From a bacterium (GTDB lineage Archaea; Thermoplasmatota; E2; JACPAO01; JAHFTW01), in the NCBI GenBank assembly GCA_040390065.1, contig JAZJZE010000003.1, positions 30,239 through 94,238 of the forward strand: a stretch of DNA of 64,000 nt. Direction: 5' to 3'. The notes below the pieces were generated by a model. The model ran no database searches, was not told the origin of the DNA, and worked only from the letters and a program-made list of their open reading frames with translations. Shown here piece after piece: positions 1 through 64,000 of this stretch. The position numbers and the translations under genes are program-made. How positions within the stretch are numbered: the stretch's first letter is position 1; the number at the start of each line of letters is the position of its first letter.

Positions 1-1
1 G

Positions 2-526
2 CTGTCGGGCAACCCTCTCATCATCGCCTTTTCCTTGATCTGGGTCGATGCCGGGGCGAGCATCGCCTTGTACCCGTTCATCGCCGTGGGCGTCGCAGGC
101 GTCGAGCACAGCAAGGGCGCCATCTGGGGCTTCGTCGGCGGCGTCGTGCGCTCCACCCACCGGCGCGCGGCCAAGAAGCGTGAGATGCTGGACAAGTACG
201 GCGGATATGGCTTGTGGGCGTTCATGATCGTCCCCTTCGCCTTCAACGGGCCGCCGGTCGGCATGGTCCTGGGGCGCATCGTGGGCTTGCACACGCGCAC
301 GATCCTCGCCGCCGTCGTCGCCGCAATCCTCGCGACCACCATCGCCTGGACGGTTGCCTGGCGGATCCTCTGGGACCAAGGCGTGACGAAACTCCCCGTG
401 CCCTGGTGGGTGCCTGCCACACTCGCCGTCGCCATCGCCGCGTTCGCCATCTCGTGGACCGTCGTCGAGGGCATCCGGGAGCACCGCCGCGAGAAGGCAG
501 CCGCGGACTCCAAGAAATCCGACTAA
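2..526 (+). CDS. Small multidrug export-like membrane protein, 5'-truncated by the window edge
   Basis: Multi-TM ORF open to the window start; KYGGYGLWAFMIVPFAFNGPPVGMVLG resembles the Sm_multidrug_ex family; TAA stop at 524-526. Confidence 0.6.
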   Translation: MSGNPLIIAFSLIWVDAGASIALYPFIAVGVAGVEHSKGAIWGFVGGVVRSTHRRAAKKREMLDKYGGYGLWAFMIVPFAFNGPPVGMVLGRIVGLHTRTILAAVVAAILATTIAWTVAWRILWDQGVTKLPVPWWVPATLAVAIAAFAISWTVVEGIREHRREKAAADSKKSD

Positions 527-682
527 CGTCTGACGCAAAAGTCCCCTGACGCCGGGCTGCCCGGAGCCGACCGTCTGCGTCGTCAGGGGCCCTGGCCGTA
601 CCTCCAGTACGCCTGCGGGCCCCTTCCTAGCAGCCGGCACGCTGCGGATTGCCCGGCGGACAGGCTACTTTTGCGTCAGACT
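527..682. mobile_element. MITE-like element (156 bp) between convergent genes
   Basis: Perfect 15-bp terminal inverted repeat GTCTGACGCAAAAGT (528-542)/ACTTTTGCGTCAGAC (667-681); flanks CTAA (523-526) and CTAG (683-686); internal hairpin CCCCTGACG/CGTCAGGGG; no ORF. Confidence 0.7.
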
Positions 683-1099
683 CTAGTCGACCGGCGCCGT
701 CGGTCCGAACTTGCGGTCCCAGTCGGGCCCGTCCTCGATGTAGTCGAGCAAGTAGCTCTCGAGGCATGCGTCGCAGGGGACGTAGCCGCTCAGCGTGATG
801 CCGCCGCGCAGCAACAGCGGCGAGATGACGGGCGCCTCCATCGCGTACTGCAACACGCAGCATTCGGGGTAGCCGTAGCGCGTTCCCAGCCGGAAGTGGT
901 ACAGGAACGCTTCCTCGATGGCGGCCGGATCCTGCGCGCGCTTTTCCGGACCCCCCGCGCGTCGCAGGCGACGGACACGCGGCCCGAACCCCTCCGGGAC
1001 TTGCCGGCCTTCCCATTCGATGCCGCCGGCGTCGAACGCCGGGTACAGGCGCTCGTTCAAGGCGCGGAAGACCATGTTCAAGGGGCGCCGCTTGGCCAT
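683..1099 (-). CDS. Hypothetical Cys-rich protein with GYPECC and CxxC motifs
   Basis: ORF MAKRRP...; RYGYPECCV and YVPCDAC motifs suggest metal binding (loosely DUF483-like). Confidence 0.6.
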   Translation of the reverse strand: MAKRRPLNMVFRALNERLYPAFDAGGIEWEGRQVPEGFGPRVRRLRRAGGPEKRAQDPAAIEEAFLYHFRLGTRYGYPECCVLQYAMEAPVISPLLLRGGITLSGYVPCDACLESYLLDYIEDGPDWDRKFGPTAPVD

Positions 1100-1459
1100 C
1101 GCTGGGTCGCGCATTGGAGCCCAGACTTATAGGAGGTTGCGACAGGGCCGTTGCCGACCGAACGAAAACACGCGTGGCCGAAGGGGGAGCCAGCCGCGGT
1201 GTTGCTTGCCGGCGGCCAGCGGTGGTAGGTCGGGTATGGTGCGTCCGCCCCTCGGCCACGCGTGCAAGCCGACGATTCAAGCGGGATACATGTCCCGATT
1301 GGCTAGGACGGGCCCGCAATCCGTCGCGCGCGGCGTCGTCGGCCGGCAATCCCCACGCAGTGCCCCGGCCAAAAAGGACTAAATACGAGCGCTCATGCAG
1401 GAATCCAGAGCCTGAACCGGGATTTCTCCTGGGAATGGCCATTCACAAGGTGACCCACC

Positions 1460-3136
1460 ATGACGAATGGAAGCACAAGCACCGGACAACCGATCTACAT
1501 CCTGAAGGAAGGCACCGAGCGCACCCGCGGCCGCACCGCCCAGTCGAACAACATCTACGCCGCACGCCTCATCGCGGAGACCGTCAAGTCCACCCTCGGC
1601 CCCCGCGGCATGGACAAGATGCTGGTCGACTCGATGGGTGACGTCGTCATCACGAACGACGGCGCGACCATCCTCAAGGAGATCGATGTCGCGCACCCGG
1701 CGGCCAAGATGGTCATCGAGGTTGCAAAGACGCAGGACGCCGAATGCGGCGACGGCACGACGACGTCCGTCATCCTGACCGGCGAACTGCTGAAGCAGGC
1801 TGGCGAGCTCCTCGAGAAGGGCATCCACCCGACGACAATCACGGCCGGCTACCAGCTCGCCGCCAAGGAGGCCCTCAAGGTCCTCGCCTCGATCGCCATC
1901 CCCGTCAAGAAGACGGACATCGCGACCCTGCGCCAGATCTCGAGCACCAGCCTGAACTCGAAGAACATCTCCTACAACTCCGAGCTCATCTCGGACATCG
2001 TCGTTCGCGCCTGCACCTCCGTGATGGAGACCCAGGGCACCGGCAAGGACGCCGAGACCACCGTCGACATCGCCGAGAACATCCTTGTGCAGAAGGCCAA
2101 GGGCGGCAGCCTCGAGGACACCGAGCTCATCCAGGGCATCATCCTGGACAAGGAGCGCGTCCACACCGGCATGCCGACGAACGTCAAGAACGCGAAGATC
2201 GCCCTCGTCAACGCGGCCCTCGAGATCAAGAAGACCGAGGTCGACGCCAAGATCGAGATCACGGCCCCCAACCAGCTGTCCGCCTTCCTGGAGCAGGAAG
2301 AGAAGACGCTGAAGGACATGGTCACGAAGGTCGTCAAGTCCGGCGCCACCGTCCTCATCACCCAGAAGGGCATCGATGACCTCGCCCAGCACTACCTCGC
2401 CAAGGCCGGCATCTACGCGGTGCGCCGCGCCAAGAAGTCGGACATGGAGAAGCTCGAGAAGGCAACGGGCGCCACCATCGTCAACACGCTGGACGACCTC
2501 ACGGCCTCCAACCTCGGCAAGGCCGGACTCGTCGAGGAACGCAAGATCGGCGAGGACAAGTTCACCTTCGTGACCGAGTGCCCGTCCGCCAAGGCCGTGA
2601 GCATCCTGCTGCGCGGCGGCACCGAGCACGTCGTCGATGAGGCCGAGCGCGCCATGCACGACGCACTCTCCGTCGTCGCGGTCGCCCTCGAGGACGGCAA
2701 GATGACGCCCGGCGGCGGCGCGGCTGCAACCGAGATCGCCTTCCGCCTGCGCGAGTACGCGACGACGGTCGGCGGCCGCGAGCAGTTGGCCGTCGAGGCC
2801 TTCGCGGAGTCCGTCGAAGTCGTCCCGCGCACGCTCGCCGAGAACGCTGGCCTGGACGAGCTCGACATCCTGTTGAACCTGCGCCGCGCCCACAAGAAGG
2901 GCGAGAAGAACGCCGGCATCAACGTCTTCACGGGCAAGATCGAGGACATGGTCGCAAACCACGTCATCGAGCCGCTGCGCGTCGGCACCCAGGAGATCAA
3001 GGCTGCCACCGAGGCAGCCGTCATGATCTTGCGCATCGACGACGTCATCGCGGCGAAGTCGTTCTCCGGCGGCGGCGCCGGCGGCCCAGGCGGCGCGGGC
3101 GGAATGCCCGGCGGCATGGGCGACATGGATATGTGA
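1460..3136 (+). CDS. ths: Thermosome (group II chaperonin) subunit
   Basis: [35 protein letters not shown] motifs; GGM C-terminal tail; GGTGA ribosome-binding site upstream. Confidence 0.98.
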
Positions 3137-3345
3137 AATTCGCGAGCGCAACGAGCGACTTTCACATGAGCCGGCGCGAAGCGCCGGCGGACCCTGCGGT
3201 TCGGCGTCAGCCGGACCGCAGGGGTCGAGCCGACGCGCCGCAGCGCGTTGGCGGACCACGACGGAACGCGTCGGCTGCCCAGCGGACGGTGCGCAGGCCC
3301 CCCCGCCCTCCCGGCACCGGCGCGAAAACCTGGTGTGCGAAGCGC
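3131..3345. repeat. Cluster of consecutive hairpins (REP/BIME-like) after the thermosome gene
   Basis: ATGTGAAA/TTTCACAT (3131-3167), GCCGGCGC-GAA-GCGCCGGC (3170-3188), GACCCTGCGGTTCGGC/GCCGGACCGCAGGGGTC, AGCCGACGCG/CGCGTCGGCT. Confidence 0.6.
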
Positions 3346-3392
3346 GCGTACAATCTCCACCCCCTTCTTCCAACCCGTTTTCTCGAAGGCCT

Positions 3393-5549
3393 TCAACCCT
3401 CGCGGGGCCGACGGCGAATACCCACCGTGGCCACGCCGACCGCGGCCAGGACGGCCACGAAACCAAGCCCGGGGCTCTGCGCTTGACTCGTGTGCTCGAG
3501 GCTGGCGGCCAGGGCGGCTTCATCCGGCACATTCTGCGACGTGGAGACCGTTCCATACAACCGTACGAGGGCTTGCAGCGCCGGATCATCCTGCGCCTGT
3601 GCACGCAGCACCAAGTCCACCGAGTCCGCGGTGGTTGCGCCCGGAGGAACGGCGACCGCCACGGTGACGTTCCACCAGGTGCCCGCGGCGACGCGGTTCT
3701 CTGGATTGTCCAGGAGACGTGCCCACTCGACACCCTTGCCAGACAAGTGCAACTCGATGGTGTGTGCGCCGGCGTCGGGCGCCAGACGGACGGCGACTTG
3801 GTAGACCGCGGTCTTGCCGGGATTGACGACCCGGTCCTGGCTGCCGATGGGCTGCAAGGCGAGTTTCGCCGTGGCCGCAAATGTCGCGTCCACCGGATCG
3901 CGATACTCGAACAACGGAAGGTCCAGGAGCCCGCCGGGAAGGAGCTTTGGCGGGTCGCGGGCCACGGCCGTATCCGGGCGCGTGCCGGCGACCGTCAGCT
4001 CGAGGACGAGGGAACTCTTGGGCCTGAAGACGACCCGGTCGCCCTCCGGCGTGGCGGTCAGCTTCAGCGAAAAGTAGGCCGGCGTGCTCGCCTGCATGTC
4101 CTGGGCCGGCGACGTCGCAAGACGGGCCAGAACCGTCCGGTTGCCGCCGGTGCGCGTTCCAAACTGGTCAAACGTGCTGTCGACGTAGTAGGCCAACTCG
4201 CCGGAGGCGACGGCGCCAAGCATGGGGGTCGTCGACTGGAAACCTCCAGAAAATGTGCCGTTGCGCAGCAGGTCGAAGTCGAGGCCGATGGCAAGGTCTG
4301 GCGCCAGGGGAACCGTCCAATGGAACGTGTTCGGCACCGATGGCACGAACCCGGATGGCGGGTCCGCAGGCACGGCCACGCCGCGGTCACCGTCGTCCTT
4401 GGCAAGGGCGTTCATCCACGCGTACTCGACGTTGAAGCCGAACGCCAAGGCGTACGCCGGGATGGTCGGGTCGTCCGAAAACGGCGCGCTGTGCAGCGAC
4501 AGGACGTTGTGGTGGCCGGCGGGTTGCGGCACTTTGGGGTAACGGACGCCGAGTTCCAGGTCGGCATGGGAAGCAGCGTCCGTCGCGCTTGCGGCATGAA
4601 GCATGAACGACTTGAACGACCCGTGCTGGTGGTTGAACGCCATCGTCACCACGACCGGAACGTCGACGGAGGCCCCGGCGTCGAGGTCGACGACGGCATT
4701 GGGAAGGCTGACGTCCCAGCCTAGGGGCGGGTTGCTCACCTCCAGGCGGTAGTGGTCCGCGCGGGGGCCGACGTTTCGTGCCGTGACCGTGAAGACCACC
4801 GTGCCGGCCTCGCCGTTGGATTGGCGGGTCGGGACCTGGCTTGACAGTCGGGCCGAGCCGGTCTGGACTGGTCCGAGCATGACCGGAACGCCGGTTGTGC
4901 CGTTGCCCGAGTTTGGCATGCGGTCGCGGATGGTGGGCGGCGCTTGCCCACTGAAGCTGACGGGGAAAAGGAAGATTTCCATGAAGGACTGGGAGTCCGC
5001 CCAGAAGCCGCTGATCTGCGTGCCGACGTAGGGTTTGGCGCCGTGCGAGTCGGTGATGAGGTCGCGGGGGACCGTGATGACGAAGGACGCGGACGCTCGG
5101 TCTTGCGTGATTGGCAGGTAATCCACGGCGTAGTAGCGGTCCTCGGCGGGATCGTAGCGTGCCAGGGACGCAAACACCCCCGTCTGCTGGCTCTTGATGC
5201 GGCCCACTTGAATGGCGTATTGGACGTCGCCCTGGAGGAAGTGCAGGCCGTAGAATGCAGATTCACCCAGGGGCGGCTCGGTGCCGTCTTCCAGACTGGC
5301 GACGGTGAGAGTGAACAGGAACTCCGTGGCCTGTTCCTGCACCGTGGCTGCGACCAGGTCCATCTGCGCCAGGCGCGGCGTCGGGTTGCTGATGGGCTGG
5401 ACGGGTGTACCAATGGCCACGTCGCCGGAATCGTCCTGCAAGACCGCCACCGGGGCGGGCGCCGGCGCCGCGCTGCCTTGCGCCGCTGTGGGTGCGCCGG
5501 GCAGGACAAGGAGAAAGGCCACCGCGGCCAGGAGGAAGCGCTGCTGCAT
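3393..5549 (-). CDS. Secreted beta-rich surface protein with PGF-CTERM-like sorting signal
   Basis: N-terminal signal peptide; Ig-like repeats; C-terminal SPGLGFVAVLAAVGVATVGIRRR. Confidence 0.8.
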   Translation of the reverse strand: MQQRFLLAAVAFLLVLPGAPTAAQGSAAPAPAPVAVLQDDSGDVAIGTPVQPISNPTPRLAQMDLVAATVQEQATEFLFTLTVASLEDGTEPPLGESAFYGLHFLQGDVQYAIQVGRIKSQQTGVFASLARYDPAEDRYYAVDYLPITQDRASASFVITVPRDLITDSHGAKPYVGTQISGFWADSQSFMEIFLFPVSFSGQAPPTIRDRMPNSGNGTTGVPVMLGPVQTGSARLSSQVPTRQSNGEAGTVVFTVTARNVGPRADHYRLEVSNPPLGWDVSLPNAVVDLDAGASVDVPVVVTMAFNHQHGSFKSFMLHAASATDAASHADLELGVRYPKVPQPAGHHNVLSLHSAPFSDDPTIPAYALAFGFNVEYAWMNALAKDDGDRGVAVPADPPSGFVPSVPNTFHWTVPLAPDLAIGLDFDLLRNGTFSGGFQSTTPMLGAVASGELAYYVDSTFDQFGTRTGGNRTVLARLATSPAQDMQASTPAYFSLKLTATPEGDRVVFRPKSSLVLELTVAGTRPDTAVARDPPKLLPGGLLDLPLFEYRDPVDATFAATAKLALQPIGSQDRVVNPGKTAVYQVAVRLAPDAGAHTIELHLSGKGVEWARLLDNPENRVAAGTWWNVTVAVAVPPGATTADSVDLVLRAQAQDDPALQALVRLYGTVSTSQNVPDEAALAASLEHTSQAQSPGLGFVAVLAAVGVATVGIRRRPREG

Positions 5550-5628
5550 GGCGGCCGCATTCCGAGCCCCGCCTTACGCCTTTCGCGGGGGGGACCGAAG
5601 GCACCGGAAGGCGAGAGGAGAATCGGCC

Positions 5629-6456
5629 CTACGCGGCGTCCTGCACGATGTTGGCCTTGTACAGGTTCAGCTTCGACTGCTCGAAGTGGATGTGGAACTG
5701 GGCGTATTCGCTGATCTGGTGGGCCTTGGGTTCGAAGTGGTAGACGCCGTCCATCCTGATGGGGAACATCTCCGTGGGCGTGCTTGCGACGGTGCCATCC
5801 GGATTCGGCAGGTAGAGCATGCCCGTGTAGGTGCCGTTGGTTGCAGGCAGGCCGGCGACGGTCACGTCGAAGCTGTTGCCGGTGAATCCGCCCACGACGG
5901 TGAGCGCGTTGACGCCCGCGCTCAGGGTGAACTTGCCGCTCGCTGCCATGCCGGCGGCAGTGGCCTTGCCGGAGCCGACAGGCGCCGTCCCGTAGAGGAA
6001 GTCGTCCAAGCGGAGTTCGGCGTGGTCGAAGGCGCCGGACAGGTCTGCGGTGGCGTTGATGCTGATGGTGGCGTTCGGCTGGCTGGCGTCCAGCGGACCG
6101 ATGTTGTAGGGGGCGCGGCCGGGGCCGACGAGGATGACCGCGTACGTGGCGCCGTTGGGCGCTGGGAGATTCTCGGCCGAGACCTTGATGGTCGTGTACG
6201 GGCCCTTGCAGCGGTGCACGCTGCCCGACGGGTCGGCCGGGGCGCTCGGCGTGTTCTGTAGGCACGTCGCATTGACCGGGCCTTGCGTGGGCAGCGGGTT
6301 GCCGCCGTTCGTGAAGGGCTGGTAGAACAGGTCGATGGATGCCGCCAGCGGGGTGGCGAAGTTGGCGTTCTCGAGCTTGCCCGTCGGGTCCTTGGTGCCG
6401 CAGCCGGCGAGGGCGAACAGGAGGACGGCTGGAATCGCAACGAGCTTCGCGTTCAT
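5629..6456 (-). CDS. Hypothetical lipoprotein
   Basis: MNAKLVAIPAVLLFALAGC lipobox. Confidence 0.8.
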   Translation of the reverse strand: MNAKLVAIPAVLLFALAGCGTKDPTGKLENANFATPLAASIDLFYQPFTNGGNPLPTQGPVNATCLQNTPSAPADPSGSVHRCKGPYTTIKVSAENLPAPNGATYAVILVGPGRAPYNIGPLDASQPNATISINATADLSGAFDHAELRLDDFLYGTAPVGSGKATAAGMAASGKFTLSAGVNALTVVGGFTGNSFDVTVAGLPATNGTYTGMLYLPNPDGTVASTPTEMFPIRMDGVYHFEPKAHQISEYAQFHIHFEQSKLNLYKANIVQDAA

Positions 6457-6520
6457 GCAAGCGCGCGAGAAACGGCTGCGATATCAAGTTTCTGTGGAGT
6501 CCGCTGGACCGGGGGCTTGC

Positions 6521-8038
6521 CTACGCGAAGCCTGCGGGGACGTCCACGGTGGGACCTAGGAACGGGCGCAGGGCGTCGGGGACGGACGGCTGGAGCTCGA
6601 CGTCCTGGCGCCAGGAGACTTCGATCTTGGCCTGCCTGGCCTCGAGGCGCACGGAACCCTCCTGCATGATTGGATACGTGCTGCGCACCGTGTGCGTGAC
6701 GGTCTGGCCGGCGGCGAGGCCGGTCACGTCCCATGCGTCGTCGTCGAGGGCAATGTGGATGCGGGTTTGCGGGTCAGGGTCGACCGCCACGACCCTGATG
6801 TCCACGGTGAGGTTTCCGGCATGATAGGGGATGCCCGTTGCGCTTGGCAGATTCGCCTTGTAGGTCGACGTGCGGACGGGCTGGAAAAAGGGCGTCGCCG
6901 GGGGCGGGCCAATGCCACTTGGTGCGTCCGTGGCCGCGATGTCCAGCGTCTCCGTTGCGCCGCGCACGACGAGCGGCGGCACGGCGATCAGGGGATTGGT
7001 TGGTGTGATGTCCCCCTGGGTCATGCCTTGCACCTCAGAATCATCCACGAGCCAACCGCGGATGGTGCAGCCCACCGGGACCTTGGCCCCTTCGGGCGGC
7101 ACATCCCAGGCGCGCAGCGCGCAACCGCCGTCGGTGGCAAAGCCAGTGTGCACGCCATCCGTCAGGGAAAACTGGTCGTGGTCGTAGACGCACAAGAGCG
7201 CAATCGTTCGAGGCTCCTTGGGCCCGCCAAACGGCATCGTCACGGCTGGCGGCAGGAGGTCGCGCGTCTCACGGTTGCGTCCACAGGCCGCCGTCTTGCC
7301 GTACGACACCATCTCTGGGGAAGGTCCCGGGTTGCCCTGGCGCTCGCGCTCATAGGCCGAGTCGCCGAAGTCCCCGGTGACGAAGACCATGGAGGCGGTC
7401 GGAGCCGTCGGTGTCACGCCCGGCCGCGATGCATTGTCGCCGACGACGTAGCCCATGTGGTCGTCGTCGGAGCCAATCGTCAGGGCGCTTTGCGCCGGGC
7501 CCACATCGCGGCCCGTGCGGTCGCGCACGAGGTACTCGAGCGACGGCTGCAGCCTGCCGTCCGGAATGGCACGCCACCAGCCCAAGGGATTCGCCTGGTC
7601 TCCGGAACGAGCCGTGAAGCGCCAGTTCGTCCAGGCGACGGTGGCCGGTAGCCGCAGGGTGACGCCGCCGCACGTCCCGGCGCCCACGCCGCCTGGGCTT
7701 AGCACGAAGTTGGTGGCTTCGCCAAGCGGGTGCAGGGTCACGTCCAGGGCTTCCACCTGCAAGGTCAGCCTTGGACTTGCGGCGGTGGCGTTGTCGTCCA
7801 CGTAGATGGGGTACGGCAGGTTCGAGCCAGGGAACGGAAGGGGGGTGATGGTGTGCCACTCGATTGGCACTAGCCACCAGCCCGTGGCACTCTCGGTCGG
7901 CGTCGCGCGGGGCTGCACAGGCGCGGACGACGTCGAATCCCCCGCGGCGGGGACGTGCCTTCCCGCGTCGCTGCCGGACTGGGCGCAGCCGGAGATTGCC
8001 ACGGCAAGAACAATCGCGACTTGCAGCCACCGGCCCAC
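6521..8038 (-). CDS. Hypothetical lipoprotein
   Basis: GTG start; IVLAVAISGC lipobox; 505-aa ORF. Confidence 0.7.
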   Translation of the reverse strand: MGRWLQVAIVLAVAISGCAQSGSDAGRHVPAAGDSTSSAPVQPRATPTESATGWWLVPIEWHTITPLPFPGSNLPYPIYVDDNATAASPRLTLQVEALDVTLHPLGEATNFVLSPGGVGAGTCGGVTLRLPATVAWTNWRFTARSGDQANPLGWWRAIPDGRLQPSLEYLVRDRTGRDVGPAQSALTIGSDDDHMGYVVGDNASRPGVTPTAPTASMVFVTGDFGDSAYERERQGNPGPSPEMVSYGKTAACGRNRETRDLLPPAVTMPFGGPKEPRTIALLCVYDHDQFSLTDGVHTGFATDGGCALRAWDVPPEGAKVPVGCTIRGWLVDDSEVQGMTQGDITPTNPLIAVPPLVVRGATETLDIAATDAPSGIGPPPATPFFQPVRTSTYKANLPSATGIPYHAGNLTVDIRVVAVDPDPQTRIHIALDDDAWDVTGLAAGQTVTHTVRSTYPIMQEGSVRLEARQAKIEVSWRQDVELQPSVPDALRPFLGPTVDVPAGFA

Positions 8039-8089
8039 GTTCTTCCACCTCCGCGACGCTATCTAGATTCTTCGGTGAGGTACGCCGTC

Positions 8090-8941
8090 TCACTCGACTT
8101 GGCGCCGGAAGGCCCGCACCGTGTTCTCCAGCAGGACGGCAATCGTCATCGGGCCCACGCCGCCCGGAACCGGCGTCACCCACCCTGCCTTCTCCCAGAC
8201 GTCGGGTGCTACGTCGCCGACGACCTTGCCGCCGACGCGCGCGATGCCGACGTCGACGACGACGGCGCCGGCGCGGATCTTGTCGGCCGTGAGAAGACCG
8301 GGGACGCCCGTCGCGGACACGATCACGTCGGCGCGGCGCGTGTGCTCGGCGAGGTCCCGCGTCTTCTTGTGGCAGACCGTCACGGTGGCGTCGCGGTTGA
8401 TGAGGAGGGCGGCAAGCGGTTTGCCGATGAGGTTGGAGTGGTTGATGATGCACACCTCGGCGCCGGGCAGCTTGATTCCGGCTTCGTCGAGCAGCAAGAG
8501 GACACCCTGTGGCGTGCACGGCGCCAGCGTCTCGTCGCCGATGAGGGCGTGGCCCATGGATTCGGCGTGGAAGGCGTCCACGTCCTTTGCCGGCAGGATG
8601 GCCTGCAGCACGGCCTTCTTGTGGATGTGCGCCGGCAGGGGAAGTTGTACGAGGATGCCGTGCACGGCGGGGTCGTTGTTGAGGCGGTGCACAAGCGCCG
8701 CAGCCTGCGCTTCGGACGTCGACGAGGGGAGGATATGCTCGAAGGATTGCATCCCGGCGCGGCGGCACGCTTCGGCTTTCCGTTTGACGTAGATGGCACT
8801 TGCCGGGTCGTCGCCGATCAGGACCACGGCCAAGCCGGGAACCATCCCCGTCTGCGCCCGGATGGCCGCGACCTCCTGCGACAGGCGCGCCTCCATGCGG
8901 GCGGCTAGCGCCTTGCCATCGAGGGTGCGGGCGCGGGCCAC
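8090..8941 (-). CDS. folD: Bifunctional methylenetetrahydrofolate dehydrogenase/cyclohydrolase
   Basis: LDGKALA, GDDPASAIYVKRK, GILVQLPLP, KDVD, PCTP, TPVPGGVGPMT motifs; GTG start inferred. Confidence 0.96.
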   Translation of the reverse strand: MARARTLDGKALAARMEARLSQEVAAIRAQTGMVPGLAVVLIGDDPASAIYVKRKAEACRRAGMQSFEHILPSSTSEAQAAALVHRLNNDPAVHGILVQLPLPAHIHKKAVLQAILPAKDVDAFHAESMGHALIGDETLAPCTPQGVLLLLDEAGIKLPGAEVCIINHSNLIGKPLAALLINRDATVTVCHKKTRDLAEHTRRADVIVSATGVPGLLTADKIRAGAVVVDVGIARVGGKVVGDVAPDVWEKAGWVTPVPGGVGPMTIAVLLENTVRAFRRQVE

Positions 8942-8992
8942 GCTGCGGCGACGTTGCCGCCCTTCAAATGCCCTTGCGGCGTCGCTTGCGCC

Positions 8993-9649
8993 GTGGCCAC
9001 TCGCAAGGCGGTGCTGTTCGACCTCGACGGCACGCTGTTGGATTCCAACCTGTCCATCCGCTCGACCATGAACGCGGTGCTCGCCGAACGCGGCCTGCCC
9101 GCCTTCACAAGGACGGAGCTGGACGGGCTGATCGGCACGGGCCTGCGCGACATCCTGGCCCGAAAACTCCCCGCACCGGACCCGACGGCCATCGAGGCCA
9201 TGGCCCGCCGGTACCGCGACTTGTACAGCGAGGTCGGCTGGGTGACCGTCGGCATCTACCCGGGGCTGCGGGAACTGGCGGTCGACCTGCGCGCCAACGG
9301 CACATCGCTGGCGGTCGTGACCAGCAAGGGGCAGCATGAGACCGAGGCCCTTCTTGCCGACTTGGGCGTGCTCGAGCTCTTCGACGCTGCCGTCGGCGAC
9401 GACGATGTCCGGCCCATCAAGCCGCATCCGGCGCCCGTCCTGGAAGCCTGCCGGCGCCTCGGCTGCGCCCCCGCGGACGCGGCCATGATTGGGGACACCC
9501 GCTTCGATATCCTGGCGGCGAAGGCGGCGGGGGCTATCGCCATCGGCATCCTGTGGGGAAACGGCTCGCGGGACAGCCTCGCCGAAGCGGGCGCCGACCA
9601 CATTGTCGACTCGGTGCCTGCACTCCGGCGCGTGCTTCGCCGGCTCTAG
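8993..9649 (+). CDS. HAD-superfamily hydrolase (phosphoglycolate phosphatase/PpaX-like)
   Basis: FDLDGTL motif I, VTSK, KPHP, IGDTRFDI. Confidence 0.92.
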   Translation: MATRKAVLFDLDGTLLDSNLSIRSTMNAVLAERGLPAFTRTELDGLIGTGLRDILARKLPAPDPTAIEAMARRYRDLYSEVGWVTVGIYPGLRELAVDLRANGTSLAVVTSKGQHETEALLADLGVLELFDAAVGDDDVRPIKPHPAPVLEACRRLGCAPADAAMIGDTRFDILAAKAAGAIAIGILWGNGSRDSLAEAGADHIVDSVPALRRVLRRL

Positions 9650-9916
9650 AGGCTGTTTCACAACTGCCAGGGTGCCTGCGTCGTTTTCCGGGCTTCGCAA
9701 TCCGGGCGAGGGCGGCCGCCGGCGGGCCGGCAGCCCGCCAAGGCCGCCGTCGCCTGGAGTGTGTGGCCGGAAAACGACCCGCATGGGCGGGCCGCTTTGC
9801 GGCGGATTCCGGCGTCAGCCGGGCCTCGGCGTGGCGCTGCCACGCAGTCGGCGAATCCTCCTAGCCTTCCTTGCAAACCGGCGCGCGCAGGTCTCCTGGA
9901 AGTTATGAAACAGCCT
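9650..9916. mobile_element. MITE-like element (267 bp) with CTAG target-site duplication
   Basis: TIR AGGCTGTTTCACAACTGCCAGG vs AGGCTGTTTCATAACTTCCAGG (20/22); CTAG at 9646-9649 and 9917-9920; internal 12-bp inverted repeat 9680-9691/9767-9778; no transposase ORF. Confidence 0.85.
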
Positions 9917-10087
9917 CTAGTTGTAGTGCCAGAAGATGCGCATCGTCACGGCGGCGACGCCGACGAGGGCGGCGAAGATGAGGACGACGGAGGGCGACAG
10001 CTTGAACGCCGAGTCCTCCTCCGCGTCGAAGTAGCGGATGAGGCCGGCAGCCGACTGGATGCCCGGGCCCTTGGTCTTCTGTGCCAT
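9917..10087 (-). CDS. secG: Preprotein translocase subunit Sec61beta
   Basis: AGLIRYFDAEE..KLSP followed by a single C-terminal TM, the archaeal Sec61beta signature. Confidence 0.92.
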   Translation of the reverse strand: MAQKTKGPGIQSAAGLIRYFDAEEDSAFKLSPSVVLIFAALVGVAAVTMRIFWHYN

Positions 10088-10153
10088 GGAAGTTCCTAGT
10101 CTGGCCCCTTTCATGAACCCTTCGCACCGGCCGGCGCGGCCGCGCGGTGTGGG

Positions 10154-11038
10154 TTACGAAACGGGACCGGGCGGGGCCGCCGCAATAGGGCTGGCGCGCC
10201 AAAGGAGGGCAGCCCCCACGAGCAGAAGGAGGAATGCCACGGCGTGCAGCCAGCCCAAGGTCTCGTGCAAGAGAGCAGCCCCACCGAGCGCTCCAATGGT
10301 CGCCGTGGTCGCGATGTTCATGGCGCTCGTCCGGGCGGCGCCGACGCGTTGCAGCGCCGTGTAGAACAGCAGCGAGCTGCACGCAATCGACACCACGCCG
10401 AGGCCAGCCATCTCGAGTGCGGGCGTCGTGGTGGGCAGCGGGGGGCGAAGCGCCGCGATGGCCAGGAGGGCGCACGTCGCCCCGATGACCCCTTTCACGG
10501 CCACGAGTTGCGGCACGCGGTACGTCCCGACGAGGCTGGCACTCACGGCGTTGTCGATGCCCCACGATACGGCCGCGGCAAGCACGAGCGCGGCGCCGCG
10601 CAGCGTCGTCGCCGAAGCACCCTGCCCGGAGGCGAGCGCCACGGCACCCGCGGTGGCCAGCAGGAAAAGCAAGCCCAACGTGTCGCGGCCCGTGAAGCGC
10701 TCATGCAGGAACGCGAAGGCCAACGCGGCCGTGGCGACCATCTCGAGCGTGAGAAGCAGCCCGGCATCCGTCGCGGCCGTCTCCTGCAGGCCGAAGAACA
10801 GGAGCACGGGAGCGAGACCGCCGCCAAAGAAGCCCATGGCGAGGACCTTGCCGCGGTCGGCGCGCGCGATGCGCAGGCCGCGCAGGAACGGCGACAGGAA
10901 GGCCGCGGACGCCGCGTACAGCAACGCGGTCTTCCATGCGGCGTGCATGTCCAGCGGTTTGGCAAGCACGTTGACCGAGCCGTACAGGATGCCGGATCCG
11001 GCGCCCATCACGAGGCCTGAGAGGCGCCGGCCCTGCAC
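10154..11038 (-). CDS. EamA/DMT family transporter
   Basis: About 10 TM segments in two EamA repeats; FLHERF and LLHETL motifs. Confidence 0.9.
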   Translation of the reverse strand: MQGRRLSGLVMGAGSGILYGSVNVLAKPLDMHAAWKTALLYAASAAFLSPFLRGLRIARADRGKVLAMGFFGGGLAPVLLFFGLQETAATDAGLLLTLEMVATAALAFAFLHERFTGRDTLGLLFLLATAGAVALASGQGASATTLRGAALVLAAAVSWGIDNAVSASLVGTYRVPQLVAVKGVIGATCALLAIAALRPPLPTTTPALEMAGLGVVSIACSSLLFYTALQRVGAARTSAMNIATTATIGALGGAALLHETLGWLHAVAFLLLLVGAALLWRASPIAAAPPGPVS

Positions 11039-11105
11039 GATTGGCGGACCCGCCTCGGCGGTATCAACCCACTGCTAGGCCACCCGGGACGTGATGCGAC
11101 GACCT

Positions 11106-11801
11106 CTAGAGCCGTGCGACCTGGCCGCCCACGGCCGTCTTGACTTCCTGGGTGAGCGACACGACGTCGTCCATGAGCTTCCCTGTCTGCTCTTGCGCTT
11201 GCGGGCAGCCGCTTGCCGCGCCGCCGGACTGGATGCAGTCGAGCAGCGAGTCGGTCGTCGTCACGGTGTCCTGGAACACTTGCTGGACCTTCGCATGCAA
11301 GGGTTGCAGGGTGCCCGGTGGCAGGATGCGACGGCTCTCGTTCAACGCCGCCCGTGCCGCTTCCCTTGCGCCCGCCAGGTTGACGACGACGCCGTCCGGG
11401 TCGTTCTGCACGGCGCTGCAGGCGACACCGCTGAAGGACAGCGAGATGCTGAGAAGCGACGGCCGCACGGAGAGGTTGAGGTAGTTGTAGTACTCCCACT
11501 CGTTGTGGATGTTGATGATCGTCCCGGGGCGCGACGCGTACATGCCAGGGTACGGGCCGACCTCGTAGACGGACGTGTTCGAGGAGCCGCGCGGGACCAG
11601 CAGGAGGACGGCGGCCAGGAGCGCCGCGACGATGGCAAGAGCCACGATGGTGGCAAGTGCGGGATGCTCATGGTGCCAGGGTGCGCGGGAGGGCGGGGCT
11701 GGAGGCGTCGGAGGTCGCGCAGGCGGCGGGAACATGGAGCCCATGGGGCGGGGCGCCGGCAGGGCCGGTCGGGCTGGCTTGACGTGCGGGTCTGGAGCCA
11801 T
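11106..11801 (-). CDS. Hypothetical membrane protein with Pro-rich N-terminus
   Basis: Pro-rich head, one TM, helical C-terminal domain with Cys residues. Confidence 0.65.
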   Translation of the reverse strand: MAPDPHVKPARPALPAPRPMGSMFPPPARPPTPPAPPSRAPWHHEHPALATIVALAIVAALLAAVLLLVPRGSSNTSVYEVGPYPGMYASRPGTIINIHNEWEYYNYLNLSVRPSLLSISLSFSGVACSAVQNDPDGVVVNLAGAREAARAALNESRRILPPGTLQPLHAKVQQVFQDTVTTTDSLLDCIQSGGAASGCPQAQEQTGKLMDDVVSLTQEVKTAVGGQVARL

Positions 11802-11866
11802 GCGACATCATCGGCGAGACGTGATTGAGGCTTGGCCTGAGATTCGCCGCGGGCCGAACGCGGACG

Positions 11867-13525
11867 TCAGAACTTGAGGTGCGGCGCCAATGGTGCCACG
11901 ATGGCGTCGTCCTGGACGATTGCCGAGAACTCGGCCAGGCTGGCGGGGCGCTTCACCTTGATGTCAAGGGCGCGCTTGCGGCCGATGCCGGGGATCGCCT
12001 CCAGTTCCTTCATGCTGGCAGACGGGACGTGGAACGGGACGGGGATGCCGGTCAGGCTGCGGTAGCCGTGGTCGGTGACCATGATGTCAACGAAGCGGTC
12101 GATGCGCGTTTCGTACGGGATGCCGACGAGGAGGGCGTACGTTGCAATCTGGCGGCCGTACGTGATGCCGGGCTCCGTCTTCTCCAGGTAGACGTCCTTC
12201 AGGATGGTTCCCGTCGGCGCGACTTGGCGCAGGACATGGCGGTCGAACCCTTCGCGAACGGCCATCTTGTGCTTGATGAAGGTCGACTTCAGCTTCGGGT
12301 TGATGGTTTCCTTCTGGCCGCGGATTGGCAGAAGCTGGCGGATGTTGAGACGACGGATGCGCAGGCCCGACTTCTTCAGGTCCATGAGGAATTTCCAGTT
12401 GAGCTCGTACGTGAGGGCGGTCTCGCCGGGCAAGCCGTACAGGAGGTTCAGGCCGGGCAGGCAGTACGGCAAGCCGTTCGGTCCGCGCTCGCCAGACTCC
12501 TCGTTAAGGATGCGGATGGCGTCCATCGTCTGCTCCGGCGTGGCGTTGAGGTTGTTGGCCTCGAAGACCGCCGGGTCCGCCGACTCGAGCCCCATCGCCG
12601 CGATGTTGCCGTCCGTCCCGTGCTCGACGAGCAGGCGTGCGATGGCGCGGCCTTCCTCGGGGTGCGTCGCGAGGATGGCGGGATTGCAGTTGTCGATGTG
12701 CAGCACCTTGCGCTTCGGGGCCACGTCGTTGATCCCACGCAGGAGCTTCTCCGTCGCGGGCACGTTGGGCTTGGGTTCGTCCGTGAGGCCGACGCCGATG
12801 GCCTTGTACGTCCAGAAGCAGGACTGGCCGCCGAGGCGGAAATGACGGACGCCTGCCTCGTACAGCGTCTGCACTTCGCGGATGATGTCCTCCTCGTCGC
12901 GGTACCATGGCTTGGTCTTCGCGTCCTTGCAGAAGCCGCAGCCGCCCGACAGGTAGTGCACGCAGCCGAGGAAGGTGTCGATCTCCGCCATGAGGATGCC
13001 CGGCTGCATGTCCGGGTGCTGCGCCACGACGGGGGCGCCCGCCTGGGCGTGGCGGTTCCACTCATCGACGGTGCGGAAGCGGTTCACGACCGTCTTGCCC
13101 GCGAAGTGGTCGGCGATGGCCGCGTCGCCGTCGCGCGTGATGAAGTGGTCGACGTGGTCCTTCAGCGGGTTGACGCGCGTCGTGGCGTGGCCGCCGCCGT
13201 GGTCGGCAAAACCGAAGGCGGCGTTGGCGCCGAAAAGCATCGTGTCGCCGGAAAAGTCACGAAACAGTTCCGCCGTCTCGTCATGCGTGATCGGCCGCCC
13301 ACGCAGGTACTTGCCGGGCACGACGCAGGAGGACAGCACGGCCAGCATGTCGCCCTTCAGCTCGAGCGGCTTGTTGCGCAATCCGTCGATCGTGTGGTAC
13401 TCCACCTCGGCCCCCTGCGCCATGGCGGCGCCGGCGGCGTAGCGGGCTTGCGGAGAGATGTAGGGCGGAACGCCGAAGCACGACGGTTCGTCGACGTAGC
13501 CGTCGACGAGGACCAGTTTCGCCAC
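11867..13525 (-). CDS. Radical SAM protein with C-terminal TRAM-like and helix-hairpin-helix domains (COG1031-like)
   Basis: DGYVDEPSCFGVPPY N-terminus; CVHYLSGGCGFC (CX7CX2C); GLES, GLPGET; IPGIGRKRA HhH. Confidence 0.9.
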   Translation of the reverse strand: MAKLVLVDGYVDEPSCFGVPPYISPQARYAAGAAMAQGAEVEYHTIDGLRNKPLELKGDMLAVLSSCVVPGKYLRGRPITHDETAELFRDFSGDTMLFGANAAFGFADHGGGHATTRVNPLKDHVDHFITRDGDAAIADHFAGKTVVNRFRTVDEWNRHAQAGAPVVAQHPDMQPGILMAEIDTFLGCVHYLSGGCGFCKDAKTKPWYRDEEDIIREVQTLYEAGVRHFRLGGQSCFWTYKAIGVGLTDEPKPNVPATEKLLRGINDVAPKRKVLHIDNCNPAILATHPEEGRAIARLLVEHGTDGNIAAMGLESADPAVFEANNLNATPEQTMDAIRILNEESGERGPNGLPYCLPGLNLLYGLPGETALTYELNWKFLMDLKKSGLRIRRLNIRQLLPIRGQKETINPKLKSTFIKHKMAVREGFDRHVLRQVAPTGTILKDVYLEKTEPGITYGRQIATYALLVGIPYETRIDRFVDIMVTDHGYRSLTGIPVPFHVPSASMKELEAIPGIGRKRALDIKVKRPASLAEFSAIVQDDAIVAPLAPHLKF

Positions 13526-13617
13526 GTGTGGCCCTCCCATCCCAGGCATTTGAGGGTTGCCGTCGTGGCCGGCCGCCCCCGCAGCTTCATGAGGCGCCAA
13601 CCCTAGTCCGCCTTGCC

Positions 13618-14250
13618 ATGCACCTGCGCACCTGCCCGGCCTGCCAGAACCGCTTCGCCAACGACACGCGCAAGAAGGTCAAGTGCCCGCGCTGCGGCCG
13701 CGGCGTGCAGCGCCCCGGGCGCGGGCTCGTTCGGGCGGCCCACATCACGGGCTGGGTCGTCGGCTCCTTCGTCCTACTGATGGGGATGTCGGGGTTCAGC
13801 CTGGCCGACAAATGCGCCCGCGGCGAGATGCCCGACAAGGGATGCCCGACCACCACGAGCGAATTTCGCACGATGGCCATCGGTTTCAGCGTCGCAGGCG
13901 GCGCCGCCATGGCCGGTCTCCTCGCCAGCCACCTTGTGCGCGGCGCCGGCCGCTACGTCCTCGCCGTCGCCGTCGGCCTCTCCCTCGTCGCACTGCTGGT
14001 CGTCGCGGTTGGCCCAGGCCTGCTGTCGTTCACCGGCGTTGGCGTGCTCCTCATGCTGGCGTTCGCGGCGGGGTTGGCAACCTCCGGCGGCCTTGCCATC
14101 GGCTCGCAAGTCACGTGGAACAAGGCGCAACTTCCGCCGGGGGCTTTGGGCGCCTGGGCCAAGCCTGGAGTCCCGCCCGCGGGGCCGCGCCCGCCAGTCC
14201 GACCCATGCAGCGGCCCGGCCCTCCGCAGCCGCCGCGCAAGCCGTACTAA
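13618..14250 (+). CDS. Zn-ribbon membrane protein
   Basis: CPAC..CPRC ribbon, 4 TM segments, Pro-rich tail. Confidence 0.7.
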   Translation: MHLRTCPACQNRFANDTRKKVKCPRCGRGVQRPGRGLVRAAHITGWVVGSFVLLMGMSGFSLADKCARGEMPDKGCPTTTSEFRTMAIGFSVAGGAAMAGLLASHLVRGAGRYVLAVAVGLSLVALLVVAVGPGLLSFTGVGVLLMLAFAAGLATSGGLAIGSQVTWNKAQLPPGALGAWAKPGVPPAGPRPPVRPMQRPGPPQPPRKPY

Positions 14251-14294
14251 GCGCCTGCCCAACCGCCGTTGCCGAAGCGCGCTCGGTGCGCAGT

Positions 14295-14828
14295 CTAGAC
14301 TGGGGCGGTCGCCGGTGACGCGGTCCCTTGATGCTGGATTGCCGTCGTCCGGCCGACCGCCTGCAACACCTGTTCCACGGCCGCGGCTGGATTGGCGGGG
14401 TCAGCGCGGACGGTGGCATGCGGCACCCGGGCGCCGTCGATGTGCGCCTCGGCAGCCTTGAGCGCCTCGCCCCACTTGCGGCCGGGGCTCCACGGCGCGA
14501 CGTACACGAGGCTGCCGACGAACTCGCGCTCCGCACCATACCGGGTGTACAGCGTGCCGCGCTCGATGTGGATTTCATGCTCACGCGCGTCGGCGACGGG
14601 CTCGTCCAGGTTGGCGCAGTGGACGATGGCCTGGCACTCGCACATTGCGGGCTCGATCGAACCGGCCAGCTTGACCTGACCGGGAAAGCACTCGACGCCC
14701 GCGACGCCGTGGAACGGGTCTTGCCCCGGCGCGACGCCGAAGGCCCGCACCTTGTGCCCCGCCGCGGCGAGGCCGGCGACCACGGCGCGGCCGAACGGGT
14801 TCAAGGCACCGGTGACGAGGACTCGCAT
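14295..14828 (-). CDS. NAD(P)-binding epimerase/atypical SDR family protein
   Basis: MRVLVTGALNPFG Rossmann start; AIVHCA; short, with degenerate motifs. Confidence 0.75.
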   Translation of the reverse strand: MRVLVTGALNPFGRAVVAGLAAAGHKVRAFGVAPGQDPFHGVAGVECFPGQVKLAGSIEPAMCECQAIVHCANLDEPVADAREHEIHIERGTLYTRYGAEREFVGSLVYVAPWSPGRKWGEALKAAEAHIDGARVPHATVRADPANPAAAVEQVLQAVGRTTAIQHQGTASPATAPV

Positions 14829-14868
14829 CGCCGCTTGCACAGGGGGGCGGGGTTTGAGGTTTGCTGGT

Positions 14869-15029
14869 GCATTCCACAGAATCGCTCCGGTCGGGCATCC
14901 ATCTTGATACCCGCAGATTGACCATGCCGGTTTGACACAACCTGCGTGTTCTGCTCCCAGTCCGTGCGATTGCAAGACGTGCAAGAGCCCACCAGGACGA
15001 TGCCTGAACTCTCGGCGGAATCTGTGGAT
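14869..15029 (+). repeat. Dispersed repeat family A, copy 1
   Basis: 14899-15029 matches the reverse complement of 42348-42478 at 127/131 nt; a 45-nt core is identical to 34524-34568; ends TCCACAGAATCGC...GCGGAATCTGTGGA are imperfect inverted repeats. Confidence 0.92.
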
Positions 15030-15124
15030 CCGTCGGGCGGCGCCTGCGCCAGCCACTCGTTCAAGCCGCCGCGCTAGACTCCTTAAGTGCGGCCCTGGGG
15101 CGTCTCGTGGTTGAGGTCTGTGCC

Positions 15125-16366
15125 ATGCGCCCAACACTCCGCAACGCAAGCATCGCAGCCGCCGTCGTCCTTCTGACGGTATGCTGCCATGCGGCCGCCA
15201 AGCCTCCCGGCCCCGCTCCTGGAACGGACCCCGTCCACTACGCCCTCGGATACGCCCAAGGACAAGCGGGGCAAGCCACGGCCGACCCAGCCGGATACGC
15301 ACAACAGCAAGCCACCCCCGAAGGGGTCGCCAACCAGACCGGCCAGGCGGGCTACATCGCCTGCTGGGAAGCCTACGAGGCCACCGGCCAGGACGCCCTC
15401 GGCGCGGTCTGCGACGGCTACTTCACGCCTCCCGGTGACGTCCAAGCCCCACCCCAGCCCGCCGAGAAGCAGAACGACACGGCGACGCAGGCAATCGCGA
15501 ACGTCACCGACGGCGTGAAGGAACTGGCGAACACCACCCTCGACGCCGCGCAGAAGATCGTGCAGGACCCGGCCAACGCAACCTCGCAGCTCGACCGCAT
15601 CGTGCGCGCCATCCAGGACTTCCTTGGTAGCCTGGCAACGACCGTGACGGACACCCTCTCCGCCATCCTCGGTGGTTTCGGCGACGTCGGCAAAGTCCTT
15701 GCGCGTACCATCACGGGCGCGGTCAAGTTCGTCCTCGGGCTGCTCGGTGGCCTCGGCCTTGGCATCGGCAAAGGCGCAAGCCTCGGCCTCGACGCCCTCG
15801 TCGCGTCGGCACGCGGCATCGCCGACGGTGTCGTCAACACGTCCAACGCCCTCGGCTCCGCCGCCCAGATCGTCGGCAACGCCGTCTCGACGGCCGTCGG
15901 CGCAGTGGCGAGCACGCTCGCCAACGCGGCTTCCGCGATTGGCGCCGCAGGCAACGCGGTCGGCCAGGCCATCGGCAAAGGCGCCGCGGCCACGGGCGAC
16001 GGCTTCGTCGGCGCGACCCGCGCCTCGCTCGACGGACTCGGCGCCGCCGGCAAGGCCGCAAGCGGCGCGCTCGGCGCGGCGGCCAGCGCGACTCGCGACG
16101 CCTTGGGCGCGGCCGGCAAGGGGCTCGGCGACGGCGCCGCCGCCACGGCACGCGGCTTCGCCGATGGTGCGAGCTCCGCGGCCAAGGCAGTGGGCGACGG
16201 CCTCGCCGCGGCCGGCAAGGCAATCGGCGACGCCATCCACACCCTGCTGGGCGGCGGCGGCAGCGACGGCGGCTCTGCAGCCCCGAGCGCGCGGCCGACG
16301 GACCTTGCCCCCAAGCCGGACGCCTCTGGCCTCCTGGACAAGGTGACCGGAGCCCTGCCGGTCTGA
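15125..16366 (+). CDS. Secreted Ala/Gly-rich protein with 11-residue amphipathic repeats
   Basis: Signal peptide; tandem 11-mers such as GLGAAGKAASG/ALGAAASATRD/ALGAAGKGLGD/GASSAAKAVGD. Confidence 0.75.
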   Translation: MRPTLRNASIAAAVVLLTVCCHAAAKPPGPAPGTDPVHYALGYAQGQAGQATADPAGYAQQQATPEGVANQTGQAGYIACWEAYEATGQDALGAVCDGYFTPPGDVQAPPQPAEKQNDTATQAIANVTDGVKELANTTLDAAQKIVQDPANATSQLDRIVRAIQDFLGSLATTVTDTLSAILGGFGDVGKVLARTITGAVKFVLGLLGGLGLGIGKGASLGLDALVASARGIADGVVNTSNALGSAAQIVGNAVSTAVGAVASTLANAASAIGAAGNAVGQAIGKGAAATGDGFVGATRASLDGLGAAGKAASGALGAAASATRDALGAAGKGLGDGAAATARGFADGASSAAKAVGDGLAAAGKAIGDAIHTLLGGGGSDGGSAAPSARPTDLAPKPDASGLLDKVTGALPV

Positions 16367-16372
16367 GCCTGG

Positions 16373-16406
16373 TTTCCGCCTTTTCCCCTTTTTCAGTCCT
16401 TTTCTT
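16373..16406 (+). terminator. Pyrimidine/T-rich archaeal terminator candidate
   Basis: TTTCCGCCTTTTCCCCTTTTTCAGTCCTTTTCTT directly after the stop at 16366. Confidence 0.55.
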
Positions 16407-16485
16407 GGGGCGTCGTTCGTCCACCAGGAGTACACTTCGACAAACCGACCATCGTGCTTATGTGGTCGCGCCCGGCTTTCGGAGT

Positions 16486-17631
16486 GTGTTGGAGAACCAG
16501 GTGCGCCGGTGGGCCTTGCCCCTCGGGCTGCTTTCATTGCTCGTGATTGTTCCGTACGCGGCAGCCCTCTCCGGTGACTTGAGCACCGCCGAGGACGCCG
16601 GCCAAGCCCTCCTTGACCACGCCGAAAGCCGCGTGTCGCGCATCGTTGGACCGGTGCCAGATCCGCAACTCGTCCCCGGTGACGGTTCCGGGTCGTCGGG
16701 CGGACAAAGCTCGCCGCACCCTGGGACCCAGCCGGGACCTGCACACCCCGACGTCGGGGCGCTTCTCGACCGCGTGCCGGCCGATGTCGTGTCCGCGGTG
16801 CCCCCCATCGTGGCCGACAACGCCGCCGCTCTCCTCAAGACCGCGCAGGCCAAGGCCGACGAAGTCTCCCACTCCATCCCGCCCCTGCCCGGCTCCGACG
16901 CCAGCGGCGACGAGGCGCAAGCCCAGGACGCAAGCGTCACCCCGCAGTCCCAGGCGGCCATCCCCGAAGGCTCGCTCCTTGTCGCCGGCTCGATCCTCGT
17001 CGTCGGCGCGACCGCGGCGGCGGCGACCTACGTCGTCCTCTGGCTTGCGGGTTCCTCCAGCACGCTGTCGGCCGGCGCCGCGACGCCCGAACTGCGCCGG
17101 CTCCTGCCGCTTGCCAGCCCGCTCTTTACGCGCTTCGAACGCGACACGGTCCTTGGCCACCCGCGCCGCGAACAGCTCTACGCCCGCATCCTCCAGGAGC
17201 CCGGCATCTCGTTGCAGGACCTGGGACGCGCAACCGGGCTGTCGCGCACGGCCGTCGTGCACCACTTGCGCCTGCTGGAGCAGCAGCACCTCATCATCTC
17301 GCGCCGCGTCGGCCGCAGCCGCCACTACTACGAGAACGGCGGCCGGTACGGGCACGACCAGAAGGAAGCATACGCCATCCTGCGCAACGACCGCAGCAAG
17401 GCCGTCGCCGAATTCATCCGCAACCACCCCGGGACGATGCAGAAGTCGCTGTGCGAGGCCCTGTCCATCCCGCCGTCCATCGCGCACTGGCACGTCCGCC
17501 GCCTCAGCGAAGGCGGCCTCGTCGAGACCATCCGCCAGGGCCGCGCGGTCGCCTACTTCCCAGGCGCCAGCATGGCCAGCGTGGTTGCGGGCTCGCACGT
17601 CGAAATGCCGGCCGCGGCGCCGACGGCGTAG
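16486..17631 (+). CDS. Membrane-anchored transcriptional regulator with two winged-HTH domains
   Basis: Signal peptide, low-complexity ectodomain, TM, then PGISLQDL..VVHHLRLLE and PGTMQKSL..AHWHVRRL wHTH domains; start approximate. Confidence 0.85.
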   Translation: MLENQVRRWALPLGLLSLLVIVPYAAALSGDLSTAEDAGQALLDHAESRVSRIVGPVPDPQLVPGDGSGSSGGQSSPHPGTQPGPAHPDVGALLDRVPADVVSAVPPIVADNAAALLKTAQAKADEVSHSIPPLPGSDASGDEAQAQDASVTPQSQAAIPEGSLLVAGSILVVGATAAAATYVVLWLAGSSSTLSAGAATPELRRLLPLASPLFTRFERDTVLGHPRREQLYARILQEPGISLQDLGRATGLSRTAVVHHLRLLEQQHLIISRRVGRSRHYYENGGRYGHDQKEAYAILRNDRSKAVAEFIRNHPGTMQKSLCEALSIPPSIAHWHVRRLSEGGLVETIRQGRAVAYFPGASMASVVAGSHVEMPAAAPTA

Positions 17632-17637
17632 GCACGG

Positions 17638-18963
17638 CTACTCGTTGGTTTCATCGTCATCGACGACCTTGATCTGCGCGTCCTCGTCGAGGACCCAGCC
17701 GCCCCGTGGTGGCGGCGGCCGCGTCGGTGCCTTTGCCTGGCCTGGCAATGCTCGGTCGAGTCCCAGGTAGAGGCCGCGGGTCGCCTGCTCGACGACGCGC
17801 TCGGTTGCCATGACGCCTTCGGCGACCTTGGCTGCCGTCGCGGCGACGGCGCGACCGCGTGGCGTGATGGTGCGCAGGCGTCCCATGAGGCGGAATGTGC
17901 GCCACAGGCCGCGCGCCGCGTAGAACGCGATGCCGATCCAGATGCCCGCGATGAGGTACGCCATGCGATGCGCAAACAGGTAGGCCACGGCGTTCTTGTC
18001 GTCGTGCAGGAACAGGTTCTGGCCGAAGGCGACGATGGCGTACGTCGCGGCGAGGAGGATGGCGGCCCACGGCGCGGCGTTGCGGCCCCGCAGCAGAAGG
18101 TGCGTGCGCTGCAGCGTCGTGTACGAGACGTACACCCAAGTTCCCAAGAGGACGAGGTAGACGAGGAGCGTGTCCAGGCCGCCTTCGAGCGCGATGAGAT
18201 AGGATACGGCGTCCGCGAGGGCGCACGCGGCGAGGATGCCGGCGACGAACAGGTGCAGTTCGCGGATGACGAGGCCGCGCAGGTCCAGCCGGTTGACGAG
18301 GCGGATGAACCACCAGGAGGCGAGGATGGCGGACGTGATCATGGCGCCGATCCACAGTGTCGGGAGGTACAGGCCGCCGTGGCGCCACCAGACGGGCAGG
18401 GCCACGCAGACGGCGACGTCGAGGATGAGGGGAAGCGCCAGCCAACCACGCCGGCGATGGGGCAGCAACCGGTGGGCGTCGTAGATCATCTCCTCGAGCA
18501 CGAAGACGAGGTTGAAGCCGGCCAGACCGAAGATGAGGAAGGCAAGCACGCGCGCCACGACGAACAGGTCATTGACGCGGCCTCCGCCGCCGAGCCACGC
18601 CGTCGATGCGTACAAGGTGAGGACGATGGCCGCCGCGATGGCGACCGAGCGGTGGCCGAGGCCGAGCCAGTAGCCCGGCGCCGCGATGAGGAAGGTGAGG
18701 GCGCCGATGGTGGCCAGGCGTTCCGTCATCTCGGCGTAGCCAGGGCGCGCGATGGGCAGCACCGCGAGTACGGCGAGGATGGACAGCCCGACGGCGGCCA
18801 GGATGGCGATGCCGCGGTCGCGGAAGGCGTGCGCGCTGCTCAGGCGCTTGCGCAGGGCGAGCGTCGAGGCGTGGATGTCGCCCAGGAGGGTGTGGGGCTC
18901 TGCCGGATGCGGCGGCGCCGTCGCGGGCGGCTGCGGCTGCACCGGTTCCGGCGGCTCGCTCAA
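17638..18963 (-). CDS. Polytopic membrane protein, hypothetical
   Basis: About 10 hydrophobic segments; TTG start inferred about 25 nt from a CTTAAG TATA-like box. Confidence 0.75.
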   Translation of the reverse strand: MSEPPEPVQPQPPATAPPHPAEPHTLLGDIHASTLALRKRLSSAHAFRDRGIAILAAVGLSILAVLAVLPIARPGYAEMTERLATIGALTFLIAAPGYWLGLGHRSVAIAAAIVLTLYASTAWLGGGGRVNDLFVVARVLAFLIFGLAGFNLVFVLEEMIYDAHRLLPHRRRGWLALPLILDVAVCVALPVWWRHGGLYLPTLWIGAMITSAILASWWFIRLVNRLDLRGLVIRELHLFVAGILAACALADAVSYLIALEGGLDTLLVYLVLLGTWVYVSYTTLQRTHLLLRGRNAAPWAAILLAATYAIVAFGQNLFLHDDKNAVAYLFAHRMAYLIAGIWIGIAFYAARGLWRTFRLMGRLRTITPRGRAVAATAAKVAEGVMATERVVEQATRGLYLGLDRALPGQAKAPTRPPPPRGGWVLDEDAQIKVVDDDETNE

Positions 18964-19024
18964 CGGGGAGCGAAGCACGTTTGGCGGCTTAAGAACGGGG
19001 CGGATGCGCGGCCGGTGCTGCGTC

Positions 19025-19873
19025 TCAGTACGTGTAGAAGCCGCGCCCCGTCTTGCGGCCGAGGTGGCCGGCCTGGACCTTCTGCACCAGGAGCGGGCAG
19101 GGGCGGTACTTGGGGTCGCCAAATCCGTCCTGCAGGACCTTGAGGATGGCGAGGCACGTGTCGAGGCCGATGAAATCGGCAAGCGCCAGGGGCCCCATCG
19201 GGTGGTTCATGCCGAGTCTCATGATGGCGTCGATGTCCTCCGGTGTGGCAACACCTTCGTTCAGGCAGAAGATGGCCTCGTTGATCATCGGCATGAGGAC
19301 ACGGTTCGAGATGAAACCAGGGAAGTCGCGGCAGCTGTGGACTTCCTTCCCCATCTTGCGGCCAGCGTCGACCACGGCGGCGAGGGTGGCGTCGGAGGTT
19401 TCGGCGCCGCGGATGACCTCGACGAGTTTCATAAGCGGCACGGGATTCATGAAATGCATGCCGATGAAGCGGTCGGGTCGCTTGGTCGCGGCGGCGAGCA
19501 GCGTGATGGGGATGCTTGACGTGTTGGAGGCGAGGATGCAGCCCGGCCCGACGATGCCGTCCAGATCGGCAAACAGTTTGCACTTCACGTCGGCGTTCTC
19601 GACGACGGCCTCGACCACGAGGTCGCAGTCGGAGAGCGCCTGGTTGTCGGTCGACGTCGTGATGCGGGCGCGGGCGGTCTTCGCGTCTGCGTCGGCGACG
19701 ACCTTCTTCTCCACGAGTTTCGCCAGGCTTTTGTCGATGCCGGCGAGGCCCTTCTGGACGAACTCGGGCTTGAGGTCGACGAGGACGACGCGGTAGCCGG
19801 CTTGCGCGGCCACTTGGGCGATGCCGGCGCCCATCTGTCCCGCGCCGACGACGCCGACGGTCTGCACTGCCAT
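19025..19873 (-). CDS. hbd: 3-hydroxybutyryl-CoA (3-hydroxyacyl-CoA) dehydrogenase
   Basis: [52 protein letters not shown]. Confidence 0.95.
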
Positions 19874-19914
19874 GCTCGCGGCACGCTTGCGCCGTTCAAA
19901 AAGGCCCGTGGCCG

Positions 19915-20709
19915 TCACTTGCGCAGGATCAGGCGGTCGCGGCGGAACAGGCGCAGCGCCAAGGCAAAGAGTGCGGCGTCGACGACGACGAGGCCGGCCC
20001 CGACGATGAGGACGAACCAGGCGGGGCCGACGAATTGGTAGAAGCGCACGACGGCGCGGCCGGGATCCGTGTACGACAGGATCGTGTTGAGGAGACCCGG
20101 CAGCATGTAGAGGGGAAGGAGGATGAGGCCGAGGATCTGCGCCGCCGCCTTGACGGTCGCTGCCCGCATGCTCACCATCGCCCCGATGCTCGCGACGAGG
20201 ATGCCGGCCAACGTCCCCAAGAGCGGCCCGGCAAGAAGTGCGCCCGCGTAGCCGAAGCCCGCGCCGCCCCATAGGACGAGGCATGCTGCGAACTGGAAGA
20301 TGCTGAAGGCGACCGTGCTTGCGAGGATGAACAGCGCCGACGCGAGGATCTTGCCGGCGAGGATGGCGCGGTCTGGCAGCGGGCCTGCCAGCAGCGTCTC
20401 GAGCGTGTGGCGTTCGCGCTCGCCGGCAAAGCTGTCGACGACGAAGCCGATGGTCACGACGGCTCCCTGGTACGCCATGGCGATGACGCCGGTCAGGGCC
20501 ACCATGGACACGAGGAAGGCGTCGCCTCCCAGGGATCGGGCTGCAGCGCCACGCAGGAGGTTCCCGAAGACGAAGGCGAAGAAGATCGGGGTCCCGATGC
20601 CGAGGATGCCGACGAAGAACAGGGCCCCCCAAGTCGAGCGCGACGGCCGCCCGCGGCGCAGGAACTGCTCGCGCCACTCCTTCCACACGACGGTGCCGAC
20701 GTCGCTCAT
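19915..20709 (-). CDS. ABC-2 type transporter permease
   Basis: WKEWRE; [16 protein letters not shown]; GKI; 6 TM segments. Confidence 0.9.
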
Positions 20710-21638
20710 GGCGAAGCCTCCGCGGCGACGAGGGCGAGGAAGTCCTCTTCGAGGCTGGCCCGCACACGGCGGACCTCCTCCACGGCCATGCCCGCATCGA
20801 TCATGGCCTTGACGATGGCGGGCAGCCGCGAACCGGGGGCCAGTGTCAGGCGGAGTGCTCCATCGACCGGCTCGACCGCCTCGATGTCCTTGCGCTTGCG
20901 TAATGCGGCCAGCCCGCGCGCGGGGAACGGGCCGCCAGTCACATCGACTTGCTCTTGCCGTCCCGTTCGCAGTTCGCCGGGCGGGCCGACGGCCAACAGG
21001 CGGCCGGCGCGGATGACCGCCACGCGGTCGCACACCTGCTCCGCCTCGTGCAGGTTGTGCGTCGTGAGGAAGATCGTCGTCTTGTCTTGCCGCACGAGTT
21101 CTGGAAGTTGGGCGCGCAGTGCGGCGGCGGCCTGGGGGTCATGCCCCGCCGTGGGCTCGTCGAGGAACACGATGGAGGGGCGGTGCATGAGGGTGCGCGC
21201 GATGGCGAGTTGCTGCTTCATGCCGCGGCTCCACGTGCCGACGTTGTCGTCGCGACGCTCCCACAGCCCGAGTTGGTCGAGGAGTTCACGGATGCGCTGG
21301 GCGCGGTCGGCAGCGTCCATGCGGTGCATGCGCCCGTGCAGGTCGAGGTTCTCGCGGGCGGACAGGCGCTCGTACAAGCCGTTGTGTTCGAGAAGGGCAC
21401 CGCAGCGGCGCCGCACCTCGCCGGGCGCCGTGCCGACGTCGAAGCCGGCCACTTGGGCCGAGCCTGCAGTCGGGGCAACGATGCCCAGCAGCAGATGCAG
21501 CGTGGTGGTTTTTCCCGCGCCGTTTGGTCCCAGGAAACCGAAGATGCTTCCCTGCGGGACTTGCAGGTCGAGCCCTTCGACGGCCTTGACGTCGCCGAAG
21601 TGGCGGGCGAGGTGCCGTGCCTCGATGGCGTAGGGCAC
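20706..21638 (-). CDS. ABC transporter ATP-binding protein
   Basis: GPNGAGKTT Walker A, WSRGMKQ signature, LDEPT Walker B. Confidence 0.95.
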
Positions 21639-21997
21639 TACTTCTTCCCCTTCGCCTGCGCCAAGACCTTGGCTCGCGCCTTCTGGTAGCGCGTCTCCGA
21701 CATGTCACCCTTGGCGCGGGCCTCGTCGAGGGACGCGAGGATGCCGTCGACCTCGGACCGGGAGGCCTGCTGGATATGGTCGCTGGGGAGCGGCACCTCG
21801 ATGGCCTCCTTCTTGCGGACGGCGACGCCGAGGAGGGCGATCGCGACGGCGGGCAGCCACGTGTAGACGAGGATGGCGGGGTCCTTGGGTTCGCCCTGCA
21901 TGAAGAACATGGCCAACCCGACGGCCGCGATGACGACGGCCAGTGGGATCGTGAACTTCAGAAGCGGATACTTTTGGCGCATCACGGCAAACGGCAT
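21638..21997 (-). CDS. Small 2-TM protein with SHOCT-like tail
   Basis: Two TM segments plus LDEARAKGDMSETRYQKAR. Confidence 0.65.
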   Translation of the reverse strand: MPFAVMRQKYPLLKFTIPLAVVIAAVGLAMFFMQGEPKDPAILVYTWLPAVAIALLGVAVRKKEAIEVPLPSDHIQQASRSEVDGILASLDEARAKGDMSETRYQKARAKVLAQAKGKK

Positions 21998-22069
21998 GGA
22001 CTCACTCGACTCCGCGATGCCCGCGCGCTTGAAAAGGGGGATGGCCCCGGCGCTGGGCGGCGTGTTCGT

Positions 22070-22375
22070 CTACAGCTGGTCGAGGATGGAGTCGCGATGG
22101 CTCTTCCACTCGGCGTCCGGGATGATTCCCTTGGCGCGCAGGTCGTCGAGCCGGGCGAGCCTGGACTCCGGCGAGGCGTCGACCCACGCGGGGTCATTTG
22201 GACCCACCGCGGACTGCCCGTCCATGCCCCCGCCGAGCTGGACGAGGCAGAGGACCGTTCCAAGAAGGCCCACGATCATAAGGACAACGCCGAAGGCCGC
22301 TGTGTACGGGGCCATGAAGACGCCGATTGCAAGGACGAGAAGACTGAGCACGAGGGCGGAGACGCTCAGGGACAT
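22070..22375 (-). CDS. Small membrane protein with SHOCT domain
   Basis: Two TM segments plus RLARLDDLRAKGIIPDAEWKSHRDSIL. Confidence 0.75.
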   Translation of the reverse strand: MSLSVSALVLSLLVLAIGVFMAPYTAAFGVVLMIVGLLGTVLCLVQLGGGMDGQSAVGPNDPAWVDASPESRLARLDDLRAKGIIPDAEWKSHRDSILDQL

Positions 22376-22440
22376 GGGGACGGCCACCGCGGGCGTGGAT
22401 ATCAGCGTTCCACGTCCAAACAACTTCTTGGAGGTTGTAT

Positions 22441-23625
22441 CTACTTGGGGACGCGCACTTGCATGCTCACGGCATTGCCGCCGCCGAGGCACAGCGTCGC
22501 GACACCGCGCCCGCCACCGCGGCGCTTGAGTTCGTGCGTGAGGGTCAGAAGCACGCGGGTTCCGGAGGCGCCAATCGGATGGCCGAGGGCGACGGCGCCG
22601 CCATTGACGTTGAAGCGGTCGTCCGGGATCTTGAGATCCTTCTGGACCGCGCAACTGGCCGAGGCGAAGGCCTCGTTGTGCTCGAACAAGTCGATGTCGG
22701 CGACGCTGCGGCCGGTCCGTGCCAACAGATTGCGCACACTCGCGATGGGCGCCTCCATGACCCACTCGGGTTTCGTCCCCGACGCGTCGTACCCCTCGAT
22801 CTCCGCAAGGATTGGCAGGCCATGCGTGCGCGCATAGGCGGCGGATGCGACGACGACAGCCGCGGCGCCGTCGGAGATCTGGCTCGAGTTCCCGGCAGTC
22901 ACCTGGCCGTCCGCGCGGAAGGACGGTTTGAGGTTGGCAAGGCCTGCCTCCGTCGTGTCGGGCCGGATGCCTTCGTCCAGGCGTACGACGAGGGGCGCAC
23001 CTTTTCGTTGCGGGATGGAGACGGGGACAATCTCCGCGTCGAAGCGGCCGGCTTGCTGGGCGGCAAGCGCACGGCCATGGCTGCGCGCGGCGAGGCGGTC
23101 GGCGTCGGCGCGGTGCACGTGGAACCGTTCGGCGACAATCTCGCCGGTCTCGCCCATGTGGAACTGGTTGTAGTGGTCCCAGAGTCCGTCGTGCACCATG
23201 TGGTCGACGAGCTTGCCGTCGCCGAGGCGGATGCCGGAGCGCGAGCCGAGGAGCATGTGCGGTGCGTTCGTCATCGATTCCATGCCGCCGGCCACGACGA
23301 GGTCACGGTCGCCGGCCTTGATGGCCTGCGCGGCAAGCATGACGGCCTTGAGGGCGGACCCGCAGACCTTGTTGATGGTCACGGCCGGCACGGTGTCAGG
23401 CAGGCCGCCGCCGAGGGCAGCGGCACGCGCCGGGTTCTGTCCCAGGCCAGCCTGCAGGACGTTGCCGAGGATTGCCTCCTGGATGTCGCCGGGCTTGACG
23501 CCGGCGCGGCGGACGGCTTCGCGCACGACCACGGCCCCCGTCTGCGTGGCCGATAGGGGCGAAAGGGCGCCCTGGAAGCGGCCGATGGGCGTGCGGGCTC
23601 CGGCCACCAGGACGGGGTTCTCCAC
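22441..23625 (-). CDS. Acetyl-CoA C-acetyltransferase (thiolase)
   Basis: ARTPIGRF, NKVCGS, GGMESM, NEAFA, GHPIGASG, LCLGGG. Confidence 0.96.
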   Translation of the reverse strand: MENPVLVAGARTPIGRFQGALSPLSATQTGAVVVREAVRRAGVKPGDIQEAILGNVLQAGLGQNPARAAALGGGLPDTVPAVTINKVCGSALKAVMLAAQAIKAGDRDLVVAGGMESMTNAPHMLLGSRSGIRLGDGKLVDHMVHDGLWDHYNQFHMGETGEIVAERFHVHRADADRLAARSHGRALAAQQAGRFDAEIVPVSIPQRKGAPLVVRLDEGIRPDTTEAGLANLKPSFRADGQVTAGNSSQISDGAAAVVVASAAYARTHGLPILAEIEGYDASGTKPEWVMEAPIASVRNLLARTGRSVADIDLFEHNEAFASASCAVQKDLKIPDDRFNVNGGAVALGHPIGASGTRVLLTLTHELKRRGGGRGVATLCLGGGNAVSMQVRVPK

Positions 23626-23748
23626 GGGCCTCCCGACAGGGGGCGGGATGAAAAGGCCGAGGGCGTGGGACCACCTCTTCCCGGTGAAGGACGTGGCCAG
23701 AAGGCTTTTCTGTCCCCTCCTGGCTGCAAGCACTGGGTCCAGGTCCAT

Positions 23749-25893
23749 ATGGATGAGCACTCTAGCATTTTCACGTCCAACCCCCGCAAGGTCCTCCTGG
23801 TCGCCTGTTTGGTGGGTTTGGCCGCCGTCGCCCTGCTCATGGCTGCCCCCAACGCGCACGCCGCCGTCACCTCGACGTCCATCACATCCGCCAGTGGCCC
23901 GCTGACCCGCATTACCATTGGCCAGGACCTCGGCTGCGAAGCCAACTACCTTGGCGACGCGTCGGACGAGTTCTTCCCGCCCAAGACGGACGGGGAACTC
24001 ATGAACAACGTCGGCGACTGCGGCACCATGCTCATGGTCGACCCGCCGACGACGGGCACGTTCTTCGGCCCCGACTTCTCCATCAGCGGCCACGGCGGCA
24101 CGGCTGCCGGCAAGGTGGACCAGCCCGTTCCCCACACCAACTATGTCTACACCAGCCAGAGCGCCGTAAGCGGCACGGGCGGCGGCTCGACCCCGTACAA
24201 GATTACCACGATCGTCGAGGCCGGGAAAGCCCACATCGTGCAGGACGACTTCTATTTCCTCGGCGACCAGTTCTGGTCCACCTCGACCACTATCACGAAC
24301 ACGGACTCGGGCACGCACAACTATCGCCTCTGGCGCGCGGCCGACTGTTACCTCGGCGACGACGACGAGGGGTACGGCTGGGCGGACCCGCCGGGCAACT
24401 ACGCCAAGGTCGCCTGCACGGTGAACCCGTACAACCAGCCCAACGCCCGGTACGAGATGTTCACGCCGCTCACCCCGGGCTCGCACTACATGGAGGACCA
24501 GTACGACACCGTCTGGCAGACCATCGGTGCCCGCGCCGCCTTCCCCGACACCATCCATGCGTACGGCAAGCCGCCGTGCACGCAGCCGCCGGCGCCGCCG
24601 CCCAACCCGCCTTGCCCGAAGGAGGACAACGGCATGGGACTCAGCTGGGACTTCCAACTGAACGGGGGCGCCCAGTTCACCATCGCCGCAACGACGAAGT
24701 TCCAGCCTGACGCGCCGCCCAACATGCCGCCCACGGTGGGCATCCAGGTCACGATGGGCACGCCGACCTGCAAGGACTCGCACATCCAGTTCACCGCCAT
24801 CGCGAGCGACCCGGACGGCAGCATTTCCTCGGTCGTCTGGGACTTCGGCGACGGCAAGACGGCGGAAGCCAGCTCGGCCTCGCACACCTACGCCGACGAG
24901 GGCGACTACACGGTCATCGTGACGGTCACCGACAACGGCAAGGCGACAGCGTCCGCGACCCGCCAAGTGCACGCGCCGCCGGACACCAACTGCTGCCCCG
25001 AACTCAGCCCCGTCCCCGACCGCAGCGTCATGGAAGGACTGTCGTTCCGCTTCTTCCCGTACACGACGGACTGGGAGGGCGACTCCATGACGTACACGAT
25101 GCAGACCGAGCTGCCCCATGGCGCGACCCTGGATGCATCGACCGGGTACTTCGCGTGGCGCACTCTTGGCGGAGATGCCGGCGATTACCAGATGACGCTG
25201 CACGTCACGGACAACCGCGACCACTCCAGCGAGCCCGCGCCGTGCCAGGACACCCAGAACTTCATCCTCAAGGTGACCCCCAAGCCGCCAAGCACGCCGA
25301 TCACCGACTCCGACCGCGACGGCATCGACGACTCGGCCGACAATTGCCCGGGTGTGCCGAACCTCGACCAGGCCGACCGCGACCGCGACAACATCGGTGA
25401 CGCCTGCCAAGGCGAAGCCGCGGCCACGACCACCTACACGCCGACCGAAGTCGGACCGAAGACGCCCACCGACCGCGACGGCGACGGCGTGCCTGATACG
25501 CAAGACCTGTGCCCCGGCATCGCCAACGGCGACCAGACCGACTTCGACCACGACCGCATCGGCGACGTGTGCGACGCCGACCTCGACGGCGACGGCATCA
25601 TGCAGACCGGCGGACTCAGCGGCTCGTTCCACGACAACTGCCCGCTCGTCCCCAACCCGGACCAGACGGACACCGGCAACCTCGGCATCGGCGACAAGTG
25701 CCGCGGCTCGGCGGGCCAGCAGGCCGGAGCCGGCATCGGCGCGACCGACGGCCAACCCGCCGCCGACGGGGCGGCCTCCGTGGGCGCGCCTGCCAGCAAG
25801 AGCCCCATCCTCATGTTCGGCATCATCGTGGCCGTCGCCGCCGTGATCCTCACGGTCGGCGTCGTCATGTGGGGCGTCCGCCGCCGCGAGTAG
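23749..25893 (+). CDS. Cell-surface protein: signal, uncharacterised N-domain, PKD, Ig/cadherin-like, thrombospondin type 3 repeats, C-terminal TM
   Basis: WDFGDG PKD motif; DSDRDGIDDSADNCP/DLDGDG TSP3 repeats; TM plus RRR tail. Confidence 0.88.
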   Translation: MDEHSSIFTSNPRKVLLVACLVGLAAVALLMAAPNAHAAVTSTSITSASGPLTRITIGQDLGCEANYLGDASDEFFPPKTDGELMNNVGDCGTMLMVDPPTTGTFFGPDFSISGHGGTAAGKVDQPVPHTNYVYTSQSAVSGTGGGSTPYKITTIVEAGKAHIVQDDFYFLGDQFWSTSTTITNTDSGTHNYRLWRAADCYLGDDDEGYGWADPPGNYAKVACTVNPYNQPNARYEMFTPLTPGSHYMEDQYDTVWQTIGARAAFPDTIHAYGKPPCTQPPAPPPNPPCPKEDNGMGLSWDFQLNGGAQFTIAATTKFQPDAPPNMPPTVGIQVTMGTPTCKDSHIQFTAIASDPDGSISSVVWDFGDGKTAEASSASHTYADEGDYTVIVTVTDNGKATASATRQVHAPPDTNCCPELSPVPDRSVMEGLSFRFFPYTTDWEGDSMTYTMQTELPHGATLDASTGYFAWRTLGGDAGDYQMTLHVTDNRDHSSEPAPCQDTQNFILKVTPKPPSTPITDSDRDGIDDSADNCPGVPNLDQADRDRDNIGDACQGEAAATTTYTPTEVGPKTPTDRDGDGVPDTQDLCPGIANGDQTDFDHDRIGDVCDADLDGDGIMQTGGLSGSFHDNCPLVPNPDQTDTGNLGIGDKCRGSAGQQAGAGIGATDGQPAADGAASVGAPASKSPILMFGIIVAVAAVILTVGVVMWGVRRRE

Positions 25894-25895
25894 GC

Positions 25896-27896
25896 ATGCG
25901 CGGCCGCCGCCTCGTCGCCTGGCCGGGGCTGGCTCTGGCCGGCGTGGCGCTCGTTGCCGCGACGCTGCTCGCAGGCCACGCAAACGCAGCGGTGACCTCG
26001 TCGGACATCCTGAGCCCCGGCCCGATGACACGCATCACGATCGGCCAGGACCTGTCTTGCCAATCGGAGCACAGCAACGACCCGGCCTTGACGGGCGCGC
26101 CGCCGACGTGGGCGCAGTTCTACCCACCCCAGGAGCACCCCGGCGACTGCGGGACCTTCATCATGACGCTGCCAGCCGGCGTGTTCTACGGCTCCGACTT
26201 CGCAAGCCATGGCGGCTCGGACGCCAAGAATTGGGTCGGACCCGTGACGCCTTTCTCGTATGCCAGCCAGTCGCTTGCGGGCACGCAGGTCGTGACCGTG
26301 GCCGACGCGGGCCTTGCCCGCCTGGCCGAGACCAGCACGTACACGCTGGGCGACGAGGGTTGGGACACGGCGTTGGCTGTGAGCAACAACGACAACGTCG
26401 CGCACGACTACCGCATCTTCCGCGCTGGCGACTGCCGCATGGCGGGCGATGACGGCACCGGGTACGACAACGCATACGGCTTCCTGGCCACGGGCAAGGT
26501 CGCGTGTCGGAAGGACCCAGCGAAGACGCCGCCGCAGGGCGCCTACGTCATGTTCACCTGGCCGGCGGGATTCACCAACTGCCACTCCATGGAGGCGGAG
26601 CACACCACGCTGTGGAAGTGGGTCGCAACGCACGCCGCCTTCCCCGACACCGTGGACAACACCGAGGTCGACGCGGCCATGGGCTGGAGTTGCGACATCA
26701 ATGTTCCGGCACACGCGACGATTGTCCTCGACTCGACGTTCGAGATCGCGCCACCCAACCAGCCGCCGCAGGTCCAGATCGTCTACGACAACTCGGTGCA
26801 CACCTGCGAGGACTCGGACGTCCTCTTCACCGCACTCGTTGCCGACCCGGACGGCGACTCGGTCAGCGTGCACTGGACCTTCGGCGACTTGGCCACATCC
26901 GACTCCGTCACCGTGGGCCACACCTACAAGGACGACGGGAACTACGCAGTCAGCGCCACCGCCGACGACGGCCACGGCCACAAGGTGACGGCCAACGCCG
27001 TCGTGCATGCCTACGCGGACACGGACTGCTGCCCCGTCCTCGACCCACTTGGCGACCGCATCGTCATGGAGGGCCAGTTCATCCGCCTCGCACCGCACGC
27101 CACCGACATCGAGGGCGAAGCCCTCATGTTCACCGTCCTTCCAGCCGTCCCGCCCGGCGCCATCCTGGATTCCGCAAGCGGCGCCTTCGTTTGGCCCACG
27201 CAAGCCGGCGACGCCGGCTACTACCGCCTCACCCTGCAGGTCACCGATGGCAAGACGCACGACGACGCGTGCCGCGACATCCAATTCCTCCTGCGCATCC
27301 TGCCGCATCCCGCGAACACGCCGACCCTCGACTCGGACCAGGACGGCATCGACAACAGCGCCGACAACTGCCCAGGCATCCCCAACCTCGACCAGGCGGA
27401 CCGCGACCGCGACGGCATCGGCGATGCCTGCGAAGGCCCCGAGACCGCGGCCGCCCCCGTGAGCCCGGTGGCTCCCGGACCCGTGACGCCGACTGACAAG
27501 GATGGCGACGGCATCGCGGACATCGTGGACGACTGCCCCGGCATCCCCGACCCCGATCAGACCGACTTCGACGGCGACCACATCGGCGACGTGTGCGACG
27601 CCGACCTCGACGGCGACGGCGTGCCACAAAGCGGCGGACTGCCTGGCTCGTTCCACGACGACTGCCCGCTCACGCCCAACCCGGACCAGCGGGACGACGG
27701 CGGCCTCGGCATCGGCAACGCGTGCCGGCCGGGCCTTGCGGTGAGGGATGGTGGCGGGGAGACGACGCCGGACTCCGGTGGGCTTGCCGCGCCGGCGACG
27801 CCCCTTCCGCTCTGGGTCTTCGGCGCCGTCGTGGCCATCGCGGCAGCGGGCGTGGCAACGGGCACCGTGCTTTGGGCTGTCCGCCGCCGCGTCTAG
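25896..27896 (+). CDS. Cell-surface PKD/TSP3 protein, tandem paralog of 23749-25893
   Basis: Same domain order; shared AAVTS..GPxTRITIGQDLxC, WTFGD, DCCP and TSP3 repeats; TM plus RRR. Confidence 0.88.
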   Translation: MRGRRLVAWPGLALAGVALVAATLLAGHANAAVTSSDILSPGPMTRITIGQDLSCQSEHSNDPALTGAPPTWAQFYPPQEHPGDCGTFIMTLPAGVFYGSDFASHGGSDAKNWVGPVTPFSYASQSLAGTQVVTVADAGLARLAETSTYTLGDEGWDTALAVSNNDNVAHDYRIFRAGDCRMAGDDGTGYDNAYGFLATGKVACRKDPAKTPPQGAYVMFTWPAGFTNCHSMEAEHTTLWKWVATHAAFPDTVDNTEVDAAMGWSCDINVPAHATIVLDSTFEIAPPNQPPQVQIVYDNSVHTCEDSDVLFTALVADPDGDSVSVHWTFGDLATSDSVTVGHTYKDDGNYAVSATADDGHGHKVTANAVVHAYADTDCCPVLDPLGDRIVMEGQFIRLAPHATDIEGEALMFTVLPAVPPGAILDSASGAFVWPTQAGDAGYYRLTLQVTDGKTHDDACRDIQFLLRILPHPANTPTLDSDQDGIDNSADNCPGIPNLDQADRDRDGIGDACEGPETAAAPVSPVAPGPVTPTDKDGDGIADIVDDCPGIPDPDQTDFDGDHIGDVCDADLDGDGVPQSGGLPGSFHDDCPLTPNPDQRDDGGLGIGNACRPGLAVRDGGGETTPDSGGLAAPATPLPLWVFGAVVAIAAAGVATGTVLWAVRRRV

Positions 27897-27980
27897 CCGC
27901 GCCCAACGCTTATGTAGGCGATGGCCTCACCGAAGGCGACGCCAGCCACGACTCCCCCTGGGGAGACGGGGCGCAGGTCG

Positions 27981-28020
27981 TTGAAAGATGAAGTCCCGGC
28001 CGCAAGGTCGGGATGAATGG
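27981..28020 (+). promoter_or_regulatory. Putative kink-turn leader of rpl7ae (L7Ae autoregulation)
   Basis: GATGAA boxes on both sides of hairpin GTCCCGGCC-GCAA-GGTCGGGAT just upstream of the L7Ae start. Confidence 0.55.
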
Positions 28021-28031
28021 AGACCACAACT

Positions 28032-28400
28032 ATGGCAATGTTTGTTCGATTCGAGACCCCCAAGGAATTGGGGACGCAGATCTACGAGACCATCGAGAAG
28101 GCCCGCAGCACCGGCCGTGTCGCGAAGGGCGCCAACGAGGTCACGAAGCAAGTCGAGCGCGGTGTCGCGAAGTTCGTCGTGATGGCCGAGGATGTCACGC
28201 CCGAGGAGATCCTCGCGCACATCCCGCTTCTCTGCGAAGAGAAGGGCATCCCGTACGGCTACGTCCCGTCCAAGGCCGAGCTCGGCAACGCCGCAGGCCT
28301 GGCCGTCGGCACCGCCGCCGTCGCCATCGTCGACGCGGGCACCGCTGGCGAGGCCGTCGAGGACGTCGCCAAGAAGACGAGCGCCCTGAAGGCCGCGTAA
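28032..28400 (+). CDS. rpl7ae: Ribosomal protein L7Ae (eL8)
   Basis: [37 protein letters not shown]. Confidence 0.97.
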
Positions 28401-28412
28401 GGAGGCCACACC

Positions 28413-28772
28413 ATGGCTGACGACGCAAAGAAGGGCAAGCCCGAAAAGGGCGCAAAGGGCGACAAGCCCGAGAAGACGGAGAAGGGCGACAAGGGCAAGG
28501 GTGCCGAGCCGTCCGAACCGATCACGAAGCCCGCACTGCCCGAGCAGGGCGACACCGACGCATTCCCCAGCGAAGTCGTCGAGGTCGTCTCGCGCGGCGG
28601 CATGACGGGCGAAGTCACACTCTGCAAGGTCCGCGTCCTCGCGGGCCGCGACAAGGGCCGCATCATCGCCCGCAACGTCATGGGACCCGTCCAGCTGGGC
28701 GACACCTTGATGCTGCGTGAGACGGAGCGCGAAGCCCGCACGATGGGCGCCGGCGGGAGGAAGAAGACATGA
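28413..28772 (+). CDS. rps28e: Ribosomal protein S28e with long K/E-rich N-terminal extension
   Basis: [39 protein letters not shown]; operon context. Confidence 0.95.
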
Positions 28773-29047
28773 CCAACTGCACGTTCTGCGGGTCGGCCAT
28801 CGAAGCCGGCACCGGCAAGATGTACGTGAAGCGCGACGGCACGGTCCTGCACTTCGACCGCGCCAAGTGCCAGCGCAACATGGTCGAGCTCGGCCGCGTC
28901 AACCGGCACGTCCGCTGGACCCGCGCTGCCGACGAGCACAAGAGCGAGCGCGTCCAGACGCCGGCCAACAAGCCGGCCGCCCCCAAGGCCAAGGCCGCGA
29001 AGCCCGCGGCCAAGCCGGCGGCCAAGGCCGAAGCGAAGACCGCGTAG
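28769..29047 (+). CDS. rpl24e: Ribosomal protein L24e with AKP-rich tail
   Basis: [22 protein letters not shown]. Confidence 0.95.
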
Positions 29048-29059
29048 CCCGACGCGAAT

Positions 29060-29091
29060 CCCTTTCCCTCTCCTTCTCCTCGTTTTTTTTT
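29060..29091 (+). terminator. T-run terminator of the L7Ae-S28e-L24e operon
   Basis: Polypyrimidine tract ending in T9 (29083-29091). Confidence 0.7.
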
Positions 29092-29096
29092 GCGCT

Positions 29097-29771
29097 TCAC
29101 GTGACTGACAGGCAGTCCGGTGGATTGCCGTCGACGCCCCGCAGGGGATCCGGCCAGACGCCCAGGTTGCGGACGGTCAGGGTCTCGTCGACGTCGAGGG
29201 CCAGGTCTGTGCCATCATTTTGGCCGTGGTGCCACACGTAGCTGAAGTGGAATGCCCGCGCATCGCCTGGGGCCACCGCCACGCCATCCAGCGTCACGAT
29301 GCCCGCCGCGAAGCCCAGGGTGGCATGCCCACTGGTCGCGTCGTTGCCGAGCGCGAGGGTCGTCGCCGCCGCGGGTGTGGACAGGTCGAGGGCATAGTGG
29401 CGGGGGCTGTGGGGTTGGTCGGGGCCGCGTTCCTGGGACAGGAGGACGACGGTGGCATTCTGCTTGAACTGGCGGAAGGCGGCGTCGCCCTGTCCACCGA
29501 TGTAGTAGTACGGGACCGTCACGGTGCGCGCGCTGCGGTCGAGCGTGATGATGTCGTCGGCCATGCAGTGGTACCAAGGCGACGGCGCCGGCGGGGACCA
29601 GGCCGTCCCGTTGTCGGCCTCCGTGATGGCAAACGTGCTTTCCAGGACGATGACGGGCAGCGATCCGGGTTCCAACGCGGCCGGCGTGGACGGCCCGGTG
29701 GCTGGAGTGGCGCAGCCGGCGGCAAGGGCGGCCAGAAGGACGACGGCAAGCAGCGCGGGGCGGACGCCCAT
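29097..29771 (-). CDS. Hypothetical lipoprotein
   Basis: LLAVVLLAALAAGC lipobox. Confidence 0.75.
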   Translation of the reverse strand: MGVRPALLAVVLLAALAAGCATPATGPSTPAALEPGSLPVIVLESTFAITEADNGTAWSPPAPSPWYHCMADDIITLDRSARTVTVPYYYIGGQGDAAFRQFKQNATVVLLSQERGPDQPHSPRHYALDLSTPAAATTLALGNDATSGHATLGFAAGIVTLDGVAVAPGDARAFHFSYVWHHGQNDGTDLALDVDETLTVRNLGVWPDPLRGVDGNPPDCLSVT

Positions 29772-29887
29772 GCATTGCCCACCGTCTTGGCGTTCTTGGA
29801 CTTCACCTTCCGCGTCGCACCGGCCGCCCACCCTTCCACGTGAAGTGCCCACGCACATTTCTTGAGGCGGTGCATGCATCGGACGGC

Positions 29888-30460
29888 GTGGCCCTCACGC
29901 CATCCACCATGGTCGCACTCGGCTCCCCGGCGCCGGACTTCGCGTTGCCCGACACGGACGGCAAGACGGTGCGGCGGCGCGACTATGCCGGCCGACCAAT
30001 CCTCGTCATCTTCCTGTGCAACCACTGCCCCTACGTCAAGCACGTCGCCAACGACTTGGCGCAGGTGGCCACGAAGTACATGCAGAAGGGCGTCGCTGTC
30101 GTCGGCGTCAGTTCCAACGACGTGGCCAACTACCCCGAGGATTCGCCGCAGAACATGCGCATCGAGAAACGCGACCGCGGCTACGCCTTCCCGTACCTCT
30201 TCGACGAATCCCAGGAGGTCGCCCGCGCCTACCACGCGGCATGCACGCCCGACTTCTTCCTCTACGACAACAACCACCGGCTCGTCTACCGTGGCCAGTT
30301 CGACGACTCGCGGCCCGGCAACGGCAAACCCATCACGGGATTGGACTTGACGCTCGCCGTCGAAGCGCTCGTCACGGGAAAGCCCCCCATCGCGACGCAG
30401 AAGCCCAGCATGGGATGCAACATCAAGTGGAAGCCGCTGGCGCGGACGATCCCGTCCTAA
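29888..30460 (+). CDS. Thioredoxin/AhpC-TSA family protein
   Basis: APDFALPD, FLCNHCPYV, ACTPDFF, YRGQFDDSRP, SMGCNIKW. Confidence 0.93.
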   Translation: MALTPSTMVALGSPAPDFALPDTDGKTVRRRDYAGRPILVIFLCNHCPYVKHVANDLAQVATKYMQKGVAVVGVSSNDVANYPEDSPQNMRIEKRDRGYAFPYLFDESQEVARAYHAACTPDFFLYDNNHRLVYRGQFDDSRPGNGKPITGLDLTLAVEALVTGKPPIATQKPSMGCNIKWKPLARTIPS

Positions 30461-30468
30461 TCCACGAT

Positions 30469-30554
30469 TGCCGCCGCGCGTCAACAGATGCAACAGATCA
30501 AACCGATACGAAGCCGCGCATCGGTTCCAGCGGCGTTGTCCGTTGATGGCGGCA
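30469..30554. repeat. Dispersed palindromic repeat family B, copy 1
   Basis: 9-nt units TCAACAGAT-GCAACAGAT-CAAACCGAT with inverted partner ATCGGTT..GTTGTCCGTTGA; outer TGCCGCC/GGCGGCA. Confidence 0.8.
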
Positions 30555-30594
30555 GGGCGTGGAGGGTTAAGGGACCCCAATGCTTCGCCGGCGC

Positions 30595-31092
30595 ATGGCG
30601 ACACCGCACGCCGGCATCGCAGTCTCCCGCATGGGCCGATGGGCGCAGCGCAACCCGTCCAAGTTCCGCCACATGCTGAACTGGTACCCTTGCTACCGCG
30701 GCACCGGTGGCCACGTCACCTTCATCGCCGCCGACTGGTCGGAGATGCGCATCCGCCTCAAGCTCAACCGGCGCACCAAGAACTACGTCGGCTCCATCTT
30801 CGGCGGCTCGCTGTACGGTTGCGTCGACCCGATGTTCATGTTCATGCTCATGCACCGCCTCGGCCCCGGTTACACGGCGTGGGACAAGGCGGCCTCGATC
30901 CGCTTCCGCAAGCCGGGCAAGACCACGCTCTTCGCCTCGTGCAAGATGCCGGACGACGAAGTCGCCAACGTGAAGCGGCTGCTGGAGACGGCAGAGAAGG
31001 TCGACCGCACCTACACCGTCGAACTCGTGGACGCGGCCGGCGTCGTGCACGCGTCGGTGGAGAAGGTCGTGAACATCCGGCGCAATCCATGA
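30595..31092 (+). CDS. Hot-dog fold thioesterase-like protein (DUF4442-like)
   Basis: NWYPCYRGTGG, NYVGSIFGGSLYGCVDP, WDKAASIRFRKPG. Confidence 0.85.
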   Translation: MATPHAGIAVSRMGRWAQRNPSKFRHMLNWYPCYRGTGGHVTFIAADWSEMRIRLKLNRRTKNYVGSIFGGSLYGCVDPMFMFMLMHRLGPGYTAWDKAASIRFRKPGKTTLFASCKMPDDEVANVKRLLETAEKVDRTYTVELVDAAGVVHASVEKVVNIRRNP

Positions 31093-31101
31093 CCGGCGCT
31101 T

Positions 31102-31197
31102 CGCCCGACGCCCCCGCCAATCAACCGAGGCAACAGACGCAGCCGACGACGTTGCGACCCTTCGGTTGTGTCGGTTGCATCGGTTGACCGTCGGGCG
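31102..31197. repeat. Dispersed palindromic repeat family B, copy 2
   Basis: TCAACCGAG-GCAACAGAC-GCAGCCGAC ... TCGGTTGTG-TCGGTTGCA-TCGGTTGA; outer CGCCCGACG/CGTCGGGCG. Confidence 0.85.
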
Positions 31198-31334
31198 CAT
31201 GTCAGGGGCCAACCAATCATGACTGCAATCCTGTTGACGACGTGAAACGGGCTATGACGTGCCCTTCGCAGACCTTAGCCTTTCCGGCCTCCGAAATCGG
31301 CACCTCTTTCATGGCGGGACATCATCGATTCGCG

Positions 31335-31685
31335 ATGGTCAGCATGAAGGGGGCCGCCTTCGTCCTTGGCGGCTTGGGCTTGGCCCTCTTCGCAAGCGGC
31401 TTCGTCGTCGCCTTGACCGCGCATCCGCCGTGTGCCAGCGACGCCTGCCCGCCGTGCCCGTCGAGGTTCCCGAACCAGCCCTGCTGGGACACGAAGCCGG
31501 TCACGACGAACATGACGTTCCTGTGGATCGGCGGACTCATCCTGGAGTTCGCGGCCGTCGTCTTCCTGTACCTGCATTTTCGCGACACGAAGCGCCGTGC
31601 GGGACGCCGACCAGGACCCCCCCGGGCGCAGGCCGTCGGCACGCAAGTCAGCGTGACCCAGCGCCAGGCGCCCCGCCGCCGTTGA
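31335..31685 (+). CDS. Small 2-TM protein with Cys-rich loop
   Basis: TM-CASDACPPCPSRFPNQPCW-TM-basic tail. Confidence 0.65.
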   Translation: MVSMKGAAFVLGGLGLALFASGFVVALTAHPPCASDACPPCPSRFPNQPCWDTKPVTTNMTFLWIGGLILEFAAVVFLYLHFRDTKRRAGRRPGPPRAQAVGTQVSVTQRQAPRRR

Positions 31686-31686
31686 A

Positions 31687-33171
31687 TCACATCAGTGGCG
31701 GGACGTCGCCGGCCATCTCGCGCACCGTCATCGGCTTGCCCTCGCCGCCCCGCAAGCCCGCCGTGCTCGTCGGCTTCTTGGCGTAGCGGTCGTCCACGCG
31801 CAGCACCTGGATCGCCATCTCGACGGCTCCGACGAGGGCGACGCGTACGCATAGGGCTGGATCGACGATGCCTGCCGCGTCGGGCGGAAGCCGCATGGCG
31901 AGCGGGTCGAGGCCAAGGTTACGCACCAGGGCATCGGCCACGGCGTCGAGCGCGTCGGCTGCCGCACGCATGCCGAGCGGGGACTTCCCCGGCGCTGCAT
32001 CGGCCGCGCTGCGCAAGGACTTCGCGAGCACGCGCTGCCAACGGCCGCCGCCGGGGACCGCTTCCGGCTCGCGCAGCCAGGCCCCCGCGCAGCGCAGCAA
32101 ACGCTCGCCGTCGTCGCGCGCCTGCGCCTTGGCCAACTCGTTCTCGGCGGGCATGAGCAACGTCGCCGACGGGCCCTTGCCGACGAGCAACCAGCCTCCA
32201 AGGCGGCGGTCACGCTTCTCGAGCTTGCCCTTGCCGAGGTCGGCCCTCTGCGCGTGCGCCAGGCGCGCGACGGGCTGCGCCGACACCGCACGTTCGATGC
32301 GCTGCATGGCGGACGCGGGGGCATCGTTCCAGACGAAGATGCCGGCGCTCTCGCACATGTCGGCAAGGCCTGCCTCGACCTCGCGGTGGCACACGACGAG
32401 GCCGACCCCAAGCCCTTGGAGATGCCCAAGCGCTTCGGCCCGCATCGCGTCCTCGTTGGCGGACCACACGCCGAGCGTGTGTTTGGCCGTCATCTTGTAC
32501 GACATGCCTTCCTTGAACGTGCCAGGCCGCCAGTCGTCGCTCAGAAGAAGCACGCGGACCTCCCCGGTCGGCGGGGCGCGCGGGATGCGCTGCGGCCGGA
32601 CCAGTACGCCGGGCAACCATGATGCCGAAGCGCCTTCTGCCACGACGTCGATGGCATCCAAAGGCAGCGTGTCGCGTCCCTTCCCCAAGCGCTGCAGGCC
32701 TTCAGCGACGAGGGCTGCAAGGCCCGGCTGGCCCGGGACGACGCCCTTGAGGGAGTCGGCGGCCGGGTCAGGCGCCGCGATGGACGAAAGGGTGGCGCGC
32801 GCCTGGCGCAGTGCGAGAGAATACCCGTCGAGGTAGGCTGCGGCAGGAACGCCGCCTTCGATGCCATTGCAGGCGTTGCGGATCATCCGCGCGGCCAGCA
32901 AGAGTGACGCGGTGGCCTGGTCCCCGGCGTGTTCCTGAACGGCGCCCGCAAGGTCGGCGTAGGGCTGCACGTCCGGGTCTGCCGGTGCGACTTCGCGCAG
33001 CGCGCTGGCGCCGGACGCCAGGACGCGCACCGACCCGTCGGACTGCTGGATGGCCTTGGCCAACCCGCGCGGCCCGTAGCAGGGCTCGGCGAACTCGAGG
33101 ACCGCTTCCGCCGCGAGGCGGACGCGTGCGCGCAGGCTGAACGTGCCCTCGCCTTCGCGCGCCTCCTCCAT
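31687..33171 (-). CDS. Highly divergent group II chaperonin-like (TCP-1/cpn60 fold) protein
   Basis: CYGPRGLAK, GDQATA, VPGGG, GIVDP, VLRVDD are collinear with thermosome motifs [29 protein letters not shown]. Confidence 0.85.
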   Translation of the reverse strand: MEEAREGEGTFSLRARVRLAAEAVLEFAEPCYGPRGLAKAIQQSDGSVRVLASGASALREVAPADPDVQPYADLAGAVQEHAGDQATASLLLAARMIRNACNGIEGGVPAAAYLDGYSLALRQARATLSSIAAPDPAADSLKGVVPGQPGLAALVAEGLQRLGKGRDTLPLDAIDVVAEGASASWLPGVLVRPQRIPRAPPTGEVRVLLLSDDWRPGTFKEGMSYKMTAKHTLGVWSANEDAMRAEALGHLQGLGVGLVVCHREVEAGLADMCESAGIFVWNDAPASAMQRIERAVSAQPVARLAHAQRADLGKGKLEKRDRRLGGWLLVGKGPSATLLMPAENELAKAQARDDGERLLRCAGAWLREPEAVPGGGRWQRVLAKSLRSAADAAPGKSPLGMRAAADALDAVADALVRNLGLDPLAMRLPPDAAGIVDPALCVRVALVGAVEMAIQVLRVDDRYAKKPTSTAGLRGGEGKPMTVREMAGDVPPLM

Positions 33172-33276
33172 GCGGCGGCGACCCCGGTTGGCGCCTTAAC
33201 GCCGACGGCCGGCAGGCTGTGTTTCTCCTGGAGGAATTGCCCACAGGTTTTAAGCCGGGGCAACTTCGCGGCCCCA

Positions 33277-34389
33277 ATGAGTTCCCTCCTGGACACGGTC
33301 GCGTCCGCCGTGGACCGGTCCTGGCCCTGGTTCGTCGCCCTGGGAACCTTCGTGCTCGTCGTCGTGGCCATCCGCACATTGTGGCGGATGCAGGCGCGAC
33401 ACCATGTCGCGGAGCCTCGCGGCAAGGCCAAGGTCATCGTGGCCATCGTGGCGTCTCTGCTGCTCGGCTTCGGCGGCTACTACGAATTCGCCAAGTGGCA
33501 GGACGCGTCGCACGAGGGCATGCATGACACGCTCATCACGGCCCTCAACAAGACGATCGGCGAGGGCAAGTATCTCGACAACGCCCACACGATCGAGAAG
33601 CGGCCAGGCACCATCGCGTCCGCCATCGTCAAGCTCGAAGGATACAACGCGACGCTCGCCGGGATGGCCCCCACCGATCCAGCGTACCCGGACGCGATGG
33701 CCAACAAGACGACCACGTGGCTGGCGCTCAACCAGAGCCGGACCGACTTGCGCGACGCCCAGGTCCAACTGCGCATGTTGACGCCGAACCACATCCTCTG
33801 GCACAAGGTGCTACCTCTGCTCCTCGACCACCGCGACGACGAGGCCGAGGACGTCATCGTGCGCTCGGTCTCCACCGCCACCATCACCGACCCCGACGTG
33901 CTCGGGCCCCTCGGCGGCGACGACAGCCCGTGCGCCCGCGACGCGCAGGGCCACTGCTCCTTGCCGCTGCAACCGGCCATCATCGTCAACTCCTACGTCG
34001 ACCTGCACGGCAACCAGGTGCCCTACTCGCTGGACGGGCCGCGCGTCTTCGAGAACCAGCGCGAGTTCAACGCGCAGATGGACCTGCACCTGCGGTGGTT
34101 CGTCTACCCAGGCCTGACCGGATTGTTCCTGGCGCCCTTCGCCTTCACCGGCGGCCACATCCTCAACAAGTCCTACGAGCCGTCGACGACGGTCGGCTTC
34201 AAGAAGTACCCCGGCAAGGCGGCCGGCTTCTTCCTGCTGGCCATGGCGGGGGCCGGTATGCTCAGCATCCCGACGCCGCTGTTCAAGGCGCCGCCGCTGG
34301 ACATGTTCGGCATCTTCGCCATCCCGTTTGCCGCCTGGGTGCTGCGCGACTTGCACACCCGCAGCCTCGAAGGCCAGATCGCACTCTAG
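33277..34389 (+). CDS. Hypothetical membrane protein with large extracytoplasmic loop
   Basis: 2 N-terminal and about 3 C-terminal TM segments; TTTTAAG TATA-like box upstream. Confidence 0.78.
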   Translation: MSSLLDTVASAVDRSWPWFVALGTFVLVVVAIRTLWRMQARHHVAEPRGKAKVIVAIVASLLLGFGGYYEFAKWQDASHEGMHDTLITALNKTIGEGKYLDNAHTIEKRPGTIASAIVKLEGYNATLAGMAPTDPAYPDAMANKTTTWLALNQSRTDLRDAQVQLRMLTPNHILWHKVLPLLLDHRDDEAEDVIVRSVSTATITDPDVLGPLGGDDSPCARDAQGHCSLPLQPAIIVNSYVDLHGNQVPYSLDGPRVFENQREFNAQMDLHLRWFVYPGLTGLFLAPFAFTGGHILNKSYEPSTTVGFKKYPGKAAGFFLLAMAGAGMLSIPTPLFKAPPLDMFGIFAIPFAAWVLRDLHTRSLEGQIAL

Positions 34390-34592
34390 CATTGCGCAGA
34401 ATCCGTCCGGTCGGTCATCGATCTGAGGCGGGCATTTCGCCGATTCCCTCCGGTCGGTCATCGATCTGGATGCCCCGCAGATTGACCAAACCCGCCTGAC
34501 ACAATCGGCGGAATCGGTTCCCCGTCCGTGCGATTGCAAGACGTGCAAGAGCCCACCAGGACGATGCCCGAGATCGCAGCGGAATCTGTGGA
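34389..34592 (+). repeat. Dispersed repeat family A, copy 2 (left subunit duplicated, 43-nt period)
   Basis: 45-nt identity with copy 1; TCCGGTCGGTCATCGATCTG present twice 43 nt apart; ends GCGGAATCTGTGGA. Confidence 0.9.
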
Positions 34593-34661
34593 CGAAGGGG
34601 GCGCCAACCAGACCTGGTTCAACTCGAAACCCGTTTATCCCTGGTGCGGCGTGATTGAAGC

Positions 34662-35606
34662 ATGTTCCGGGCCCAGGTCGCCGACTTCTACCGGGCGAAG
34701 GGCTACCAGGTCCGGGAGAATCCGCGCGTGCGGGGCCAATCCGAATCCATCTACGCCGTCGAGATGGTGGCCGAAGGCCCGCTTGGCGCGCTCCTCATCT
34801 CATTCGGCGACGCCGGCGGCGTGGATGCCATCGAGGTCAGCCGTGTGCGCACACTCGCGCGCGACATCGGCGCAACGCCCGTGATTGCCGCGCCGGAGAT
34901 CACGCCCGACCTGCGCCGCATGGCCGCCCAGTTCGCCGTCGTCGTCGTGGACCAGGCCACGCTGGCGCAGCCCGACGACGTCGTTGCCCGCGTGCCGATG
35001 AGCAATGCCGACGACCTGCGCCGCGACCTCGACGCCCACCCGTGGCCGGCGTCCGGTCGCGCCCGGCCCGACGAGCCCGCCGCCATGGATCCGCAGGACG
35101 TCGACGTCCTCCTCTCCCAACTCGGAAGTTCGCGGCCCGTCGAGAAGCCCCGCGGCGATGGCTCAGGTCTGTGGAAGCGTACCGTGTCAAGGCCCCCCGC
35201 GGCGCGGCTGCCGAGCCCCGACGCTCCCATGCCGGCGACCTCCGTGCCGCCAGCAGCTGCGGCGCCCGTCGTCACGGCGCCAGCGACGCCCACGCGCAAG
35301 TTCAACTGGCTCACGCAAGGGGTTGCCGACGTCGCCCCGGCGCAATCCGACGGCCCGACGCTGGAAGACATGATGCCGCGACCCGTGGCAACCGAGCCTG
35401 CGCCCATCGAGGTCGACGAAGCGCTCCTGACCCACGAGGCGACCATTGCGGCTCGCCGCTCGACGATCCTTGAACGTGTCGGGGACGTGGCCGGCGACAT
35501 CCGCGAACGCGCTGCCGAGACGGACCGCACCGCCCTCGTCAAGTTCGGACTGTTTGTCCTAGGCGGCGCCGTCGCGTTGTTCCTCGTCATCCGCTGGCTG
35601 ACCTAG
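34662..35606 (+). CDS. Mrr-like (PD-(D/E)XK fold) N-domain, Pro-rich linker, C-terminal TM anchor
   Basis: FRAQVADFYRAKGYQV..VRGQS..VEMVAE resembles the Mrr_cat start; the ExK/QxK motif is replaced by SFG; C-terminal TM. Confidence 0.65.
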   Translation: MFRAQVADFYRAKGYQVRENPRVRGQSESIYAVEMVAEGPLGALLISFGDAGGVDAIEVSRVRTLARDIGATPVIAAPEITPDLRRMAAQFAVVVVDQATLAQPDDVVARVPMSNADDLRRDLDAHPWPASGRARPDEPAAMDPQDVDVLLSQLGSSRPVEKPRGDGSGLWKRTVSRPPAARLPSPDAPMPATSVPPAAAAPVVTAPATPTRKFNWLTQGVADVAPAQSDGPTLEDMMPRPVATEPAPIEVDEALLTHEATIAARRSTILERVGDVAGDIRERAAETDRTALVKFGLFVLGGAVALFLVIRWLT

Positions 35607-35852
35607 TGCAGGGGCCGGGCGTTTCAGGATGGCCATGCGGTCGAGGCCCGCGGCCCCGATCTGGCCGGAGAGTTCCTTCTGCATCAGGCCGACTGCCCAG
35701 TCGCGGAAGCGGTCCGACATGGCGTAGGCCTCGCACGGTTGCACGTCCGGGGGCAGCACGTCGCCGGGTTTCCGCCGCATGACGCGGTCCTCGTAGCCGG
35801 CGCAGCGAGGACAATGGGTTCCCGGCACGACGCGACGAGTGCTTGCCGCCAT
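35559..35852 (-). CDS. Small hypothetical protein with CPRC motif
   Basis: ATG ORF MAASTRRVVPGTHCPRC...; overlaps the convergent gene by about 48 nt. Confidence 0.4.
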   Translation of the reverse strand: MAASTRRVVPGTHCPRCAGYEDRVMRRKPGDVLPPDVQPCEAYAMSDRFRDWAVGLMQKELSGQIGAAGLDRMAILKRPAPALGQPADDEEQRDGAA

Positions 35853-35918
35853 TTGGTTGCTGGCTTTCACCACGGCTGTCCCGCAAGGGCCTTCGCTGCT
35901 TGCGAGAGAAGAACGGTC

Positions 35919-35990
35919 ATGCAACTGTCGGTTTTCCTGGCCATCTCGGCCGCCGCCATCCTCGCGTTCCTTCCGACGTTGACCTGGTAG
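35919..35990 (+). CDS. Putative 23-aa single-TM micropeptide
   Basis: MQLSVFLAISAAAILAFLPTLTW with host-like codons; stop abuts the convergent DUF998 gene. Confidence 0.4.
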   Translation: MQLSVFLAISAAAILAFLPTLTW

Positions 35991-35992
35991 GC

Positions 35993-36652
35993 CTACACCG
36001 GCGTCGTTTGCGTAGCCGGCCAGGCGCGGGCAACGCGTTGCAAATGCACGCCGCTTACGACCACCCAAAGCAGGTACGCGGCGATGAGGAACCTCTCCAT
36101 GACGCCCTCGTAGGGAGCTGCCGCCGGCGGGCCGACGACGGGGACGAGGTGCGCCACGAAGGCACCCACCGCAAGCCAAGTGGTGAAGGTCGACGCGCGC
36201 CCGACCAAGCGCCAGCGGGGGTCGCGACGGAAGGCCCGCGAGAAGACGACGAAGGCGATGAGGATGAGGAGGAAGGACGAACCGGCGAGGATGAAGTGGA
36301 TCCAACCCGATGGCGTCGAGGGCACGAGCGTCCGGTCCGTGTGGAAGACCCCGAGAAGGCCAATCTGCGGTCCCGCGACGACGAGCAGACGGCATGCGCG
36401 CCGCTTGCCCTGTCCGGGCACGACGGTGCGGTGAAGCGCCCACGCCAACAAGACGAGGCCGAACCCAACCAGGATGAAGGCCGCGTCGAGGAGAGCGCCG
36501 TTCTGGCCGAGAGCGAGTTCGCTCACGGGGCGGGACGAGGCCGCCGGGCCCTGGACGGCGTTCTCGAAGACGGTGGCGGCAACGAAGAGCGCCACGGCCG
36601 ACAGGACGAACCACGAGGTGGCCTGGAGGCGAATGGTTGCGGCCACCTTCAC
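35993..36652 (-). CDS. DUF998-like membrane protein
   Basis: PVSELALG, GVFHTD, WIH, GVMER motifs; 6 TM segments. Confidence 0.8.
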   Translation of the reverse strand: MKVAATIRLQATSWFVLSAVALFVAATVFENAVQGPAASSRPVSELALGQNGALLDAAFILVGFGLVLLAWALHRTVVPGQGKRRACRLLVVAGPQIGLLGVFHTDRTLVPSTPSGWIHFILAGSSFLLILIAFVVFSRAFRRDPRWRLVGRASTFTTWLAVGAFVAHLVPVVGPPAAAPYEGVMERFLIAAYLLWVVVSGVHLQRVARAWPATQTTPV

Positions 36653-36811
36653 GAGGCGGAGGGTGCCTTGCCAGGATAAACGGCCGACGGTCGGGGACGC
36701 CAAGATTGTCCCTGTTGGGGCGAATGATTTCACGCAACCGGAACGAACCCTATTCAAACCCTCCATCCCTGGAGAGCATGGGATGCCATGGATGAACGGG
36801 GAGACCTCCTG

Positions 36812-38986
36812 ATGGTGAGCGCGAGCCAGAAGGCCAAAGCCGCGGATGCGACCGAGAAGCCGTCGAAGGCCAAGGCGCCGATTGCCGAATCCCTGGCGCT
36901 TACACAGAAGGAGATCTCCGTCGCCGAGTTCTTCGAGCGCAACCGCCAGATCCTCGGTTTCGACTCGCCCATCAAGGCGCTCATCACCGCCATCAAGGAG
37001 GCAACCGACAACTCCCTCGACGCCTGCGAGGAGGCGGGCCTCCTGCCGGACATCGAGGTCACGGTCAACAAGACGAACCACCCTGACGAGTTGCAGGTCG
37101 TCGTCGAGGACAACGGCCCCGGCATCGTGAAACGACAGATGCCCAACATCTTCGCGCGCCTGCTGTACGGCTCGCGCTTCCACGCCATCCGCCAGAGCCG
37201 CGGCCAGCAGGGCATCGGCATCTCCGCCGTCGTCCTCTACAGCCAACTCACTGCTGGCCACCACGCTGTCGTCACGTCCAAGATCGGCGTCGGGCACCCC
37301 GCCGTCCGCATGGAACTGGGGATGAACACCAAGAAGAACGAGCCGGAGATCTACGCCACGGAGATGGACGAGGCATGGACGAAACCGCACGGCACGCGCA
37401 TCTCCGTCCAGATCAAGGCCAAGTTCCAGGGCGGCCGCCAGAGCGCCTTCGAGTTCCTGCGCAGCACGTCCATCGTCAACCCCCACGCGCGCATCACCTT
37501 CACGGACCCCAACGGCGAGCGCACCGTCTTCGAGCGCGTCAGCGACGAAGTGCCGGCCAAGACGCAGGAGATCAAGCCTCACCCGTACGGCACCGAACTC
37601 GGGACGCTCCTGGCGATGGCGGCGAACGCCAAGCAGCGCAAACTCAGCACGTTCCTGCAGGAGGAGTTCTCCTCCGTCGGCTCCGACACGGCGAAGAAGA
37701 TCCTCGATGCCGCCGACCTCTCCAACGTCGACCCGAAGGAATTGTCACGCGAGGAGGCCCGGCGCCTGCACGAGTCCCTGCCCAAGGTCAAGATCATGGC
37801 CCCGCCGACGAACTGCCTCTCCCCCATCGGCGAGCAGCTGGTGCGCCGCGGCCTCAAGGTGCAGACGCAGGACGTGAGCCCCGAATACATCACGACCGTG
37901 ACGCGCCCGCCAGCCGTGTGGGGCGGCCATCCGTTCCAAGTCGAAGTCGGCATCGTCTACGGCGGCACGCTGCCGGCCGATACGGAAGTGCGGATCCTGC
38001 GCTTTGCCAATCGCGTCCCGCTCCTCTACCAAGGCGGCGGCTGCGCGAGCACGGTCGCCGTGCAGGACGTCGATTGGCGCAGGTACGGACTGGAGCAACG
38101 CAGCGGCAAGGGGATGCCGAGCGGCCCCGCCATCGTCGCGGTCCACGTCGCCAGCACGAAGGTCCCGTTCACCTCGGAGGCCAAGGAGGCCATCGCCCCG
38201 ATGGACGAGATCAGCAAGGAGATCAAGCTCGCCTTGCAGGAAGCGGCCCGTGGCCTTGGCCGGCACCTGGCGAAGAAGGCAAAGCGTGCAAAGGTCTCGG
38301 AGAAGTTCAAGCTCGTCACCCAGATCCTGCCGCAGATCAACAAGAAGGCCGCGTCGGTGCTGGGGAAGCCCGAAGTCGACCTGGCCGCCATCGTCTGCAA
38401 GATCATGGACGTCGTCTGGGTCGAGGACCCGGTCGTCGAATACGAGAAGCTCGAAGGCCAGATGCTGGCTCCGCTTCCGGCCAAGCCCCAGAACGAGACG
38501 GCAGCAGCCGCGGCCGACGTCCCCGACGCCGCGCCCACCAAGAAGGCCAAGCCGGATGCCAAGGCTGACGTGAAGAAGGGCAAGAAGGCCGCCACGTTGG
38601 ACTCCTTCGAGCCCGACCTGCCGGCCGCGGACGCAACCCCAGCATCGCCGGCAGAAGCACCCAAACCGCGCCAGGCCTTCCTCGGCAAGGCCGGCATCGC
38701 CATGACGAACTACATGATGGGCAGCAAGAAGTTCCGCTTCTTCGTCGTCCTGCCCGACCGGAGCGTCTTCGTGTCCGCCGAGCCCAAGCCGAAGCATGTC
38801 AAGGAACGCTACATCGAGTGGGAGATCCCGCCGCTCAAGCCGACGGAGAAGACGACCGTGAAGTTCCAGATCGCGGGCGTCGACAAGGGGGGCCTCGACG
38901 ACGTCGAGACCTTTGCTCAGGGCATCCACGAGACGCACATCGTGGGAGCCGACCCGTGGCACGGAGATGAAGGAGGCGAATCCTGA
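36812..38986 (+). CDS. top6B: DNA topoisomerase VI subunit B
   Basis: [58 protein letters not shown]. Confidence 0.97.
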
Positions 38987-40122
38987 TGGCATCCAAGAAC
39001 AGCCCCGAACCAGGAAAGCGCGACACGAAGGCCGTGCGCGAAGCCTCCGCCACGAAGGCTCTCGACGGCATCGCCGGAACCATCTACACGCATCTCAAGT
39101 CGGCCAGCATCCCCGAAGTGCAGGTCTCGAGCCGCAACAAGGGCAACATCGTCTGGGACACCAAGCACTCCGTCTGGAAGTACGGCAAGGAAATGACGAC
39201 GCGCTCGGCGAAGTCCCTCGACGGCGCCTACATGCTGCTGCGCACGATGTACCTCACGGATTTCATCAAGCAGATGATCGGCGAGAACAAGTCCTCCACG
39301 CTGCGTGAGATGTACTACATCAGCGAGGGCTGGGACCTCGCGAAATTCCACAGCCAGGACGAATCCGACTTGCTGGCAGAGGACTTGGAGGTCATGACCG
39401 GCTCGATGCGCGAGGACTTCAAACTGCGGCCCGAGGAGAACGGCGCCGCCATGATGGGCGACTTGCGCGTCGTCGAGACCACCCGCAACGGAGAGAAGCG
39501 CACGATGCACTGTGCCGACGACGTGGGCGACGCCGGCTACAACATCCCCTACAACGTCGAGCCCGACCGGTTGGCCTTCAAGGACGTCAACACCGATTTC
39601 GTCGTCGCCATCGAGACCGGCGGCATGTTCGCGCGCCTCGTGGAGAACGGCTTCGACACGAAGTACAACTGCACCCTGGTACACCTCAAGGGCCAGCCGG
39701 CGCGCAGCACGCGTCGCCTCATCAAGCGCCTCAACGAGGAATGCGCCCAACCCGTCGTCGTCTTCACCGACGGCGACCCCTGGTCCTTCCGCATCTTCGC
39801 GAGCGTCGCATACGGCGCCATCAAGACGGCCCACATCTCGGAATACCTGGCAACGCCCACGGCGCAATTCCTCGGCGTCACCCCGTCGGACATCATCAAC
39901 TACGACCTGCCGACGGACAAACTCACGGAGCAGGACGTCGACGCCCTCAAGGCGGAACTCGACGACCCACGGTTCGAGGACGACTACTGGAAGGGCGAAA
40001 TCAACCTGCAACTGGAGATGCAGAAGAAGTCCGAACAGCAGGCGCTCGCCAAGTACGGCCTGAACTTCGTGACGGACACGTACCTGCCTGAGAAACTGCA
40101 GGCGATGGGGATCCTGAAGTAG
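38986..40122 (+). CDS. top6A: DNA topoisomerase VI subunit A
   Basis: STLREMYY catalytic Tyr region, AIETGG, KGQP, TDGDPW Toprim motif. Confidence 0.97.
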   Translation: MASKNSPEPGKRDTKAVREASATKALDGIAGTIYTHLKSASIPEVQVSSRNKGNIVWDTKHSVWKYGKEMTTRSAKSLDGAYMLLRTMYLTDFIKQMIGENKSSTLREMYYISEGWDLAKFHSQDESDLLAEDLEVMTGSMREDFKLRPEENGAAMMGDLRVVETTRNGEKRTMHCADDVGDAGYNIPYNVEPDRLAFKDVNTDFVVAIETGGMFARLVENGFDTKYNCTLVHLKGQPARSTRRLIKRLNEECAQPVVVFTDGDPWSFRIFASVAYGAIKTAHISEYLATPTAQFLGVTPSDIINYDLPTDKLTEQDVDALKAELDDPRFEDDYWKGEINLQLEMQKKSEQQALAKYGLNFVTDTYLPEKLQAMGILK

Positions 40123-40201
40123 CCCGGACCCGGGCCGGCAAATGTCCGAATTCACCCGGGTCACGAAAGTAACCTTCCGTCGCATCAGCACATCCCCATC
40201 C

Positions 40202-40387
40202 ATGGCGCACAAGCCAGAACTCGTGACGACCGGCACGGTCGGTCGCGCCCTCAAGATGCACGTCCCGAAATGCATTGCCGCACGGCTGCGCATTCCCAAC
40301 GGCGGCGGCGTCGGGTTCCTCATCAACGACCATGGGGACATCGTCATGCGCCGCCTCCCCGACGTCCGGCCGCGCCGGCATCCCTAA
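40202..40387 (+). CDS. AbrB/MazE/SpoVT-like small DNA-binding protein
   Basis: TVGRALKMHVPKCIAARLRI..GGGVGFLI swapped-hairpin pattern. Confidence 0.6.
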   Translation: MAHKPELVTTGTVGRALKMHVPKCIAARLRIPNGGGVGFLINDHGDIVMRRLPDVRPRRHP

Positions 40388-40508
40388 TCAGGTGGTGGTT
40401 CGAGGATTTGTGAGGTGCCGGCCGAGATCCCTTTCGTCGCGTTGGTGACAAGAACCCGAAAAGTTACTTTCCCAATCCAGGTGCCCGCGCGCGCCGCCGA
40501 CGCGCCGT

Positions 40509-40796
40509 TTACACCGCTTCGGCGCACGCCGGGCAGCGCGTCGCGCCTTCCTCGTCCGACGGCCGCCATTGGGCGCCGCAGCGGGGGCAATCCCGTAGTT
40601 GCTGCTGCGGCGACGCGAGGGGACGCCATCCGTTCAGGAAAGGCCAAGCCGCAAGGACGCACACCATGAGGATTGCTGGCACCCACATCGCAAGGGGCAT
40701 GGGCGCGCCGCTTGCCACCTCGTAGGCCGTGAGCCCGACGACTGCGGCCGCCAGGATGACGAGGAACCAGGTTGCCTCCCGCAGCGTGATGTGCAC
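40509..40796 (-). CDS. Small 2-TM protein with C-terminal zinc ribbon
   Basis: Two TM segments plus CPRCGAQW...CPAC. Confidence 0.7.
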   Translation of the reverse strand: MHITLREATWFLVILAAAVVGLTAYEVASGAPMPLAMWVPAILMVCVLAAWPFLNGWRPLASPQQQLRDCPRCGAQWRPSDEEGATRCPACAEAV

Positions 40797-40847
40797 GCTT
40801 AGGGCTTGACGGCCGTGCTTTTCCCCTTTATGGTAAGACGCCCACCC

Positions 40848-41168
40848 TCAGGCGGCGTTCCGGCGGGCCTTTGGGAAGGCGCCGCAGCGGATGCAGAACG
40901 CCACACGGGGCACCACTTTCCACAGGCTGCCACACGATTGGCATGCGGTGAGACGGCGGCCCCCGTCTGCATTGGCCTGCAGCCCCCCCAGAATGGGGTA
41001 CAGCATGAGGAAGGAGACGAACATCAGGGCCGGAGCGATCGTCATGGCACTGACGTGGCGGGTCAGCTGGAACTCCCCGACGACGGCGCCGATGGCCGCC
41101 ACCGCGAGGAGGATGAGGAGGGTCAAGACGAGGCCGGGCTTGAGCCGGCGAGCCGATTTTTCTTCCAT
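40848..41168 (-). CDS. Small 2-TM protein with C-terminal zinc ribbon
   Basis: Two TM segments plus CQSCGSLW...CIRCG. Confidence 0.7.
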   Translation of the reverse strand: MEEKSARRLKPGLVLTLLILLAVAAIGAVVGEFQLTRHVSAMTIAPALMFVSFLMLYPILGGLQANADGGRRLTACQSCGSLWKVVPRVAFCIRCGAFPKARRNAA

Positions 41169-41327
41169 GTCAAGCGCTTGCTCGGCGGACCTGGTAGTTA
41201 AGCCGACTAGGGCAAGACTTGAAACCTGGACGTGAAACGGCCGCAAACCCTGCGCCCGTGGCCACCCTTGCATCAGATGGCAAACACCGAATCGCTTTTG
41301 TAGAAGCAGAAACCATCGAAGGGTGCG

Positions 41328-42302
41328 ATGACCGTGACACGGGCCGACCTCATCGGGACGGTGAGCCAGACCTTGGCCCGGGCAGGTTTCGTCGTGAGCG
41401 AACGCTGCGACCTGCGGCCCGTCAGCTTCGACCTCGTCGCCCGGCGCGACAAGGACCTTCTCATGGTCAAGGTCCTCGCCAACGTCGACGCCCTGTCCGA
41501 TGCCATCGCGCACGAGGTCAAACTCCTGTGCAAGTTCCTGCACGCCCGTCCGCTTCTCGTCGGTCTGCGCGCGGGCACTGGGCCGCTGGAGCACGGCGTC
41601 GTCTACTGCCGCCACGACATCCCCATCATGACGCCCGAGACCTTGCAGGAGTACCTGCACGACGCGGCGCCCATGGTGTTCGCGGCACCGGGCGGATTCT
41701 ACGTCCGCCTCGACGCCGAAGCCCTGCGCGCGGCCCGCGAAGCCGCCCAACTGAGCCTTGGCATGATGGCCCAGATCGCGGGTGTCAGCCGCCGCGCCAT
41801 CCAGATGTACGAGGAGGGCATGAGCGCCTCCATCGACGCCGCGGTCCGTCTCGAGGAATTCCTGCAGGCCGACCTCATCCGCCCGCTCGACCCGTTCGAC
41901 AGCTTCGATCCGACCGCCTTCGCGCCGCCGGCCCCGCAGCCCGAAGCCGACGACCCCATGGAGCGGCTCGTCATGGCCATGCTGCAAGGGATGGGCTACG
42001 ACGTGCGCACGACTCGCCGCAGCCCCTTCAACGCCCTGTCCACGCCAAGCGGTGCTGCAGAGGCCGACGCCGCCCTTCTCACCGGCATCGGCCCCGATTC
42101 ACCACAGCTTCGCCGCCGCGCCCGCGTGGTCGCAAGTGTCAGCCGCGTGACAAGACACCCCGGGTTCTTCGTCGTCGAGCGCACCACGCGCACCACCATC
42201 GAAGGCCTGCCCGTCGTGTCGCGCACCGAGTTGCAGGACCTGCGGGACCCGGAGCAGATCCTGGCCCTCATCCTTGAACGCCAGAAGCGTGGCGCCGACT
42301 AG
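41328..42302 (+). CDS. Archaeal HTH_3 transcriptional regulator (MJ1164-like)
   Basis: SFDLVARR..KVLANVD, APGGFYVRLD, GVSRRAIQMYEEG HTH. Confidence 0.9.
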   Translation: MTVTRADLIGTVSQTLARAGFVVSERCDLRPVSFDLVARRDKDLLMVKVLANVDALSDAIAHEVKLLCKFLHARPLLVGLRAGTGPLEHGVVYCRHDIPIMTPETLQEYLHDAAPMVFAAPGGFYVRLDAEALRAAREAAQLSLGMMAQIAGVSRRAIQMYEEGMSASIDAAVRLEEFLQADLIRPLDPFDSFDPTAFAPPAPQPEADDPMERLVMAMLQGMGYDVRTTRRSPFNALSTPSGAAEADAALLTGIGPDSPQLRRRARVVASVSRVTRHPGFFVVERTTRTTIEGLPVVSRTELQDLRDPEQILALILERQKRGAD

Positions 42303-42347
42303 CGGCGTCCGAGGCCGTCCGGAGCCGAGGCGGGCGCGCCCCCACGT

Positions 42348-42554
42348 ATCCACAGATTCCGCTGAGAGTTCAGGCATCGCCCTGGTGAGCTCTTGCACGT
42401 CTTGCAATCGCACGGACTGGGAGCAGAACACGCAGATTGTGTCAAACCGGCATGGTCAATCTGCGGGTATCAAGATGGCTGACCGAGCGGAGGGAATCGG
42501 CGGAATGCCCGCCCCCGATGACTGACCGAGCGGAGGGAATCGGCGGAATGCCCG
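42348..42554 (-). repeat. Dispersed repeat family A, copy 3 (inverted; subunit duplicated, 43-nt period)
   Basis: 127/131 identity to copy 1; CTGACCGAGCGGAGGGAATCGGCGGAATGCCCG present twice 43 nt apart. Confidence 0.92.
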
Positions 42555-42604
42555 AATGGCACGAACACAAAGTCTCTTTCTCCCTCCCGGGTTGGGTGGG
42601 TTCT

Positions 42605-42907
42605 ATGTCGGCTGGCCGCAAGTACAAGCCCGGAGCCAAGATGGCGTTTCTCGTCGCCACGATGCTGCTCGGCGCCGTCACGTTGCGCGCCTGGGGTCAA
42701 CAACTCCAAGCCGCCTGCCTGCCCAAGCACGGCGTCGCCTGCGTCGATGACATCGTGCCCAACCAGTTGGCCTTCCTCCTCGTCGCCTTCGCCATCGCCC
42801 TGGTCGTCATCGCCGGCGCCATGTGGCTGTACCGCATCGGCGTCAACGGCTACCTCGAGGACATGAAGGCCCAGGCCGGCGAGCCGGTGCAGCGACGCCG
42901 GAAATAA
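42605..42907 (+). CDS. Small 2-TM protein with a two-Cys loop
   Basis: TM-ACLPKHGVAC-TM. Confidence 0.65.
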   Translation: MSAGRKYKPGAKMAFLVATMLLGAVTLRAWGQQLQAACLPKHGVACVDDIVPNQLAFLLVAFAIALVVIAGAMWLYRIGVNGYLEDMKAQAGEPVQRRRK

Positions 42908-42948
42908 TCGACGCAAGCCTCATTTCGGGGCTCGGCAATCGGCCGCGC

Positions 42949-43215
42949 ATGGACGTTCGTCGCGCGGCAGCCATTGCATCGTTTGCATTGGGCGGCCTCC
43001 TCATCGGATGGGGAAGCTGGTACTGGTACCGCGCATCTGAGGATGCCCGGCAGTGCCACGCCAACGGCGGGTGGTTCTGCAACCTGTACGACGCCACGCC
43101 CGCGTCCCTGCTCATGATGGGCGTCGGAGCCCTGCTCCTCGTGGCGGGCGTCCTCGCGCTCGTCCTACGCAAGCCGCCCGCGGGCCAAGCCCCGGGCCAA
43201 GGCCCCAACGTCTAA
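42949..43215 (+). CDS. Small 2-TM protein with a two-Cys loop
   Basis: TM-CHANGGWFC-TM. Confidence 0.65.
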   Translation: MDVRRAAAIASFALGGLLIGWGSWYWYRASEDARQCHANGGWFCNLYDATPASLLMMGVGALLLVAGVLALVLRKPPAGQAPGQGPNV

Positions 43216-43242
43216 ACCTCGGCCGCAAGTCGCCCGTTGAAG

Positions 43243-46200
43243 ATGCAGGACGGCGACGCCTGGGACCTCGAGGCCATCACGGCGAAGTGGCAGGAGCGCT
43301 GGTGGAAGGCCGGCATCCACAAGGCGGACCGCCGCGGCGAAGCGCCCTGGATCGATCCGAAGGGGATTGCGCCGAGCCGCGGCGAGGCGCACGGGTCGCC
43401 GAAGGCGGCCGCCGAACGGTTGCCCGATGCGCCGAAGGCGCCGGGCAAACGTTCGTACTTCATCCACTTCGCTTACCCCGGAATCTCCGGGTTCCTCCAC
43501 GTCGGCCACATGCGGGGCTTCACCTACACGGACGTCTTTGCCCGCTACAAGCGCATGACGGGCCACAACGTGCTGTTTCCGGCCGGGTTCCATGCATCGG
43601 GGATTCCGGCCGTGGCCTTTGCCGCCGAGGTCAAACGCGGCGAGAAAGACGATTACCTGCGCGCCAACGGCTACACTGGCACCATCGCGAAGCTTGCTGA
43701 CCCAAAGGCGGTCGTCGACTACTTCGCGCACGTCTACACCAACGATTACTGGAAGAAATTCGGCTTCCTCATCGACGAGCGCCGCAACTGCACTACCATC
43801 GACCCGGCGTACTCCAAGTTCATCCAGTGGCAGTTCCGCGCCCTCAAGGCCAAGGGCTACCTCATCGAGAAGCCGCATTACGCGCCATTTTGCCCGGTGT
43901 CGGGCCCCGTCGCCGTGGACAAGTCGGAGACCGACATCAAGCAGGGCGGCGGCGCCGAGATCATGGAGTACACGGTGCTCAAGTTCGTGCTGCCGCGCGG
44001 CACCATCCGCGACGAGCGCGTCATCGTCCCGTGCGCGACGCTCCGCCCCGAGACGGTCTACGGCTGCACAAACATCTGGATCCACCCGGACACCGAATAC
44101 CAACTCGTGCGCGTCTGGGCCGACGGCGCCGTCGCCGACGCGGATGCATCCGAGTTGTGGCTCGTGTCGACGGCAGGGCGCCGCAAGCTGGAGTGGCAGT
44201 TCGAGCGCGCCGAGGCGCTAGGTGAGCGGGTGCACGCCCGCGACCTCTTGGGCCAGAATGTGCGCTCGCCGTTGTCGCCCGAGGGCGGCAAGGAAGTCCC
44301 CATCGTGGCGGGCACGTTCGTGGACCCAGCCGTTGCTACCGGTATCGTCATGTCGGTCCCCGGCCACGCGCCCTTCGATTACGCGGCCTACCGTGACGCG
44401 GGCCTCCTCAAGGCCATCGGTGAGCCGCCGCAGATCGCGACGGTCGAGGGCTATGCCGGCCTGCCAGCGAAGATCGCTTGCGACAAGCACCACGTCCAGC
44501 ATCAGACGGACCGCGAGAAACTCGAGGCCGCAACGGAGGAGGTCTACGCGGACGAATTCAACAGGGGCGTCCTCAACGCGTCGTGCGGGCCGTACGCGGG
44601 CAAGCGCATCAAGGCCGTGAAGGACCAGATCAAGGCCGACTTCCAGGCCGACGGGTCCGCCCGCATCCTGCGGCAGTTCAGCGAACTCGTCATCTCACGC
44701 GCGGGCGAGGTCGTGGACGTCAAGCGCATCCCAGACCAGGATTTCATCCATTACGCGGACAAGGCGTGGACGGAGAAGGCCAAGGCGCACGCGGCGACCA
44801 TGGACATCCATCCGGACCGCTACAAGGACGAGATGCCCAACGTCCTCGACTGGTTCGGCGACCGGGCGTGTGTCCGCCGCGGCGCTTGGCTCGGCACCGA
44901 GTTCCCCTTCAAGCCGGGTTGGATCATCGAGCCGATCGCGGATTCGACGTTCTACCCGTGGTTCTATATCGTGCAGCGGTACGTGCGGTCGGACTGGAAC
45001 CCGGAGCCGCCCGCGGGGGGCCTGAAGCTCGAGGAGCTGACGGATGCGTTCTTCGACTTCGTCTTCAACGGCCACGGCAAGGCGGCGCGGCCCCTGTGGG
45101 ACGACGTGCGCAAGGACGTGCTGTACTGGGGCCCCGTCGACATGAACCTCGGCGGCAAGGAGCACCAGACCGTGCACTTCCCGGTGTACGTCATGAACCA
45201 AGTCGCGCTCCTGGAGGACCCGCGGTTGTGGCCGCGCGGCATCTTCGTCAACTGGTGGGTGACACAGAAGGCCGGCGCGAAAATCTCCAAGTCCAAGGGC
45301 GGAGCCGAGCCGATCCCCGGCGCCGCCCAGCGCTACGGCGTCGACGCCATGCGCCTGTACTATTGCCACGTCGGCAGCCCGCACGTCGACATCGAGTGGG
45401 ACCCGGACATCGTGATGGATTACCGGCGACACGTCGAGCGCGTGACGCGGCTTGTCGACGATTGCCTGGCGGCCTCGGGGGGGCCCAGCGACATGGACGG
45501 TTGGCTGCGCTCCGCCTTCGGCCAGTCCATCTTGGCTGCGTCGCGGGCCTACGAGGAGTCGGACCTGCGCTCCGCCGCAGGAACACTGGTCTTCGGCGTC
45601 CCTGACGTCGTGCGCTGGTACATGCGGCGCGGCGGCGCCAACCGCGAGCTGCTGCGCACGACCGTGCAGGATTGGGCCCGCGCGCTCTGCCCGATCGTGC
45701 CGCACGTGGCCGAAGAGATGTTCCACCGCGCACACGGCGACGGACTGTGCTCGGTCGCAGCATTCCCGAAGGCTCCGCCCGGTACGGCTGCAACACTCGC
45801 CGCAGAGGAGTACATGCGCGCAGTCCTCGACGACATCCTCACGGTCAAGAAACTCGCCAACGTCGACAAGATCCAAAGCTTGACGCTCTACACGACGCCG
45901 GCCTGGAAACGCGACCTTGCGGCCAAGGCCCTGGACATGGCGGCCAAGGCTGGCGGCAAGTTCCCCATGGGCGCGTTCATGGGCGACGTGATGAAGGACC
46001 CGAGGATGCGCGAGCTCGGGAAGGACGTGCAGAACTTCACGGCAAAACTGCCGTCACAGGTCACGCAGTACACGCCGCAGCAGCGGGCGTTGATCGCAAG
46101 CGGCGCCGACGAGGCGGCCATCCTTGCCCGGGCGGCACCCTTCCTCGCGGCAGAGGTGGGCGCGCCGGCGATTGCGGTGTACGCCGCGGACGACCCGGCG

Positions 46201-46263
46201 GGCCCGCCGCACGCCAAACGCGCCGTGGCCGGGCCCTTGAAGCCCGGAATCGCCATCGCCTGA
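43243..46263 (+). CDS. leuS: Leucine--tRNA ligase (archaeal type)
   Basis: FAYP..LHVGH (HIGH), ATLRPET, GIVMSVPGHAPFD editing domain, WIIEPIADST, KISKSKG (KMSKS). Confidence 0.97.
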   Translation: MQDGDAWDLEAITAKWQERWWKAGIHKADRRGEAPWIDPKGIAPSRGEAHGSPKAAAERLPDAPKAPGKRSYFIHFAYPGISGFLHVGHMRGFTYTDVFARYKRMTGHNVLFPAGFHASGIPAVAFAAEVKRGEKDDYLRANGYTGTIAKLADPKAVVDYFAHVYTNDYWKKFGFLIDERRNCTTIDPAYSKFIQWQFRALKAKGYLIEKPHYAPFCPVSGPVAVDKSETDIKQGGGAEIMEYTVLKFVLPRGTIRDERVIVPCATLRPETVYGCTNIWIHPDTEYQLVRVWADGAVADADASELWLVSTAGRRKLEWQFERAEALGERVHARDLLGQNVRSPLSPEGGKEVPIVAGTFVDPAVATGIVMSVPGHAPFDYAAYRDAGLLKAIGEPPQIATVEGYAGLPAKIACDKHHVQHQTDREKLEAATEEVYADEFNRGVLNASCGPYAGKRIKAVKDQIKADFQADGSARILRQFSELVISRAGEVVDVKRIPDQDFIHYADKAWTEKAKAHAATMDIHPDRYKDEMPNVLDWFGDRACVRRGAWLGTEFPFKPGWIIEPIADSTFYPWFYIVQRYVRSDWNPEPPAGGLKLEELTDAFFDFVFNGHGKAARPLWDDVRKDVLYWGPVDMNLGGKEHQTVHFPVYVMNQVALLEDPRLWPRGIFVNWWVTQKAGAKISKSKGGAEPIPGAAQRYGVDAMRLYYCHVGSPHVDIEWDPDIVMDYRRHVERVTRLVDDCLAASGGPSDMDGWLRSAFGQSILAASRAYEESDLRSAAGTLVFGVPDVVRWYMRRGGANRELLRTTVQDWARALCPIVPHVAEEMFHRAHGDGLCSVAAFPKAPPGTAATLAAEEYMRAVLDDILTVKKLANVDKIQSLTLYTTPAWKRDLAAKALDMAAKAGGKFPMGAFMGDVMKDPRMRELGKDVQNFTAKLPSQVTQYTPQQRALIASGADEAAILARAAPFLAAEVGAPAIAVYAADDPAGPPHAKRAVAGPLKPGIAIA
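43330..43455. repeat. In-frame palindromic insertion within leuS
   Basis: Three stacked hairpins with CCGAAGG loops, e.g. CGAACGGTTGCCCG..GCGCC-GAA-GGCGC-CGGGCAAACGTTCG; adds about 30-35 aa before the HIGH region. Confidence 0.7.
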
Positions 46264-46525
46264 CCGGACCGGAACCTGAGGGGAACCGGCATCGACCATG
46301 GCTTCTGATGAAGTCAGTTCAGCATTTTCCCTTTATTCCTGAACCTGGTTTAGAATTCGGTACGAGGCGAACGTATCGCGGCGCCTCAAATATGGGCGAC
46401 CAATGGATAGACCGCTGGGATTCCCATGAACACACCACCCTCTTCTGACACACACGAGTACTTCTACTGGTGAAACCGCACCGGAGGCGATGCTTCCGGT
46501 CGAGTCGTCTCCACAGGAAGCCCGG

Positions 46526-46780
46526 CTACCTGGCTTGTCCCTCGTCGCCCTCGCCTTGCACCAACGGCCGGCGGCCCAGGAGCTTGGCGTAGAAGGCGTT
46601 GGGAAAACCGCGCAGCAACCGATTGTAGCGGGCGACCTCGGCTGCGTCCCCGGACCGCGCCCGCCCAAGCGCGAGCTGGAACGTCACGAAGAAAGCGAAG
46701 AAGCCCGCGAGGTACAACGCACCGACGGCGTACAGCACGCGCACAAAGAGGCTCCACGACTGCGGATCCAGGTCCGCCAC
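46526..46780 (-). CDS. Small membrane protein with LemA-like C-terminal motif
   Basis: One TM plus YNRLLRGFPNAFYAKLLG; GTG start inferred. Confidence 0.6.
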   Translation of the reverse strand: MADLDPQSWSLFVRVLYAVGALYLAGFFAFFVTFQLALGRARSGDAAEVARYNRLLRGFPNAFYAKLLGRRPLVQGEGDEGQAR

Positions 46781-46835
46781 GCCAGCGCCGACGCTCCGGT
46801 CTGATTTATAGCCCCATCCCATCGGCGAACCTGCC

Positions 46836-48122
46836 ATGCCTGACAAGGCCCACGCCGCCGCCCACGCCGCCGTCAACCCCTACGAGATGGCCCTGGCGCA
46901 ACTGAGGACCGTGGCCAAGCGCATGAAGCTCGACCCCAACGTCCACGAGGTCCTGAAGCACCCGATGCGCAGCCTCGAAGTCTACCTCCCCGTCCGCATG
47001 GACAACGGCACCATCCGCGTCTTCACCGGCTACCGCGTGCAGCACTCGATGGCCCGCGGCCCCGCAAAGGGCGGTGTGCGCTTCCACCAGAACGTCACCC
47101 TCGACGAGGTCAAGGCGCTCGCCATGTGGATGACGTGGAAATGCGCCGTCGTCGGCATCCCCTACGGCGGTGCGAAGGGCGGCGTCATCGTCGACCCCCG
47201 CGAACTGACGCACACCGAACTGGAGCGCATGGCCCGCCGCTACTTCAGCGAGATCCAGGTGGTAATCGGCGAGAACATCGACATCCCCGCCCCGGACGTC
47301 AACACGAACGCGCAGACCATGGCGTGGTTCATGGACACCTATTCGATGAACAAGGGCTACGCCGTCCCGGCCATCGTCACCGGAAAACCCGTCGACATCG
47401 GCGGCTCCGAGGGGCGGGAGAAGGCCACGAGCCGCGGCATCATCTACTGCGTCCGTGAGGCCGCCAAGGTCATCAAGCTCGACCTCAAGGGAGCAACCGT
47501 TGCCATCCAGGGCTTCGGCAACGTCGGCGGCAACGCGGCCCCGATGTTCGCGGAACTCGGCTGCAAGGTCGTGGCCGTGGCGGACGTGAACGGCGGCATC
47601 CACAACCCGAACGGCCTCGATGTCAAGGCCCTCATGACGCACCTCAAGCAGACCGGGTCCGTGGTCGGGTTCCCAGGCACGAAGCCCGTCACGAACAACG
47701 AGCTGCTGGCGCTGCCCGTCGACATCGTCGTCCCCGCCGCCCTCGAAGGCGTCATCACGAAGGACAACGCGGCGACAATCAAGTGCAAGATCCTCGCGGA
47801 AGGCGCCAACGGCCCGACGACACCTGAGGCCGACCAGATCATGCTGAAGAAGAACGTCTTCGTCATCCCGGACGTCCTGTGCAACGCCGGCGGTGTCACG
47901 GCATCCTACTTCGAATGGGTGCAAGGCCTGCAATCGTTCTTCTGGACCGAGGACGAAGTGAACCAGCGCCTCGACCAAATCATGACGAAGGCCTTCCACC
48001 AGGTCCACGACATCTGGCTGCGCGAGAACAAGAAGGACCCGCTGACGATGCGCCAGGCTGCCTACATGTTGGCTGTAAAGCGCGTGGCTGACGCGATTGC
48101 GAAGCGCGGCATCTATCCCTGA
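46836..48122 (+). CDS. gdhA: Glutamate dehydrogenase (Glu/Leu/Phe/Val dehydrogenase family)
   Basis: GPAKGGVRF, MTWKC, GGAKGG, DIPAPDVNT, QGFGNVG, EGANGP, SYFEWVQ. Confidence 0.96.
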   Translation: MPDKAHAAAHAAVNPYEMALAQLRTVAKRMKLDPNVHEVLKHPMRSLEVYLPVRMDNGTIRVFTGYRVQHSMARGPAKGGVRFHQNVTLDEVKALAMWMTWKCAVVGIPYGGAKGGVIVDPRELTHTELERMARRYFSEIQVVIGENIDIPAPDVNTNAQTMAWFMDTYSMNKGYAVPAIVTGKPVDIGGSEGREKATSRGIIYCVREAAKVIKLDLKGATVAIQGFGNVGGNAAPMFAELGCKVVAVADVNGGIHNPNGLDVKALMTHLKQTGSVVGFPGTKPVTNNELLALPVDIVVPAALEGVITKDNAATIKCKILAEGANGPTTPEADQIMLKKNVFVIPDVLCNAGGVTASYFEWVQGLQSFFWTEDEVNQRLDQIMTKAFHQVHDIWLRENKKDPLTMRQAAYMLAVKRVADAIAKRGIYP

Positions 48123-48216
48123 GGTGCCCCAAGGCTTCGGTCGGCCCCAGGCGTGCCGCTTCTGCCCCCGTCGCAAGGTGCCTCAAGGCCGTCGTGCGAT
48201 GTTTCGGCGGCCGACC

Positions 48217-49212
48217 CTACAATGCAGCTCCGGTCGAGCCGGATTCCGCCCAAGAATGGGACTCGAATTGTGCGATGAGAGCCAGCCAGGAATCGGATGT
48301 CCCGGATTGCCCTACGTGCCCTGGCGCTGCTTGGTGAATCTGAATGTTGCTGTCGCCACCGTCGTCGTCATGCATACACAGCGCGTCCCCGTTGACCGCT
48401 TGGGGATTCATGGAAGGCCCGCAAGTGAAGCTGCCCGACGGCGCCGCCAGAACGGCCTGTCCAGCGATGGGCTCCGTGGCGATGAAAGTCGTCGCATTCA
48501 TGGGCAAACGTCCCGACCACTCTGCAGCCGGCGTCGCGCCCCAGCGCGCCGTCTGTCCATTTGGCAATTCCAGGTAGACGCTGGCCCACGTGCCGTTCAG
48601 GGACAACTCGGAAAGCAGGTAGGCCGTCGTGCTCCACGCAGTCCGGAGGTCGTTCATGCCGCCCGGGCAAACGAGCTGGAAGGAGAACTTGCCTCCGAGA
48701 TCGTTCTCGGGACGGTTCTCGTAGTTCGTGGCCACGTAGTACGTCATGTCCTGACCAGCATCCAGGGTAATCGTCGAATGACTTTTCCCATGGACGAATC
48801 GCGGGAACACTCCAACAGGAGTGGGTTGCACGATGCCTGCGACGGCGACGTTGGCATTGTCCTCCCGAATGAACTCGTGCGCGTACCAAGTGCGACTGGC
48901 ACTGTATGAAATGACCCACCCCACCACGGACGGCTTCGTGACGTTGCCCTCCGTGTCGTAGGTTGCTTCGCATTTCTGCTTCTGCGCCGAGTTGAACGTC
49001 ACGAGCCGCACCGTCGCATTGCCAATCCCCGTCGCGTCAAACCGGACGGATGTTCCATTGACAATCCCGGCCTCCACCGGAACCGTGGGCGCGGGGGAAG
49101 GTTCCGGGGGCAACGGGTCGCCGGCCGGCCCTAATGGGTCGCTCCCAAGGCAGCCGGCGGCAACCGCGCCCAGGATGATCGAAGACGTCATGAGAAGGAA
49201 GGAATACGGCAT
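48217..49212 (-). CDS. Hypothetical lipoprotein (atypical codon usage)
   Basis: IILGAVAAGCLG lipobox; lower GC than neighbours. Confidence 0.7.
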   Translation of the reverse strand: MPYSFLLMTSSIILGAVAAGCLGSDPLGPAGDPLPPEPSPAPTVPVEAGIVNGTSVRFDATGIGNATVRLVTFNSAQKQKCEATYDTEGNVTKPSVVGWVISYSASRTWYAHEFIREDNANVAVAGIVQPTPVGVFPRFVHGKSHSTITLDAGQDMTYYVATNYENRPENDLGGKFSFQLVCPGGMNDLRTAWSTTAYLLSELSLNGTWASVYLELPNGQTARWGATPAAEWSGRLPMNATTFIATEPIAGQAVLAAPSGSFTCGPSMNPQAVNGDALCMHDDDGGDSNIQIHQAAPGHVGQSGTSDSWLALIAQFESHSWAESGSTGAAL

Positions 49213-49447
49213 GATCCACACACTTGGAGGGCACCCGCTTGCCAAGTCGGTCGTGACGAAAGGAGTGTCACGCGAATCCATGGCCTTGCGGTTCAGTCGT
49301 CCGCCACTGTGGAGATATCCCGATAACCACATTGGTCCAATTCTCGAACCAGGAAACAGAAAAAGCGGGCATTGTGATGGCGTCGTCGTCCCCCAGGCTC
49401 GCTGCCGGGACAGAAAACGCCTAAGATGAGGGAGAGTTGCACCACCA

Positions 49448-50041
49448 ATGAAAGGTCGTCGCCTTGCAATCCCTTGCGTGCTCTTGTTCCTCCTGGCGGC
49501 CCTGTCCGGCTGCTCCTCTGGAGGCGACGGGACGGCCAGCGCGTACGTCAAGGATGCCGTCTCCAATGACTTCCGCGAAGTCCACCTCGTCATCACGCAG
49601 GTCTCGATCCACCAGTCCGCCGGCGGCAACGAGACCGCAGGCTGGAAGGTCCTTTTCTCCGGCAGCGTCGACGTGAACCTCATGAACGCGTCCGGCACGA
49701 AGGCCGCCTTCCTCGGCCAAGCCGACGTGCCGGCTGGTAAGTACCAGCAGATGCGCATCATGGCCTCGAGCGCCTACGGCATCACCACGAGCGGCGCCCG
49801 CGTCACGATCGGCCTGCCCAACAACGACCTCAAAGTCGTGAAGGGCTTCAAGGTCGACTCCGGCAAGGAGACGCAACTCGTCCTGGACCTGGACTTGGAG
49901 AAATCGCTCAAGCAGAAGGGCGCCGACTGGGAGTTCAAGCCGGTCATCGGCAAGCTCTACGCCGCCATCAAGGACAAGTCGGACAAGCCTGCAGCCGGCA
50001 AAATCGGCGACGTGGACTTGAAGGACGACGCGGCGGAATGA
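49448..50041 (+). CDS. DUF4382-like lipoprotein
   Basis: LSGC lipobox; YVKDA..F..V, VPAGKYQQMRI, LVLDLDLEKS, FKPVI. Confidence 0.85.
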   Translation: MKGRRLAIPCVLLFLLAALSGCSSGGDGTASAYVKDAVSNDFREVHLVITQVSIHQSAGGNETAGWKVLFSGSVDVNLMNASGTKAAFLGQADVPAGKYQQMRIMASSAYGITTSGARVTIGLPNNDLKVVKGFKVDSGKETQLVLDLDLEKSLKQKGADWEFKPVIGKLYAAIKDKSDKPAAGKIGDVDLKDDAAE

Positions 50042-50124
50042 AGCCCCAGGCCCCCACCAACCACACCATATAGGGGATGTTTGTCGGAAACCGTATCCCG
50101 GGGCTCGCCCTTGGTGGCAAGTCC

Positions 50125-51672
50125 ATGCGCTTCAACGAACTCCCTCTGCATCCGCTGACACTCTCCGCCCTCGAGGCCATGGGCTTCGAGGAGGCGACAC
50201 CGGTGCAAGCCGAAACCGTCCCCATCCTCCTTGCCGGCAAGGACCTCGTCGCCCAAGCGCAGACCGGCACGGGCAAGACTGCCGCCTTCGGCATCCCCCT
50301 CGTCGAAGCCCGCCGCAAGGGCAAACGCGGCCTCGTCCTCTGCCCGACGCGTGAACTCGCGCAGCAGGTGCAACGGGAACTGCAGGCCATCGCCAAAGGG
50401 TCCGACTTCGACGTCGTCTGCCTCATCGGAGGTGCCAGTTTCTACGACCAAGTCCGGTCGATGAAACACCATCCGAACGCCATCCTCGTCGCAACACCCG
50501 GCCGCGTCGTCGACCACCTCGGCCGCGGCAGCCTCGACCTCGCAGACACGAGCCTCCTCGTGCTCGACGAAGCCGACGAGATGATGTCCATGGGCTTCCA
50601 GGACGAACTGGACGCAATCATCGCCGCCCTCCCGAAGGCCCGCCAGACGATGCTCTTCTCGGCGACCATCCCCCCAGCCATCGAGCGCCTCGCCAAACGC
50701 GCCCTCGTCGACCCAGTCACCGTCCGCGCCGGCGCCCGCGGAGCCGCCGCAGCACTCGTCCGCCAGTGCTACGCCCACGTCCGCCCGACCGACCGCGCGG
50801 AGGCCGTCCGCCGCATCATCGCCGTCGAAAGCCCCAAGGCCACGCTGCTGTTCTGCCGCACACGCGACCGCGTCGAGGCGCTCGGCCAAGAACTCTCCAC
50901 CATGTCGCCCGAGGTCCTGCACGGCGGCATGGGCCAACCCCAACGCGACGCCGCCATGCAGCGCTTCCGTTCCGGACGCACACGCCTGCTCGTCGCCACC
51001 GACGTCGCGGCACGCGGCCTCGACGTCCAAGACATCGAACTCGTCCTGCACGACGAAGCCGCCGCCGACGTCGAGACCTACATCCATCGCATCGGCCGCA
51101 CCGGCCGCGCAGGGCGCAGCGGCGTCTCCATCCTCTTCCTCGGCCAGAACGCCGGCCGCCGCCTGCAATCCATCGAACGCCTCGCGGGTCGCCTGGAGCG
51201 CTACGACGTGCCCGACGACGCAAAGATGGCCAAGGCCCAAGCCGAGACCGTCCTCACGGCGCTTGCCGCCATCGAACCCGGCCATGAGGCGCGCGCCGTC
51301 CTCGAACATGCCGAACAATCGGGCATGAACGTCCGCGACATCGCCCTGCGCGCCCTGCACGAACTCCTTGGCCCCCAGACCGAAGTCGCCCCCGCCGAAC
51401 CCGTCGTTGCCGGCACGATCGCGTTGTCCCTCAAGGTCGGCGCCGTCGACGGCCTGCGCCCCGGCGACGTCGTCGGCATGCTCGCCCACGAAGGCGGACT
51501 TGCCGCCGACAAGATCGGCCAGATCAACATCCTGCCGCACCTGTCCATGATCGAGATCCCGGAGGCGGACGCCACGCGACTCGTGGGCGCCCTCCACCAA
51601 GCCATGTTCCGCGGCCGGCGCGTCCTTCCCCGCCTTGCCGAAGACTGGCAGTTCAAACCGCAGCGCCGCTAG
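50125..51672 (+). CDS. DEAD-box RNA helicase with DbpA-type RNA-binding domain (DeaD/DbpA-like)
   Basis: AQTGTGKT, PTRELA, DEAD, SAT, HRIGRTGR; GAVDGLRPGDVVG C-domain. Confidence 0.95.
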   Translation: MRFNELPLHPLTLSALEAMGFEEATPVQAETVPILLAGKDLVAQAQTGTGKTAAFGIPLVEARRKGKRGLVLCPTRELAQQVQRELQAIAKGSDFDVVCLIGGASFYDQVRSMKHHPNAILVATPGRVVDHLGRGSLDLADTSLLVLDEADEMMSMGFQDELDAIIAALPKARQTMLFSATIPPAIERLAKRALVDPVTVRAGARGAAAALVRQCYAHVRPTDRAEAVRRIIAVESPKATLLFCRTRDRVEALGQELSTMSPEVLHGGMGQPQRDAAMQRFRSGRTRLLVATDVAARGLDVQDIELVLHDEAAADVETYIHRIGRTGRAGRSGVSILFLGQNAGRRLQSIERLAGRLERYDVPDDAKMAKAQAETVLTALAAIEPGHEARAVLEHAEQSGMNVRDIALRALHELLGPQTEVAPAEPVVAGTIALSLKVGAVDGLRPGDVVGMLAHEGGLAADKIGQINILPHLSMIEIPEADATRLVGALHQAMFRGRRVLPRLAEDWQFKPQRR

Positions 51673-52193
51673 CCCGACCAGGCACCGGCCGCGAGCAGCA
51701 GCCGATCCTGGAACGGCGCCCACGCCACGGCCGCGTAATGCTTGAACGAACCCGTCGTCACCGCGTGCTCGTGACAATTCCCCGGATCCGCCTTGTTGAC
51801 AAGCAAGTTCTGGCAACCCGCCGGGCGATCCGCGAAGCGAAGCGTGCAACCAGTCGGCCCCAGCAACGTGCAGGCCCCATGCGACGTGCCATCAAACGGA
51901 CCGGCCGGCGACATCACGTTACGAGGACGCACGTAGTAGGCCCTGCGCAGACGCGCCGGATCCATGCAGCGCGCGCACGACCCATCGCACTCCACGTCGA
52001 AGCAGTTCATCTCCGGCCGCGGATCGCCATCCCACCACGCCAAGACGAACCGACCGTCGCGCAACCCCCCCGCGATGGCCGCGTCATCCAACTGGTCCGG
52101 CAGGAAGGCCCCCGGCAACGTCTTGCAACACTTGCCCCCACATGCCCCGCACGTCGCGGCGTCCTCGTTGTTGAGGATGGGCAGCCCGGGCAC
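51669..52193 (-). CDS. YkgJ-like Cys-cluster (CxxCxxxCC) protein
   Basis: CGACGGKCCK..CTLL...GC..RPAGC; stop overlaps the helicase stop in a shared CTAG. Confidence 0.75.
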   Translation of the reverse strand: MPGLPILNNEDAATCGACGGKCCKTLPGAFLPDQLDDAAIAGGLRDGRFVLAWWDGDPRPEMNCFDVECDGSCARCMDPARLRRAYYVRPRNVMSPAGPFDGTSHGACTLLGPTGCTLRFADRPAGCQNLLVNKADPGNCHEHAVTTGSFKHYAAVAWAPFQDRLLLAAGAWSG

Positions 52194-52240
52194 GTTCGCC
52201 CACGTGGCGCCCTGGGTCAAGAAGCCTGCGGCCGGGGTCG

Positions 52241-52296
52241 TCCTCCGGGCTCCTCCAGGAGCCTCCGGGTTCCTCGGGAATCCCCCTGGAGCCGCC
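52241..52296. repeat. Imperfect 10-nt tandem repeat in a divergent intergenic region
   Basis: TCCTCCGGGC|TCCTCCAGGA|GCCTCCGGGT|TCCTCGGGAA|TCCCCCTGGA|GCCGCC. Confidence 0.6.
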
Positions 52297-52346
52297 AAAA
52301 TGCAGGTCCGGCGTCCTCAAATCCCTCCTTCGGACTCGGCGGCGCA

Positions 52347-52694
52347 ATGGACCTGGCCGGCAAGCTGCAGCTCAAGCAGGGCGAGACCCTTTGCGTGCAG
52401 AACGCGCCCAAGGCGTTCCGGTGGGACGGACTGACAGACAAGGACCCGGACAAGGCCGACGGAGTCCTGTTCTTTGCGCAGTCGGCGCGCGACTTGGCCA
52501 ATGCGCAGGGATTCGTTGACGCCGCCAAGTCGGACCGCTTGGCGTGGCTGGCCTACCCGAAGGCCGGGCAGCTTGCCACGGATCTTGCGCGGGACAACTT
52601 GGTGGAGAAGCTGGGGGCAGGCGGCATCCAGGTGGTGCGCGTGATCAGCATCGACGATGTATGGAGCGCGGCGCGCTTCCGGCCAGTGCCGTAG
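52347..52694 (+). CDS. DUF3052-like protein
   Basis: WLAYPK..TDLARD..SIDDVWSAARFR. Confidence 0.8.
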   Translation: MDLAGKLQLKQGETLCVQNAPKAFRWDGLTDKDPDKADGVLFFAQSARDLANAQGFVDAAKSDRLAWLAYPKAGQLATDLARDNLVEKLGAGGIQVVRVISIDDVWSAARFRPVP

Positions 52695-52695
52695 C

Positions 52696-52944
52696 CTACT
52701 GCTGCTCCCACTCTTGGGCGTACTGCAGGTTCTCGAATTCCTCTTCGGCCGAGAATTCCTGGCCGCGGCCTTCGCGCTGGTGCTCGCCGACTGCGAACTC
52801 CAGGTCCATCGTGAGCTCACGGAACAAGGCGTCCATGGTCTTGGATGCCAGTTCCTTGTCGCCCTCGGTCTCGGTCCAGATGATGGCCGAGAAGGTGCCG
52901 TTCTTGTTCTTCAGGATCTCAACCCTGGCAAGCGGCTCTTCCAT
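52696..52944 (-). CDS. Small acidic hypothetical protein
   Basis: 82-aa ATG ORF with host-like codon usage. Confidence 0.7.
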   Translation of the reverse strand: MEEPLARVEILKNKNGTFSAIIWTETEGDKELASKTMDALFRELTMDLEFAVGEHQREGRGQEFSAEEEFENLQYAQEWEQQ

Positions 52945-53090
52945 CGAGGCGGTGTGATTGGGGGTCTTATTTGAGGCTTCCGCGAGGCTTTGGCACGGGT
53001 GTGGCAGGCACTCTCTGGCACAGCGTTTCCAGGGCTGCGGGGCCCTTGCGATGCCTTGAAGAACCGCGGGGGGTGGCTGGCCTCCCGTCC

Positions 53091-53606
53091 ATGGTGGCGA
53101 AGATCCGCAAGCTCGGCGAGAACGACGTCGACGGCTTGTGCAAGTTGTGGGCCGAGTTCGCTCGCATGCGCGAGGGCCTGACGCACTCGAAGATCCTGAA
53201 CGAGGACGCGGCGGACTACTTCTTCGCGTACGCGACGGGCTTGTTACAGCGCAAGGACACCCTCACGCTCGTCGCGGAGGACGAGGGGCAACTCGTCGGC
53301 TACCTCATCGCGAACAAGCAACGCCGGCCGCCGATCTACCGCCACACCAAGGTCGCCTACCTCTCGGATGCCTACGTCACGGATTCGCACCGCGGCCACG
53401 GCATCCTGCGCGAGTTCATGGCGGACCTGCAGAAGTGGTGCAAGGGGGAGGGCATCACGGCCATCGACGTGCAGTTGTTCGAGAACAACAAGGAGGCGCA
53501 GATCATCTACCGCAACTTGGGCTTCCACGACTACCGCGTGGTCCTGCGGCAGGAAGTCGGCACGCCGACTCCGGCTCCGGCCGAGGGCGCGACGAAGGCG
53601 GCATAG
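53091..53606 (+). CDS. GNAT family N-acetyltransferase
   Basis: LVAEDEGQLVGY, YVTDSHRGHG, NKEAQIIYRNLGF. Confidence 0.92.
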   Translation: MVAKIRKLGENDVDGLCKLWAEFARMREGLTHSKILNEDAADYFFAYATGLLQRKDTLTLVAEDEGQLVGYLIANKQRRPPIYRHTKVAYLSDAYVTDSHRGHGILREFMADLQKWCKGEGITAIDVQLFENNKEAQIIYRNLGFHDYRVVLRQEVGTPTPAPAEGATKAA

Positions 53607-53661
53607 GTCAGACCCTGGCCTGTCCTTTTCCGGTCTTCTGCCGTGCGATTCTCCCCGTGGC

Positions 53662-54114
53662 GTGGTCAGCGCCCTCCCCCCTCCCGAACATGGGAATCCA
53701 CCGAATCCACAGCAACCCACCTCGGATCCTCGAACGGAGGCCATCATCGGCGCCGCCATCGAGGTCCAGCGCGAACTCGGGACCGGCTACTTGGAAAAGG
53801 TCTACCACCTCGCCCTGGAAATCGAGCTCGCCGCACGACGGATACCGTTCCAGTCCGAAGTCGAAATTCCAGTTTGGTACAAGGGGGAGCGTTTGGCGGC
53901 GACGTATCGGGCGGACTTCGTGTGCTACGGGGACGTCGTCGTCGAGTTGAAGGCCATCGTCCAAGCCGGACGCATCGAGCAAGCCCAACTCGTCCACTAC
54001 CTCGTCGCAGGACGCAAACCCATCGGCCTTCTGCTGAACTTCGGTGGCAGTCCGTTGCAGATTCGGCGCGCCGTCGGCCCCGCCCACTTCCAGGCCCGAC
54101 CGCTGCCATCCTAG
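53662..54114 (+). CDS. GxxExxY protein (PD-(D/E)XK nuclease family)
   Basis: DPRTEAIIGAAIEV..LGTGYLEKVY; YRADFVC..VVVELKA; AQLVHYL; GLLLNFG; GTG start inferred. Confidence 0.93.
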   Translation: MVSALPPPEHGNPPNPQQPTSDPRTEAIIGAAIEVQRELGTGYLEKVYHLALEIELAARRIPFQSEVEIPVWYKGERLAATYRADFVCYGDVVVELKAIVQAGRIEQAQLVHYLVAGRKPIGLLLNFGGSPLQIRRAVGPAHFQARPLPS

Positions 54115-54144
54115 GTAGACGCATTTCTGTGGATTCCTGTTCCC
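53692..54144. repeat. Inverted repeats bracketing the GxxExxY core
   Basis: GAATCCACC-GAATCCACAG (53694-53712) and CTGTGGATTC (54127-54136): exact 10-bp inverted repeat, extendable imperfectly. Confidence 0.75.
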
Positions 54145-54199
54145 GTCGGGCGTGCCAGAGGGAATAACCTGAAGAGCAAGCCCCACTTCAGCGGACTCA

Positions 54200-56122
54200 G
54201 TGGCCCATTTCACCTTGCGTGAAGCCGAAGAAATGTACCAAGTGCCCGGCTGGGCGGACGGGTACTACCGCATCACGGGAACGGGCACGTTGGCCGTGCG
54301 CCCGCTCGGCCCCGACGGCCCCGAGGTCGACATCCACGAGGTCATCACGACCATCGCGGAGCAGGGCACGAAGACGCCGGTGACCATGCGTTTCCCGCAG
54401 ATCCTGCAGCACCGCGTCGAGCGCCTCAACAAGGCGTTCGTGAAGGCCTTGAAGGACAACAAGTGCAAGGACACGCAGTACCGCGGCGTCTTCCCCATCA
54501 AGGTGAACCAGCGCCGCGAAGTCGTGCAGACGCTCATCAAGGCGGGCCGCAAGTGGGACTATGGGTTGGAGGTCGGCTCGAAGGCGGAACTCGTCGCGGC
54601 GCTCACGATGGACCCGAACCGCGATTCGCTTCTCATCGTCAACGGTTTCAAGGACCGGCCGTTTCTCGAGGCGGCCTGCCAGGCGACGCACTTCAAGGAA
54701 CAGGTCATCATCGTGCTCGACGAGGTCGGGGAGCTCGACGTCCTCGTGCCTCTCATCGCGGCGTCCGAGCGCAAGCCAATCATCGGCATCCGCCTCAAGT
54801 TGCGCAGCAAGGCCCCGGGCAAGTGGGCACTCTCCGGCGGCGAGCGCGCCAAGTTCGGCCTCACCATCCCCGAGGTCCTGTACGCCGTCGACCGCATCCG
54901 CGATGCCGGCATGCTGGATCGCCTGCAGATGCTGCACTTCCACATCGGCTCGCAGATCTCGGACATCCGCCGCATCACGCAAGGTGTCCGCGAGGCCGCC
55001 CGCATCCACGCGGAACTGCGCAAGATGGGCGTGCCGCTCAAGTACGTCGACGTCGGCGGCGGCATGGCGGTCGACTACGACGGCTCCGGTTCCTCCGGCT
55101 CCAACTCGGCGAACTACACGATGGAGGAATACGCGTCATCCATCGTGGCGCAACTCAAGGACGTGTGCGACGAAGCCGAAATCCCGGTGCCGCACATCAT
55201 CAACGAATCCGGCCGCGCCGTCGTCTCGCACCACGCGCTCCTCGTCGTCGACGTCGTGCGCCGCGTTCCGTATCTCACCATCGAGCCGGACCCGGAGGGC
55301 GCCCGCGACGACGACCCGACGAGCCTATGGAATCTCTACGCGACGTTCGAGAACCTGGGCCCGAAGAACGTCTTCGAGTCATTCCACGACGCCGTGCAGT
55401 ACCGCGAAGACCTGCAGAGCCTCTTCGACCTCGGGCACTTGAGCCTGCCAAGCCTGGGCCGCGCCGAGACGGTCTTCCGAGCCATCCTCGGCAAGGTGCG
55501 CGACATCCTCAAGGACGAGGACGAGACGGACGCCGAGGAATACGAGCAGGCCAACAGCCTGAGCTCGCAGAAACTCGTCTGCAACTTCAGCCTCTTCCAA
55601 AGCCTTCCCGACGTGTGGGGTGTCAAGCAGCAGTTCCCCATCCTGCCCATCCATCGCCTGCGCGAGCGGCCGAACGAGACGACGACGCTCGCGGACATCA
55701 CGTGCGACTCCGACGGCGAGATCCGGCGCTTCATCGACCCCGAAGGCACGAAGTCCAACCTCACGACGCATGACCTGCGCAAGGGCGAACCCTACTACCT
55801 CGCCATGGCCCTCGTCGGCGCCTACCAGGACACCCTCGGCGACTACCACAACCTCTTCGGCGAGACGAACGAGGCCTGGATTGAGGTCGACCCGAAGCAC
55901 GGTGGCTGGACCATCACGCGCCTCACCGAAGGCAGCAAAGTCTCGGACATGCTGCGCTGGGTGCGCTACAATCCCGCCGACATGAAGGACTCCCTCAAGG
56001 ACCGCATCAAGCGCATGAAGGACAAGGGCAAGATCGACGCGGCCACGGCGCGTGAGTTGGTGGACGGTTTGGTCGCCCTGATTGACTCGAGCACGTACTT
56101 GGAGCCGGCAAGGTCGGGCTGA
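54200..56122 (+). CDS. speA: Biosynthetic arginine decarboxylase (PLP-dependent, bacterial type)
   Basis: FPIKVNQ PLP Lys, GLEVGSKAEL, HFHIGSQI, DVGGG, ESGRA, NFSLFQSLPD, DITCDSDG, GAYQ. Confidence 0.96.
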   Translation: MAHFTLREAEEMYQVPGWADGYYRITGTGTLAVRPLGPDGPEVDIHEVITTIAEQGTKTPVTMRFPQILQHRVERLNKAFVKALKDNKCKDTQYRGVFPIKVNQRREVVQTLIKAGRKWDYGLEVGSKAELVAALTMDPNRDSLLIVNGFKDRPFLEAACQATHFKEQVIIVLDEVGELDVLVPLIAASERKPIIGIRLKLRSKAPGKWALSGGERAKFGLTIPEVLYAVDRIRDAGMLDRLQMLHFHIGSQISDIRRITQGVREAARIHAELRKMGVPLKYVDVGGGMAVDYDGSGSSGSNSANYTMEEYASSIVAQLKDVCDEAEIPVPHIINESGRAVVSHHALLVVDVVRRVPYLTIEPDPEGARDDDPTSLWNLYATFENLGPKNVFESFHDAVQYREDLQSLFDLGHLSLPSLGRAETVFRAILGKVRDILKDEDETDAEEYEQANSLSSQKLVCNFSLFQSLPDVWGVKQQFPILPIHRLRERPNETTTLADITCDSDGEIRRFIDPEGTKSNLTTHDLRKGEPYYLAMALVGAYQDTLGDYHNLFGETNEAWIEVDPKHGGWTITRLTEGSKVSDMLRWVRYNPADMKDSLKDRIKRMKDKGKIDAATARELVDGLVALIDSSTYLEPARSG

Positions 56123-56166
56123 ATACCCGCCGCGACTCGTCGGCGTCCTCGGAGATTGAGACCACC

Positions 56167-56550
56167 ATGGGAACACTAGACTTAATCTGGAAATGGCTAG
56201 ATGACAATGGACCAGCGCTAGCCGTTATTTTGGCGTTCGTTCCCTTGGCTTGGGCAACGTCTTCCTACCTGTCCGTCAAGAGGCAGGAGTTGAGGGAGCG
56301 GAGGTTTGCGGCGTTTCATCAATTGATTCAGAAGCTCGTCGAACCGGAGAATCCTAACCTACCAATGAAGCTCGATCGTCAGGTCGCCATTGTTTTCGAA
56401 CTCCGCAACTTCAAGGAGTATTATCCGGTAACCCTACGGATATTCAAGGGCCTCAGGGAAACGTGGGCCGAACAGGGCCCCGAGCGGAAGCGGGCCCGGC
56501 TTGATGCCGAGCTGGAGCTTGCGATTGACTACATCGAAGGAAAAGTGTAG
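56167..56550 (+). CDS. Hypothetical protein, lower GC (probably horizontally acquired)
   Basis: ATG ORF with N-terminal TM; AT-richer codons than neighbours. Confidence 0.75.
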   Translation: MGTLDLIWKWLDDNGPALAVILAFVPLAWATSSYLSVKRQELRERRFAAFHQLIQKLVEPENPNLPMKLDRQVAIVFELRNFKEYYPVTLRIFKGLRETWAEQGPERKRARLDAELELAIDYIEGKV

Positions 56551-56806
56551 CAAGGCCCTAAAGAGGAGACGTGGGCCGTTGCATTCGAATGCTTGTCACC
56601 TTGTTAACGAGTACAGTCCCAAGAATCGCCGTTCCATCCCCGCAATCCCAGGCCGCCCATACCGGCCATGGCGCCAAAGGTGAACGCCAAGCATGACCCG
56701 GCAAGGTCGCGACCATCTCAAGTCATCATGAGGGCCTCGTGGTGGCCGTCGGCGCCGCCGGAGGACGATGGCCCTGCCGATTGCTTTGTTTCGGGACCCG
56801 CAGCCA

Positions 56807-56901
56807 TCAACCGACGCAACCGATACAACCGACCGACGCCGGGCTCAGTTGCGTCGGTTGCTTCGGTTGACCACGGGCGTCATCTCGGTTTCATCTGTTG
56901 A
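56807..56901. repeat. Dispersed palindromic repeat family B, copy 3
   Basis: TCAACCGAC-GCAACCGAT-ACAACCGAC ... TCAGTTGCG-TCGGTTGCT-TCGGTTGA plus an extra half TCGGTTTCATCTGTTGA. Confidence 0.85.
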
Positions 56902-56973
56902 CCCGGCGAAAAGTCACGCGCGCCAAACACAACCCGTATCTCCCCCGCCCCGCTGAACAGCCTGGGATGCATC

Positions 56974-57672
56974 ATGGCTGAGTCGCACATTCCTGGCCTC
57001 GGCGGTGTCGAGAAGTTCCTCAACCGGAAGGAAGTCGATGCACTTCGGGCTTCCCTCGAATCCGGCGAGAAGGTGCGCGCCGCCGCCGGTGGCGTCATGG
57101 GTCGCCGCACGGGGCTCCTCGCGGCGACGTCGCATCGCATCATCTTCATCACGACGGGCTCGGGCAAACCCTCGGTCAAGTCGTGGGGCTACGGCCGCGT
57201 CGAGCGCGTGCACGCGGAAGTGGACCTCGACGACGCGGCGTTGACTCTTCACGCGGACCACCAGGTCTTCGTCGTGAACAAGGTCCCTCGTCTTGCTGCG
57301 CAGGCCTTCGCGGATGCCGTTCGCGACGCCGCACCGAAGTCGCAGTTCCGCCGCGTCGAACTCGTCGAGGACCCGACGAAGGCGTCCGCGGACCGCGGCA
57401 TGTTCACGCTCGTCGACGAACGACTGCGGGCGCTGAAGCGGCAATTCGACAAGGGCTCCATCACGGAGGCAGAGTTCCGCGCCAACCGTCGCCGCATCCT
57501 TGAAAACGCGGGCATGCCGACCGACCTGAAGTTGGGCATGTCGACGCGGACGCCAGTCAAGGATCCGGAGCCCGAGCCGAAGAAGGCGCCGGCGCCGTGG
57601 CCGGAGCGCAAGAAGAAGGCGGAAGTCGAATGGGACCCGGAACCCTGGCCGGACCCCAAGTTGCCCAAGTAG
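56974..57672 (+). CDS. Bacterial PH-domain plus SHOCT protein
   Basis: LESGEKV..GLLAATSHRIIF PH pattern; RLRALKRQFDKGSITEAEF SHOCT. Confidence 0.8.
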   Translation: MAESHIPGLGGVEKFLNRKEVDALRASLESGEKVRAAAGGVMGRRTGLLAATSHRIIFITTGSGKPSVKSWGYGRVERVHAEVDLDDAALTLHADHQVFVVNKVPRLAAQAFADAVRDAAPKSQFRRVELVEDPTKASADRGMFTLVDERLRALKRQFDKGSITEAEFRANRRRILENAGMPTDLKLGMSTRTPVKDPEPEPKKAPAPWPERKKKAEVEWDPEPWPDPKLPK

Positions 57673-57720
57673 GACAAGTTTGGCCGGGCCAGGGCATCAA
57701 GGATGTTCACAGGATGGATT

Positions 57721-57778
57721 GGCCGCGGATTCCGCGGCAATTCGAGGCTTCGCCCTTGGAGGGGCGCCATCCGCGGCC
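57721..57778. repeat. Intergenic palindrome related to the 9-nt motif
   Basis: GGCCGCGGAT (57721-57730)/ATCCGCGGCC (57769-57778) perfect inverted repeat; GCCGCGGAT-TCCGCGGCA period 9. Confidence 0.55.
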
Positions 57779-57854
57779 GTACCTTTCGTGCTTGCCGGGA
57801 AACCCGGGAAAGGAATATCTGCCCGGGCTGCCAAAGGAGCCGTGATTGGGCTCC

Positions 57855-58325
57855 ATGCCAAAGATGCAAAGACCCGAGACACTCTTGGTGCGCTTCCTGC
57901 CGCCCCCCGACCTGGACTACAACGACGCCTTCCAGCGCCTTGCCGCCATCGAACTGCAGATGCGCCGTGAGGGAGCGACGGAGGGGCTGCTGCTGTGCCG
58001 TGCCCAGTCGATGCTCCTGCTCGGCAACTACCTGCGGGCCGCCTTCGACGCCGAGGAGGTCGCCCGGGGCAACCCCGAATGCGGCGAGGCCTATTTCTTG
58101 AAGGGGCAAGCAAGCTTGGCGCTAGCCGCCGTCAAAATGGGCATCGCCCGCCCCGGCGTGGGCTCGTACATCCCCCGGTCGAGCCTGCCGCCGGCTCGCG
58201 ACTTGCTGGCGATGGCGCGGCAGTGCTTCGCCGCCGTCCTCGCCCGCAACCCAGGCGATCCGCAGGCAGGCCGGGGCATGACGACCGTCAACTCCTTGCA
58301 AGCGCATGCGCCCGCCCACGCGTAG
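57855..58325 (+). CDS. TPR-like hypothetical protein
   Basis: Helical; NPECGEAYFLKG and RNPGDPQA TPR-like turns. Confidence 0.65.
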   Translation: MPKMQRPETLLVRFLPPPDLDYNDAFQRLAAIELQMRREGATEGLLLCRAQSMLLLGNYLRAAFDAEEVARGNPECGEAYFLKGQASLALAAVKMGIARPGVGSYIPRSSLPPARDLLAMARQCFAAVLARNPGDPQAGRGMTTVNSLQAHAPAHA

Positions 58326-58359
58326 GGCGGCCGACCTCCTGTTGGCGCCGGCATCACGG

Positions 58360-58366
58360 TTTTATA
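58360..58366 (+). promoter_or_regulatory. TATA box candidate for rps12-rps7
   Basis: TTTTATA about 160 nt upstream of rps12, implying a long leader. Confidence 0.55.
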
Positions 58367-58525
58367 CCGGTGCCTTGTCGGCGACTTGCTCACGTCCTGG
58401 CCCAGGGTGTCCCCCTGGCCTGAGTCGGCCTCGCTTGGCGGCTGGCGCCGATTCCGTCCGGGACGACGAACACAACCGAGCTGGCCCGTTGCCAAAAAGC
58501 GGGTCGGCATCCACAGGTGATTCCC

Positions 58526-58954
58526 ATCCCGACAGGCATCAACGCAGCCCGCAAGCTCCAACGCAACCGGCAGACCGCCCGCTGGTCGGACCGGTACTAC
58601 TCCCGTCGCACGCTCCGCCTCAAGCAGAAGTCGGACCCCCTTGGTGGCATCCCGCAAGCCCGCGGCATCGTCATCGAGAAGGTCGGCATCGAGGCCAAGC
58701 AGCCGAACTCGGCCATCCGCAAGTGCGTGAAGGTCCAGCTCATCCGCAACGGCCGCCAGATCACGGCATTCGCGGTCGGCGACGGCGCCATCAACTACAT
58801 CGACGAGCACGACGAAGTGCTGGTCGAGGGCATCGGCGGCCGCATGGGCCGTTCCTACGGTGACATCCCGGGTGTGCGCTACAAGGTCATCAAGGTCAAC
58901 AACGTGAGCCTGGACATGCTCGTCAAGGGCAAAGTCGAGAAGCCGATGCGGTGA
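58526..58954 (+). CDS. rps12: Ribosomal protein uS12 (archaeal S12/S23); start probably ATC at 58526 (alternative GTG at 58517)
   Basis: [32 protein letters not shown]. Confidence 0.97.
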
Positions 58955-58959
58955 TTGCC

Positions 58960-59616
58960 ATGGACGACGAGATTACCACCCAGACAAACACGCCCGACCT
59001 CGAAGCCATCGCCACGGCCACCGCCACTCCGGCGGCCAAGAAGGTCGACCTCCCCGAGACCCCGGTCTTCGGCAAGTACACGAGCCGCGGCATCGAGTGC
59101 CCCGATGTCGGCCTCGCACGCTACATCAGCCTCGAAGCCATTGGTGTGATGCACCACAGCGCCCGCCACGCCAACAAGCACTTCGGCAAGACCAAGGTGC
59201 ACGTCGTCGAGCGCCTCATCAACGACCTCATGCGCAGCGAGACGTACCAGGGCAAGAAGTCGAAGGCCTACAAGGCCGTCGAGAACGCCTTCGTGCGCAT
59301 CGCCGACAAGACGAAGGAGAACCCGGTCCAGGTCCTCGTGACCGCCATCCACAACGCAGCACCCCGTGAGGAAGTCACGCGCCTGCGCTACGGCGGCATC
59401 AACGTGCCGAAGTCCGTCGACGTCGCCCCCCTGCGCCGCCTCAACGTCGCCCTGCGGCACATCGCCACGGGCGCCACGACGGCCTCGTTCAAGTCGACGA
59501 AGCCCATCGACCAGTGCCTGGCCGATGAGATCCTGAAGGCCTACAAGAACGACCCGCAGTCGTTCGCCGTCGGGAAGAAAGACGAAGTGGAACGCGTCGC
59601 GAAGTCGGCCCGTTAG
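58960..59616 (+). CDS. rps7: Ribosomal protein uS7
   Basis: VVERLINDLM, ENPVQVL, APREEVTR, VDVAPLRR, KKDEVERVAKSAR. Confidence 0.97.
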   Translation: MDDEITTQTNTPDLEAIATATATPAAKKVDLPETPVFGKYTSRGIECPDVGLARYISLEAIGVMHHSARHANKHFGKTKVHVVERLINDLMRSETYQGKKSKAYKAVENAFVRIADKTKENPVQVLVTAIHNAAPREEVTRLRYGGINVPKSVDVAPLRRLNVALRHIATGATTASFKSTKPIDQCLADEILKAYKNDPQSFAVGKKDEVERVAKSAR

Positions 59617-59814
59617 GGCCGCTTGGCCGCATGCGCGGAGGAATTTCCCCGACGGCGAACAGCCCGCGCCGCTGCGCGAAGCGGGCGGGGCGTGGCGGAC
59701 CTGCTGCCGACCGTCAGGACGGCAGCAGGGCAAGCGGAGGACGCCGCCGCGTCCTGCGCGTTCGCAGCGGGCAAGAAGGACGAGGTCGAGCGCGTGGCCA
59801 AGAGCGCCCGCTAA
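59561..59814 (+). mobile_element. 198-bp palindromic insertion at the rps7 3' end, with duplicated and synonymously recoded C-terminus
   Basis: GKKDEVERVAKSAR* is encoded twice 198 nt apart; 9 of 14 codons plus the stop differ, all synonymously; the intervening DNA is hairpin-rich. Confidence 0.8.
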
Positions 59815-59822
59815 GGCCTTCC

Positions 59823-60587
59823 ATGCCTTCACGCGCCGCGGAAATCTGCGCCGCGGTGGCCTGCCTCGTGTTGCTCAGCGGATGCGCTTCAAACACCAGC
59901 AGTTTGGGCTCCAGCCCTACGTCGGAATCCGCCGCCCCCCGAGTGGACAATCTCGAACGGGACGTCGACGTCGGCGGGGGGATCAACGCACTCCAGGGAA
60001 CGGTGGTTGTCATGGTGAGCGGAGCAGACGGAAACTTCAGCCACGGCTCCATCCGGCAGAACCTCACCTTTCGCTACGACGTGTGGAGCGACGACGGTTG
60101 GGACCTTGCCATTGCAGTCGCAGATTCGAGCGGCAATTCCTCCGCCCGGGCGGGCCTTGGACTGCGCGTGTCCTGTCGGTTGAGCGAGACGCGCTTGTCG
60201 ACGGCCAACTTCACTCGGTTCGATGGGCACGAGTCCGTCTATCGGAGCGGTGGCCCCAACGATTGCCCACTCCGGCTAGGTCGAAGTTTCCCCATCCCCA
60301 GCCAGGTCGCAAACATGAGTTCCCAAGGCCGCTGGTACGTGGCATCGTGGCTGAGAGTCGTGACGCTTCCCAGTCTCTCCAGCCCCAAAACCCTAGCCGA
60401 AGATCGCACCCAATTCAACGCGACATTCGTTGGATTCGGAAGCATTCGGCAGGCGTTCACGGCAGCCCTGGCACGAGAAGCCGGCAATGTGACGAGTCTC
60501 TTCGTGGGTGGCGTGTCGCACCAGTCTGACGGGTCGACAGAGCTCGTGATCCTCCGCGGGGAGTTCCTTTACGGCCCGCGGTCGTAG
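59823..60587 (+). CDS. Hypothetical lipoprotein
   Basis: ACLVLLSGC lipobox; atypical codon usage. Confidence 0.7.
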   Translation: MPSRAAEICAAVACLVLLSGCASNTSSLGSSPTSESAAPRVDNLERDVDVGGGINALQGTVVVMVSGADGNFSHGSIRQNLTFRYDVWSDDGWDLAIAVADSSGNSSARAGLGLRVSCRLSETRLSTANFTRFDGHESVYRSGGPNDCPLRLGRSFPIPSQVANMSSQGRWYVASWLRVVTLPSLSSPKTLAEDRTQFNATFVGFGSIRQAFTAALAREAGNVTSLFVGGVSHQSDGSTELVILRGEFLYGPRS

Positions 60588-60758
60588 CACAAGCCCGCGT
60601 GACGGCGCTACGCTGAAGTGCGTCGGTTCCGTCAGCTGGCGGCCCCGGCGTCGCTGCCGTTCCTCTCTCCTGCTTCCCTTGCCCAGCCGCCAACGCCTTC
60701 CTCGCCGAAGCCCGTCGCCTCTGGCAAGCCGCCCGACGGCCGTCGCCGGCCGCTTGAC

Positions 60759-61163
60759 CTAGAGCACGCGCCGCAAGCCCTTCTCTTCGCTCTCAATCAG
60801 GTCGAGCACTTCCCGCAACCGCACGAGGCGGACGGGCTTCTCGATGACATCGTAGGCGCCCGCGCTGACGACGGCCCGCACGCGGGCGCTTTCCCGGTCG
60901 AGGCCGGTCACGATGACAATCTTGGCAAGGGGCGCCAGTTCCAGGATTTCGTGCGCGGCGCCGTCGCCAGCGTCGCCGCCCAAGTCCATGTCGAGGAAGG
61001 TGAGCGTCGGCTTCTTCTCCAAGAACAGGCGCACGGCATCCGCCCGCGTCGATGCGGTCGTGATGCCCGCGGCCGGGACGCCGAGGCGCTGCAGGGCCTT
61101 CGACATCGATTCGAGGATCGCCGGCGCGTCATCGACGATGAGCACCTTGGCGGGGGGCGGCAT
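60759..61163 (-). CDS. Single-domain response regulator (REC)
   Basis: VLIVDD, FLDMDL phospho-Asp, VTG, IEKP. Confidence 0.92.
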   Translation of the reverse strand: MPPPAKVLIVDDAPAILESMSKALQRLGVPAAGITTASTRADAVRLFLEKKPTLTFLDMDLGGDAGDGAAHEILELAPLAKIVIVTGLDRESARVRAVVSAGAYDVIEKPVRLVRLREVLDLIESEEKGLRRVL

Positions 61164-61186
61164 CGGTTCTCCAGGCCCGCCGAACT

Positions 61187-63706
61187 TCAAGAGGGTTTGC
61201 TAGGGTCGGGCGGCATGTCTGGGCCCGTTTCGTCGACGATGTCGATGCCGGCCAGCGGGGGTTCGTTCGACGGCTCCACAGCGTCGAGGTTTCCCTTCTC
61301 GGCTGTGGGAACCGCGGTGGCGGAGGCGTGGATGGGGAGCGTGAACCAGAACGTCGATCCCGTGCCGGGGCCGTCGCTCGTGCAGCCGATGCGGCCGCCG
61401 TGGCCTTCGATGATGCCCTTCGAGATGTACAGACCCAATCCAGTCCCCTTCGCCTTCTCGGCCTCACCGTGCACTTGGCTGAACGGCCTGAAGAGTCGCA
61501 TCCGGTCCTCTTCCGTCAGGCCCAAGCCGGTGTCCACGACCTCCACGAACGCTTCCTGCTCGTCGACGCTCAGCCGAACGTCGATGCGGCCGCCACTGGG
61601 GGTGAACTTGAGGGCGTTGTTGAGGAAATTCGTGAGCACGCGCCGCACGTTTGCCTGGTCCGCGTGCACCTCGACGGCATCGGGTCCCGACGCGGACAGT
61701 TGGACTTGGGCGGAGGCGGCTTGGATGGCGTAGGACTGCACGGCGCTGCGCACCAGGGCGCCGAGATCGAGTGGCGCCGGGGTCAGCCGCAGCTTGCCCG
61801 ACTGCAGCTTGGCCGCGTCGCGCAGGTCCTTGACGAGCGCTTCGAGCTGTGTGACGTTGCTGCGCACGACCTGCAGGGCATCGGCTTCCTCCGGCCTCTC
61901 CTTCGAGGCATCGGCAAGGAGGTCGAGCTGCAATTGGATGGGCGTGAGAGGATTCGCCAGGTCGTGGGCTGCGTTGTTGACGAACTGCAGGAGCTCCTCC
62001 TTGTTGCGCATCTCGTCCATGAGGTCGGCGACGCGCGCCTCGGAGTCGGCCTCCGTCACGGCCGCGATTCTTGCCGCAGCCTTGCGGTGCCGTCGCCGGG
62101 TCACGACGACGGCGGTCGGCGCGGACAAGACCGCCAATCCCGCCAGGGGCATGATCCAAGGGCCATACCATGGGCCAGGGACCGCGACCTGGACGCCGGC
62201 GACGGCAAAGAGGCTGAAACTCCCGACTTCGGCCTGCATGACGAGGGTACCGTTGGTGTCGTCGACGACCGTGAGGTTCTGCTGCGTCCAGGCGTTGTCG
62301 TGGTAGTGGAACAGGACGGGACGGCACGCCGGCGGGGAGCACGCGGCCATCCAGGAACCTGGGACGCGGACTTGCAGCAGGGCGCTGTCGGGCTCGACTT
62401 CGGCGCCAGTGGCGTCGCGCAGGGTGGCCTCGAAGATGGACGTCGGAGCCGTGATCATGCCTGGAGGAGGCGCGCCGGCGGGCAGCCCATAGACGGGGGA
62501 GATGCTGAGCTCCAACGAGCCGGTGGCATTGGGGAGGCGCACGACGACGGATTCGAGGCCGCAACTCGCGGGGAACGGGACGACGATGCGCTCGCCCGGG
62601 GCGGTCGGCAGGATGGCGGCGGTGCACGGCAGGAGCTTGTTGGGGACCTTGTCGGGGACCGCTCGCTCCTCGACTTGCGGGTCTTCGTATGTGAACCAGG
62701 CCGAGTCGGAGCCGTGGGGGCCCTGCACGCTGAGGGCGACGAGGCCGGCAAGAGGGCGTGGCGGCGCGACGACGAGCAGCTGACCGGCTTCGTCCAGGCG
62801 GAATTCGGCCGGCTGCGTACCGAACGTGACGGCGGTAACCTCCTCGAGGCGGACGCCGTGCACGGTGACGGAGGTGCCGCCGGCCGTCGGGCCCTGCACC
62901 GGCGTGATGGCGTCCATCGCGGGCCCGGGGATTGGCGGTGGCGCGACGGGGGCTGGGGCTGGGGCTGGGGAGGGGCTCGGGGCCGCGGGGGGTGGTGGCA
63001 GCGGTGTCGCTACGGGCGCCGCTGTCGTGGAGGTCGCGGAGGGGGCCGACGAGGATGTGGTGCTCGACGTGGAGGTTGGCCCCGTGGTGGATGTCGACGA
63101 GCTGGTCGCGCCGGTCGAGGTCGTGAAGGCCGTCGTTGACGAGGCGGAGGTCGTGGACGGCGAGGATGTCGTCGTCGAGGACGTGGCCGAGGTGGACGTT
63201 GATGACGTCGAAGGGGTCGTCGTGGTGGTTGACGACGTCGTGGAGGTCGTCGACGTCGTAGAGGTAGTCGACGTCGTGGAGGCCGTGGATGTCGTGGTGC
63301 TGGTCGTGGACGAGGTGCTCGAGGTCGTGGAGGAGGGCGGGGTATCGTAGGTGAACGGGATTGTCGCCGTTCCCCCGCTGGACGAGATGCTGACGGTGAC
63401 GGCCCCGGCTGCCGAGCCGGCGGGCGACGTGGCCGTGATGTGGCCGCCACTGTCGACGGTGAAGGTCGCCGCCTGGCTGCCGAACGAGACACTGGTGACC
63501 CCCGCCAGCTTGCGGCCCACGAGGGCGACCGACGTCCCCCCCGCTAGCGCGCCGTGGTTTGGTGTGATGGAATCGACTTCCGGCGCGGCCGCAGCCTCGG
63601 CGGCCGGGGAGACGAGGAGAAGGGAAATCCCCAGGAGGAAGCCCATGGCAGCCACGGCCCCGGCACGCCGCGGCGCACCTGCCGCCTTGCTGCCACTGCC
63701 AAGCAT
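61187..63706 (-). CDS. Sensor histidine kinase with IPT/TIG domains, Ser/Thr- and Pro-rich linkers and a PGF-pre-PGF-like ectodomain
   Basis: ITPNHGALAGGTSV and ITPVQGPTAGGTSV TIG repeats; GSFSLFAV; TM; AHDLANPL H-box, NFLNNALKF, DTGLG, GTGLGL; start uncertain (63706 or 63646). Confidence 0.92.
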   Translation of the reverse strand: MLGSGSKAAGAPRRAGAVAAMGFLLGISLLLVSPAAEAAAAPEVDSITPNHGALAGGTSVALVGRKLAGVTSVSFGSQAATFTVDSGGHITATSPAGSAAGAVTVSISSSGGTATIPFTYDTPPSSTTSSTSSTTSTTTSTASTTSTTSTTSTTSTTSSTTTTTPSTSSTSTSATSSTTTSSPSTTSASSTTAFTTSTGATSSSTSTTGPTSTSSTTSSSAPSATSTTAAPVATPLPPPPAAPSPSPAPAPAPVAPPPIPGPAMDAITPVQGPTAGGTSVTVHGVRLEEVTAVTFGTQPAEFRLDEAGQLLVVAPPRPLAGLVALSVQGPHGSDSAWFTYEDPQVEERAVPDKVPNKLLPCTAAILPTAPGERIVVPFPASCGLESVVVRLPNATGSLELSISPVYGLPAGAPPPGMITAPTSIFEATLRDATGAEVEPDSALLQVRVPGSWMAACSPPACRPVLFHYHDNAWTQQNLTVVDDTNGTLVMQAEVGSFSLFAVAGVQVAVPGPWYGPWIMPLAGLAVLSAPTAVVVTRRRHRKAAARIAAVTEADSEARVADLMDEMRNKEELLQFVNNAAHDLANPLTPIQLQLDLLADASKERPEEADALQVVRSNVTQLEALVKDLRDAAKLQSGKLRLTPAPLDLGALVRSAVQSYAIQAASAQVQLSASGPDAVEVHADQANVRRVLTNFLNNALKFTPSGGRIDVRLSVDEQEAFVEVVDTGLGLTEEDRMRLFRPFSQVHGEAEKAKGTGLGLYISKGIIEGHGGRIGCTSDGPGTGSTFWFTLPIHASATAVPTAEKGNLDAVEPSNEPPLAGIDIVDETGPDMPPDPSKPS

Positions 63707-63946
63707 CACCAGACTCCTCCCTGCACGTGGGCCCCCCCTGGGAGGCGCCCGTACAACGTCCGACCCCCCGGCCTCATGGAAAAGGATTGTGGAGACCCCG
63801 GTGGTCCAGGAGGACACCTGGAGGGCGAGGGGCAGGCCGCCTCCAGCACCCGGATTCGGCCTTCGGTGCCGGGGACTCCGGCGGCCGGGGCTTGGCGCCA
63901 TGCCGTCGGATGCCGCAACCCCGGGTTGCTGGACCACGGACGCGCC

Positions 63947-64000
<54 letters not shown>

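Follow-up and report, generated by a model that had tools for sequence, protein, structure and literature searches.

The ribosomal protein gene rps7 of a soil archaeon from the Thermoplasmatota ends twice. In the 64,000-nt stretch of DNA analysed here, which we refer to as the window, the last codons and the stop of this gene are followed, 198 nt further downstream, by a second version of the same end, and the interval between the two is filled with hairpins. We consider it probable, if not strongly so, that a protein-less cassette, about 140-200 nt in size, left this doubled tail as its footprint, and that it is one of a family of cassettes residing at the 3' termini of conserved genes and tRNAs. 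The rps7 end would thus be written twice because a hairpin-rich cassette with a spare gene end precedes the original end. A cassette of the same kind lies behind at least ten other housekeeping genes or tRNAs in this archaeal family.

The rps7 locus

The features of the locus, together with a second core module elsewhere in the window, are the following:

58517..58954, + strand: rps12 (uS12), start codon uncertain (Pfam Ribosom_S12_S23, E = 1e-45; ORF list)
58951..59616, + strand: rps7 (uS7, archaeal S7p/S5e type), full length, closing with copy 1 and TAG
59561..59620, + strand: S1, the proximal, translated gene-end copy of 17 codons, TAG and 4 nt, judged to be of foreign allele type (D1, GC3, relatives' tails)
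59607..59620, + strand: apex of hairpin H1, GGCCC-GTTA-GGGCC, whose loop holds the stop codon (sequence, MFE structure)
59621..59660, + strand: A, the antisense arm, a degenerate reverse complement of S1 (inverted repeat I3)
59662..59686, + strand: H2, a small hairpin with a GAAG-type loop, 5' of the core motif (inverted repeat I13)
59673..59759, + strand: conserved core module, consisting of GCGGACC, H3, GGG and then H4 (covariance model R1, 62.1 bits, E = 3.9e-7; alignment A1)
59700..59729, + strand: H3, a hairpin of 12-13 bp (loop GTCA) that forms the covarying centre of the core (inverted repeat I7)
59738..59755, + strand: H4, hairpin AGGACGC-CGCC-GCGTCCT (sequence)
59759..59818, + strand: S2, the distal, untranslated gene-end copy of 17 codons, TAA and 4 nt, interpreted as the native tail, now displaced (D1, GC3, relatives)
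59823..60587, + strand: downstream ORF with a lipoprotein-like signal (…LLSGC…; ORF list)
3165..3253, + strand: second core module in the window, 28 nt 3' of the thermosome stop (3134-3136; R1, 59.9 bits)

The product of rps7 matches the Pfam family Ribosomal_S7 (E = 5.1e-44), with the last of the 148 profile positions reached at residue 221, and homologues are present in 37 of 41 related genomes. No Pfam family was matched by the downstream ORF, in which we take the signal to be a lipobox; this ORF probably adjoined rps7 directly before the insertion.

The doubling itself, which the original prediction had described as an end encoded twice at an offset of 198 nt, is present as the direct repeat D1 (59561-59620 versus 59759-59818; 60 nt, 75% identical, spacing 198), with the translations FAVGKKDEVERVAKSAR for copy 1 and FAAGKKDEVERVAKSAR for copy 2. 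As claimed, 14 residues are identical, while nine codons and the stop differ. Recoding was also said to be synonymous only, which is true within the 14 named residues, but not over the 17 codons of the whole repeat, where 11 differences are synonymous and one is non-synonymous (V to A). Copy 2 is in frame with copy 1, with zero intervening stops, and when the 2.68-Mb genome was searched in six frames for ERVAKSAR, allowing two substitutions at most, these two true copies alone were recovered. In-frame spacing is not general, the offsets in relatives being 136, 106, 101, 94 and 85.

The 138-153 nt between the copies consist entirely of hairpins, and their sole ORF is a 63-aa frame that ends in copy 2. 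The sequence behind copy 1 is antisense to the tail, with a perfect 13-nt pairing of 59562-59574 and 59648-59660 (I3); the arm A is closer to S1 (alignment score 27) than to S2 (17). The stop (TAG, 59614-59616) sits at a hairpin apex formed by GGCCC at 59607-59611 and GGGCC at 59616-59620, and a further predicted hairpin, CCTGCTGCCG/CGGCAGCAGG, is found at 59700-59729 (I7). The insert had been described as palindromic; it is indeed rich in hairpins, but these form a chain of four with a conserved core, not a single palindrome. Folding of 59540-59830 yields -162.3 kcal/mol (z = -4.92), a value equalled by none of 200 shuffles. BLAST found no second copy of the spacer in the genome (its relatives came to light only with a structure-aware model, R1, described below), the curated covariance models of Rfam 15 gave 0 matches at E <= 1 in window positions 58400-60200, and a tRNA scan of the locus detected nothing.

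Extra rps7 tails on the same strand, 85-310 nt downstream, occur in seven of the 32 genomes of the family (eight extra copies). G014 has a partial extra copy, and two metagenome contigs have one or two each. These second tails were found with blastn. In a set of 156 S7 loci whose tail was complete, which also took in Methanomicrobia, Methanocella and others, eight were positive, all from this Thermoplasmatota family and each with an S7 protein 62-89% identical to the query. Some distal copies are without their 3' part or stop (G016 rps7, G001 secY and the third secY copy of the genome under study), so that a cassette model needs later deletions.

Translation of the distal rps7 copies in place was considered and rejected, given that the G011 copy lacks a start codon and follows a stop, that those of G004 and G017 are in another frame, and that offsets are mostly not multiples of 3. 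This bears on the idea that the doubling is an assembly artefact joining two strains, or that read-through, bypassing or RNA splicing brings the second tail into use. Such a reading is invited by two in-frame copies with no stop between them in a MAG whose source community was mixed, but we find it hardly credible. A contig built independently from the probable source run (8144 nt, depth ~12) covers 59350-60050 with 0 differences and no joints; because it stems from the same sample, it tests the assembly and is not independent biological evidence. The locus was seen only in contigs of the probable source sample; runs X2 and X3 yielded just short conserved stretches of relatives and X21 nothing, which has no bearing either way. 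MAGs and contigs produced by many studies with many assemblers show the same architecture. As for alternative use of the second tail, it would change nothing, since both copies encode the same residues, and the relatives' frames, stops and missing start codon argue against it.

Origin of the two copies

Copy 2, but not copy 1, had been said to carry host-typical codons, and for rps7 this holds by GC3 (0.94 in copy 2 and 0.93 in the gene body, against 0.76 in copy 1) as well as by codon counts: AAA, GGG, GCG and CGT of copy 1 have 0, 0, 1 and 1 uses in the remaining gene. The tail of the closest relative, G004, agrees with copy 2 at 41/51 positions and with copy 1 at 35/51. Copy 1 in turn shares 48/51 positions with the tail of G003 and 45/51 with that of G010, both more distant genomes. 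Moreover, 8 nt separate the end of copy 2 from the start codon of the ORF that follows, a spacing to be expected of a native operon junction. Based on the codon usage of rps7 and the nearest relatives, we read copy 2 as the displaced native end and copy 1 as a foreign allele type, in agreement with the proposal that a recoded tail displaced the native one.

That proposal went further and had an enzyme-less element supply the replacement tail. This is supported overall, but the G003 and G010 alleles, which are nearest to copy 1, are uninterrupted and without a counterpart of the spacer, to which they show no homology past 4 nt beyond the stop; the tail therefore may, but need not, have travelled with the element. 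The proximal tails of the cassette-bearing genomes are not especially alike. In keeping with a native distal copy, that of G042 equals the working tail of G017 (24/24), and the distal copies of both genomes run on into similar downstream sequence. Identity along rps7 is uneven, with values to G004 of 98-100% at alignment positions 211-300 and of 80-83% near the 3' end. Read by eye, the tails of relatives contain stop-codon hairpins comparable to H1, with matching changes.

As a separate observation, codon contrast marks the foreign copy in rps7 and in the acyl-CoA dehydrogenase gene, but fails in secY, NusA and COX2, where the proximal copy is equally or more host-like in codons than the distal one.

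A conserved core and its distribution

The core is composed of GAGCGGACC, a covarying 12-bp hairpin (H3) and then GGG. In other core copies, too, a small hairpin equivalent to H2 precedes GAGCGGACC, and in the secY and thermosome copies a hairpin GACGC-CGCAG-GCGTC takes the place of H4. Across 14 aligned copies, compensatory double changes are seen at 8 of the 12 pairs of H3. At E <= 0.01, the covariance model R1 detects 25 copies in 12 of the 32 family genomes and none in six genomes of two sister families; the count of 1-6 per genome is a lower bound, as ~120-150 of several thousand first-look candidates were scored. Of these 25 copies, 24 lie 2-200 nt 3' of a gene or tRNA end that is on their own strand. 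Their targets are rps7 (three times), secY (three), thermosome (two), SIS (two), NusA (two), L12, six tRNAs (tRNA-Gly and tRNA-Leu among them) and others. In the thermosome copy in the window, whose host gene is identified by Pfam Cpn60_TCP1 over 2234-3133, the antisense arm (ATGTGAAA/TTTCACAT) is short, and a distal sense copy cannot be clearly made out.

H3 of the GGCCGGCC type is found at rps7 (G004, L032), tRNA-Gly (G011) and secY (G002), and rps7 for its part carries three different H3 types. One type at several targets and several types at one target indicate that the core moves between targets. Within the genus, 4 of 13 genomes have a core at rps7, and the secY site is empty in G005 and G011, bears only the cassette in G002 and has a doubled tail in G000, G001 and G004. 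In the secY array of the genome under study, the cores of units 1 and 2 are very different.

These data can be set against the view that the core and the antisense arm, instead of being mobile, are a functional RNA structure in the 3'-UTRs of highly expressed genes, serving stabilisation, termination or processing, with the spare tails as by-products of recombination around long hairpins. Such a structure would account for the fixed orientation relative to the upstream gene (24/25), for housekeeping targets that are probably highly expressed and for the covariation of H3, which shows that its folding as a single strand is under selection; a short hairpin around the rps7 stop is also kept in many relatives that lack the core, with matching changes on both sides as judged by eye. 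We nevertheless regard it as quite improbable. Orthologous sites are occupied patchily, with secY empty in two of six genomes and rps7 fitted with a core in only 4/13 of the genus, several core types share a site and one type several sites, and tandem arrays exist. The synonymous-only spare tails would go unexplained, and there is the lack of an Rfam match at E <= 1. Behind tRNAs, moreover, pairing of the arm with the 3' half should impede tRNA folding, which suggests a role at the DNA level.

Doubled ends of other genes

The original prediction had proposed a search for similar recoded tails behind other conserved genes, and this search was positive many times (secY, L12, NusA and others). 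Besides rps7, the genome under study has doubled tails at secY, NusA, GAPDH, COX2, ThyX and acyl-CoA dehydrogenase. Its secY copies span 22 codons with eight differences, all synonymous, and a third copy is partial; in G005, L12 has three synonymous and 0 non-synonymous differences, and a tail pair in G006 has seven and 0. Direct repeats of the target end also occur at secY, L12, thermosome and tRNA-Gly. By contrast, some copies are near-identical: the thermosome pair of G002 has 0 differences in 34 nt, and those of the genome under study have 0 in 30 nt (GAPDH), one in 66 nt (ThyX) and two (COX2).

A genome-wide list of doubled tails was built from a seed that required identity at codon positions 1 and 2; for this reason it is unusable for synonymous and non-synonymous counts, and rps7 is absent from it owing to its TCG/AGC difference. 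Pairs obtained from nucleotide alignment alone contain 36 synonymous and two non-synonymous codon differences. Under equal-rate decay of an untranslated copy, the probability is P = 1.6e-12 (computed for 35:2), which rules out plain target-site duplication followed by neutral decay at equal rates. The synonymous-only pattern would follow if each tail copy was a working gene end, here or in another lineage, until it was displaced.

The antisense arm matches the proximal copy better in 12 of 13 cases. Its outer boundary and the start of S2 are at most 6 nt apart in 9 of 14 cases, judged from a loose gapped alignment, and in the remaining five the arm alignment extends 8-46 nt past the start of S2; the coincidence of boundaries is suggestive.

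It suits an alternative in which only the core inserts, and the insertion or repair process leaves one direct (S2) and one inverted (A) duplicate of the target; S1 and S2 would then be the same at birth. Homologous exchange with alleles of other lineages would later overwrite S1, bringing only synonymous changes, while gene conversion inside the palindrome or hairpin selection keeps A matched to S1 and S2 slowly decays as a fossil. The young-looking cases with identical or near-identical copies (G002 thermosome; GAPDH, ThyX and COX2 here) fit this sequence of events, as do the plain, uninterrupted G003 and G010 alleles nearest to rps7 copy 1 and the strongly uneven identity of rps7 to its relatives. 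Yet we think this course unlikely: donor and recipient have no common sequence beyond the stop, so that the exchange tract must end within a few nucleotides of it. Recombination must furthermore exceed mutation of the fossil more than tenfold to yield 36:2 (P = 1.6e-12, computed for 35:2), an extra process is required to hold A to S1 in 12/13 cases, and very different cores occur within one array (units 1 and 2 of the secY array here).

Search for an enzyme and for longer forms

Longer versions with an integrase or nuclease, for which a search had been proposed, were not found in the genome itself, in relatives or in viral contigs, and neither was a free, plasmid or viral form. Y1 transposases (PF01797) are found in 0/32 genomes, which are MAGs of 65-94% completeness, while the control search was positive in 6/14 known genomes; for Cas1 (PF01867), the figures are 0/32 and 7/14. 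IS110 transposases (PF01548) are present in two of the 32, G012 and G022, both without a core match, and in 0/12 core-bearing genomes. In viral contigs, a first core pattern gave 0 hits and a shorter one nine; as none of the nine matches R1, we consider them chance.

The genome does encode six tyrosine recombinases (PF00589), located on contigs C2, C4, C5 and C11, that is, on other contigs or more than 140 kb away; C3, the rps7 contig, had no PF00589 match, and there is no integrase beside any cassette in this genome. These six genes, the presence of tRNAs among the targets and the direct repeats themselves, which at gene or tRNA 3' ends and with a partly foreign working copy are a classic signature, could point to attL/attR scars of large tyrosine-integrase elements whose interiors have since been deleted. 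We hold this to be very improbable, as all ~30 cases are short (55-310 nt between copies) and the 32 genomes contain no distant second copy, for rps7 none beyond ~310 nt. Besides lacking an adjacent integrase, the interval is made up of a covarying core and a target-specific antisense arm, and not of random remnant DNA.

Comparison with known systems

A full-text literature search found no description of such cassettes for archaea or bacteria. The nearest published parallel is the mobile-ORF (mORF) gene hybrids of fungal mitochondria. Hybrids with a carboxy-terminal duplication are described for atp6 of Allomyces macrogynus and for atp6, atp9, cox2 and nad3 of Glomus sp., where an insert of ~1 kb encodes a LAGLIDADG or GIY-YIG homing endonuclease, the driver of mobility (PMC3630166). 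As in those hybrids, a foreign C-terminal segment stands in phase and the native one is displaced downstream and unexpressed; the native copy fits close relatives and the inserted one does not, and the protein is kept with mostly synonymous differences (PMC3630166). Unlike the hybrids, the rps7 copies enclose no endonuclease ORF, and the cassette, at 140-200 nt, has an antisense arm, a hairpin core, arrays, tRNA targets and a home in archaeal chromosomes.

Integrative elements resemble the cassettes in that conserved gene ends are targeted, imperfect direct repeats flank the insert, the working end is partly element-derived and tandem accretion occurs. Prophages, ICEs and their enzyme-less CIME derivatives integrate at the 3' ends of tRNA and housekeeping genes and rebuild the end from attP; streptococcal ICEs in fda, rplL and rpsI are an example. 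They differ from the cassettes in being kilobases long, in carrying or having once carried an integrase, and in having neither an antisense target copy nor a covarying core.

Short gene-less hairpins behind stop codons, sometimes clustered and under selection for single-strand folds, are also known as REP/BIME/REPIN (RAYT, Y1) and IS200/IS605 PATE sequences. In contrast to these, cassette genomes are without a Y1 transposase and have 1-6 model matches each, and the arms copy the individual target, whose end is duplicated. Likewise, integron attC sites and the CTX-phage attP are single-stranded hairpin recombination sites that mimic a duplex partner. By analogy, the cassette may be viewed as an imperfect hairpin with both arms resembling the double-stranded target, with fixed-point insertion, polar arrays and an enzyme in trans. 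Unlike in integrons, there is no IntI or attI, the upstream region is rps12-rps7, and the arm is the target gene's own tail and not a fixed core site.

In CRISPR adaptation and casposon integration, Cas1 duplicates a target of ~15-37 bp and new units are placed beside the leader. The cassettes share with them polar repeat-insert-repeat arrays in which the oldest, most degenerate repeat is furthest from the 'leader' (here the gene), but Cas1 is absent (0/32 genomes), the present-day repeats are non-identical and the differences follow a coding pattern. With IS110/IS1111, the comparison ends at the DEDD transposase, which is found in 0/12 core-bearing genomes. With regard to MITEs, A and S2 are mutually inverted, but they are target-specific, A is closer to S1 (12/13), and the duplicated target of 15-77 nt is mostly non-identical. 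A diversity-generating retroelement (DGR) was rejected as a candidate: the differences, which fall at third positions and are of every kind (G/C, A/G, C/T, TCG/AGC), leave the protein unchanged and are not adenine-specific.

A possible mechanism

Returning to the cassette reading, the unit would consist, in this order, of S1 (8-22 codons and a stop), arm A, the folded core and often a second sense copy, S2. Arm A is predicted to pair with S1, placing the stop codon at the hairpin apex, and the core would be made up of a small hairpin, GAGCGGACC, the covarying 12-bp hairpin, GGG and a small hairpin. At rps7, the unit would have entered in frame at ~59561; translation would now stop in an S1 of another lineage's allele type, and the native tail, S2, shifted 198 nt downstream, would remain untranslated beside its old neighbour gene. 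Arrays of 2-4 units would result from repeated insertion. We infer that recombination at the gene end inserts the unit, which may be addressed by the homology of its sense and antisense arms to the target, possibly as a single-stranded hairpin mimicking the duplex target. The recombinase, acting in trans, might be a host or unlinked enzyme, or else host homologous recombination might suffice.

More tentatively, and as a possibility to which we give distinctly less credence than to the footprint itself, the cassette could be a protein-less element that carries its address in its own arms. The sense and antisense hairpin of the last codons would mimic or base-pair with the target, an unlinked enzyme would splice at the hairpin foot, and the synonymous spare would overwrite the end of an essential gene, so that insertion could not cost the host that gene. 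Given other arms, one and the same core would be redirected to the end of any gene or tRNA. The cassettes would then amount to a natural, programmable 'replace-and-rescue' insertion system of an undescribed class.

Implications

If our reading is correct, cassettes of this kind can cause errors in gene calling, in synteny analysis and in the search for read-through or recoding. A gene-less cassette that finds its site via copies of the target would represent a new principle of target choice, with a possible future as a tool for scar-tolerant insertion at gene ends of choice. Displaced tails would be dated fossils of earlier alleles, usable to trace recombination between lineages. For this soil archaeal lineage, it would mean that the ends of essential, conserved genes (ribosomal proteins, SecY, chaperonin, NusA and tRNAs) have been overwritten repeatedly with the protein unharmed, by a route of horizontal exchange and genome change that would be invisible to gene-centred annotation.

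Two copies of the rps7 gene end

The window spans positions 30239-94238 of contig C3 in a MAG (G000) of 2.68 Mb in 50 contigs, which is 89% complete. Its region around the ribosomal gene rps7 is organized as follows:

58517-58954, + strand: rps12 (identified by Pfam)
58951-59616, + strand: rps7 (identified by Pfam)
59561-59620: proximal copy of the rps7 end (S1, copy 1; last 17 codons, stop codon and 4 nt)
59662-59686: hairpin
59700-59729: hairpin
59738-59755: hairpin
59759-59818: distal, untranslated copy (S2, copy 2)

Because the S7 Pfam match covers the profile to its final position, copy 1 terminates a full-length protein. The two 60-nt copies are 75% identical and spaced 198 nt apart. Twelve codons differ, 11 of them synonymously (including Ser TCG/AGC and the stop codons TAG/TAA); the synonymous-only recoding originally noted covers 14 residues (9 codons and the stop), and over the full repeat one codon changes V to A. 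Past the rps7 stop, the tail recurs as an imperfect reverse complement whose final 13 nt pair without mismatch with 59562-59574; the stop codon itself occupies the loop of GGCCC-GTTA-GGGCC. The arrangement originally noted, a tail written twice with antisense sequence and hairpins in between, is confirmed. Folding of a 291-nt stretch at the rps7 end gave z = -4.92, with 0 of 200 shuffles as good; Rfam returned no match at this locus. The tail occurs only twice in the whole genome, both times at rps7. A separately assembled contig from the probable source run is identical to the window over 59350-60050. The observation of a doubled tail holds.

By eye, a short hairpin encloses the rps7 stop in its loop in many relatives, cassette-bearing or not (window 59600-59625; S7 loci L003-L023); the Ser-Ala-Arg codons form the 5' arm and the 3' arm changes in step, as in GAGCGCCC-GTTA-GGGCGCTC, TCCGCTC-GATA-GAGCGGA and GCGCGC-TGAT-GCGCGC. 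In sister families, the EF-2 gene follows rps7 after 14-54 nt, which is not so in the window (59617 onward), and the content downstream of rps7 varies within the window's family: in G000, EF-2 lies on another contig (G000:C43:3840-5309), and in G008 and G003 it is 769-1028 nt from rps7 and has a TTTTAT box of its own. A 452-nt groundwater-metagenome contig from sequencing run X2 contains 32 nt resembling the end of the tail (59589-59620, two differences) between unrelated flanks, and may stem from another organism in which a tail copy was displaced. The contig end (63950-64000) is a G run, encoding poly-Pro/poly-Gly in all frames, a typical sign of an end artefact from sequencing or assembly.

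The distal copy as the probable displaced native end

The codon usage of copy 2 is that of its host and that of copy 1 is not, as originally noted: GC3 is 0.93 in the rps7 body (AAG 17:0 AAA, GGC 8:0 GGG, GCC 21:1 GCG, CGC 10:1 CGT), 0.94 in copy 2 and 0.76 in copy 1, which uses AAA, GGG, GCG, CGT and, twice, GAA. This contrast was not seen between the copies at secY, NusA and COX2. In the alignment to relatives, the tail of the closest one, G004 (87% identical overall), matches copy 2 at 41/51 positions and copy 1 at 35/51. Copy 1 matches the tails of G003 (48/51) and G010 (45/51), whose whole rps7 genes are 83.5% and 79.8% identical. Together with the ATG of the next ORF, 8 nt past the copy 2 stop, codon usage and the G004 match support the proposal that copy 2 is the displaced native tail.

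Further rps7 loci point the same way. Because the distal copies of the three closest genome pairs are more alike (20-22/24) than their working tails (18/24, vs 86-90% for the gene bodies), and because the distal copy of G042 equals the working tail of G017 (24/24), sequence comparison supports the distal copy as the probable displaced native end.

A blastn search with the tail region, covering 30 loci of relatives, found partial second tails downstream of rps7 in G004, G011, G016, G017 and G014. Across the 32 family genomes, a scan with a degenerate pattern detected the working tail in 30 and eight extra same-strand tails 85-310 nt downstream, in seven genomes (G000, G004, G011 twice, G016, G017, G042, G046); it gave three one-mismatch matches elsewhere, and the reversed control pattern two. 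A further 156 S7 loci with complete tails were drawn from collections of metagenomes and genomes, which also took in Methanomicrobia, Methanocella and others. Eight of these loci had an extra copy, all from the same archaeal family (query S7 62-89% identical to each); two of the eight were on new contigs, L037 and L032, the latter with a pair of extra copies. Every extra tail contains ERVAKSAR, begins 8-17 codons upstream of it and usually retains a stop, while reading frames vary.

A conserved core module behind many genes

A core common to the spacers comprises CAGCGAG, a small hairpin whose loop is of the GAAG type, GAGCGGACC, a hairpin of 11-13 bp, and GGG. Across 14 aligned copies, the central hairpin shows double compensatory changes at 8 of 12 pairs; this hairpin, its stem altered in a compensating way, also stands behind tRNA-Gly(CCC) and two other genes in G011 and behind secY in G002. 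A covariance model of the core (R1) found six strong copies and one weak in G000 and, at E <= 0.01, at least 25 copies in 12 of the 32 family genomes, mostly of the window's genus; these counts are lower bounds, with about 120-150 of several thousand first-look candidates scored per genome. There were no matches in six genomes of two sister families or in viral contigs. For all but one of the 25 copies, a gene or tRNA on the same strand ends 2-200 nt upstream (gene names in G000 from Pfam); for the 25th (G011:C1:58401), no upstream gene was identified.

Genes and tRNAs preceding R1 copies, with number of copies
rps7: 3
secY: 3
thermosome: 2
SIS-domain gene: 2
NusA-KH: 2
stalk protein L12/P1 (presumably, from its GLGALFG end): 1
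tRNA-Gly(CCC): 3
tRNA-Gly(UCC): 2
tRNA-Leu(UAG): 1
other genes: 5 (G006:C22, G043:C36, G015:C24, G011:C42, G011:C58)

An in-frame insert in the LeuRS gene (window 43330-43455) consists of hairpins with CGAAGG/GAAG loops that resemble the small hairpin of the core; R1 found no match in this part of the window.

In a unit, the gene end (S1) is followed by a loop, the antisense of S1 (A), the core and often a second sense copy (S2). Nucleotide alignment near R1 matches yielded examples at the SIS gene of G000, at its secY (22 codons with eight differences, none of them non-synonymous; the units stand in tandem, two in number, with a third copy of 15 nt), L12 of G005 (nine codons, three synonymous differences), a G006 gene (13 codons, seven synonymous differences including the stop) and the thermosome of G002 (34 nt identical). 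Recoded tails with synonymous differences only, anticipated behind other conserved genes, are thus present at secY, L12 and the G006 gene. Among six genomes of the genus, the secY tail is doubled in G000, G001 and G004, followed by arm and core only in G002, and free of any cassette in G005 and G011. A genome-wide seed search added twice-written ends in G000 at NusA, a GAPDH-like gene, COX2, acyl-CoA dehydrogenase, ThyX, RFC large subunit and DnaG. At tRNA-Gly, the antisense of T-arm and acceptor end is followed by the core and a partial sense copy.

Variants were also observed. The window's thermosome (3134-3253) has, after its stop, 8 nt antisense to its own end and a full core, with no clear second sense copy. 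At ThyX (G000:C5:78737-78880, minus strand), a 66-nt end copy (21 codons, one synonymous difference) lies 146 nt downstream across an 80-nt spacer that lacks the GGACC core, which may point to a second type of cassette. Many short repeats in direct orientation, separated by 55-200 nt and tRNA T-arm-like (…GSNP… in one frame), at G000:C1:77131, C1:163676, C1:249897, C2:30276, C9:185340, C19:252 and others suggest that several tRNA genes of G000 likewise have duplicated 3' ends.

Origin of the cassettes

Of the two copies, the proximal one is the better match to the antisense arm in 12 of 13 cases; where the copies differ, the arm has the proximal base 42 times, the distal once and neither seven times, a count biased by prior alignment of the arm to the proximal copy. 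Its outer end and the start of S2 lie no more than 6 nt apart in 9 of 14 cases. Arm match and shared boundary fit an insertion in which S1-loop-A-core would have entered at the foot of its own hairpin, ahead of the homologous native segment. Recombination of a single-stranded circle or hairpin at that point could yield such a product; integron attC and CTX-phage integration offer an analogy. One core type occurs at different targets, rps7 carries different core types, the working tails of cassette-bearing genomes show no special likeness to each other, and the alleles nearest to copy 1 are uninterrupted and have no counterpart of the spacer; these observations speak against a fixed package of tail and core. 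A rival reading, kept as less likely, is that the core inserted alone, with duplication of the target, and that alleles then overwrote S1 while the palindrome arms were homogenized.

The 19 proximal-distal pairs together differ synonymously at 69 codons and non-synonymously at three, a ratio biased by codon-aware patterns, with which many rps7 cases were found; pairs from nucleotide alignment alone give 36 to 2. Had an untranslated copy decayed at the working copy's synonymous rate, non-synonymous changes would be expected in about 61% of the codons that differ, which is rejected (P = 1.6e-12, computed for 35:2). Therefore, either both copies were in use as working gene ends when they diverged, or the working copy imports pre-filtered alleles.

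Relation to known systems

Some integrative elements, which the cassette resembles except that it has no integrase, reconstitute the 3' end of the gene they target. Of the six tyrosine recombinases in G000, none adjoins a cassette; Y1 (HUH) transposase and Cas1 were found in 0 of 32 genomes, and IS110 DEDD transposase in two, both without core matches. Mobile-ORF gene hybrids of fungal mitochondria follow the same logic: the in-phase C-terminal part is foreign, its native counterpart lies displaced and silent, and an endonuclease ORF separates the two copies (PMC3630166). The archaeal cassette has no such ORF between its copies; it thus lacks the defining features of the tested families, namely endonuclease ORF, integrase, Y1 transposase and Cas1. 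Our literature search found no published description of such cassettes in prokaryotes.

The overall reading of an inserted element with a replacement tail is supported. Insertion at rps7 with displacement of the native tail is well supported, the core likely moves between gene ends, and the spare tail may travel with it. The feature in the window is real, and is one member of a recurrent, apparently hitherto undescribed family of gene-end replacement cassettes.
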